This document shows, in pieces, positions 1 to 64,000 of a stretch of 64,000 nucleotides of DNA (its first letter is position 1; each line of letters begins with the position of its first letter). The notes below the pieces were generated by a model. It saw only the letters and a list, made by a program, of their open reading frames with translations, did not search any database and was not told the DNA's origin. The stretch comes from Eledone cirrhosa. Its lineage: Eukaryota. The stretch covers positions 130,200,001 to 130,264,000 of the forward strand of contig OZ024740.1 in NCBI GenBank assembly GCA_964016885.1, written 5' to 3'. The position numbers and the translations under genes are program-made.

Positions 1-2179
1 TCAGGTGTGTGGCAATGATGCTAAATTTACAACCGTGTAAATATAGTTTATTTCTTGTCTTCTGGATTTACTAGATTTTAAAATATAGTTGATAGGTAAT
101 TGCAATCTTTGTTTTTGTGTTTCTGTAGAGCAGGTGTATGCCTGACTTAGGAGCTAATGTTAAAATAAAAGACTTTATCCATTAACCTATCAGGCGTAAT
201 CGTTTTTAACTTTTAATATTCTCCTTGAAGATGTTTCTGAATGTAACCACGATGTGTTCAATTATGGCATATGGCATCAGCAAGCTAATATGCACCTGAT
301 TCACGCACAAAGGACCCTCTGAAGAAGGCCAATCCTATGTCAAGACAGCTTGAGATACAAGAGAATAATACTATTATAATAATATTAAACTCTTTCAACC
401 TAACAGAATTAATATACGCCAGCATCGAGAGCAAATACGTGGCTGTCATAATTGATATAGAGAAATTTGAATAGAACATTCGGGGAAAGAATTTATTGTG
501 AAATCTGTTAACTATTTACTGTAACAAATCAATAAAAATAACTGCTTGAAAATATTTTGGGTATGCAACAATTCACTTGGAAATGCTTGAATTTCTACAC
601 GCAATTTAAACAAAAAGCAAGAAAACAATTAAATCTCCTTATGACCTTTAAAATGACATTTTCCAAAATAAAACAGATACTAGAAAAAAAACTAACATAA
701 TATATCATGAATGCAACAGTGTTTAATACGCGAGTGAAACAGCTGAAATACGACTAAATAAATTGTCAGAATACACACAACAATGTGCTGACGACTATTC
801 GAATATTGGACAATTATTTGCAAAACTTTATTGAAAAATTCATATTACTTCCAGAAACACAGATTTTCAGATTTTTATCAATAATCAGAATGAATCCTAT
901 CCGTTCACCTTATGGTGCAAAGGAAAATATAAGGTATTAATTTTTACTAAAGGTCTTTCGTTGTGCTTGGGATAATCAGCAATTTTGAGTGCATGATAAA
1001 ACATGTATTATATCAAACAAGCATCAATTAGTACATAACATATAATACGTCAGCTCCACTAACGCACGCTTATTTAAACCTCGGTCCACTCTATTTTCGT
1101 ACATTAGCGACAAATATCTAAACCAAAGTAGACTGCTCACCCATATTTCCAAGCATCAGGCTGCATCAAAGTGAAGCCGTTATTAATTTTACTATTACTC
1201 TAAACTTAGGATAGAACATTATTTGCCATCAAATTCTCGATTTTAACCTAGTGTATGGCAAGGAAAGTTTCCTGAAAAAGAAATGCAGTTGATATATCCT
1301 TTAAAACACTTATCGTCAAACTAAACCCGAGAAATGTACGCCCAGGAAATACATTCAAGTTTATATAGAAAATCAGTGGGTAAAACGTCGTCACGAACAG
1401 CGTTGTATTTGAACAAAAAATATTTTATAAATAAATAAGTTATTTCTTCAATAGCAGAAAGATGATGAATTCTAACAAATTCAATGGACGTTAAAAATAT
1501 GTCTATCTTCAGTGTAAGATTAAGAACAAGGTATTTATCACTCGGGTAAACGTTTCGATATGTGATCATTGTTCTGGTGTCATAACATATTCATAATATC
1601 AGGGTAGATAGTGGATTATATTATTCCTATGTTGAAGCCGTTGAAGAAAGTGTATGGACATTTTCTGTGTTTATCACGATTACATTTTATAATCAGATAT
1701 CCCTTATTTAGGAATATTTTGTCGCTCAGATTTTTACATCTTATGTTTTTGTCGCAATTAAATAATAACAAGGATAATGATAATGGTTTCTTTATTAGCC
1801 ACAATGGGTTTACATTAAGATGATAATAAAGACGGTGCAGGACGGTACATTAGCATTTTGTGTTTGTTTGAGAGAATATTTCATATATAATATAAAAAAT
1901 AAACATTTAAAAATTATAAATTAAAAAAATCCCTCAAAAGTAGGGATAACTCCGAGGCTTTAATCATGAAGAACATCACAAAACGACATGCTAACATTGA
2001 CCGCTAGGGAAATTGCTTTCCCTTAGATGCTCTCCACTAATTTACAAGCGCATACACAGAGCAAGCCTACTCATTTGGAGAATTCTCACCCTTCCAACCC
2101 CCTTTCAACAAACTGGTTGGAAAGCACCATTTTCCTCTCCACCCTGAGGTTTTTCTCTTTAGGTGAAATCTAAAAAAAT

Positions 2180-3130
2180 TAATAAGGGCTTCACTGAAGA
2201 GGAAATTTCCTGTTTTCAAAAGGTTCCATCGCATCCGCCACACGAACATTTTACCAGGGACATCAGATCAGATAGAATATGCCTGTCCTTCCGCTCTGAA
2301 TGAAGAGGGCGGAATAATCTTCACAATTGACTCAGTTGATAATCGGATCCGTATTACATGTTGCAGTAGGTGTTCGACATATAGCCACATGTGAGCAATG
2401 CTTTGACACTTGCTGAATGCGTGCAAGAGGGTTTCGTCGCCCTACGTATATCTTAGATGGGCATGGGTAACGGTACATCCTAGATTGTATGCTTCGAACT
2501 GGCAAATGCTCCTAGTTAGAACTACCCAATTGACTGAGAGCTGTGAGCGTTTGGAGACATTCCATTTTCCAAGCACTCACTTTCTGCCTTCGCCTGAGCA
2601 ACGTCCAATATTCTTTCAAGGAGACGAGATATGGAGAAATGTATCTAGCAACGGTGACAACACCTGTTCTCCTTCGTGGTAAAGATGGAGTTGATGTAAC
2701 CTGAGCTCATGTTTTCACATCATCAGCCACGGCATGCCCAGTCCTCTACTTAGAGTATATTGGCAGTGAATGCGCCACTAGACTATTCGCACGCGTCCCA
2801 TCTACAAAACAGGAAAGATCAAATATTCCAGTGCGGCCAGATGTGGTCCAAATACAAGGCACGAATGTCGATAGGTAGTAAACGACGGACGCGATGTATG
2901 CTTTCACTGAGAGGAAACACGCGTTATAGCAATAGACAGAACGCCTGTTGCTATAACGAGAGTTTCCTCTCGGTCCATTTCTGGGTGATGATAGCCAACC
3001 TTATCATTACGACATAACAGCTTCTGGACCAAACCAGACACCGAGCAATGTAACCACTCCGTCCGTAAATCGACCAACGATGTTGTTTGTCTGCAGGGAC
3101 ATGCCTCTTCTGGTGCCAAGAGGCATGTCC
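2180..3130 (-). mobile_element. Degraded LINE remnant (CR1/L2-like RT C-terminus)
   Basis: GC-richer island. Minus-strand fragments resemble CR1-group C-terminal motifs (LYxxxxxPH, RLxxLxL, VRVADAWN-like near 2220-2250), with frameshifts. Confidence 0.45.
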
Positions 3131-3703
3131 ACCGATGTTCTCATGATCATTTTACACATAGGTTGCGGCTTTGTATTCCTCAATAATATTAATACATTTC
3201 TATGCGTCGGCAGAGAATTTATGTTTATTTTACTTTCTTATTTCTGCGAGGTTAGAAACAATTTCTTTCAGAAAATATTTGGTCAATTAACTTTTTCAAA
3301 TTTTCAATGTAATCATTTCTCATAAGCAACATGTTTTCTAAAAATGTCGAATAAATAGAAAAAAAAGTAACTGCACTATAAATTGAATCATGCCCACTCA
3401 AATTTTCTGATGAAATAAGAATCGACGACATCAATCTCTTTATAGTCTGACGTTGCTGATCATGAACCAGTGGCCGTAGAATTCAACAATTCCCATGAAT
3501 ATCAATGTTTCTAAAAAGGAGAGGGCAAGTAGCATAGACGAAAGCAAATTCTATAACATCAAAACCAACAGAAACTAGAGAATCTGCCAATCCCAATGTA
3601 AGTAGAATAGACAAAAACAAAAACATCAAAAAGTAAAAACAAAGATAAAAACAAAACTACTGAGCGTAGTACCAACAGCAATACTAATGGTGATAATAGG
3701 ATT

Positions 3704-3823
3704 AATAATTGTTCTACTATTGGCACAAGGCCAGCAATTACTCAGTGCATTACTGGTACTTTATTTTATTGACCCCGTAAGAATGAAAGGTAAAGTTAAC
3801 CTCGGCGGGATTTGAACTCAGAA
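3704..3823 (+). mobile_element. SINE fragment (octopus-type SINE body)
   Basis: ctggtactttattttattgaccccgtaagaatgaaaggtaaagttaacctcggcgggatttgaactcag. Homologous copies at ~35640-35925 (-) and ~38560-38752 (+). Family recognised from memory. Confidence 0.75.
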
Positions 3824-3899
3824 TTAATAATGATAGTAATGGTGATAGTGGTGGTGGCATTAGCAGTGCTGGTGGTTGTAGGGGTGGTGATGGTAGTCA

Positions 3900-6470
3900 T
3901 GAATTATTTTTTACCACAAAATGATCGGGACAGCACTAATACAAATCAAAACAGTTGCCAATAAATAACTGGCTGGCACCAGGTGGAGAGAAGTTGTTTC
4001 TTATGTGCAAAGAAAACAAGAACCTCTAATTGAACTTGGAAAAAAGAACATTAGTATGTGTGAAAGAGAGTCCTTGAAAAAATTGACAAGCAGAAAGAAG
4101 AACAATAGACAAATAATAGCTGGATATCTGGCTGAATCATTGGGGAGATGGACCCTCATGTATCAGTATTGAATGAGGGTATTTATTCTGCAGCAACGCT
4201 AATAGAAAGAAAACGTTTATTAAAGCAAAAAGGTGACAGCACTCACAATATCACTATGTAAGATAACATTGAGGTGGAAATTGAAACATTGAGTGGAAAA
4301 ATATTAATCCTGGATTAAATATGCGCTGCGAAATCTGCCATGCCAAGAAAAGGAAGGACAGTAATTAGGAGGTACAAAGAAACTTCAAAACCTGATATTT
4401 CATCAATCAAAGAAGCCCTTAAACAGGAAGTACAGCTGAAATCTCAAAGAATCAGATTTGGAAAGCGAAATAAATGTTTACAGGCACAATAAGCTGTTTA
4501 TTTGTGTGGCAAAAAAGTTTTCCAGCAAAATTGGAGCACAGACAATTAGGAGACAGGAGCCTCTTTCAGTTCATGATATTGAAGAAATTCGCAAAGTAAT
4601 ATTGAGTAGAGAGAAATCTCATAATGCGAACACAGAATTAATGAAGTTTATGGAAGATACAGACAAGCAGAATTGGCAAGAAACAACTATGATTGAACAG
4701 GAATTTGCACTAAGGAAAGCCAACAAATGGAAATCTCCTGGCATTGATAAAGTGCGCAAATATCTGGTTAATATACCTAATATTATGTTAGTAAAATGTT
4801 ACGACAACATTTTGCACAATCCTGGGTAATCTCCCGATTGGTTTGCTCAATTTGTAAAATATCTCTTGCCAAAATCGACGGAAACAAATACTCAAAATAA
4901 TTATCGCCCGTCTACGTGCCTTCCCACATCATACACAATTCTCACCTCAATCTTGATTGATACAACGAACAAATTTCTTGAAGAACTTTTACCCTCTTGA
5001 ACAGAAAGGTTGCCGCTGTATAGATTTATATTTGCGAAGACCACCGTTTCATTAATCGTATGATTCTGAAAAAGTGTCATAACAAACACAGATATTTGCT
5101 TATTGATTCAATTGATTATGAACAAAAACATTTGATAATGTTTCTCGCATATGGAATTTTAAAAGTTTGGATTCTCTGAAAATATCGCCAGTAATAGCAA
5201 ACTTCCTGAAATACAACATGTCTACATGGACTGCAAATCTATAACTGTCACACATGTATGAAAATATAAATAACAGCAGCATAAGTATTAACTTTGTTAA
5301 TCTTCAAGTTGATTCACTTTCTTCTCTGATATATTGCAAGCATTCACACCGCAGTTTTTAGCGCTCAACAAACACAATATGGCTACAAATTAGACATTAA
5401 AACCACCAATCATCTGTTTTATATGGATGCCTTGAAACTGTATGCCAAACATGATAGAGAATTGGAAGAACGGTTCAAAAGAGTTAATGTATTGAGCGAT
5501 AATGTAGGGATGGAGTTAGAATTGGAAACATGCGCCAAAGGAACATTCAAGCAAGGCAGAATGACAATCGCAAACAGAATGGGAATAGATGCGAATAGAA
5601 TAAGTATAGAACAAGAACAGGAACAAGTCTACATATATCTAGGGATCAAAAACGGCCAAGCTATTCAGCACGACATCATCAAAAAGTGTATCAGGAAGGA
5701 ACGTTACCAGTGAGTACGTGCTCTTATAAAAAAATAGATTAAAACTCGAGGAATAAACTATTTGTCATACATGCGCTTGCAAACCCTCTTGTTACCTATA
5801 GTTTCAATATCATGATTTAAAACGTTAATGAAATTAAGAGAGCAGACACTAAAATTAAGAAACGTCTGACTTGTAATAACACATATCACCCAAAACGCAT
5901 AAGTGGGTCGCATGCGTTTTCCTAGACTAGACGGAGGTAGGGAAATCCTCCACCCTACACTCAATGAATAGTTGAAAAGTATAAATGATTAAAATATAAA
6001 AATGTTTTCAAATGACGGAAAGAAGAATTTGCATTCAGTTACAAAGTAAGGTAGGAAGTTTGCGGAAGAATTTGGAATACATTTTGAAAATGATTGCAAT
6101 TCTGCAATTAAATTCGAAAAGTGTTGACAAAACATACTGGTGAGCGGTACATTGCACAGATTAGGAACAAAAAACCACTGCTTATTCCCCTCAGCAAAGA
6201 ACTTGATGTAGATTAAACTCTCACCCATCAGTTATCACCAAATGAGTTCAGTAAACTCAGAAAATGTAACGATCTATCATTTGAAGTTGAGAATATGTGC
6301 CATCTTAAAGTATGTACAAGACAATGATAGTTGGTGCACATAAAATGATAAAAAAGATACCTGAAAAATATTTGGATCGGATTCTTGGAAAGCTATCTCT
6401 GCAAAGAAAATAATGAAAATATTGCTGACTGGCACTGTCTATGTCCTCAGAGTGGCATTATGAATTTGAA
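3900..6470 (+). mobile_element. Degraded R4/Dong-like non-LTR retrotransposon (RT pseudogene)
   Basis: Fragments NKWKSPGIDKV, YRPSTCLPTSY, NHLFYMDALKLYAK (YMDD-type), YIYLGI, DGGR and C-terminal LLTGTVYVLR. Many stops and frameshifts. Confidence 0.75.
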
Positions 6471-6693
6471 GACATTTTGAGAGACATTTACCATTGTTTG
6501 TGCAATTCTAGCATCATTTGTACGACAATCGATTGTAAATTATGTGTATTATAAAATGTTACCTCAGTTGTCAGACTGAGAAAGAAGCAGATTTCAAAGG
6601 ATGTTTCAAATAATAAATATAACAATAAATTAGCACTTTTGCTCTTCGTAGAACATATTCTTAACATTTCACTTCCCATGTACATTCTGGTTA

Positions 6694-6850
<157 letters not shown>

Positions 6851-7552
6851 ATCTTCTTTTCTCAGGCACTATCAGATTAACGCGACAACGGAATTTATAA
6901 TTTTCATATTTGTAAGAGATAATACAAACTGATATACAATGTTTAAATCAATACTAACATAATATTAAAACTGTCATAGTCTGAATATAATGATTAACAG
7001 TGAGTTTTAATCCAATCTTATTATTGAATATCACACATATAAAGCGTAAATGTTGTTATATTAACTTTTAAATGATTGTTATCTTACATTTAAGAACAAA
7101 GAAACGATTTTTTCATTAACTTCTTCCAGTTCACAAGAACAACTCACAAGAAGAAAAATTCACACGTCTTTTGTTTGCCCATATATTTCAATTCTCAATA
7201 TAAATAGTGTAAAGTGATATGAATTACATAGTAATGAAAGAGAAAAAAATATATTGCTTCAGAAAAACAATGTATTATCTCTTTTGATTTTCCTTCATTC
7301 ATCATCCCCTAGACTTTAAAAAACATGATTAAAGGAATACTACATGTTTTTATTTCATTTAACCCTATTGCAAAATTATGTGGACAAAATGTTTCTTAAC
7401 TCAAATTATAACGCTCGTCTACCTAAAATATTTATTTAAATTACTTAGTTAATATTCCTATTTATTTAACAGAAATATGTATAAAGCGCAACATTGCCTG
7501 TAGCAGAGAATGAGAGCGACACTTATCTTACATGGAGAATTTTATATATATG

Positions 7553-7643
<91 letters not shown>

Positions 7644-7739
7644 GTATGTGTGTATGTATGTGTGTATGTGTGTGTGTGTGTGAAACATAATTACAAGAGA
7701 AAAAGGTAATTCTGGGAATATAAACAAGATATATATATA

Positions 7740-7933
7740 TAACGAAGGAATTGTGTTAAAGAACCAGATGGACAATAACGCACAAGAGTACTCAATAGTT
7801 AGGGTAGTAGAGTGGGTAATAGAAAAAAGTATGACCACGACGACAGAGCTAAAGTCGTTTCGACGGCTGTTTTTGGACGTCCAAAAATGGTCGTCGAAAC
7901 GGCTTACGCTCTGCCGTCGGGGTCATACTTTTT

Positions 7934-7936
<3 letters not shown>
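7740..7936 (-). mobile_element. Short fold-back PLE-derived element (3' half of HHR plus tail)
   Basis: Palindrome ~7822-7935 centred on ggacgtcc, plus ~80-nt tail homologous to 42038-42119. Flanked by (TA)n. Relatives at 27830-27964 and 34810-35005. Confidence 0.8.
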
Positions 7937-8009
<73 letters not shown>

Positions 8010-8010
8010 G

Positions 8011-8548
8011 AAAATAAAGTTAAATAAAAGTCAAATGATTAAAATTTAGCTTCGTTTATTACTGCTATATATATTTCAGTGACAGCCATCTTTGGCTGTG
8101 ACCCCTTCAGGCAGTTTGAATTAGTATGGTATAGACAAGTACATATGTTGTTTAGGTGTATAATATTGTCAATAGTCTGATATGCCCAGTTCCTTATCGG
8201 GTTGTTAATTCACTGAGGAACTGGAGTTATATGACTCCAGTCCTCAGTGAATTAACAACCCAACAAGGAACTTGGCTTATCAGAGTGTTGACAATATTAT
8301 ACACCTAAACAACATATGTACTTGTCTATACCATACTAATTCAAACTGCCTGAAGAGGTCACAGCCAAAGATGGCTGTCACTGAAATATATATAGCAGTA
8401 ATAAACGAAGCTAAATTTTAATCATTTGACTTTTATTTAACTTTATTTTACACTACTCCGGAGTAACCAAACCAACCTGCGCACTACGTCGATTGCTCCA
8501 GCTTGCATACTGAGGTGTTGGTATACAACCAACATAAACTCGAAATCT
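8011..8548 (+). mobile_element. Fold-back element, ~220-bp arms plus ~100-nt tail
   Basis: 8011-8228 is the near-perfect reverse complement of ~8233-8449. (TA)n on both sides. Confidence 0.9.
8345..8399 (+). ncRNA. Minimal type I hammerhead ribozyme
   Basis: actgc-CTGAAGA-[ggtcacagcca aaga tggctgtcact]-GAAA-tatata-TA-gcagt. Stem I 5 bp, palindromic stem III, AUA triplet. Mirror copy at 8061-8115. Confidence 0.8.
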
Positions 8549-8553
8549 ATATG

Positions 8554-10460
<1,907 letters not shown>

Positions 10461-10899
10461 CCACCGTTTTTAGCACCGGTTAATGCCTCAACTAGGGAAA
10501 TAACCCCAGGATATTGGCAGGCAAATTCAAAATGTGAACAAGGGAAGCATGCTCCCTGTACAAACCGAATGAGAAGCAGTGGACCAGGCGTTATTAGACA
10601 AACATAACTAATTAATCAATCAATAGAGTTGTATAATTAAATTAATTAATTAATTATTAGGCCTAGGAGATAATAATACAAAGGGAAGTTTAGTAAAATC
10701 GAAGCTTCGGTTGTAGCCAAGCCAATGAAATACAATCAGGAATGTTTCAGCCAAGCACTCCATGAGAAAGCCCAGAATAATAACATTCGTTAGACGGCAT
10801 GAACAATTGGAATCTGTGGCAGGGAAGTCTAGTGGCGACACCGAAGTAACGGAGGAACCAACGGGTTAATAAACAAACCTGGGCACTCACACACATACA

Positions 10900-10958
<59 letters not shown>

Positions 10959-11046
10959 ACACACACACATATATATACACATACACACACACACATATAT
11001 ATATATACATATGTACACACACACATATGTATACACACACAGACAC

Positions 11047-11093
<47 letters not shown>

Positions 11094-11327
11094 AAAGTTT
11101 TATATAAAATTTTTGGGTTACAACAAGTAAATATTTTATGACTGATATAAAGCACTCGACAAGTTTTGGAGTAGATATACGATATTAAACAAATGGAAAC
11201 TATATTTATAAACCATATTTATTTCATTATACATATTTCGTGGATACCATATTAAAAATATGGCATGCCTTCTTCAGATAAAATACAATGTATAAACATT
11301 TTATAAACATTTTATAAACAAACCTTC

Positions 11328-12990
11328 TTGCCTAGGAAACCCAAGATCGATATGAAAGATCACAAAATAAATTTTGAAAATGATTTGCCAGTTAGATTGA
11401 TTGCACCATCAAAATCTGACCTGGGTAAACTTAGCAAAAACATTCTTGACAGGGTGATACAGCAAATTAAAAACTTACATAATTTACCTAACTTAAACTT
11501 ATGGAAGGGGACCGGTGAGGTTATTGAGTGGTTTAAAGAAATTATATATAACAATAATAATAAATTTATTCAACTAGATATTGCTAACTACTATTCATCT
11601 ATTACCCCTAATCTACTGAATAAGGCACTAAATTACGCATTCAAACATACAGACCTAACTAGCAATGAAATGCACATTATATTATCGGCAAGGAAAACAT
11701 TGATAGAATTTAATAACCAACTATGGACTAGGGCAGATAGAGATAATAATTTCGACATCACTATGGGATCATCTGACTCAGCTCAGGTAACGGACCTTGT
11801 GGGCCTATTTATAATTAATTCGCTGCATAGAAAAATACCTGGTGTAACCGGAGGATTATATCGTGATGACATGCTTTTACTTATTGAAAATAATAACTCT
11901 GAACTAAATAGGAAAAGAAAACAAATTATATAATTTTTTAATTACCTTAATCTAAAAATAGAAATATAGAATAACCATAGAATAGTCAATTTCCTAGATG
12001 TAACACTAAATCTCAACACATGTCTTCACTATCCATTTCACAAACTAAATGAAAACTTGAATTATGTCAATTTTAACTCTAATCACCCCAGATCTGTTAA
12101 AAATACTATAGTGAACTCTGTTCAAGAACGTATCTCAAGAATTTCATCTAATAAAAATATTTTCGATGAAAAAGCGCAGTATTACAATGAAGCGTTAGCT
12201 AGAGCAGGATATAGTGATAAAATTAAGTACATCGATAATAATAGGCAAACTAACCAATATAATAACAATTTTAATTACGGTAACAACTTTAACAACTATA
12301 ATAGAAAACATTACAATAATTCCAAAAGCCGGAAAAAAAATAGAACTAGAAATATAATATGGTTTGCCCCCCCCCCCTCTTTCTCACTAAATATTAAAAC
12401 CCTCATTGTTAAACTATTTTTTAATGCTCTTGACAAACGCTTCCCTAGAACGCATAAATATCACTCAATTTTTAATAGACATACTATAAAATTAACCTAC
12501 TCTTCCACCAAAAATTTAGCACAAAATATTAACAGAATAAATAATAGGAATCTAAAACCTAGTCAAAATACCGATAATGGCCAAAACAATATTCAATTAA
12601 ACAACTGTAACTGTAGAAATAAATATAAATGTCCGTTAAATAACAATTGCTTAGTTAAAAATATAATATACAATTGTAATGTTAAAACTAACTTAAATTC
12701 TTTTAACTACGTTGGTTCCACCTCGACAGAATTTAAACTTCGCTACAATAATCATAAGAATTCTTTCACAGATCCAAACAAAAAATCCTCAACTTCACTA
12801 TCAGGCTTACTCTGGCAACTTAAACAAGATAACGTTGGTTATTCGATGTTTTGGAATATTGTCTCAAGAGGGATTCCTTTTAATTCCTCATCTGAGACAT
12901 GTGACCTCTGAGTGGAGGAGATATTCTTTATATTAAAGTCCAAAAAATTCCCTTAATTTAAGGAGCAATTTATTCAGTTGCTGCAGACAT
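11328..12990 (+). pseudogene. RT plus GIY-YIG, frameshifted
   Basis: KDHK, RLIAPSKSDLG, FIQLDIANYYSSI, FDITMGSSDSA, GLYRDD, NFLDVTLNL, CNCRNKYKCPL, NIIY...YVG...FKLRYNNH. Frameshift near 11930. Confidence 0.9.
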
Positions 12991-14592
12991 AGATTGAACT
13001 CAACGTCTAAATATAAATATAAATTTAAAATGTAGCATAATTAATTAGGATATTTAATTAATGTATGAAACCTGACGATAAATCTTTCGATTCCTTCAAA
13101 TTTTTCTTTTAAACCTTCTTCATAAATATATACTAATGATGTAATTAATCTACCCTAAAATGTAGATGAATAAATCTATTGAATAAATTTTACGCTAGAT
13201 AAACTTCTATACTAAATATAAAAGCATCCGTAGAACAACAGGGTCTCCTAAATCCTTTAAATGATTTCTGCTAAATGAGTTTTGTTGAATACTTTTCGAT
13301 TTTTTGTTTGCTTTTTGATTCTGATTGCTTCTAATGAACTTGGCAATATATTGTCAGATAAATTGGAAGGGTAGGTTTCTGTGGTTGATATGGGGGGCAT
13401 ACTGTGTTTTTTACGGCCCGAGATACTCTAGGGAGTGATGAAAATATTTTTAACGTTTTGATATCTCTGTGCTGATATATTGATATCTGTACATATACGT
13501 GTGAATACACATATATATATATATATGTATGTGTGGGTATAGTTCTGGATATGTTACAGATATGCATAATATTCTATACATGAACGATAATCAAGTATGT
13601 GAGGGCAAGAATATTAATATATTTTTTTATGTATATATATATATAGTAAAATCTTTTATAACACAAAGAAAAATTTTTTTTCTGTGAAACAAGAAATTAC
13701 AGAGTTGATCACGTAAAATCATGGGTATGTCTATAGTGTCAACTAGAACTTGAGATGACCTTCACTTTTTCTCTTTATTTCCTTTTCCGGAAAATGCATA
13801 TGCATGTGTATGTATATCTCCGTATTTTTTGAAGTTTTATCTCAGTTTTGGTACATCGACCTCAGAATTTTTAAACTAAACATATGGTCATTGTTCAGCA
13901 AAATTAATTTCACACATTATATATCTATGTCTCATTCATGAATATTGATATTTACATTATATTACCCAATTCATATGAATTGATAATTCAAATTGATAGG
14001 ACATAACTTAAAGATGTAAATCTTGTCATCCCTCTCTCTAGATATAGCTCTTTCTTCTCCTCCCTCTTTATATATGATGAAATCTATGTATCCGTTGTTT
14101 TAACTTTGCCTCTCGAGTTTCTCTCTTGCTTCTCTCTCATTTCTCTCCTATTTCTCTCACCTCCCCATATATAATTATTATTATTTGGGCTACCTCTATT
14201 CTCTCCCCCACCTCCATCTTCCTCTATCTCTGTTTTCTCTTCATTTCTTATTTTCTCTCCGCCCACTCCCCAACTGTCCTTAACACTATAACTAAATAAT
14301 TACAGTACACCCTCCCTCCTAAATCTCTCAATTTGTATGATGAATTATTATTATTCATCTGTTGCCTCAGCTGCCTCTCTTTTTTCACCTCCTCACTATT
14401 TCTCTCTCATCTATATCTCTCTATTTCTCTCTGTTTTTCTTTACATACATTTCTTCTTTTTCTCTGTCTTTCTTTTTAACTGTGCTTAACACTAAATATT
14501 TGTAAACATCTCACTACCATACCAGCTTTTTACATAACAGTTGGTCAATATTTATGGTACGTCAAAATTATTTATAAAATGTTTATATATTG

Positions 14593-14658
14593 TATTTTAT
14601 CTGAAGAAGGCATGCCATATTTTTAATATGGTATCCCCGAAATATGTATAATGAAATA
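14593..14658 (+). ncRNA. Type I hammerhead in pLTR of PLE copy A
   Basis: tattttat-CTGAAGA-long stem II (atgccatat/atatggtat)-GAAA-tatgta-TA-atgaaata. Mirror at 11220-11285. Confidence 0.8.
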
Positions 14659-14740
14659 AATATGGTTTTATAAATATAGTTTCCATTTGTTTAATATCGT
14701 ATATATGTATATATATATATATGTACATGCATATATATAT

Positions 14741-14930
14741 AATGAAAAATAAAAGTTACGGGCGAAAGTGAGGAATAACCATCATCAATTGTCTACTAGG
14801 AATGATAGGTATTTCTCCACGCGTAGAAATACATCTGGTTCCTAGCAGACAACTGACTATGGTTAATCCTCTCTTTCGTCCGTAGCTTTTACTTTCATTA
14901 TACTTAATTGCAACCACACAGCTCACCATT
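14741..14930 (+). mobile_element. Small fold-back element
   Basis: ~80-bp imperfect arms centred near 14820, short tail, (TA)n flanks. Confidence 0.7.
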
Positions 14931-14940
14931 TATATATATA

Positions 14941-15032
<92 letters not shown>

Positions 15033-15046
15033 GTATATATATATAT

Positions 15047-15467
15047 GTAAGTACGTATGTATGTATACTTACATACATATATGTATACAGACGTACAGTA
15101 GTATGTATATATATACATACATGCACAAATATATATATGCACGTATCGGTTTACCGACCATTTATTATAATGCTCCGTTTGTTTGTAAACAAACAAACAC
15201 CCCGAATTACGCCGTACAATGTTTAGGCAACCGCTTCATCTTTTTGTTCAACACTGACAAAGGAACGATGAACTAGTTTCAAGATTATTAGCTATCGTCA
15301 GCATCGTATACATTCCTGCCAGATGGTTGAACATCAGAAAGTATATAATTTCCTTGTGCATATTAAAGGCTGAGAAGCCTAATTTGCATATCGAGTGAGT
15401 TCAGTCGGTCGGGCGCCCCGAAAACGATAAACGGAATAGAGTGAAACGAAATTTCATTTCTCACTCT

Positions 15468-15468
<1 letters not shown>
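15047..15468 (-). mobile_element. Retrozyme-like repeat, single unit
   Basis: Reverse complement of the unit at 18440-20207. HHR at 15265-15307. Confidence 0.8.
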
Positions 15469-15499
<31 letters not shown>

Positions 15500-15592
15500 A
15501 TATACTGTGGACTGTTTAAGTTTACAGACGTGTATTTATTTCTCTCCACCGAAAATAGTAACAAGCTACACAGCTTTAAAGCTTAACTGACC

Positions 15593-15628
<36 letters not shown>

Positions 15629-15629
15629 T

Positions 15630-16507
15630 TAGGGTAAACATTGATGCAATTCAAATCAACCACTCAACATACTCATATCCACATAGGAGTGACGGAGTAA
15701 ATATCGAATATGGAAAAGCGAAGTAGTTTCAGATGTTCAAGTCATTTAATAATAATGGTGTGATATATATTTCAATGGCCGAAAGTGGCTGCACTGTTCT
15801 GTGCGCCAGTCTCGCCACATCGTCAGACAGCTTGTTACATAATAAGGCTATGTTTCCGAGGCAATCCAAATTGAATCGACATGGGAACGGACGAAGTATG
15901 TGCTTTTGGGTTCTTCATCCGTTCCCCTGTGAGTACCAATTCACCCCCACTGGTCTGCGCAGGCGCAGGTCCAGGGGGAAGTTGACCATTAGCTACCGCA
16001 GATTTAAACGAAATTCGCTTTGTCAGTTCCCTCTCTCAGCCAGACAATGACCCATTCAAGCCGGCACCATAGTTTACTGCAACCCATCCCATCTGTGACA
16101 GTCAGCCAAAAGCCAGTGAGGGTGGGAGAGTGTTAGTATTTACAGGTCTCTATACTACCTCTCACTAATAACTGAACATCAACCTCTAAGAGTATATATT
16201 TTTAATTCTATGTATCATAGTTTCATATTGGAAGTTATATTTGAAATTAGAACTAAAAATTACAATTTAAAATCGAAAATCCTAAATCAAGTATCAGAAA
16301 TTATAAATTGAAAAATAAAAAAATAGAAATTAAACAATTAAAGATTTGGATTGCCTCGGAAACATAACCTTATTATATAACATGCTGTCTGACGAAGTCG
16401 CGAGACTGGCGCACAGAACAGAACAGTGCGGCCACTTTCGCCGTTGAAATATATATCACAGCATTATTATTAAATGACTTGAACATCTGAAACTACTTCG
16501 CTTTTCC
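15630..16507. mobile_element. Inverted-arm element with HHR
   Basis: Arms ~15712-15871 and ~16345-16507. HHR 16382-16464 (+): atgctgt-CTGACGA-stem II-GAAA-tatata-TC-acagcat. Mirror at 15756-15831. Confidence 0.8.
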
Positions 16508-16516
16508 TTATTCTCT

Positions 16517-16558
<42 letters not shown>

Positions 16559-16561
<3 letters not shown>

Positions 16562-16681
16562 AAATGAAATTAAGGGAGTCATGTCCGAGACATACGCCAT
16601 ATCCACCGTATCAATAAGCTCAAAGATTTCAATGAATAGATGCGACCATTTTATATCAACTAGAAATTGATTGACATATAT

Positions 16682-16746
<65 letters not shown>

Positions 16747-17105
16747 AAATAAACACATGAAATAATCACAGGGGATAATTGGTAAATTGTGTAAGCACAC
16801 ATAGCAAGGTAGGTAACTAATTAAAGTTTAACTAGAACTTCAAATATAGATACCTTTTGATTAATCTATATTTGAAATTCTAGTTAATCTTTAATTAGTT
16901 ACCTACCTAGCTATGTGTGCTTACATACTTTACAAATTATTCCCTGAGATTGTTTCATGTGTTTGTATCTTATATATATGTGTGTGTCAATCTATTTCTA
17001 GTTGATATAAAATGCTCGGATATACTCATTGGAATCTTTGAGCTTATTCTGCAGTAAATATGGCGCATGTCTCTCAGGCATGACAACCTTAATTTAATTT
17101 TGGAT
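16559..17105. repeat. Fold-back repeat; partial extra copy at ~17389-17560
   Basis: Imperfect inverted arms centred near 16855. Internal TA tract differs between arms. No HHR core found. Confidence 0.7.
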
Positions 17106-17564
17106 ATATATACGGCCCCTTGATTGTAGAACTAATTCAGTTGAATGGACCCGGCTGCCATTTCTAGCTGTCGATAATCACATTCACGCCACTGGGGTGA
17201 CGCGGTGCGATGTCTGTATTTTTAATAAAATGCAACACGTTGTTCGAGTCATTCACATATTTACATTTGCTGTGTAAACACAGATGGTTGGATCTTCTAC
17301 TTTGGTGACCATCCAGGATTTGACTGCTGTGATTTGCAGATTAATTGGTGAAATATATTTTGTTATAAAGAAATATATACAAAGGAGATTAATCATATTA
17401 AAAGGTATCTATATTTGAAGTTCCAGTTAAATTTAAATTAGTTACCTACCTAGGCATGTGTGCGTACACACTTTACAAATTATTTCCTGAGATTGTTTCA
17501 TGTGTTTATTTTATATATATATATGTGTCAATCTATTTCTAGTTGATATAAAATGCTCGGAACT

Positions 17565-17676
17565 ATTATATATGTATATATATTATATATGTATATATAT
17601 ATATATATGTATATATGTATATATATATGTATATATATATGTATATATATATGTATATATACGTGTATATATATTA

Positions 17677-17725
<49 letters not shown>

Positions 17726-17807
17726 ATATATATGTATATATATATGTATATATATATATATGTACATATATGTATATATATATATGTATATATATATATG
17801 TATATAC

Positions 17808-17855
<48 letters not shown>

Positions 17856-17956
17856 GTATAAATATGTATATCTATATCTATATATATATGTATATATGTA
17901 TATATATGCAGACATACATACATATATATACATATATACATATATATATATAGATG

Positions 17957-18018
<62 letters not shown>

Positions 18019-18040
18019 CACACACACATATATATATATA

Positions 18041-18090
<50 letters not shown>

Positions 18091-18120
18091 TATATATATA
18101 CATATACATATATATAAATA

Positions 18121-18210
<90 letters not shown>
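17565..18210. repeat. Long imperfect (TA)n/(TATG)n tract
   Basis: Direct reading. Confidence 0.95.
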
Positions 18211-18214
<4 letters not shown>

Positions 18215-18270
18215 AATCTGAGTTTTTCGAATATCAATAATAACATTCGATTCCCTTGCAATTATGCAAA

Positions 18271-20326
<2,056 letters not shown>

Positions 20327-20331
20327 TATAC

Positions 20332-20364
<33 letters not shown>

Positions 20365-21160
20365 CATATAAACATATATATATATACATAGAGTGGCTGC
20401 CAACTCATTTTCGAGTACGGCCACTACTTTATGTCCATGTAGCTGAATCCTTACCGATGCGCCGAACGAGTGTGACTTTTTAGTCCAGCCAGCGACTTGA
20501 AAACTCTGGTACAAACACTACACCTGTGACAATTATTGGCACATAGTGATGGGCCCATGGTACCATGTGACGACAAGTGCAGATAGGTCTCCAGATATAA
20601 AGCAATGCCTCTGTCGTGTAGCTTTTATAGTGAGCAAAGGCACTGCACAAAGCCAGTCCCACTCTCTTCACCAAGATGATATTTACCAAAAAGAAGAACA
20701 AATCAACATAATTGGATACCATCAGGGTTGCAGGTGTTATATCAGACATTTCCTTCTCCTAGGATTCTTCCTTGACAAAGGCTAAGGGGTCATCTGTGCC
20801 GCGGACTTGGGATGGCCTTTGACTCTTAAGAGATCCTTTGCTCTTTGTCAGGTTTTGTTTTTAGTCCTGCAGGATGTCCAAAGTCACCCTCCTCACCAGG
20901 AAACCTTGGTGGGGTTGCCAGTTTAGTCACCAACGACCCGACCATGAGACAGGGTGTACTGGGATACATGTTACCAGTAGCACCAACTGGTGACCTGACA
21001 TGTACATATACATACATATATACATATATACATATATACATATATATACATACATACATACATGTGTATATACATACATATATATATACATATATATATA
21101 TACATGTATATATATACATACATATGTATATAGAGAAACACATATATACATATATATACA

Positions 21161-21290
<130 letters not shown>

Positions 21291-21639
21291 AATGAAGTAA
21301 TTCCGTCGGAAAAGTCCAGGAAAAAAGAGTGCTCTATGTAAGCAGCAGAGCTTAATTATTATCATTAGGTTTCTCTTTAGCTTACAGGTGTCTGTAAGAT
21401 CAGTATGGGGTCAGTCATGGTAGATAGATTTGGAGGAAGGGGAGATTCCTTAAAAGCTAAATTCTTAAAGGTTCTAGTAAATTGACGAAGGTTTAGGGAA
21501 TTCTGTAGACATTTTCTAAGTATAATCTAATTCACGAGACACTTGCACGCACACGCATGTGTATGTGGGAAATATATTTATATTTGTATACGCATGCGCG
21601 CGTGCGCGCATACACATGCGTGTTCGTATGTGTGTGTGT

Positions 21640-21671
<32 letters not shown>

Positions 21672-22045
21672 ATACATATACAGATTCTCATCTATATTAA
21701 AACTTTCATGCTCTGCGGTGTACTGAGTGCCTTGCTTACTGTGGCTGCCTCCGATTCAACCCGGAATAACGTGTGTGTGTATGCGTGTGTGTGTATGTGT
21801 GTGTGTGTGTGTGCTTTTATGTTTTTTCGTGTATGCGTGGTTGTATGTGTAGTCTTATTTTATTTTTCCTTTCCTTCTTCCTTCTTCAGCCTCACTTTCA
21901 TATAGCTTGCCTTTTTTTTTTTTTAAGATCCAAATTCAATAAACAAACCAGGATTTTTTTCATTCTGAGGATAGAAAGCAAAACCTTTTGCTTTTAAGAA
22001 ACCACTGGTAAATGGAATAATTGCCTTATGTTGTTTTTACATAAT

Positions 22046-22148
<103 letters not shown>

Positions 22149-22167
22149 AAAAAAAATATATATATAT

Positions 22168-25058
<2,891 letters not shown>

Positions 25059-25059
25059 C

Positions 25060-25290
25060 TAAGAGGAATTCCAGCTTTGTCTGATTTACTCGTTTTATTT
25101 ACGATCCTTTCAAATTTATAATGATATTATAATGAAATAATATGGTAGAATATTAAATGTTAAGTGTTATTTGAACAAGTACTTTCATACTTTCGCAATC
25201 TTCAGGTTCATAATGTGTGGTGACAGTCAAGTTTGCAATTTTCAAATAAAACGAGTAAATCAGATAAAGTTGGAATTCCTGTTATTAATA
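25060..25290 (-). mobile_element. Short inverted-end element with HHR
   Basis: ~40-bp inverted ends. Minus-strand HHR 25172-25210: tgaac-CTGAAGA-ttgc gaaa gtat-GAAA-gtac-TT-gttca. Confidence 0.7.
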
Positions 25291-25324
25291 TAATCTTCTA
25301 TACAAAATCATACACACCCGTGTA

Positions 25325-25438
<114 letters not shown>

Positions 25439-25487
25439 TATATATATATATTTATATATATATATTTATATATATATATATATATAT

Positions 25488-27779
25488 GTAGAGGTTATAT
25501 TTAATTTGTTGGGATTCAACAAGCTTAAACATTTTTTTATAATTGATATAAAGTACTCAACAGTTAGTGTAGTAAATACACAATATATTAATAAATGGAA
25601 ACTATATTTATAAAACCATATTTGTTTTATTATATATATTTCAGAGGCAATAAAGGCAAATTATGGTGCGCATTCATCAGATAAAATACAGATTTGTTTT
25701 ATAAATAAATATTGACATACCCGGAAAAAAGATAAATTAACGGTTGGAGCTTCCGGGATAGTGGAGGTAATATTTTATTGAGTGTAATACAGAGTTATGA
25801 GTGAGTATGCAAATGGGTATCCGAAAAGTTGAAAAGATAACGGTTTATTTAAATAAAACCGTTGAAGTATGTATCCTTATGTATCAATTGAGTTCTTAAA
25901 AAATCACTTCTAACTTCCTTTATACTTCCTTACTGTTTTTATACTATAATTAAGTAGTTATTCCTTTGTAAACTCTCGTAAATTTTCATAAATTTGGAAT
26001 TATTTGGATGTTTAAGTTTTGCCTTACAACTATTAATAAATATAATTTTGCCAAATAAACTATACTATATTTTCTGTAATGTAAAATACTATAGAGAAAT
26101 TTCGTTTCATTCTATTCCATTTATCGTTTTCGGTGTGCCAGGCCGACCGAACTCACTCGATATGCAAATTAGGCTGCTCAGCCGTTAATATGCATAAGGA
26201 AAGTATATACTTTCAGACGTTCAACCATCTGGCAGGACAGTATACGATGCTGACGATAGCTAATAAGCTTGAAACTAGTACATCATTCCTGTGTCAGTGT
26301 TGAACAAAAAGGTGACGTAGTTGCCTAAACACTGTACGGCGTAATTCGGCCTGTTTGTTTGTTTACAAACAAACAAACCGAGCATTATAATAAATGTTCT
26401 GTAAACCGATACGTGCATATATATATGTCTGCATGTGTGTATATATATACATACTACTGTACGTCTCTATACACATATGTATGTACGTATAAATACATAC
26501 TTACATTTAAGTAAGTGCCGTACTAAGAGTGAGAAATGAAATTTCTTTTCATTCTATTCTATTTATCGTTTTCGGTGTGCCCGGCCGACTGAACTCACTC
26601 GCTATGCAAATTAGTCTGCTCATCCGTTAATATGCATAAGGAAAATATATACTTTCAGACGTTCAACCATCTGGCAGGAAGGTATTCGATGCTGACAATA
26701 GCTAATAAGCTTGAAACTAGCACATCGTTCCTGTGTCAGTGTTGAACAAACAGGTGACGTGGTTGCCTAAACACTGTACGGCGTAATTCGGGATGTTTGT
26801 TTGTTTACAAACAAAGAAACCGAGCATTATAATAAATGTTCGGTAAACCGATACGTGCATATATATATGTCTGCATTTGTGTATATATATACATACTACT
26901 GTACGTCTGTATGTATATGTGTGTGTAAGTATACATACATACATACTTACATTTAAGTAAGTGACGTACTAAGAGTGAGAAATGAAATTTCGTTTCATTC
27001 TATTCCATTTAAAATACTATATATATATATTTATGTAAATAATTTATAATCCATAACATACACATGTAAACGAATGTATTATTACTAATAAATCCTAATA
27101 TAATATAAATACTTCTGTTTTAATTTTAATTTTTAATTTGTAATATTAATATTAAATAACATTTTTAAAATTAATGTAAATGTTAATCTTTAATTTTGAT
27201 TTTTAATTTTTAATTGTAATTTTTCCAAATTATCATTATAAATATTATAATCACAACGTAATGGACCATACATTCTAAATGTTATTCTTCCACGTTAATC
27301 TTATTTCTTCTTTCACTTCTTCTTTCACTTCTTCTTTCATTTAGATATATTTACACTCTATATTCTCCCATTAATATTTATTTCTTCGTTCACTCTTGAA
27401 TATCATCACTATCAATATGTATAATCGTTCTTTCTTTCCACTTCTCTCTTTCTCATTCCATTTCTTTTTTCCTCTCTCCCTTACATATCCCCTTCTTCCA
27501 ACAGTTTAATTTGAATAAACCGTTATCTTTTAAACTTTTCGGACACTCTACTCACTCATAACTTTGTATTACCCTCAATAAAATATTATCTCCACTATCC
27601 AGGAAGCTCCAACCGTTAAGGTTGTCCGTTTTCCGAGTATGTCAATATTTATTTATAAGACAAATCTGTATTTTATCTGATGAAAGCGCACCATAATGTG
27701 CCTTGTTTGGCCTTGAAATATATATAATAAAATAAAAATGGTTTTATGAATATAATTTCCAGTTATTAATATATTGTAT
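25488..27779. mobile_element. Non-coding PLE derivative related to the copy A pLTR
   Basis: Arms ~25580-25865 and ~27500-27779. HHR 27669-27734 (+): tattttat-CTGATGA...GAAA-tatata-TA-ataaaata, mirror 25623-25688. Hosts a nested insertion. Confidence 0.8.
26094..27009 (+). mobile_element. Retrozyme-like dimer with 12-bp TSD
   Basis: Two 442-bp-spaced units with HHRs at 26244-26286 and 26686-26728. TAAAATACTATA at 26082-26093 and 27010-27021. Confidence 0.85.
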
Positions 27780-27972
27780 ATATATATATATATATATGTT
27801 TATACATATGTATACAAATATATATATATAACAAAGGAATTGTGGTAAGGAACCAGATGGACGATAACGCACCAGAGTACTCAATACTTAGGGTAGTAGA
27901 GTGGAAAATAGGAAAAAGTATGACCCCCGACGGCAGATCTCTGCGGTCGGGGTCATACTTTTTCATATATAT

Positions 27973-28064
<92 letters not shown>

Positions 28065-28068
<4 letters not shown>

Positions 28069-28375
28069 TGAGAGGAACAAGCAAACATTAAACAATCTTT
28101 TAAATAAATTAAAATACGATGTAAATATTCACCTCTCCAAAATCCTATTTCCGACGGTTTCGGTTGAGAAAAGATTGGAAATTCAGAGAATTCCCAACGG
28201 AAAGATCAGCTCTTCAAATAGCTATTTCCATTGTATGGCACTTAACATCTCACAGTTTGTAAATATATCGCGTACTATCCGAAGTATCAAGTCAGGCCGT
28301 CAAAGTGACCCACACATAAACAGGCCGTTAGTAAAAGCGGGAATGTTTAGACTTGCTGTTTGACTTATCTTTTTC
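28065..28375 (-). mobile_element. PLE-type pLTR fragment, homolog of 58010-58495
   Basis: Shared aacaa(g/a)caaacattaaacaatc... block. Degenerate HHR at ~28145-28223. Confidence 0.65.
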
Positions 28376-28447
28376 TCTTCCATTACGGGTATCCTCTTTC
28401 GCTCTCCCCTTCTCTCTCCTTCTCCCTCTTACTTTCATTCACCCCTC

Positions 28448-28478
<31 letters not shown>

Positions 28479-28519
28479 GGAATGAAAAATGGGGTGCTGT
28501 ATTGTTGCAGTGGGATATA

Positions 28520-29398
28520 ACAATTAAAATGAAGAATTAGAAATAGAAGCCAGGACTGTCCACCATCAGTGGTCTACTAGCCATCATAGGTGTTTCTTCG
28601 CATTAAAGACCCCATACCTCAGGCTAGCACGATATGTCTTTCGTCTTCTCGTCAATATTCGAAACTTCCTATGTTCAAATGAATCATTGACTTGATTTTC
28701 TCATGTTTTCCTCTCTTTACGTTGCCTCACCATTCGTGTTTGTTTACATGTCTCTGTTTCTCCACTCAATTTTTTATCCCAATAACTCATCTTAGTTATT
28801 GTTCGCGTTAGCGAACATTTTACTTTGTATATTACATATGCAACAACACAGCACGCCATTTTTCCTTCCTCTGTTTTCCCCTTCGCCGTGCTCTGTCGTT
28901 TCCCCTTCCCTTACTGGTATCCTCTTTCGCTCTCCCCCTTCTCTCTCATTCTCTCTCTTACTTTCATTCACCCCCTCTGCTAGACACCATCTCTCGGCTA
29001 GCCTCTTCCTCACACTTTCACTCACTCACTCTCTGCTACTCACCATCTCTCTCACTTCCTCCATCGTCCCACACCGTGCGAAATTCTTTCCTCGCTTACT
29101 TTTCGCACGGTTAAGATGTGTATTTCGTCTTCTCGTCAATATTCGCTAGTTCTTACGTTCAAATGAATCATTGACTTGCTTTTCTGATTGTTTCCTCTCC
29201 TTACGTTGCCTCACCATTAGTATTTGTTTATCTGTGTCTCTTTCTTGACCCAATTCTTTTTATCACAATAACCTATTTTAGTTATTGTTCCCGTAGCCTG
29301 AGGTATCTGTTCTTTAATGCGAGGAAATACCTATGATGGCTAGTAGACCACTGATGATAGATAATCCTGGCTTCTATTTCTAATTCTTCATTTAAATT
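28520..29398. repeat. Inverted-end element with internal direct duplications
   Basis: ~28520-28626 is inverted relative to ~29294-29398. ~28635-28805 is duplicated at ~29115-29290. Confidence 0.7.
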
Positions 29399-29469
29399 TA
29401 TATATATATATATACATACATACATTAATATATATTTATATATATATATATATATATGTCATGTATCAT

Positions 29470-29547
<78 letters not shown>

Positions 29548-29597
29548 TATTAAAATACAGATATTAATAAAATATATGTTCTTTTGATCAGTTACAT

Positions 29598-29646
29598 TTT
29601 ATTATCCATATTTCGGAAGTACCACAGTACGTCCTCATCAGACAAA
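29598..29646 (-). ncRNA. Type I hammerhead in TA-flanked fragment
   Basis: tttgt-CTGATGA-ggacgtac tgtg gtacttcc-GAAA-tatgga-TA-ataaa. Confidence 0.7.
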
Positions 29647-29665
29647 TACAATGATACATGACATA

Positions 29666-29745
<80 letters not shown>

Positions 29746-29780
29746 ATGATACATGACATATATATATATATATATATAAA

Positions 29781-30136
29781 GAATTAGTATATCTACCAAC
29801 ATATATATACAGATGTATACCTATGCAAGCAAATTAACCTCGATGTCACGTGATTGATTCTTTTGAATTTGCCACCGAACAAGAAGGCAATCATTTTTTC
29901 AGTGTCTTGGAATTTATTCCCCGCTTGCTCTTTTCCATCCACTGGATATGTTTGTATAAGTACCCTGTGTCCGCGCATCACCAGGTATCTTAGCTGAGTA
30001 TGACTCCCTGAGACGAAAAGGTTTCTCCATGGATTCCATTTGGAGACTATGTATATTCCGTTTCAGAAACTATTTAGTTGGAGTGAAATTTAAGTAAGTA
30101 AGCTAATTACTAAAACTGTTTTATTTTACGTGTTTC
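29781..30136 (-). repeat. Diverged copy of the repeat at 63333-64000
   Basis: Reverse complement shares acgtaaaataa...acttacttac...ccaactaa.tagtttctg with 63335-63410. Confidence 0.65.
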
Positions 30137-30144
30137 ATATATAT

Positions 30145-30233
<89 letters not shown>

Positions 30234-30802
30234 CACACACATAGCCTTTCTTTCTCTTCCTTTGATACTACACGTGCATCTCGTGTTTCCGTCATGGGCA
30301 TGTTTTATTTCCTATATTTTTTCCGTACTTTTTGGGGATCTTTTGTTTCTTTCTTTTTTCCTTTCTATTCTGTTTTTTGCCATCCCAAATATTTCCCCAA
30401 TAACTAGCTTTAGTAATTGACGCACTGGAGCTATTCATTATGTCTTTAATGCGTAGAAATGTTCTTGATCTCCACAAGACGGCCGATGAAGGGAAACTAC
30501 GCACCTTTCATGCTTTCCTCATATTTATATATATATATATATATAGATGTGTGTGCGTGTGTGTTTCCTACAGGCCAAGAACTGTTTGTCCTCTCACGTA
30601 TAGAATACTGCATTTAACTGATTTTTGTATAACATCCACTAGTGAGGCGTGTAAGTGGAAGCCGAGCAGCACAGATAGCGGGGGAGCTCAAAAAGAGGGG
30701 GACTCCACGATTAGCAGAGAGAAGTCTCTGGATTAGATTATTAGACTTAATTATATATATATATATATATACATATACACACAAACGCACACACACTCAC
30801 AG

Positions 30803-30910
<108 letters not shown>

Positions 30911-31111
30911 ATATATATATATGTATATATTTATATATATGAGATTCTACATGACTAGAACTGTTTCATTCTTGAAAAATCATCAGATTCCTGATATCTA
31001 TATTAAAACGTTTATACTATGCTATGTATTGAGTACCTTTCTTACTGTGGTTACCTCTGATTCAACTCGGAATAACTTACCTATATATTTATATATATAT
31101 ATATATGTATA

Positions 31112-31298
31112 TAGTAGCTACCCAAGAGTTAGTTCACCATACCGGGAACAAATGTTTCATCTTATGCGGATCATCCGCAGAATGTGAAACATTTTTTCTC
31201 GGTATGGTGAACTAACTTGTGTGGAACTACTTCTACCAAACTCGTCACATGGGGTGAGTGCTTTATTACTACGGATATAACCCTCCAATGTTCTACTA
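31112..31298 (+). mobile_element. Short fold-back element with tail
   Basis: ~60-bp arms around gcggatcatccgc. Only the GAAA half of a HHR is present. Confidence 0.7.
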
Positions 31299-34200
31299 TT
31301 ATATATATATGTATGGAATATATAAGAAAACCTTCCTTCGTGTATTTGCAATTCATATAGAGACATATAGTCTTATTTTGCTAAACAATAAATGCTAGAT
31401 TTCAACTTGTCTCGCAAAATATATAGAACATATTAGATTCATTTAAAAATCGTATCATTTCATGATGGAGCATGCACATTTCAAACTATATGCATCCGCA
31501 TTCACCATCTAGCATTGAATTATATTGGCATTTAAAGAACTGAATATTAATTCTCCCATTTTTAGAAAATTCATTTTGCCCTATCGAGTGCGTGTCAATA
31601 TTTTTCGTAGAAATTATTAAATGTTCACATTTCTATGTTCTTTAATTTTATTTTAAACAAATAAGAAAGAAATTTACTATCTTTTGTGAAAACAATGAAA
31701 CTGCTTTGCTGCTAAATTACTTCTACATAAATGAATTTTTATTGATATTATATTGAAGTTTGAAATGAAATATAAATAATTAGAATGTCATAAATAATAA
31801 CTAAATGAGGAAAGCGAAAAATGAGCAAACAAATTAACATGCACAAATAAGAAGATCAGAAATTAATATCCATGATGCAAGTTTGGGAAATAAATTTAAG
31901 TTATCAAAATTACTTTTGTTTTAGGGCATACTCTATAGCTATATGTATATTTCTTTATACCTCGACAAATTCAACATCTATCGATGCGATGCGAATAATT
32001 TAAAATGAAACAAATCAAATTAATCTAGAAATATACAATACCTATATAAAAGGGATGGGTATTAGAAAGCAATAAATTTCTAATATTTCAATGTTATACG
32101 GTAAGATTATTATGGACATTTAAAAATCAATTGTGAAGAATTTCAAAGTATATTCTTTATTGTTTCTTTTAACCTTTTGCAGTTCTCGTGGGATAATTGC
32201 CCTCTAATAAATTCCGAACAATTAACATAAACAATGAAACTATTCAGTAATCAGAAATTGAAATGATTCTTAAGATAATTTCTATATCATTCATGACAAC
32301 AATGATCATCATATACAGTATTTTAATTTTGTACTGCAACACATACATCTCAAACTATTCCTGTTTATTCAAGGCAAACGTCCAATACACACGTTGCTGA
32401 ATGTTTTTTTTTCCATTTTTTTTATTCCGCATGAGATTTCAAATATAATGGAACTTTCGAATATGAATGAAGCATGACATACTTCCTATAAAAAATGCAG
32501 TATTTTTCATGCTTGAAAGACCAGTTCCTTTTTGTAGCGGATGCAGTAGGAATTTCCGCTGATAGCAGCGGTTAGACAACCGCTTTCTCTGAAAGATCAC
32601 TCATATAGAAAGAAATAAGTTGAAGGGAATGGCGTATGTAATGTGTGTCAACGGCTCCTCAATACGGCAACTCTTTTGTCATCTTCACTAAACGGCAATA
32701 CTGAGATATATCAACTGTCAAGTGGTGTAATTGATTTCCAAATGTCCCACATCCCTCTTCATTTTATCTCCCCGTGTTCATTATGTGAAATGTTTATGTA
32801 AATGATACTTTTACATCGTATAACAATTAGTGACGTCTCTTATTACATAATCATATGTTGTCACTTAACAAAAATTGTTAGGGATAGGCAGGCATTTAAA
32901 AATATATAAATGATGAATTTTTCAAAGTGACGGAGATAAAATTGTATCTCTATATAATTGAAACAAAGCAAACGTAATAAAACCGTCGACTGATAAATGA
33001 TAACTATATAACATGCATTTATGAAAGAGATAAAAAAACTAACATCGTTCAATTAATATAAAGAAAAAAATGTTCATATAATTGCTCCCAATTCTTAATG
33101 TGTTGAGCTGCTTCTCCTGTGACTAATACTTAACACCTCTTTCTAGCCGATATAACCTCAATATATTGGTCGCCCCGTTAAAACGTTCTCACAACATGGT
33201 GTCTACGGTGTTGGTTTAACTCTCAGATCCCGACAGATAAAAAAGTATTGTGTAGTTTATAACCTATTGAAATATAATTTTCCGTTGGTCAACATATCTG
33301 CATTTCCCCAAATTTATTGAATCACCTGGCTACTGGATTTTATGGCAAGTCAAATTGATGCGAGTAAGGTCCCTCAAAGACGTAGTAAATATTTGCAAAG
33401 CAATGCGTAACTATATGAAAGAGATAAATTCATGTTTACATTATTGATATTTTCATGCTAGTATACAACAAAGCCTCGTATTTATATTATCACACAGAAA
33501 TTTGAAACGATTTGAATAAGGTTATGACTGTATCATATGTCAAATAGGATAAATATTTGTGGATCGTTTAATGTTTTTAAAATAACATATTTAATAGCAG
33601 CATTAACCGGTGTAAACACAAGTTCCAAGAGTGCTGGATTTAGTTTATCGGCTTCAAAATTCAGAAACTTTATACCATTGCGAAAATAATTAAATCTGAG
33701 AATGAAAACATTTTAAAACTACTTTTAAAATGTATATCGAGGACGGTTTTAAGATTTCACCCGCAGATAGAGTCTTGAGAATGGTTTACCAACTGAGCCA
33801 GGTGTTTCGTAGATGCACCTTTTTTTCCAGTTTAATTGCTTTTCTTATTCGTTTTTCTTTGTTTATGCACAGAAGGATAAGTAGATGGCGTTAACCGTGT
33901 GAATTTACTACCAGTGTATCATATCATACTCGCGAGCTTAATATGATTCAATTCTGCATATATTGGAGCCAACGCAGTGAACCTTTGCAACTTGCCTCTG
34001 TAGCCTTCCATCAACATTAGTATTTGTAAAATTAAATCATAACATATTTATTCAGGATTCATATTTTTGCAACACATTGGCAACATTTTCGGCCAATTAA
34101 GAAAGTAACACCTTTTCGAAGTATTCCCTTTAAATGATAACTTGTACCATTTAGTTCAACTCGAGGCAATGTTTACATCCTCATGTTTACAGTTATTTGT

Positions 34201-34517
34201 CTGGTTTATTTAATGAAACATAAACTCTTCTGAATGATCGGAATATAATTGGCAAAATAGTTATTCCTCCTATATTGTAAACGCAGAATTGTCAATATTT
34301 CTAAAACTTCTTATATACAATGCATGAAGAAAATTGCACAGTTCATTATAAAATGTATTCCTCAAATACTAGGTGACTCATTGCACAATCGAGATGTATG
34401 TATCGAAATCCTAAATTCTACAACTGTCTGCTATAATATTCTTTCCTTGTAGAAAGACGTACCGTCGTAAAACATATTTGTCGGTACCCCTAATATTGTA
34501 TATATATACATATATAT

Positions 34518-34743
34518 TCTAAGGCGGGTAAAATTCCCGAGATCCATGGACGAGTTCTCTCCAGCGGTCTCTGTCCCTCATTATCGCTGCCATGCCCTGC
34601 GTCTCCGATAGACCAGTGTCTGTCGTTAGGGCATCAACATACGTTAACCTTGGTCTTCCCCTTCTAGTGTGTCAAAAGGAGCACTGAGTGCAATGTCAAC
34701 TCCGGATGTCGGTGAGCATGTCCAGCCCACCTAAGTCTCCTCT
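34518..34743 (-). mobile_element. 3' fragment of an RTE/RTE-X-type LINE
   Basis: Minus strand reads RRLRWAGHAHRH...RRGRPRLTYVDAL...RDRDRWRELV. Confidence 0.8.
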
Positions 34744-34744
34744 A

Positions 34745-34811
<67 letters not shown>

Positions 34812-35023
34812 AAAAAGTATGACCCCGACTGCAGAGCTGAAGCCGTTTCGACGGTTATTTCTGGACTGTCCAGAAATAGCCTTCGAAACAGCTTGAGCTC
34901 TGCCATTTGGGTCATACCTTTTCCTACTTCCGAATCTACTACCCTAAGTATTGAGTACTCTGGTGCGCTATGGTTCATATGGTTCCTTACCACGATTCCT
35001 TTGTTATATATATATATATATAT

Positions 35024-35412
35024 AAATCTTTAGGTTTGTTGGTTCACCACTGGATAGAACTCGTAATTCCGTATGGTCAATCCTGGTGTAATATTATGAA
35101 GAGTACTCAACGCAGTGCAGTTCACCCATCTCCGTTTGTGTAGTTGTTGGTGCGAATACGGTGTTAATTATAAATAAAATAAAATAACAAGAAGCTGGAC
35201 TGGTGTAAATCCTTGAAAGGTTTATTATTCTAACTGGCCGAGCAGTCAGTTGGTCAGTCGTCCTTTTTGTCTTTGCCTCTGATTTTTCGGAGCCATTTTT
35301 TTTTTACATATTCCCTTGTCATATTCCAATACCTGATGATATCACCGGATTCATATGGAACCCGGTCATTGAAATGATCAAGGATTTACACCAGTCCAGC
35401 CTCCTGTTATTT

Positions 35413-35416
<4 letters not shown>
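35024..35416. mobile_element. Inverted-end element with tail and partial HHR
   Basis: ~35176-35216 is inverted relative to ~35378-35416. CTGATGA-accgg/ccggt-GAAA at 35333-35374, stem I not recoverable. Confidence 0.6.
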
Positions 35417-35448
<32 letters not shown>

Positions 35449-35639
35449 CTTAAACTCAAAACATTCCATTCATCAGATGACTACTGAAGATCCTAGTTCG
35501 CACCACAAATTATGAATGTATGGCATTATATTTTTTATCCGAAACAACATTGATGTATCCAACAATTGTTCCTGTTTTATACTCAATGCTGTATAACATA
35601 TTGCTTTTTATTGTCGATCAAGCCGGACCCATCTGGATA

Positions 35640-35925
35640 CTGCTGTAAACACACCGATGATGTCAGCGGTGATTGCCAGTATCGGTAGAGGGTCCGACGC
35701 TATGCTTTGACGCGTAGAGTTACGGCCCTTGCCATTCTTATTTTGAATCCCGCCGAGGTTAACTTTGCCTTTCATTCTTACGGGGTCGATAAAATAAAGT
35801 ACCAGTAATGCACTGGGTTTTGCTGGCCTTGTGCCAAAAAGTAGAAATAATTATTATGTTTATTCAGCAACAGTAATGTACTGGGTAATTGCTGGCCTTG
35901 TGCCAACAATTAGAAACAATTATTA
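35640..35925 (-). mobile_element. SINE (octopus-type)
   Basis: Reverse complement of the 3704-3823 and 38560-38752 body. Confidence 0.75.
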
Positions 35926-36136
35926 TGCCTGGTGGTTTGTTATTAGGTGTCAGTGTTGTTTACGTCTCTAAAATGGATCTGTTATATCCTTAATAAACAA
36001 CTTCCTTTCGTGTCCGTTGAACAATCCTCTTTTCTAAGTACGATACAGATTAGATCTAATGCACCTCCTAAAATAACACCAACATACACTCACAAACATG
36101 ATAACACACACACACACATATACATATATATGCATG

Positions 36137-36192
<56 letters not shown>

Positions 36193-37305
36193 CGTGTGTG
36201 TGTGTGTGTGTGGATGTTTATGTATGTGTGCTTGTGCGTGTATATGTAGATGAGCGTGTGTTTATATTGAGTAAACGAAGTCATATTGCATTAGATGCAA
36301 TCCAGTAATTTACTGGTATTTAATTTAAGCCTCATATAACTCTCAAGCGTATATGAACAATTGAATCTTTGTGTAATTTGAAGTCATGACGTCAACTGAT
36401 TTATCGTCGGGACACAACTTAAGTATTTCCATATTGATTATACAAGTTCCTATCAACGGCAATGTATTCTAACTATTTTCTTTGTTTAAATTACAAGCAG
36501 CACATTTCTTTGTAAAGAAACAGACCATACATTTTAACAAATGCTTACGCAGCTACATTTAAAATACTGGTTAAAGTTCACGTTGCTTGTGAATTTTTTA
36601 ACTTGCACTGCTTTTTTTTTTTTCATGTAACAACCAATAGTAAACTGCAGAAAGCATTTCTTCTTTAGTAGATAGTTTGCACAGTTTTTTTTTTTTCATT
36701 TAACAACCAAAAGTCAAGTGCAGAAAGCATTTCTTCTATACTAGATAGTTTGTTTAACCTAAATACTGTGACGTTGTTGAAAAACATGATGGAACCACCG
36801 ATTCAATTATCGTTAATTAACAAATCAAACATACATTTAAATCTAAGTAATGCGATTTTAACATTGGTAGTTCAACGACTCAATATTTGCTTTTATTAAA
36901 TTAAGTTAGATGTGTTAAGATTAATATTTTGTCTTGCTACGAGCATTTTCGAATTCACGAAATTAAAAGACAATTGACATGTTTGTGGTATTAGAAAACT
37001 TTCAGAAACACTATATATTTTCATTTCTGTATATTCTAATTTACAGAGAACATCGATTTTATACATTCACATGCCTTTTCCATCCAATTCCAAAGTAAAA
37101 CTTAATTACATGAGATTAAAAATAACCATTAATATCACTATTATCAAACTTTGTTGTTATTCCTAAATACTATATTTCATATATCATTAAGTATATTTAG
37201 CACAGGTTTCACAAATAGTCTTTCTTTAAATATTCCAATGAAGGCCAATCAGCTGCAAATCCCTTTCATTAATTTATTTATTGTACACATACACGCACGC
37301 ACACT

Positions 37306-37371
<66 letters not shown>

Positions 37372-38356
37372 CACACACCCACCCACACACTCGCACATAC
37401 ACACACACATATATATATGTGTGTGGGTAAGAGAGGGTCTTCTGTTTCAAGAATTACTACGACAAGCTGTCGTCAGAATTTCTCTATGCTATATTATCTC
37501 TACGTGATATAAAATATCTGATACAAGCGTGTGAATCTGTGTTGTACCTGAATACTAGGTGACAGTAGGGTATACATTGTGGCCATATTTTTATATAGTC
37601 GTATTTATGTACAACGGATACCAATTATTTATCGTATTGTTTAGTGCCGACATAAATGCAGAACTTTGATTTCATCAAAATCACATTATGTCTAACACTA
37701 AAAAAAAATTAATCATGACTATACAAATCACTTATTTATTATACTTCCTACAAACATTTACAATTATATACAATACTGTTATTGATGTGAGGCGTATAGA
37801 TTGAACGAGAAAGCATATTATTATAGTTCCTTGAAGGATGTATGTTAAAATCTTAGGAATTGGATCACAGCAGATGAAATGAAACATTAATTATCATAAT
37901 ATCTTTTCTAAAAGCGTTTACCTTACCCTACAGTAATACGATGTGTGATAAATAATATTCAAATATTGTTTTAATCTAATGACCGATTTTATTGCAGATG
38001 AAACATATTTAAAAAGTGCATTGAGAATAGTTTATTAAATAAATGTTTACCGTATGTAATACCCATTATTGTAATGGAAGCTACGCTAATTTTGATAGTC
38101 GTAGAAATCTAGTAAACCTTATATATGATATGCCTGAAGCATATGTAATTTTCACATGTGGTTTATTACTTAATTTTATGAGGATATTTCGATAGAAATA
38201 CGGTACACATGACTCAAGTTGTAAGAAGGAGAAATACTTATGTTACTAAAACAGAAGTACGAACAAACTATAATTTATTATTAGATTACACTAAATAGGC
38301 CAGGTAAAGAGTAATAAAGTGTAATAGTACATATATATATATATATACGCACACAC

Positions 38357-38418
<62 letters not shown>

Positions 38419-38559
38419 ATTTGAGTGTGTGTGTCTGTGTGTGTAGAGTTTGCCTTGGTGGCCCTTGAAATATGTGTAATGAAATAAATATGGGTTTATA
38501 AATATAGTTTCCATTTGTTAATATATTGTATATATATATATATATATACATATATAATA

Positions 38560-38752
38560 ATAATAATTGTCTCTACTTTAGGCACAAAGCCACCAAATAC
38601 CCAGTGCATTACTGGTACTTTATTTTATCGACTCCGTAAGGATGAAAGGCAAAGTCAAACTCTGCGGGATTTGAACTCAGATCGTAAAGGGACGTAACTA
38701 TGCTGGAAAGCATGGCGTCTGACCCTCTACCGATACTGCCAAACAACCGCCA
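38560..38752 (+). mobile_element. SINE (octopus-type)
   Basis: ctggtactttattttatcgactccgtaaggatgaaaggcaaagtcaaactctgcgggatttgaactcag, followed by an (AAT)n tail. Confidence 0.75.
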
Positions 38753-38942
38753 TATAATAATAATAATGATATTATTTATAGTTATGTATATACTATAAAC
38801 ACGAAAGGTCAGTAATTTATTACTACCTTATCACCAGTAAAGGAAATAGCTCAATACTTCGATGGACCAGACGAAAGTTTTGAAGAACAAATTGTCAGCA
38901 ATTAAATGATTTGAACATAACTTCGATATTTGTGTAATTTAT

Positions 38943-38980
<38 letters not shown>

Positions 38981-39000
38981 AAACGTATACATATATATAT

Positions 39001-39065
39001 ATCAAGTGGAGGAAGCTCGTCGCCCAATGTTCCACAAGGGAATGGAGGAACTAAGACTTACACTA

Positions 39066-39069
<4 letters not shown>
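39001..39069 (+). mobile_element. 3'-terminal fragment of the RTE family at 46652-49776
   Basis: atcaagtggaggaagctcgtcgccca...gaactaagacttacactaaga matches the reverse complement of ~46652-46716. Confidence 0.8.
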
Positions 39070-39104
<35 letters not shown>

Positions 39105-39107
<3 letters not shown>

Positions 39108-39448
39108 GTTCAACAATCTGACAGTAAGGTATACGTTGCTGACGATAGCTAATAAGCTTGAAACTAGTACAGTGTTCCTTTGTCACTGTTGAACAAACGA
39201 GCAACGATGGTTGCTAGACACTACGGCTTAATATGGGATGTTTGTTTACAAACACACCGAGCATTATAATAATTGTACGGTGAATCCATACGTACATATA
39301 TATATATATATATATGTGTGTGCATGTATGTATATGTATATACATACTAGTGTACGTCTGTATACATATATGTATGTACGTGTACATACTTATATTTAAG
39401 TAACAGCCGTACCAAGAGTTGGAAAATAAATTTCGTTTCATTTGTTCC

Positions 39449-39452
<4 letters not shown>
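39105..39452 (+). mobile_element. Retrozyme-like partial unit
   Basis: HHR at 39133-39175 with intact core. Confidence 0.8.
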
Positions 39453-39502
<50 letters not shown>

Positions 39503-39703
39503 CTATGTATACGTACACACATATATGTATACAGGCGTATGCTCGTATGCATGTACATACATACATGCACACATATATATATACATGTACGTGGTAAGAG
39601 AGAGAAATGACATTTCAGTTTTTTAGTTTTTTCTATTTATATATATATATACATATCTATATATACGTATACATATATGTATATATATATATATATATAT
39701 ATA

Positions 39704-42116
39704 GAAACCAGTAAGACCCCGACGGCTGAGCTCAAGCCGTTTCGATGGCTAATTCTGGACAAAATGAAAATTTATCCTGGTATTTAAATAGCCGATCTTC
39801 TCAAGGGGTAATTCCATATATGGTCAAAGTGATTGTCAAAAGTCAGTAGTAATTCTGTGATTGCAAATTAGTAGGGGAGATGGTGGCTAAACCTGCCAGT
39901 AGGAGAAAGAGGCGAGGGGGTGGAGTAGACCCAATCAAGCGTTGGTAGTGCCAGCTACAGCTGGGCATGAGGTCAAAGAAGATACTGGGGGGGGGGAGGG
40001 GGAGGAAATCGGAACAGTAGTTAGAACAATGAGGCGTCAAAATATATATGAAAGAAAAAATACTGAGAGTGAAGAAAAGCGAATAAGTGTAAAGAAAAAA
40101 GTAAAGCAAGTTCTACGTCCTAAGTCTCTAGCTATTGTTAGGCTAGAGAAATAAATAAAGAAAGAAAGAAAGAAGTAAAGAAAGAAATAACGAAATAAGT
40201 AAATGAACTAGGTGGGACGGAATAGGCAAGGACCCTTTTAAGAGGTATAAGTACGTAAATTATACGGTGACGGGTCAACAAATGGTGCCAAAATACTAAA
40301 GAGACTACCACGAAATAAATAATAAAGGTTTCTACGAGATAATAATTCTGAGTCCCGAAAAAAATATATACTAAAGCTAACTCTAAAAGGTCTTATACAA
40401 GCTACATGAAAGTTCGTACGAAGTAAAGGTAGAATACGGAAAAATAAATTCAGAATCCACCCCGCCCAAAAGAAAAGCGTAGAAAGAAAAACTGAAACGA
40501 GAAAATAAGGCATAAGTGCAACTAAGAAATATAGCAGGCACGGAAAATAGTGGGAGCGGTCGAAAAAAGGGGGCAAGTACCCGGGGTCTAAACCAGCTGC
40601 TATAAAAAGCGGAGTCCGCCAAATCTATCATAGACTAGGGGAGGGGTGGGGGTATTGAGGCTACAAGGGGCCAAAGGGCAGCCTCGGGTGGGCGAGAAAA
40701 GACGCCGACAAAGAAGAAGAGCTGGGGTAGAAGGACTAAGGAGGGATGGGGGGAAGAAGGAAATAAAGGAAGCGATAAAAGAATAAAAAGAAGATCTTAA
40801 GTCTCCCTTGGCAAGCAGGGGTTTCCCATTGCAAAATCGGCAAGAGGTGTTATAGCCCTAGTCTCCCCCCCCCCCCCGGGACATTATGGGGTTTGAGGGC
40901 GAGGTAAGTCCTACGCAATCTATGTTTACATTCAGTAACCAGTTCATCTACCCCAGCTCTTCTTCTTTGTCGGCGTCTTTTCTCGCCCACCCGAGGCTGC
41001 CCTTTTGCCCCTTGTAGCCTCAGTACCCCCACCCCATCCCCTAGTCTATGATAGATTTGGCGGACTCCGCTTTTTATAGCAGCTGGTTTAGACCCCGGAT
41101 ACTTTCCCCCTTTTTCTGACCGCTCCCACTATTTTCCGTGCCTTCTATATTTCTTAGTGGCACTTATGCCTTATTTTCTCGTTTCAGTTTTTCTTTCTTC
41201 GCTTTTCTTTTGGGCGGGGTGGATTCTGAATTTATTTTTCCGTATTCTACCTTTACTTCGTACGAACTTTCATGTAGCTTGTATAAGACCTTTTAGAGTT
41301 AGCATTAGTATATATTTTTTTCGGGACTCAGAATTATTATCTCGTACTAGTTTACTTAGCTGCACTGGGTGGTTGCTGGCATTGTGCCCTGGATAGAAAC
41401 CTTTATTATTTATTTCGTGGTAGTCTCTTTAGTATTTTGGCACCATTTGTTGACCCGTCACCGTATCATTTACGTACTTATACCTCTTAAAAGGGTCCTT
41501 GCCTATCCGTCCCACCTAGTTCATTTACTTATTTCGTTATTTCTTTATTTCTTTCTTTACTTCTTTCTTTCTTTCTTTATTTATTTATCTAGCCTAACAA
41601 TAGCTAGAGACTTAGGTCGTAGAACTTGCTTTACTTTTTGCTTTAGACTTATTCGCTTTTCTTCACTCTCAGTATTTTTTCTTTCATATATATTTTTACC
41701 CCTCATTGTTCTAACTACCGTTCCGACTTCCTCCCCCTCCCCCTCCCCATCCCCAGTATCTTCTTTGACCTCATGCCCAGCTGTAGCTGGCACTACCAAT
41801 GCTTGATGGGGTCTACTCCACCCCCTCCCCACTTTCTCCTACTGGCAGGTTTAGCCACCATCTCCCCTACTAATTTGCAATCACAGAATTACTACTGACT
41901 TTTCTCAATCACTTTGACCATATATGGAATTACCCCTTGAGAAGATCGGCTATTTAAATACCAGGATAAATTTTCATTTTGTCCAGAATTAGCCGTCGAA
42001 ACGGCTTGAGCTCAGCCGTCGGGGTCTTACTGGTTCCTATTACCCACTCTACTACTCCAAGTATTGAGTACTCTGGTGCGTTATGGTCCTCCTGGTTCCT
42101 TACCACATTTCCTTCG

Positions 42117-42119
<3 letters not shown>
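39704..42119. mobile_element. Fold-back derivative of the PLE copy C 3' region
   Basis: Minus arm 39704-40949 includes the last ORF codons. Plus arm 40950-42119 carries the tail. Highly similar to 55890-57229. Confidence 0.9.
41926..42037 (+). ncRNA. Type I hammerhead with U3-A8 core variant
   Basis: acccc-TTGAGAA-gatcggcta...tagccgtc-GAAA-cggct tgagctc agccg-TC-ggggt. GUC triplet ends at 42020. Copies at 39704-39815 (-), 57117-57228 (+), 58526-58637 (-), 60821-60932 (+). Confidence 0.75.
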
Positions 42120-42167
<48 letters not shown>

Positions 42168-43130
42168 TTCAGGTTATCAATAATGTAGTGATAATATATC
42201 GTTACGTTAGAGATGAACAGCGTACGTGTATGTTTGCTCAACGAGTATAAATTATATTCCGGAGAAAATGTAGAAAAGATGAACATAAAATGAAAGTGCT
42301 TTTTTTTAATAAAGGAATTTATTAGATATTGACATATGTTTCTTTAACAGACGGACTACCTATGTATCGCTGCTTGCGTAATCATATAATGTGACCAAGT
42401 ATTCGATAGCAAATGTATAATCAGTTGTCACTTCTTCAGAGATATTGGATAAATTGGAAAAAATCAGAAAAATTGAAATATTTATATTAGTTGTAATAAA
42501 GAAGGAAGAGAGGGGATAGTATATGACAGATGGCAATTCAATTTACTGGTAAACAAGTATATAAAGGGTTTCTAATGAGAATACAATGAGTATATGGTTT
42601 ATTTTATCTAAATAACAATTTTTGGGAGTGCCTATTTTAACTATACTTGACCAATTGATCAATGGACAGGGCTGGTCGTTTGGTGTAGTAGTAATAATTA
42701 TAAAGTGTCAATTAAGGAAGAGGGAGATTTCAACTGCTACTGAATAACAACAATGCTGGTAGCCGGCTGGTATATGCTTTAGGGAATTGAATTAAGAAAT
42801 CTCATTTTATGTATAGCAGTTTATATTAAATGGTAAAGAATAGAAGAGTTGATAGAATTAAGACTAATAGAGAATGTTAATATGTATTTTGACAATCAAA
42901 CGGAGATGGAGACAGGCGTTCAATTCTGGTAGTATTTGTAATATGAAAATGTAGATTTTAAGCGATGGTTACAGTATGACGATCGCTCTATTCTGTTATT
43001 TACTAAAATGTTTTTGGATTTCATAATACAAAATAATTCCATATTACATAATTTACAAAATTCCTGTCCGTGGGAATTTACAAAATTCCTGTCCGTGGCA
43101 ATATGGAGGGGCAGCCGCTATTATATCCCA

Positions 43131-44919
43131 GCTACACCATCCTTCAACCTGAAAGACTACAAGTTAAACTTCAATACTGACACTAAAATTAGAGTTATAT
43201 GCCCCTCTAAATCTGATATAGGCAAAATTAGCAAATATATACTAGACAGAATTATCCCCCAAGTTAAGGCTAAAGTAGATATTAAACTATGGAGTAACAC
43301 CCATTAAGGCAATAAGATGTTTCAATAGCATTACTAATAAGAAAAAAATCAAAATTTATTCAGTTCGATATTGATGAATATTATTCCTCAATTTCACCTG
43401 ATACTCTACATGAAGCTCTTTCGTTCGCTAAGGCTAATTCCGACCTTACGGATACTGAAATTAAAATTATTATGGAAGCGAGGAAAACTATTGTTACATT
43501 TGATGATAGCTACTGGGTTCGCAAAGATAGACCTTCTAATTTTGATATTACTATGGGTTCCAATGATTCGGCGGAAGTAACTGATCTTGTGGGAATTTAT
43601 ATAACCCACAGACTACAAGGAAAATTCGAGGATCTCCACGGTGGAATCTACCGTGACGATGCGCTCCTATTAGTTAAGCATATGAATAACCAGAATTTAG
43701 AAAGGATGCGTAAAAATATCAGAAAGCTTTTTAAGGAACTAGGATTAAATATTACATTTGAATATAACCTCAAAGAGGTTAATTTCCTTGATGTTACTTT
43801 GAATCTCAATACAGAAACGATTAAACCGTTCCATAAACTAAATGAGAACCTTAAATATGTAAATACGAGTTCTAACCATCCACCCTCTATAATTAAATCC
43901 ATCCCTAGAAATATTTCCCTTAGAATCTCCCTCCTGTCGTCCAACCAGCAAACATTCAAAGAACATGCCGAATATTATGATGATGCACTTAGGAAGGCTG
44001 GACACCTAGATAATATAGAGTATATAGTCGACGATCACCAAAACACCCAAAATAAATCTCATAGGGGTAAAAATAGCATAGAATCACCACCATACGTACA
44101 CTACCGCAATAGACACACTAATAGTCGCACACCACCAAATAGAAGGCGATGTAAAGAGTATATATGGTACAACCCGGTCTATGACAACTCTATTAAAACC
44201 AATCTACCCTCACAATTCTTTCAATTAGTTAAAAAAAAATTTCCAACATCACATAAATATAATAAAATCTTAAACCCTAACACTATTCAACTTTCATATT
44301 CAACCGCCCCTCATATTGAACAACATATAAAATAGCTTAACGCAAAACGGTTGTATAAACGCCTTCCAACACATAACAATACACGTAAAACATCAGCTAT
44401 AACATCACAAAACAACAAACAACTTCCCGTCCTACCTAAGCAACCTCATCAACCCATCCATGCTAATACAACAACGCAAAATTATAACTGTAACAGTGTC
44501 CAACCAGGTATGTGTCCGTTGAACAATCAGTGTCTTGAACGCAACATCATTTACAAATGTACTATCGAATCGGATAGCCAGAAATGGTACTATGTGGGGT
44601 CTACAGCCACCTCCTTCAAATCTCGCCTTTATAGACATCGTTACTCGATAAAACATGTAAACCAGCGTTATGTAACAACACTCGCAGAAAAGGCTTGGCA
44701 GCTGCGCGAAAATAACCAACAATTTAACCTAAAATGGGATATAATAGGGGCTGCCCCTCCATATCTCACGGACAGCAATTTTGTAAATTATGTAATATGG
44801 AATTATTTTGTATTATGAAATCTAAAAACATTTTATTAAATAACAGAATAGAGCGACCGTTATGCTGTAACCATTACTTAAAATCTACATTTTCATATTA
44901 CAAATACTACCAGCATTGA
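43131..44919 (+). pseudogene. RT plus GIY-YIG with stops and frameshifts
   Basis: [74 protein letters not shown]. Confidence 0.9.
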
Positions 44920-45394
44920 ACGCCTGTCTCAATCTCCGTTTGATTGTCAAAATACATATTAACATTCTCTATTAGTCTTAATTCTATCAACTCTTCTATT
45001 CTTTACTATTTAATATAAACTGCTATACATAAAATGAGATTTCTTAATTCAATTCCCTAATGCATATACCAGCAGGCTACCAGCATTGTTGTTATTCAGT
45101 AGCAGTCGAAATCTCCCTCTTCCTTAATTGACACTTTATAATTAATACTACTACACCAAACGAGCTGCCCTGTCCATTGTTCAATTGGTCAAGTTTAAAT
45201 TAAAATAGGCACTCCCAAAAATTGTTATTTAGATAAAATAAACCATATACTCATTGTATTCTCATTAGAAACCCTTTATATACTTGTTTACCAGTAAATT
45301 GAATTGCCATCTGTCATATACTATCCCCTCTCTTCCTTCTTTATTAAAACTAATATAAATATTTCAATTTTTCTGATTTTTTCCAATTTATCCA

Positions 45395-45514
45395 ATATCT
45401 CTGAAGAAGTGACAACTGATTATACATTTGCTATCGAATACTTGCTAACATTATATGATTACGCAAGCAGCGATACATAGGTATTCCGTCTGTTACAGAA
45501 ACATATGTCAATAC
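45395..45514 (+). ncRNA. Candidate hammerhead with large stem II insertion
   Basis: CTGAAGA(45401)-a gtgaca...~75 nt...tgttac a-GAAA-catatg-TC. Stem I is weak. Mirror at ~42326-42447. Confidence 0.5.
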
Positions 45515-45559
45515 CTAATAAATTCCTTTTTTAAAAAAAAGCACTTTCATTTTATATTC

Positions 45560-45660
<101 letters not shown>

Positions 45661-45663
45661 TTA

Positions 45664-46633
45664 TTAAAATAACAGATTAAAGTTTAAGCAAAGAATCGCT
45701 GCTTTCACCCTTAACGGGATCTTCTGAAACTAACAAAGTCAATCTGTAAACGCAGAACTGGATATTTCAAAAAAACGTTGCAACCGGAGGAAGACAGGAA
45801 GACGATAATTTGGTTCGTGGTAACGTTCGCTGGCAAAGAACAGGAAAAAACGAATAATACGTCATTAATAGGAGCGGTGAAAACCAATTACGCGCAAAGA
45901 CAAAACAACGTTTATGGTATAAAAGAGGTCGTAGACTAATGTTCTCTTAGGTGATGCATAGAGACGTTCTCTGGCAATGAACGAAACAACGAAGATAATA
46001 AGTCATATGTGGAGCATGGAGAACAATTGCACGCAAAGACAAAACCACGTAAATGGTATAGCGGAAATCGTAGACTAAAATTCTAACTAGGAGACCAAAT
46101 GAATCTCCGCTACAGAGTTAAGAACAAAGTAAATAAATACAATACAGAAGTAATAGAAACAAATAAATACATACACGTAAACAGATACGTACATACACAA
46201 GCATACGCACCTTACCATGGGTATACAAAACCACGCACATATAAATATGTGTGTGTGTGTATGCTTGTGTACAAATGAATAAATAATTATATAAACGTAT
46301 ATAAGTAAATACATACGTATATAACAAGCGCACACGCATACCTACATATAAATACACGAATGTTCGGAGACGTAAGTCAACTAAAACAAGAAGTACACAT
46401 ATACACACACCCACCATACGTACGAACATGCACACTCACGCGGACGCAAAACTCCCGTATACACATAGCCAAACCCTAAATACCAAAATATGTAAAAATG
46501 ATATGCTAAAACAGTCAAATATACGTACGAGAAGGTATACATACCTTCACAAAACATACGGGTAATATATTTGATATATATTTTCCTTATCGAGCACTCT
46601 TTGGATTTTAGTCTTCAATGTTATTATTATTAC
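45664..46633. mobile_element. Repeat family also at 53490-53657 and 53730-54230 (fold-back plus tail)
   Basis: Shared taaaataacagattaaagtttaagc...cccttaacgggatc block and tail ...ctctttggattttagtctt. Confidence 0.75.
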
Positions 46634-46651
46634 TATATATATATATATATA

Positions 46652-49600
46652 TATCTTAGTCTTAGTTCTTCCAGTCCCTTGCGGAACCTTGGGCGACGAG
46701 CCTTCTCCACTTGATACTGTCACTGGCGGCCCTTCTAGCATCTCTCCAGGTAATTCCCATCTCCCGGAGGTCCTCCCTGAATGTGCTCCGCCATGTTTTT
46801 CATGGTCTGCCCCGTTCTCTCCTGTCACCTTCTGGTACCCAATCCATGGTAATATGAGCAGGTCGATCTGCCGGCAAACGAAGTATGTGGCCCGCGATCA
46901 GCCGTCTCCTTTTCCGGACAATATCCCTTAACCTCTCTAATCCTGACCTCCTCAACAATTCCTCGTTGGTAACTTGGTCTCTCCATGACATTTTCAATAT
47001 GGTTCGACGGTGGAATACATCAAGCTTGTTACATACACTTTCCGTACTCTTCCATGCCTCACATATATCGCTGTTGGTATTACAATTGAAATGTAAAGAC
47101 AGAATTTGACGGCGTTGCCGATGGAACACCTGGTCCGTACCGGACAGAGTCGCTGGAAGACCACCGCAACTTATCCCAGCCTTGTGCGCACATCCACCTC
47201 AGCATCCCCATCATCAGAGATGTTGCAGCCAGGTTATTGGAAGTGGTTTACGCATTCAATGTTACGCTGACCAACCATGATGTGAGGATTTGGAGGGTCA
47301 CCTGTCGACCTGGTTTTGGATTTTTCACAACTGATGAGCAGCCCAACTTACTCTGCATTGTCACTTAGAACGTTTGTCATCTCTTGCAGGTCTTCTCGGG
47401 AATGGCCTATCACTGCGATGTCATCGGCAAAGTCCAGGTCGCTTAATCTCCTTCCATACCAACTGATGCCAAAACGAGGGTCACTCATTGTCTTCTTCGT
47501 GATGAAATCGATGACAATGAGGAAAAGGAAAGGCGAAAGGATGCAGCCTTGTCGAACAACCGTCAAGATGTCAAACATTTCCGTGTTTCCGTCCCTCGTC
47601 AGAACGCAGAACCCGGAATGTCGCTACAGCGACCTAAGATGTTAATATATTTCTCTGGGACACCGTAGAGTCTTACAATCTTCCACAATGACTCGCGATG
47701 AACATTGTCGAAAGCTTTCCTGAAGTCAATGTAGTTGACAACAAGGGACTTGTGGAACTCCCGAGATTGTTCGATGATATTTCGGAGAGTGAAGATCTAC
47801 ACTGAACAAGAACTTCCACTGCGGAAGCCAGCCTCTTCGTCTCGAAGATAACGATCTACTTCCGCTCGCAGCCGGTTCAGGATGCATGTGCAGAATACCT
47901 TCCCTGGCACTGATAGCAACGTGATCCCTCTCTATAGTTGTTGCAGTCGCTGAGACAGCCCTTCTTCGGCAGTGGTACAATCACTCCATTTCCCCAGTCC
48001 TCCGGCACCTCCTATTCTTGCCAAATCACATTGCATAAATGGGTAAGCTGCTCCTCTATTATATCCATGCCGTGCTTCAGAAGCTTTGCAGGAATCTCAT
48101 CAAGCCCTGCCGCTTTGTTATTCTTTTGGCAGCGGATGGCCTTGGCCACCTTACCTCTTGTGATGTCGTCTAGTCGTACATCCAGCCGGTAGTTCGCGTC
48201 CTCCCAGTCAAGCTCGAAGACTTTGTTGGCGGATGGCTGATTGAAGACCTCACGAAAGTGTTCGTTCCACCTCTGGGCCTGCTCTTCACTGGCTGCAAGC
48301 ATCCGACCATCTTTGCTCTTGATTGGCAAACTGCTTCCACTTCGTCCTCCAGTTAGCTCTCTGTTGATCCGGTACAGCGTCTTGGAATCATTTCGATCTG
48401 CTACCACCTGTGCCTCTGCAGCTCGATCTTCTAACCACTGGCGCTTGTCTTTTCGACAGCTCTTTTTACTTCCTTGTCAAGACGTCTGTACTCTTTGTCC
48501 ACTCCCTTCCATTGCTGTCGTGTTATGATTTGATCTCTTTTGCACTTAACACGCTTCCTCTCATCAATGAGATTCCATAAAGTACTGCTGATCCACTGTT
48601 CCCAGTTGGTCCCCCTTCTCCTACCAATAACTACATCAGCACTCGCGCTGACCGCCTGAGCAAACATCTACCACTCGCCATCACGGTTCTGTGCGTGCTG
48701 TAGTTCTTGTAACTTATTCCTGATCTCCAGGTAGAATCCCTCTGACGTGTCTTGGTCTTGCAGACTTGCGAGAGCATATGGCCTCACGGTCTTATTTGCT
48801 TTGTCCCTCTTCAACCTCAAGCGGATTTTTCCAACCACAATATGATAGTCAGATCCGACGTCTGACCCTCGGTAGGTGCGAACATCCAAGAGAGAGGAAC
48901 CCACCTCGTGCCAATGTAGATATAATCAATCTTATTCCTGGTGTTGACATCAGGGGAAGTCCATGCCATCTTGTGAATCCGCCTGTGGGCGAAGAATGTA
49001 TTCCCGATGGAGAGGTTGCTCATACTGCTCAAGGACAGCAACCGTTCCCAGTTGTTATTGGTAGAATTAGATGAACCGTGGGGGCCATTGGCTTAATGGA
49101 TTTCTCTCCTGGCTCCATCTAGCTTGGCATTGAAGTCACCAATCACCTGCCTAATGTCTGACCTGGGTGTTGCCTCTAGGACATCTCCTGTAGTTGAATA
49201 AAAAGGCATCTCTATTTTCATCTGAGGCAGCTTAGTCGGGCGTAGACTTGCACTACGGTCACCTTGGCTAACCTTGTGCTCAATCTGGCAGTAATAATTC
49301 GTTCACTGACTGGTCTCCATCCCACAAGCGTCCCGTGAAACATCTCCGATGAGGATGATATCAACTCCGTGGACATGGTGGTCACCATCACTGGAGTAGA
49401 AAATAGTCATGTCTCCGCTCTCGAGTCGTCCCCGTCCTGTCCACTTCGTCTCGCTAATGCCCATGATGTCTAGGCAATATTCTCTCATCTCCTTCAAAAC
49501 CTGCTCCATCCGCCCGTCCCGAAAGAGCGTGCGGACATTCCAGGTGCCTACTCTTGTGTTTGATTTGGCGTTGAAGATAGGATTATCCGCTGTCGGGCCT

Positions 49601-49776
49601 CCTTTCGGCTTTGACCCGGTCCGTGTCTTCACTTTTCCGCCGCTGGGTATCAAAATGTTTTTTTCACGTAGTTTCTGTAGTGGTGAAATTTTGCTTTACG
49701 GGGATAGGGCTGCTGCCCCCAAGCTCCAACACTCCTCCTTTCTCAACCGGGCTTAGGACCGGCTAAGGCGGAGTTT
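46652..49776 (-). mobile_element. Near-full-length RTE-clade LINE (APE plus RT), decayed
   Basis: APE motifs GTWNVRTL, GISETKW, IDYI, GSDVGSDYH. RT motifs KAAGLDEIP, VRQGCILSPFLF, LDFADD, RERGRP. RTE-type 5' UTR ccggtcctaagcccgg. (CTAAGA)n tail. (TA)n on both sides. Confidence 0.92.
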
Positions 49777-49795
49777 ATATATATATATATATTTA

Positions 49796-50290
49796 TCACG
49801 ATAGATTAACGGTGCCATAGATGCTCGCTATTCCCTATCAATAATGTGCTCAAAGGAGAAGGAATCCTGAGATCTTTAAAATACAATATGTTGAAAAGGT
49901 AACACATTAGAGAGAGATAGTGCGCCATCATTAAAACAGGGAAAAGCCACCAGTGTATGGAATCTATAACCTATGAAAGGCAGGGTAAACACACGGTAAC
50001 TAAGCATATAAATTAAAGTGTATATACAAACCAATATAACTATATAACACACACGTACAAATCCAAAGAGAACTGTTTCGCCAATAATTTGTTGACAGAA
50101 ATAAATAGCCCATGGTTCATCAGCGTGTAAAAGCTATATATTTCAGACAGCTCTAAAATAATTTAAAGCGACTGTCCACCTACACGTGGGAGAGAGAAGT
50201 CACAGCGTGTTTAGGGCAGGGAATCAGTTGTGTCTGAGTGACGAGCTGCTAGAAAGTGCAGCCCAAAACCACTCAGAGGAGTGTGCTCAA
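49796..50290 (-). mobile_element. pLTR-type fragment with HHR; homolog at 61985-62530
   Basis: HHR 50051-50128: acacg-CTGATGA-acca...tggc-GAAA-cag...ttg-TA-cgtgt. Confidence 0.75.
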
Positions 50291-50895
50291 CCAAACAGAG
50301 AAAGAGGAAAGACTGTTATAAGATGCGAAATATCATAAATTCTGGTCAATATTTGCTGCCATACTGGCCATCTGTGTACATATGTGTATGCGAATATATG
50401 TATGTCTCCGCGTGTGTGTGTATGTGTATGTGTATATATATATGTGTGTGTGTGTATGTGTGGGTATATGTATGTGTGTTTGTGAGCGGACTTGTAAAAT
50501 ACCAAACCCAGCATGAGTCCATTGAAGTGTGTCGGAAGAAGAGTAGCTGATAGCCAGTATGGCAGCAAATATTGACCAGAATTTAGGATGACGTAGAAAA
50601 ACAACAGCCAATAGCAAGGTAAGAGTCGAGAGATGTTTTTTGAAGCTGACACCCAAGTGAGAAAATTTCTTCCGAATGTATTGCATATGTCCGAAGAACC
50701 CGCACTTCTAGAATCAGACATATCCATAAAATGATCGTGTCACGAACTATCTGCCGGGGAAACAATTGTAACACACAATACACTGAGTCCAGATGCATCA
50801 CTGATTTTTCGTTTCATATTATATCACACTCTACTCTGTACGAACATGGAGTGTTCAACTGGCATACCGCCTGTGGAAGCATCATAGCTACAATT

Positions 50896-50959
<64 letters not shown>

Positions 50960-50984
50960 ACACACACACATATATATATATATA

Positions 50985-52024
50985 TGTACACGTACATACA
51001 TATATGTATACAGACGTACAGTAGTATGTATATATATATATACATACATGCACACATATATATGTACGTATGGATTCACCGAACATTTATTATAATACTC
51101 GGTGTGTTTGTAAACAAGCATCCCGCATTAAGCCGTTGTGTCCAGCAACCATTGTTGCTCGTTTGTTCAACACTGACAAAGGAACGCTGTACTAGTTTCA
51201 AGCTTATTAGATATCGTCAGCAGCGTATACCTTCTGCCAGACTGTTGAACATATATATTTACCTTATGCATATTAACGGCTGAGTAGCCCAATTTGCATA
51301 TCGAGTGGGTTAATCGGCCGGGTGCACCGAAAACGATAAACGGCTGTGACTTAAATATAACTATGTACACGTTGCTGACAATAGCTAATAAGCTTGAAAC
51401 TAGTACAGCGTTCCTTTGTCAGTGTTCAACAAACGAGCAACGATGGGTGCTGGACACTACGGCTTAATACGGGATGTTTGTTTACAAACACACCGAACAT
51501 TATAATAAATGTTCGGTGAATCCATACGTACATATATATATCTGTGCATGTATGTATATATATATACATACTACTGTACATCTCTATAAATATATGTATG
51601 TACGTGTACATACTTATATTTAAGTAACAGCCGTACCAAGAGTGGGAAATGAAATTTCGTTTCTTTTTTTCCGTTTATAGTTTTCGGTGCACCCGGCCGA
51701 TTAACCCACTCGATATGCAAATTGGGCTACTCAGTCGTTAATATGCATAAGGTAAGTATATACGTTCAACAATCTGGCAGGAAGGTATACTTTGTGACGA
51801 TAGCTAATAAGCTTGAAACTAGTACAGCGTTCCTTTGTCAGTGTTGAACAAACGAGCAACGATTGTTGCTATACACTACGGCTTAATACGGGATGTTTGT
51901 TTACACAACACACCGACCATTATAATAAATGTTCGGTGAATCCATACGTACATATATATATATATGTGCAGGTGTGCATGTATGTATACATACTAGTGTA
52001 CGTCTGTATACATATCATTTTTCC

Positions 52025-52028
<4 letters not shown>
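50985..52028. mobile_element. Retrozyme-like cluster (inverted unit plus tandem units)
   Basis: Minus unit ~50985-51345 (HHR 51184-51226). Plus units with mutated HHRs at 51369-51411 and ~51789-51830. Confidence 0.85.
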
Positions 52029-52062
<34 letters not shown>

Positions 52063-52227
52063 ATATTATGTATACTATATTATATTATATATTATATTAT
52101 GTATACTCCAGTCCTACAAACTGTAGAGTGCTTCTTATCCGATATCTGCATTGCTTTATTGTACTACAATAAAACTCACCTCCTACATTATATATATATA
52201 TATATATATATATATACTTATATATAT

Positions 52228-52265
<38 letters not shown>

Positions 52266-52289
52266 TTATACACATATATATATACTTAT

Positions 52290-52377
<88 letters not shown>

Positions 52378-52584
52378 TTTTACTCTTTTACCTCTTCTAG
52401 CCATGCTGGGACACCGCCCTTGTTGCGACACATTTTATCTCCAGCCTGTATTGGTTGGCCACTGGTGTAAGAGGGAGAGTGATGCGGCTACCCTTCGGTT
52501 TCCCTATATATACATATATATAAATTATACATATATATATATATATACATATATACATTTATATATATATATATATATATATAT

Positions 52585-53090
52585 TGTTATACTTTTGGAG
52601 GGTCATGTTACCAATAAGAAACACACGCAGCAGTTGCTTTCACTTCAATTTATTATAATACATTTATAAATTTCCGGTTGGTTGGTTAGTTCCACAACCA
52701 GATGATTGTTTATATATTGTCAAAATTCTTTCGTCACATATTATTTGACCTCTTCAGTGACTGCGGATTTTTTTCTTTATTTGTGTGCCTCTTCTTTGTT
52801 CTGTCCTACGCCATCTTGTTTTTTCAAAAGAATCCCAGTCACTGAAAAGGTCACAGAATGTGTGACGAAATAACTTTGACAATATATAAACAATCATCTG
52901 GTAGTGGAACCAATCAACCAACCGTAAATTTATAAATTCCTAAATTTATGAATTTATTATAATACATTGAAGTGAAAACTACTGGTGCGTGTGTTTTTTA
53001 TTGGCAACATGACCCTCACAAAGTATGAAAATATCGGTTTCAACATACGTTTTCAGATAAAGAAGATTGCTAAACAAATTCAGAAATGAA
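52585..53090. mobile_element. Fold-back element with HHR; end similar to the Neptune-like PLE 3' end
   Basis: Arms ~52590-52772 and ~52828-53027. HHR gtca-CTGAAGA-g gtca...tgac-GAAA...tgac at 52719-52761 (-). ggagggtcat is shared with 8715. Confidence 0.75.
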
Positions 53091-53123
53091 ATATATATAT
53101 ATATTTATATTTATATATACATA

Positions 53124-53165
<42 letters not shown>

Positions 53166-53168
<3 letters not shown>

Positions 53169-53352
53169 GGAGCTTCTACAGGACTAGTACTGTTTCATTC
53201 AGATGAAATCTTCAGGAGCTTCCTGAAGATTTCATCTGAATGAAACAGTACTAGTCCTGTAGAATCTCCTTCTATAAAATTAAAAAAAATTACTCTGCCA
53301 TGTATTGAGTACCTTACTTACTGTGGTTATCCCCGACTCAACCCGGGACCTA
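53166..53352 (+). mobile_element. Hairpin element with HHR core and tail; relatives at 30940-31078 and ~21680-21770
   Basis: Palindrome 53166-53272. CTGAAGA-t ttca tc tgaa t-GAAA-cagtactag-TC at 53223-53256. Confidence 0.75.
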
Positions 53353-53353
53353 C

Positions 53354-53484
<131 letters not shown>

Positions 53485-53653
53485 TTAATATCGATGCTTT
53501 CACCCTTAACGGGATCTTGTGAAAGCAGCGAAACTTTGCTTAAACTTTAATCTGTTATTTTAATAAAAATTTGCTCTATTGTTCTAATATATTTGATATA
53601 TATTTATCCCTATGGTGCCCTCTTTGGATTTTAGTCTTCTAATGTATTATTAT

Positions 53654-53731
<78 letters not shown>

Positions 53732-54219
53732 ATTAAAATAACAGATTAAAGTTTAAGCAAATAATCGCTGCTTTCACCCTTAACGGGATCTTTTGAAACT
53801 AACAAATTCAATCTGTAAACGCAGAACTGGATATTTCAAAAAACGTTGCAACCGGAGGAAGACAGGAAGACGATACTTTGTTTCGTGGAAACGTTCGCTG
53901 GCTAAGAACGGGAAAAAACGAATATAATACATCATTAATAGGAGCGGTGATATATATAAGTATGTACACGCCAGGGAACGTTTCCACGAACCAAAGTATC
54001 GTCTTGCTGTCTTCCTCTGGTTGCAACGTTTTTTGAAATAGCCACTGCTGCGTTTACAAATTGACTTTGTTAGTTTCAGAAGATCCCGTTAAGGGTGAAA
54101 GGAGCGATTCTTTGCTTACACTTTAATCTGTTATTTTAATAAATATTTGCACTACGGTTCTTATATATTTGATATATATTTATCCTTATCGAGCCCTCTT
54201 TGGATTTTAGTCTTTACAT

Positions 54220-54339
<120 letters not shown>

Positions 54340-54354
54340 TATATATATATATAC

Positions 54355-55950
54355 ACTGAAGGACCATAAATCCGATTTTGACCGTAAACCCTCTATCAGG
54401 CTTATTAACCCAACGAAGTCCGACATAGGGAGAATCAGCCAAAAAATCCTAGACCGCGTGATACCAAAAGTCAGGCAACACGCCAGACTTAGCCTATGGA
54501 TCAACACACAGGAAGTAATCTCATGGTTCAGCAATATGGAGGATAAACGAGACACTAAATTCATACAGTTCGAGATAGAGAGCTACTATGCTTCAATCAC
54601 CTTACCGCTACTTACTGCTGCCTTGGACTTCGCTGAAACACTTGTGCCCATCACCGACCAGGAAAGAAAAATCATCCTCCACGCCAGGAAGACAGTCTTA
54701 CTCTTTGACGACTCTAAATGGATGAAAAGAGCTCCCGACTCACCCTTCGACGTCAGCATGGGCGCCACGGATTCGGCGGAGGTCACAGATCTTATAGGAT
54801 TATTCCTAATAGACAAACTCACCGATATGTTTCCTGCATTCGGTGGTGGATTGTACCGTGGTGATGGGCTCCTTACCCTTAAAGGGTACAACCCCAGTAG
54901 TACAGATCGGGTCCGGAAACAATTAATCAGCTTCTTCCGCGACTGTGGATTTAAAATAACCCTACAAACGTCCCTGACCCGAGTAAACTTCCTGGACGTG
55001 ACCCTCGACCTCGAAAACGACCTGTACTACCCATACAGGAAACCTAATGACAACCTGCACTACATCCACCACCGATCAAACCATCCTAGGAACATCACCA
55101 ACAACCTGGTCAAAAACATCTCCCTCCGCATATCCCGTTTGTCAGCTAATGAGCGGATATTCGATGAACATGCGCCTTATTACAACCAGGCCCTTAAGGA
55201 GGAAATATCCCTTTCTGGGAGGAAATATCCTACTGTCCAGCTCCCATTAGCGGAACCAGCAGGATACACCGCCGCTCACGCGATGTAACATGGTTCAATC
55301 CTCCCCCACAACGCAGAGGTGACAACTCCCATCGGGAAACTATTCTTTAGGCTCATTGAAAAATACTTCCCACTACAACACCGCTACCACAACATAATTA
55401 ACAAAAGTACCATCAAACTCTCTTACAGCACCACACCAAACTTCGCACAAAACATCGTCTCCTCTAACAACAAAAAAGTCAACCCCGATGGAAGAAATAA
55501 CCTAAATAGCAGTGGAGAGCCGACCAGGAGGTGCAACTGTCCGGATAGATCCATTTGCCCACTCGACAATGGAAGCAGAGACCGTAATGTGATCTACCAG
55601 TGCAACGTGAGGACGGACACCTCCAACAAAGCTTATATAGGACTAACCGCATGTGACTTCAAGACCCGGCTATACCAACATAGACATACCTTCTGAAACC
55701 CGGCCCGGCGTCACGCCACTACACTTTCGGGCCACATATGGGACCTCAAGGACAACAATCACCTATGATCTCACTTGGAGATTAGTGTCCTGAGCCAATT
55801 CTTACACGGGAGGACGCCGTCCGTGCAATTTATGCTCGGAGGAAACTTTACAAATGCTGTTTTCGACGGACCAACTACTAAACAAGAAAGATGAAATGGT
55901 TACTGCATGTAAACATAGATTGCTTAGGACTTACCTCGCCCTCAAACCCC
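54355..55950 (+). pseudogene. RT plus GIY-YIG, inactivated
   Basis: [40 protein letters not shown] (catalytic DD lost), [23 protein letters not shown]...YIG, CNLCSEE. The track ORF start at 54200 is microsatellite read-in. Confidence 0.9.
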
Positions 55951-57229
55951 ATAATGACCCGGGGGGGGGGGGGGGGTAGACTAGGGCTATAACACCCCAC
56001 TTGCCGATTTTGCAATGGGTAACCCCTGCTTGCCAAGGGAAACGTAAGATCTTCTTTTTATTCTTTTATCGCTTCCTTTATTTCCTTCTTCTCCCTATCC
56101 CTCCTTAGTCCTTATACCCCAGTTCTTCTTTGTCGACGTCTTTTCTCGCCCACCCGAGGCTGCCCTTTGGCCCCTTGTAGCCTCAATACCCCCACCCCCT
56201 CCCCTAGTCTGTGATAGATTTGGCGGACTCCGCTTTTTATAGCAGTTGTGTTAGACCTCGGATACTTGCCCCCTTTTCTGACCGCTCCCCCTATTTTCCG
56301 TGCCTTCTATATTTCTTAGTGGCACTTATGCGTTATTTTCTCGTTTCAGTATTTATTTCTTCTCTTTTCTTTTGGGCGGGGTGGATTCTGAATATATTTT
56401 TCCGTATTCTACCTTTACTTCGTACGAACTTTCATGTAGCTTGTATAAGATCTTTTGTAGCGCGGCGGTACCTTTAGAGTTAGCATTAGTATATATTTTT
56501 TTCGGGACTCAGAATTATTATCTCGTACTAGTTTACTTTGCTGCACTGGGTGGTTGCTGGCCTTGTGCCCGGGATAGAAACCTTTATTATTTATTTCGTG
56601 GTAGTTTCTTTAGTATTTTGGCCCCATTTGTTGACGCGTCACCGTATGATTTACGTACTTATACCTCTTAAAAGGGTCCTTGCCTATTCCGTCCCACCTA
56701 GTTTATTTACTTATTTCGTTATTTCTTTATTTCTTTCTTTATTTCTTTCTTTCTTTCTTTATTTCTTTATTTATTTATCTTGCCTAACAATAGCTAGAGA
56801 TTTAGGCCGTAGAACTTGCTTTTATACTCTTTTTTCTTTATACTTATTCGCTTTTCATCACTCTCAGTATTTTTTCTTTCATATATATTTTTTTACCACT
56901 CATTGTTCTACCTACCGTTTCGACTTCCTCCCCCTCCCTCTCCCCAGTATCTTCTTTGACCTCATGCCCAGCTGTAGCTGGCACTACCAACGCTTGATTG
57001 GGTCTACTCCACCCCCTCCCCTTTTTCTCCTTCTGGCATGTTTAGCCACCATCTCCCCTACTAATTTGCAATCACAGAATTACTACTAACTTTTGACAAT
57101 CACTTTGACCATATATGGAATTACCCCTTGAGAAGCTCGGCTATTTAAATACCAGGATAAATTTTCATTTAGTCCAGAATTAGCCGTCGAAACGGCTTGA
57201 GCTCAGCCGTCGGGGTCTTACTGGTTCCT
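54355..57229 (+). mobile_element. PLE copy C (Hydra-clade-like), 5'-truncated, ~1.3 kb 3' UTR
   Basis: Starts directly after (TA)n and ends just after the U3-A8 HHR. Confidence 0.9.
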
Positions 57230-57273
<44 letters not shown>

Positions 57274-57376
57274 TCATATATATGTATATGTATACATATA
57301 TACATGTATATTTACCTATATATATATATAAATATACATATATACATGTATATAAACATGTATGTATATATTTATA

Positions 57377-57450
<74 letters not shown>

Positions 57451-57453
<3 letters not shown>

Positions 57454-57939
57454 ATAATAATAAATTTCAAGACTAAAATCCAAAGAGGGCTCGATAAGGA
57501 TAAATATATATCAAATATATAAGAACCGTAGGGCAAATATAATAGAATATTAAGATCAAAAGATGGTTAAAAGAGTTCCAAGTATTTTATTATGCGCATT
57601 TCAAAAACAAATTTCATCATGGGACGACATCTGCGTTTTCATCAGATAAAATAGGGATACATGATATGAAGCTTTAAACACACTTGTGAATAGTGAAGTT
57701 TTAAATCAACATATCATAAGTGTAATTTAAACTTCATATCATGTATCCCTATTTTTCCTGATGAAAACGCAGATATCTTCCCATGATGATAATTGTTTTT
57801 GAAATGCGCACAATAAAATACTTGGAATTCTTTTAACCATCTTTTGATCTTATATTATTTATACTCCAGTCCTACAAGCTGTAGAGTGCTACTTTTCCGA
57901 TATTTGCATTGCTTTACTATGCTACAATAAAACTCACCT

Positions 57940-57946
<7 letters not shown>
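57451..57946. mobile_element. Fold-back element with HHR and two different tails
   Basis: Arms ~57547-57680 and ~57726-57858. Intact HHR 57583-57653 (-): tattttat-CTGATGA...GAAA-tgcgca-TA-ataaaata. Confidence 0.8.
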
Positions 57947-58010
<64 letters not shown>

Positions 58011-58195
58011 GGGGTAAATATCTCACTGAGTACTAAATACCCATAGAGATGTATAGGGTGTCTATAATATAATTGTTGTTCTATGGTACTAATTCGAGAT
58101 ACCAGAACTATAAAAATTGATGGGCAGAACAAACAAACATTAAACAATCCTTTAAATAAATTAAAAAATGATTTAAATATCTACCTGTTCATATT

Positions 58196-58274
58196 GCTAT
58201 TACCGGCGGTTTCCATCTACAAAAGATTGGACATTCAGAGAATTTCCAACAGAAAGTAGATTTCATCAGATAGC
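58196..58274 (-). ncRNA. Type I hammerhead
   Basis: gctat-CTGATGA-a atctac...gtagat g-GAAA-ccgccgg-TA-atagc, GUA triplet. Lies in fragment 58010-58495. Confidence 0.8.
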
Positions 58275-58489
58275 TATTTCCTTTCTATAGGACATACGTC
58301 CCACGGTCCGCAAATATAATTCCAACTACGAGCTCGTATGAATCATGGCCGTTAAAGTGACCCACACGTCACCCGGCCGCCAGTGCACGCGGGAATATTA
58401 CAGACTTGTTGATGGCTTGGCTGCTAAAAAAATATCAGTAAGCAACAACGAATTTTTTCTCTACATAAATTCAGAATGTATAAAAATGA

Positions 58490-58525
<36 letters not shown>

Positions 58526-58527
<2 letters not shown>

Positions 58528-61013
58528 AACCAGTAAGACCCCGACATCTGAGCTCAAGCCGTTTCGACGGCTAATTCTGGACTAAATGAAAATTTATCCT
58601 GGTATTTAAATAGCCGATCTTCTCAAGGGGTAATTCCATATATGGTCAAAGTGATTGTCAAAAATCAGTAGTAATTCTGTGGTTGCAAATTAGTAGGGGA
58701 GATGGTGGCTAAACCTGCCAGTAGGAGAAAGAGGGGAGGGAGTGGAGTAGACCCAATCAAGCGTTGGTAGTGCCAGCTACAGCTGGGCATGAGGTCAAAG
58801 AAGATACAGGGGAGGGGGAGGGGGAGGAGGTCGGAACGGTAGGTAGAACAATGGGGGGTAGAAATAGGAAAGAAAAAATACTGAGAGTGAAGAAAAGCAA
58901 ATAAGTGTAAAGAAAAAAGTAAAGTAAATTAAATTCTACGACCTAGGTGTCAGGCTATTGTTAGGCGAGAATAAAATAAAGAAAGAAAGAAAGAAGTAAA
59001 TAAATAAATAAATAAATAAATAAGGAAATAAGTAAGAGAACTAGGTGGGACGGATAAGGCAAGGACCCTTTTAAGAGGTATAAGTACGTAAATGATACGG
59101 TGACGGGTCAACAAAAGGGGCCAAAATACTAAAGAGACTACCACGAAATAAACAATAAAGGTTTCCATCCCGGGCCAGCAACGACCCAGTGCAGCAAAGT
59201 GAACTTGTACGAGATAATAATTCTGAGTCCCGAGAAAAATATATACTAATGCTAACTCTAAAAGATCTAAAACAAGCTACATGAAAGTTCGTACGAAATA
59301 AAGGTAGAATACGGAGAAATAAATTCAGAATCCACCCCGCCCAGAAGAAAAGCGAAGCAAGAAATACTGAAACGAAAATATAAGGCATGTGCCACTAAGA
59401 AATATAGAGGGCACAGAGAATAGTGGGAGCGGTCGGAAAAAGGGGGAAAATATCCGGGGTCTAAGCCAACTGCTATAAAGGGCGGAGTCCGCCAAATCTA
59501 TCAAAGACTAGGGGAGGGGGGGGGGGGGGGTACTAAGGCTACATGGGGCCAAAGGGCAGCCTCGGGTGGGCGAGAAAAGACGCCGACAAAGGAAACTTTA
59601 CAAATGCTGTTTTCGACGGACCAACTCCTAAACAAGAAAGATGAACTGGTTACTGCATGTAAACATAGATTGCGTAGGACTTACCTCGCCCTCAAACCCC
59701 ATAATGACCCGGGGGGGTAGACTAGGGCTATAACACCCCAGTTGCCGATTTTGCAATGGGTAACCCCTGCTTGCCAAGGAAGACGTAAGATCTTCTTTGT
59801 ATTCTTTTATCGCTTCCTTTATTTCCTTCCCCCCTCTCTCCTTTGTCCTTCTACCCCAGCTCTTCTCCTTTGTCGGCGTCTTTTCTCGCCCACCCGAGGC
59901 TGCCCTTTGGCCCCATGTAGCCTTAGTACCCCCCCCCCCCCCTCCCCTAGTCTTTGATAGATTTGGCGGACTCCGCCCTTTATAGCAGTTGGCTTAGACC
60001 CCGGATATTTTCCCCCTTTTTCCGACCGCTCCCACTATTCTCTGTGCCCTCTATATTTCTTAGTGGCACATGCCTTATTTTTTCGTTTCAGTATTTCTTG
60101 CTTCGCTTTTCTTCTGGGCGGGGTGGATTCTGAATTTATTTCTCCGTATTCTACCTTTATTTCGTACGAACTTTCATGTAGCTTGTTTTAGATCTTTTAG
60201 AGTTAGCATTAGTATATATTTTTCTCGGGACTCAGAATTATTATCTCGTACAAGTTCACTTTGCTGCACTGGGTCGTTGCTGGCCCGGGATGGAAACCTT
60301 TATTGTTTATTTCGTGGTAGTCTCTTTAGTATTTTGGCCCCTTTTGTTGACCCGTCACCGTATCATTTACGTACTTATACCTCTTAAAAGGGTCCTTGCC
60401 TTATTCGTCCCACCTAGTTCTCTTACTTATTTCCTTATTTATTTATTTATTTATTTATTCACTTCTTTCTTTCTTTCTTTATTTTATTCTCGCCTAACAA
60501 TAGCCTGACACCTAGGTCGTAGAATTTAATTTACTTTACTTTTTTCTTTACACTTATTTGCTTTTCTTCACTCTCAGTATTTTTTCTTTCCTATTTCTAC
60601 CCCCCATTGTTCTACCTACCGTTCCGACCTCCTCCCCCTCCCCCTCCCCTGTATCTTCTTTGACCTCATGCCCAGCTGTAGCTGGCACTACCAACGCTTG
60701 ATTGGGTCTACTCCACCCCCTCCCCTATTTCTCCTACTGGCAGGTTTAGCCACCATCTCCCCTACTAATTTGCAACCACAGAATTACTACTGATTTTTGA
60801 CAATCACTTTGACCATATATGGAATTACCCCTTGAGAAGATCGGCTATTTAAATACCAGGATAAATTTTCATTTAGTCCAGAATTAGCCGTCGAAACGGC
60901 TTGAGCTCAGATGTCGGGGTCTTACTGGTTCCTATTACCCACTCTACTACCTCAAGTATTGAGTACTTTGGTGCGTTATGGTCCACATGGTTCCTTACCA
61001 CATTTCCTTCGTT
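58526..61013. mobile_element. Second fold-back derivative of the PLE C family
   Basis: Minus arm 58526-59591, plus arm 59591-61013 (ORF end, 3' UTR, tail). Arms are nearly identical. Confidence 0.9.
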
Positions 61014-61080
61014 ATATATATATATATATATATACATATACATACATATATACATATGTATACATTTATGCATATATATT

Positions 61081-61130
<50 letters not shown>

Positions 61131-61154
61131 CATATATACATATGTATACATTTA

Positions 61155-61208
<54 letters not shown>

Positions 61209-61232
61209 CATATATACATATGTATACATTTA

Positions 61233-61322
<90 letters not shown>

Positions 61323-61362
61323 CATACATATATACATATGTATACATTTATGCATATATATT

Positions 61363-61397
<35 letters not shown>

Positions 61398-61912
61398 TTG
61401 AGAGCTTCATTATGAAATTTAGCGGAAATTACAATATTTCTTTTGTTTAAAACTTCGAATCTACCCGCCAAAACCGAGGGCTGCATCCCTTGTTGGAAAT
61501 AGCACGTGAAAACTAAATGTGCGTGCAGCTCGCTCATAGCGGCAGCATTTAGAATCCACATCCCTTTTGGACAGAACGGAACGCCTGTTGATGAAATGAA
61601 TCCTCTGTTCGCATGGAATACCAAGAGCGTGCTTGTTACATAAGTCGGATATTTGATTTTGAATTCATAGAAACACTTCAAACGTATATCATTTAATTTG
61701 TCCATGTGTATCTTTTTTAACCTGTTAGTTTTTTAGTTGCTCTGTTATTGTGTGTTAGGTTTTGACTACTACAATGTTAAATTTGTCAAGCTATTTAAAC
61801 GTATGTTGTTACTCTAAGGACCTACCTGTATTGAGTGCTATGCTAACTCATTCATAGTGTAGCTAGACTTTTCTTGCCAACATCCAAAGCTTCGATTTTA
61901 CTAAGATTCCAC

Positions 61913-61988
<76 letters not shown>

Positions 61989-62525
61989 GTCAAAAAGTAG
62001 TCAAAGGAAAAAAGAATCTTGAGCTCTTTAAAATACAGTATGTTGAAAAGGTAACACACTAGAGAGAGAAAGTGTCCCACAATAAAACGGGGAAAAACCA
62101 CCAGTGTATGGAATCTATACTCTATGGAAGGCAGGGTAAACACACAATAATTAAAAATATAAATTAGAATGTATAACGCACCTCTATAACTATATAACAC
62201 ACGCGTACAAATCGAAAGGGATCTGTTTCGCCAGGGGATGGTGACTGAAGTAGAATCGCCTATCGTTCACCAGCGCGTGCAAGACTATACATTCCAGACA
62301 ACTCCAAGAGAATCTAAAGCGGCCGTCTAGCTACACGCGGCAGAGCGATCTCACAGCGTGTTTGGGCAGTGAACCAGTGGGACGATTTCCTAGAAAGGGA
62401 AGCCCAAACCATTCAAAGAAGTGTGCCTACACTGCCTTCCATAGAGTATACATTCCATACACTGGTGGTTTTTCCCTGTTTTGTTGATGGCACTCTCTCT
62501 CTCTCTAATGTGTAACCTTTTCAAC

Positions 62526-62610
<85 letters not shown>

Positions 62611-62616
62611 ACATAT

Positions 62617-62941
62617 AACTTGGAGTAACTGTAGGTTCACGCGGGTGAGCACTCAATGTTTAGGTTCAATTCAATGTCGATGTGTAGAGTTAGACAAAGT
62701 GTATTATAGTAAAATAAAATAGAACAAGGACGATTGGTTACTACTTCATTAGGTTTATTGTTTGGTGACACGCGTTTCACCACTGTTCTGCTCAAGGTTC
62801 CATACCATTCTAAGGGGTCTGACGAGCCCCGTCGGGCTAGATCGATACAGATCGACCTTGAGCTGATCAGTTGCGAAATGTACGTCACCAACTAATAAAT
62901 GTAATGAAGGAGTAACCAATCGTCCTTGTTTTATGTTATTT

Positions 62942-62946
<5 letters not shown>
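62617..62946. mobile_element. Inverted-arm element with HHR and tail
   Basis: Arms ~62707-62798 and ~62858-62946. HHR 62816-62889: ggt-CTGACGA-gc...gc-GAAA-tgtacg-TC-acc. Confidence 0.7.
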
Positions 62947-62996
<50 letters not shown>

Positions 62997-63044
62997 TATA
63001 TCTACCTAGAATTAGTATATCTACCAACATATATATATATATAT

Positions 63045-63094
<50 letters not shown>

Positions 63095-63124
63095 GTATAT
63101 ATATATAGATGTATGTATATATAT

Positions 63125-63279
<155 letters not shown>

Positions 63280-63332
63280 TATATATTTATATGTACATAC
63301 ATGTATATATATGTACATACATGTATATATAT

Positions 63333-64000
63333 AAGAGACGTAAAATAAGAAAATTATAAAATTAACTTACTTACTAAAATATCATTTCCAACTAATTAGT
63401 TTCTGGAATGGAGTAAATATATTTTCCGAAGAATAATATGGTGAAGCATTCCGTCGTCAGGAAAGTCTATTCTCATGTAAGTTTCCAGGCAAAGCGAGGA
63501 CACTGGAAACTTACTAAAAAATAATTCAGTGGATAGGAAATAGCGAAGCGTGGACTGAATTCCAAGCTATTGAGAAAATCACTGCCTCTACGTCTGTGGC
63601 AAATTCAAAAAGAATGGAACACGTAACATCGTGGTCAATCATGGAAAGTGGTTTGCTAATAAGACAGCGGCCTGCCTACAACCGTGGCAGCAGTCATGGC
63701 CAATATTGCTCGACAAATAATTTGGAGATAATAATAAAGAATTTATATCTAGCAACATATATATATATACATACAGATGCATATCAATGCTAGCAAATAT
63801 ATAGGTTTTGTCTTAATAACAGTGTGGTTCAATGCATGGGGTTGCAGAACAATAATACAAGAGACGTAAAATAAGAAAATTATAAAATTAACTTACTTAC
63901 TAAAATATCACTTCCAACTAATTAGTTTCTGGAATGGAGTAAATATATGTTCCGAAGAATAATATAGAGAAGCATCCCGTCGTCAGGAAAGTCTATTCAC
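63333..64000 (+). repeat. ~525-bp tandem repeat running off the window
   Basis: aagagacgtaaaataagaaaattataaa starts at ~63333 and again at ~63859. Confidence 0.8.

Follow-up and report, generated by a model that had tools for sequence, protein, structure and literature searches.

A U3-A8 hammerhead motif in a Hydra-clade Penelope-like element of Eledone cirrhosa and the points at which its short copies begin

The analysis of a 64,000-nucleotide stretch of the Eledone cirrhosa genome (hereafter the window) and of the copies of one of its repeats across the assembly suggests that this repeat, a Hydra-clade Penelope-like element (PLE), carries in its pLTR a type I hammerhead in which U3-A8 is the norm. 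It is probably a weak ribozyme, likely to cut few transcripts after C42020 and likely to be dispensable for retrotransposition. The U3-A8 swap alone is ordinary and already published, and the interest lies in a family-wide record of the start, the cleavage products and the drift of the 3-8 pair. Such a record bears on an unsettled question in the field, namely the in vivo activity of PLE hammerheads and their importance for the element: low activity in vitro, normal insertion of hammerhead mutants and an unsuccessful search for reads at the cut site have been described, in the available texts of PMC4209133 and PMC11167929. The coordinates of the features are reported in Table 1.

Table 1. Features of the hammerhead at U3 41937, of its host element and of related copies (positions in the window).
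Feature	Position	Strand	Remarks
Type I hammerhead fold (stems I, II, III and core)	41932..42025	+	3' pLTR of the putative Hydra-clade PLE
Stem I	ACCCC 41932-41936 / GGGGT 42021-42025	+	
Core strand U3-U4-G5-A6-N7-A8-A9	41937..41943	+	U3 41937; G7 in window copies; A8 41942
G10.1 paired with C11.1	41944 / 41997	+	
Stem II	41947-41952 / 41990-41995	+	
Loop II, 37 nt	41953..41989	+	contains ACCAG 41960-41964, the T(T/C)AGT motif and a weakly conserved hairpin
Main 5'-end cluster of short copies	41976..41987	+	peak 41980-41981; putative transcription start
GAAA	41998-42001	+	
Stem III	42002-42006 / 42014-42018	+	encloses palindrome TGAGCTCA
U16.1-C17 and predicted scissile bond 42020/42021	42019..42021	+	GUC; minor 5'-end cluster of short inserts at 42021
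CTGGT, proposed pseudoknot partner	42030..42037	+	overlaps 3' strand of distal stem I (41926-41931 / 42032-42037)
Inverted tail-less partner copy	39701..40737	-	full hammerhead (U3 39804)
3' UTR of the element, 5'-truncated	40941..41931	+	about 91% identical to 56107-57231
Optional 77-nt tail	42041..42117	+	copies end at 42040 or 42117, then (TA)n
(TA)n target repeat	42118..42163		
Broken RT and GIY-YIG endonuclease region, same family	54359..55930	+	CxCx5C linker; sense to hammerhead
Hammerhead copy ending the 54359-55930 element	57097..57231	+	U3 57128
Hammerhead copy, tail-less inverted arm	58523..58657	-	U3 58626
Hammerhead copy with tail	60801..61012	+	U3 60832

The window harbors five full copies of the motif, with U3 at 41937 (+), 39804 (-), 57128 (+), 58626 (-) and 60832 (+), and the UUGAGAA core that had been reported for them was confirmed in each; one stem II pair is broken in the copy at 39804, and stem III of the copies at 58626 and 60832 reads AGATG (one mismatch, one wobble). 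By its motifs and anatomy, the host element is a Hydra-clade PLE, which supports the PLE identity originally proposed. Indeed, a 1.1-kb 3' UTR that follows the broken RT/GIY-YIG region ends in the hammerhead motif in the same sense; CxCx5C and VIY..YIG were found at 55530-55650, and DKT and RWR in a genomic locus of the family. According to the available text of Craig et al. 2021 (PMC8557442), a C-terminal GIY-YIG, DKT, RW(R) and the CxCx5C linker are common to Hydra-clade PLEs, which, as observed here, also show (TA)n targets, an inverted truncated partner and an optional tail. A Pfam search gave no hit. Among 30 genomic loci chosen by their match to the RT fragment, 11 carry a full hammerhead and tail 830-635 nt upstream of it, and further loci carry a partial one; the ORF starts about 115 nt past the tail. 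The pLTR hammerhead thus stands both before and after the ORF, accompanied by a (TA)n target, an inverted partner and a tail, as in the anatomy of the Hydra clade. The tail is 77 nt long, whereas 30-40 nt are given for Hydra-clade PLEs, whose hammerheads are described as canonical (File S2 may hold variants), unlike the U3-A8 one (PMC8557442). The two alternative ends of the copies, 42040 and 42117, recall PAc, a Poseidon PLE of Anolis, in which the tail is delimited by two sites of RT initiation, in the portion of Frangieh et al. 2024 available (PMC11167929).

Every part of the ribozyme named in the original prediction (stems I, II and III, GAAA and the GUC site, within 41926..42037) was found in place, and the predicted cleavage position after 42020 agrees with the motif register. 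In the predicted structure, three stems surround the core and stem I is open, as expected for type I, with pair probabilities of 0.54-0.99 across the stems. The energy of the whole-region fold is not unusual when compared with shuffled sequences (z = -1.56); therefore, the case for a hammerhead rests on the order of the motifs and on the family data. As for the former, U4, G5, A6, N7 and A9, G12, A13 and A14, A15.1-U16.1 and H17 are all present, and the sister family has an identical core. As for the latter, in 129 full copies, a set deliberately enriched for variant cores, stems I-III are 89-100% paired, except for one terminal stem III pair (89/129), part of this conservation being imposed by the selection pattern. 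Helix covariation is represented by one double change in stem II between the main and the sister family (G-C to A-U), with none within the main family. In the sister family, stem II can be extended to about 11 bp, and the hairpin of loop II is differently placed. Probing the window with the Rfam covariance models at the gathering threshold did not retrieve any hit, and no hammerhead family was found at 41880-42120 up to E=10. It had been anticipated that standard searches would miss the motif; they do, but at the same threshold they also miss the canonical C3-G8 motifs of the window (listed at the end), so that the miss is not specific to U3-A8.

The abundance of the variant core was evaluated with a 19-nt pattern in which positions 3, 7 and 8 were left free, by counting exact matches across the 3.0-Gb assembly; this pattern counts the arms of inverted pairs separately and misses diverged copies. 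It retrieved 7,399 matches, and its reversed control none. Position 7 takes all four bases genome-wide, and A occupies position 8 in 7,291 of the 7,399 matches (98.5%). Since position 7 varies freely, the register of the core is fixed, and an alternative register with N7 deleted was ruled out on the same ground. U3-A8 accounts for 5,414 matches and is the norm of the family; C3·A8, in which the 3-8 Watson-Crick pair is absent, accounts for 1,815 (about a quarter), and 108 have a base other than A at position 8, which leaves 62 by subtraction. The canonical C3-G8 core was found in 8 of the 100 non-A8 matches listed, that is, in at most 16 of all 7,399. Such a dominance of U3-A8, with C3-G8 near absent, is in agreement with the original view that the copies are not decayed CUGANGA cores, and decay from that consensus was ruled out by these counts. 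Nevertheless, U3-A8 cannot be called fixed, as had been proposed: besides the quarter of matches with C3·A8, whole amplified subfamilies have C3·A8 or U3·G8 cores, including a small one in which 24 of 26 matches have G8, the copies read having U3. The sister family, which has a different loop II, is also U3-A8.

The order in which these states arose was analyzed on two trees. The first, based on 350 nt upstream of the core, kept 79 of 140 rows (all five sister-family rows were lost) and is a ladder, in which old U3-A8 and U3·G8 copies are followed by a long grade of C3·A8 copies, many nodes of which are strongly supported, and then by the young U3-A8 lineage of the window. The second, with positions 3 and 8 masked, included the sister family and 69 of 191 rows (the flank filter left 131, from which those with C or T at position 8 were removed before the classes were thinned to 10). 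Its main lineage reads U3·G8, U3-A8, C3·A8, U3-A8, an order that depends on the midpoint root, which falls between the main and the sister families. An AU test rejected all U3 rows as one clade (p = 2e-38), the grouping having been named after the tree was seen. Since the C3·A8 copies branch off between the old U3 lineages and the young ones, the mismatched core was carried by a lineage that kept amplifying. The sister family has three old C3-G8 copies, one of which entered the tree, on a long branch, so that a C3-G8 ancestor is not rootable. The old sister subfamily mixes these three copies read as C3-G8 with U3·G8 ones, a possible trace of a canonical ancestor.

Most tail-bearing copies are short fold-back inserts in (TA)n, and their 5' ends are clustered. 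We sampled the first 90 positions of the 7,707 matches to an anchor placed 3' of the cut site. Out of 91 tail-bearing arms, 10 are full (core kept), none ends at 41934-41975, 55 end at 41976-41987, 18 at 41988-42019, 8 at 42020-42023 and none further 3'; 48 of 62 tail-less arms also end at 41976-41987. Genome-wide, 5,289 fold-back junctions fall in this zone of loop II (about 41980). The peak coincides with the A of T(T/C)AGT, base 41980 being T in the window copy and A in most copies, and TTAGT is kept in the otherwise different loop, of similar length, of the sister family. This motif appears similar to TCAGT, the initiator of invertebrates. In PLEs, both the promoter and the start site are located in the pLTR (PMC2377424; PMC8557442, as far as the available texts go). 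These data suggest that transcription likely starts inside loop II, at about 41980, which would also explain the size of the loop.

A somewhat unlikely alternative is that the 41980 end reflects stalling of RT in the loop II hairpin, a site of endonuclease cutting or a splice acceptor (TTTTCATTTAG). The position does lie within the 3' arm of a possible hairpin, after a pyrimidine-rich tract ending in AG, and the ends are scattered over 41976-41987; moreover, several 5' ends in the sister family lie 10-14 nt further 5' than 41980 (with a biased anchor), which counts against a start. However, the hairpin is not conserved, whereas TTAGT is, even in the different loop of the sister family, and only one of 153 arms ends at 41934-41975 versus 11 reading through; the location of known PLE promoters and start sites in the pLTR also favors a start. 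The splice-acceptor reading is disfavored, the arms retaining the AG and showing no constant upstream exon.

Three fold-back inserts of older subfamilies in the window (7779-7938, 34807-35020 and 27790-27968) hold only the 3' half of the hammerhead, with the turning point at the loop II site in two of them and in the palindromic loop III in the third. Elsewhere in the assembly (G000:C1:27009562-27010102), three head-to-tail units of 257 bp begin at the loop II site, cross the tail and continue in the direction of the ORF start, as though RT had repeatedly jumped from the RNA 5' end.

A second, minor cluster of ends lies at the predicted cut site. The 8 tail-bearing arms at 42020-42023 comprise six real cases and two indel artefacts (Poisson p about 0.001 against the 41988-42019 background). 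Five of the six real insertions have both arms ending at the G run whose first base, 42021, would also be the first of the 3' product of cleavage; the two arms of an insertion are hence not independent, and insertions were counted. The share of cut-site junctions was then compared among four subfamilies that differ in age and at other sites, as genome-wide junctions over tail-bearing copies, the patterns for numerator and denominator being different. It is 163/7,707 (2.1%) in a U3-A8 subfamily with the proposed pseudoknot (see below) intact, 99/2,910 (3.4%) in a U3-A8 subfamily with the pseudoknot broken, 87/9,180 (0.95%) in a class with about 65% C3·A8 among the 100 matches listed, and 5/605 (0.83%; 4 exact) in a class that is C3·A8 in 6/6 anchored full copies. 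Were cutting restricted to the third of the mixed class that has U3, about 79 junctions would be expected, and 87 were seen. Among 50 matches listed for each class and inspected by eye, 44-45 (2.1% class), 37-38 (3.4% class) and 37 (0.95% class) stop at the G run, and 5-13 of 50 listed junctions per class run at least two templated bases past the cut. The junctions at the G run in the 2.1% class have no or few untemplated bases. When the pattern window was shifted 3' of the cut, 68 matches were retrieved, many of which had the long arm still stopping at 42021. The two U3-A8 classes also differ from each other in cut-site share (p = 0.0002); given this, together with the unlike patterns, ages and sites, the correlation with the 3-8 pair rests on only four non-independent classes.

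According to these data, the inserts beginning at 42021 are likely a fossil record of the in vivo cutting of a small share of the RNAs. The cut-site inserts of the C3·A8 classes might derive from a stop unrelated to catalysis, from residual activity or from trans cutting. More tentatively, we propose that the fold-backs as a whole could be a quantitative fossil record, showing a start in loop II and an in vivo product, that the cut share might track the 3-8 pair, and that a near-dead C3·A8 core may have amplified and reverted to U3-A8.

The following scenario would probably account for these observations. Reverse transcription would start at the tail ends (42040 or 42117) and run off the RNA 5' end, where RT would often add a base and fold back; given such a run-off, the fold-back points would mark RNA 5' ends. 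The major end would be the transcription start in loop II, which implies that most RNAs would lack the 5' half of the ribozyme and could not cut themselves. Read-through RNAs would carry the whole ribozyme, a few percent of them being cut, and the minor end at 42021 would be the 5'-OH product of this self-cleavage. Long copies would need the passage of RT through an uncut (or religated) hammerhead; slow cleavage would thus be tolerated and cost little. In lineages still amplifying, drift would have taken the 3-8 pair through the states U·G, U-A and C·A, and tolerance of a slow ribozyme would fit both this drift and the in vitro dispensability of cleavage described in the available text of PMC11167929. 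If fold-back points do mark RNA 5' ends, start sites and cleavage products could be read from PLE-rich assemblies without RNA data. Furthermore, the same tertiary pair occurs naturally in this family as U·G, U-A and C·A, and the genomic readout of these states could be compared with kinetics.

Trimming at 42021 might instead occur in a double hammerhead, in which the core-bearing 3' pLTR pairs, via the palindromic stem-loop III, with the 5' half-ribozyme, possibly leading to circularization. An RNA starting at 41980 holds the whole substrate strand, the 17-mer of stem-loop III self-pairs at -27.3 kcal/mol, and trans trimming could explain the residual ends of the C3·A8 classes; cleavage as a dimer is also the published model for PLE hammerheads (PMC4209133, in its available part; PMC6765202). 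On the other hand, the 5-6 pairs of stem III form in the monomer (pair probability 0.54-0.85), whereas dimers are imposed by stems of 1-2 bp; the motif differs accordingly from the PLE min-HHR class, in which helix III is absent or 1-2 bp long, although its loop is palindromic. We consider this scenario unlikely; it is in any case compatible with that of a weak ribozyme, and the two are not exclusive.

A further, improbable explanation is that the motif no longer cuts and is kept as a promoter, a protein-binding or an RT-initiation structure, with the 42021 ends being structural or G-run RT stops. C3·A8 and U3·G8 lineages did amplify, the core is missing from most short copies, 42021 ends are still seen in C3·A8-rich classes, and cleavage is dispensable in vitro for another PLE (PMC11167929, available text). 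Yet the ends fall at the scissile bond and not at the base of stem III, often with untemplated A/T, and the cut-site share is 2-4 times lower with a mismatched 3-8 pair in the presence of the same G run and of the same stems I and III; moreover, position 7 is free, whereas 98.5% of matches have A at position 8.

The original model, a fast U3-A8 hammerhead stabilized by a pseudoknot and fixed in the family, appears very improbable. ACCAG in loop II and CTGGT 3' of stem I are both present as described. Their five pairs are worth -5.1 kcal/mol against -4.1 for the distal duplex, the pseudoknot is intact in the youngest lineage, CTNGT variants retain four of the five pairs, and pseudoknots are common in hammerheads (about 40%, in the available text of PMC3088659). 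Nevertheless, all five pairs occur in only 40 of the 129 full copies, with no compensatory changes among them; the middle pair is lost in 80 (C-U in 49, C-C in 31), and loop II of the sister family lacks ACCAG. In the nested fold, the 3' bases of the pseudoknot pair with GGAAUU as distal stem I, and hence compete, with a pair probability of 0.93-0.99 (a nested fold cannot score pseudoknots). The cut-site inserts are, in addition, more frequent in the pseudoknot-broken U3-A8 class than in the intact one. The hairpin ggataaa/tttgtcc of loop II exists in the window, but it is perfect only with the T at 41980, and all seven pairs are found in 7/129 copies. The pair counts in the 129 copies thus rule out both pseudoknot and hairpin as conserved elements. 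A different contact, noticed by eye, is AGTN (41980-41983) with NACT (42028-42031): four pairs are possible in three subfamilies (AGTA/TACT, AGTC/GACT and AGTT/GACT), whereas in the most abundant subfamilies the fourth pair is a mismatch.

The novelty claimed for U3-A8 in PLEs does not stand, since it had already been reported in about 1,300 Schistosoma PLE motifs (Cervera and de la Pena 2014, PMC4209133). As described in the available text of that work, the hammerheads of the Cercyon PLEs of Schistosoma mansoni share with the present one the type I fold, the pLTR location, U3-A8, a long helix II, a helix I of 4-5 bp, G10.1-C11.1 and a palindromic region at helix III. They differ in the unpaired bases, which precede G10.1 in Cercyon and follow it here, and a stem III of 5-6 pairs, a 37-nt loop II and amplified C3·A8 and U3·G8 subfamilies distinguish the present family; the same text has no mention of C3·A8/U3·G8 states or of truncation ends. 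Natural U3-A8 covariation was also described, with earlier in vitro activity cited, by Perreault et al. 2011 (PMC3088659), from whom a U3 variant with G8 is quoted in PMC7151607. In the former, as far as available, variant cores are rare and the pseudoknots are supported by mutant analysis, whereas here there are thousands of variant copies and a proposed pseudoknot lacking covariation.

In the available account of PAc (PMC11167929), hammerhead mutants insert normally in vitro, cleavage is weak and protein-assisted, and no RNA-seq reads begin or end at the cut site, which counts against in vivo cutting. The PAc core is C3-G8; here, by contrast, it is U3-A8 and genomic inserts begin at the cut site. 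As for transcription, Penelope of Drosophila virilis has an internal TATA-less promoter and a pLTR start (Schostak et al. 2008, PMC2377424, available text), and a pLTR start is likely here as well. In D. virilis it precedes by 46 bp an intron that ends at the helix I 5' end, and is thus upstream of the hammerhead, unlike the putative start inside loop II. U3-A8 does not occur in the available text of a retrozyme preprint (10.64898/2026.07.22.740005), and a literature search covering few subscription papers found no prior report of amplified C3·A8 lineages or single 3-8 mismatches, of insertions with a 5' end at the cut site, or of transcription starting within loop II or the hammerhead.

The window also contains other repeats of interest. 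Canonical C3-G8 hammerhead-like motifs belonging to other repeat families occur at 8346 (+), 16385 (+), 22344 (-), 24816 (+), 27673 (+), 29645 (-) and 57649 (-); in most of them stem III consists of one pair and its loop is palindromic or nearly so (TATATA, TGCGCA, TATGGA). Those at 22344 and 24816 are identical and form an inverted pair, and the one at 16385 has a long loop II too. PLE RT and endonuclease remnants at 11307-12911 (+) and 43152-44818 (+) are 39-51% identical to the studied family and to each other; a remnant of a different type, with a GIY-YIG-like end, lies at 9218-10615 (-) and gave no match in tblastn. The remnant at 43152-44818 is flanked by an inverted repeat of 809 bp (42268-43075 / 44764-45572, 96%). 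A tandem repeat at 26096-27011 (442 bp, 2.1 copies, 92% match) is related to a dispersed repeat found at 39092-39499 and elsewhere. Lastly, a separate fold-back of 420 bp at 53726-54146 carries a degenerate hammerhead-like core.
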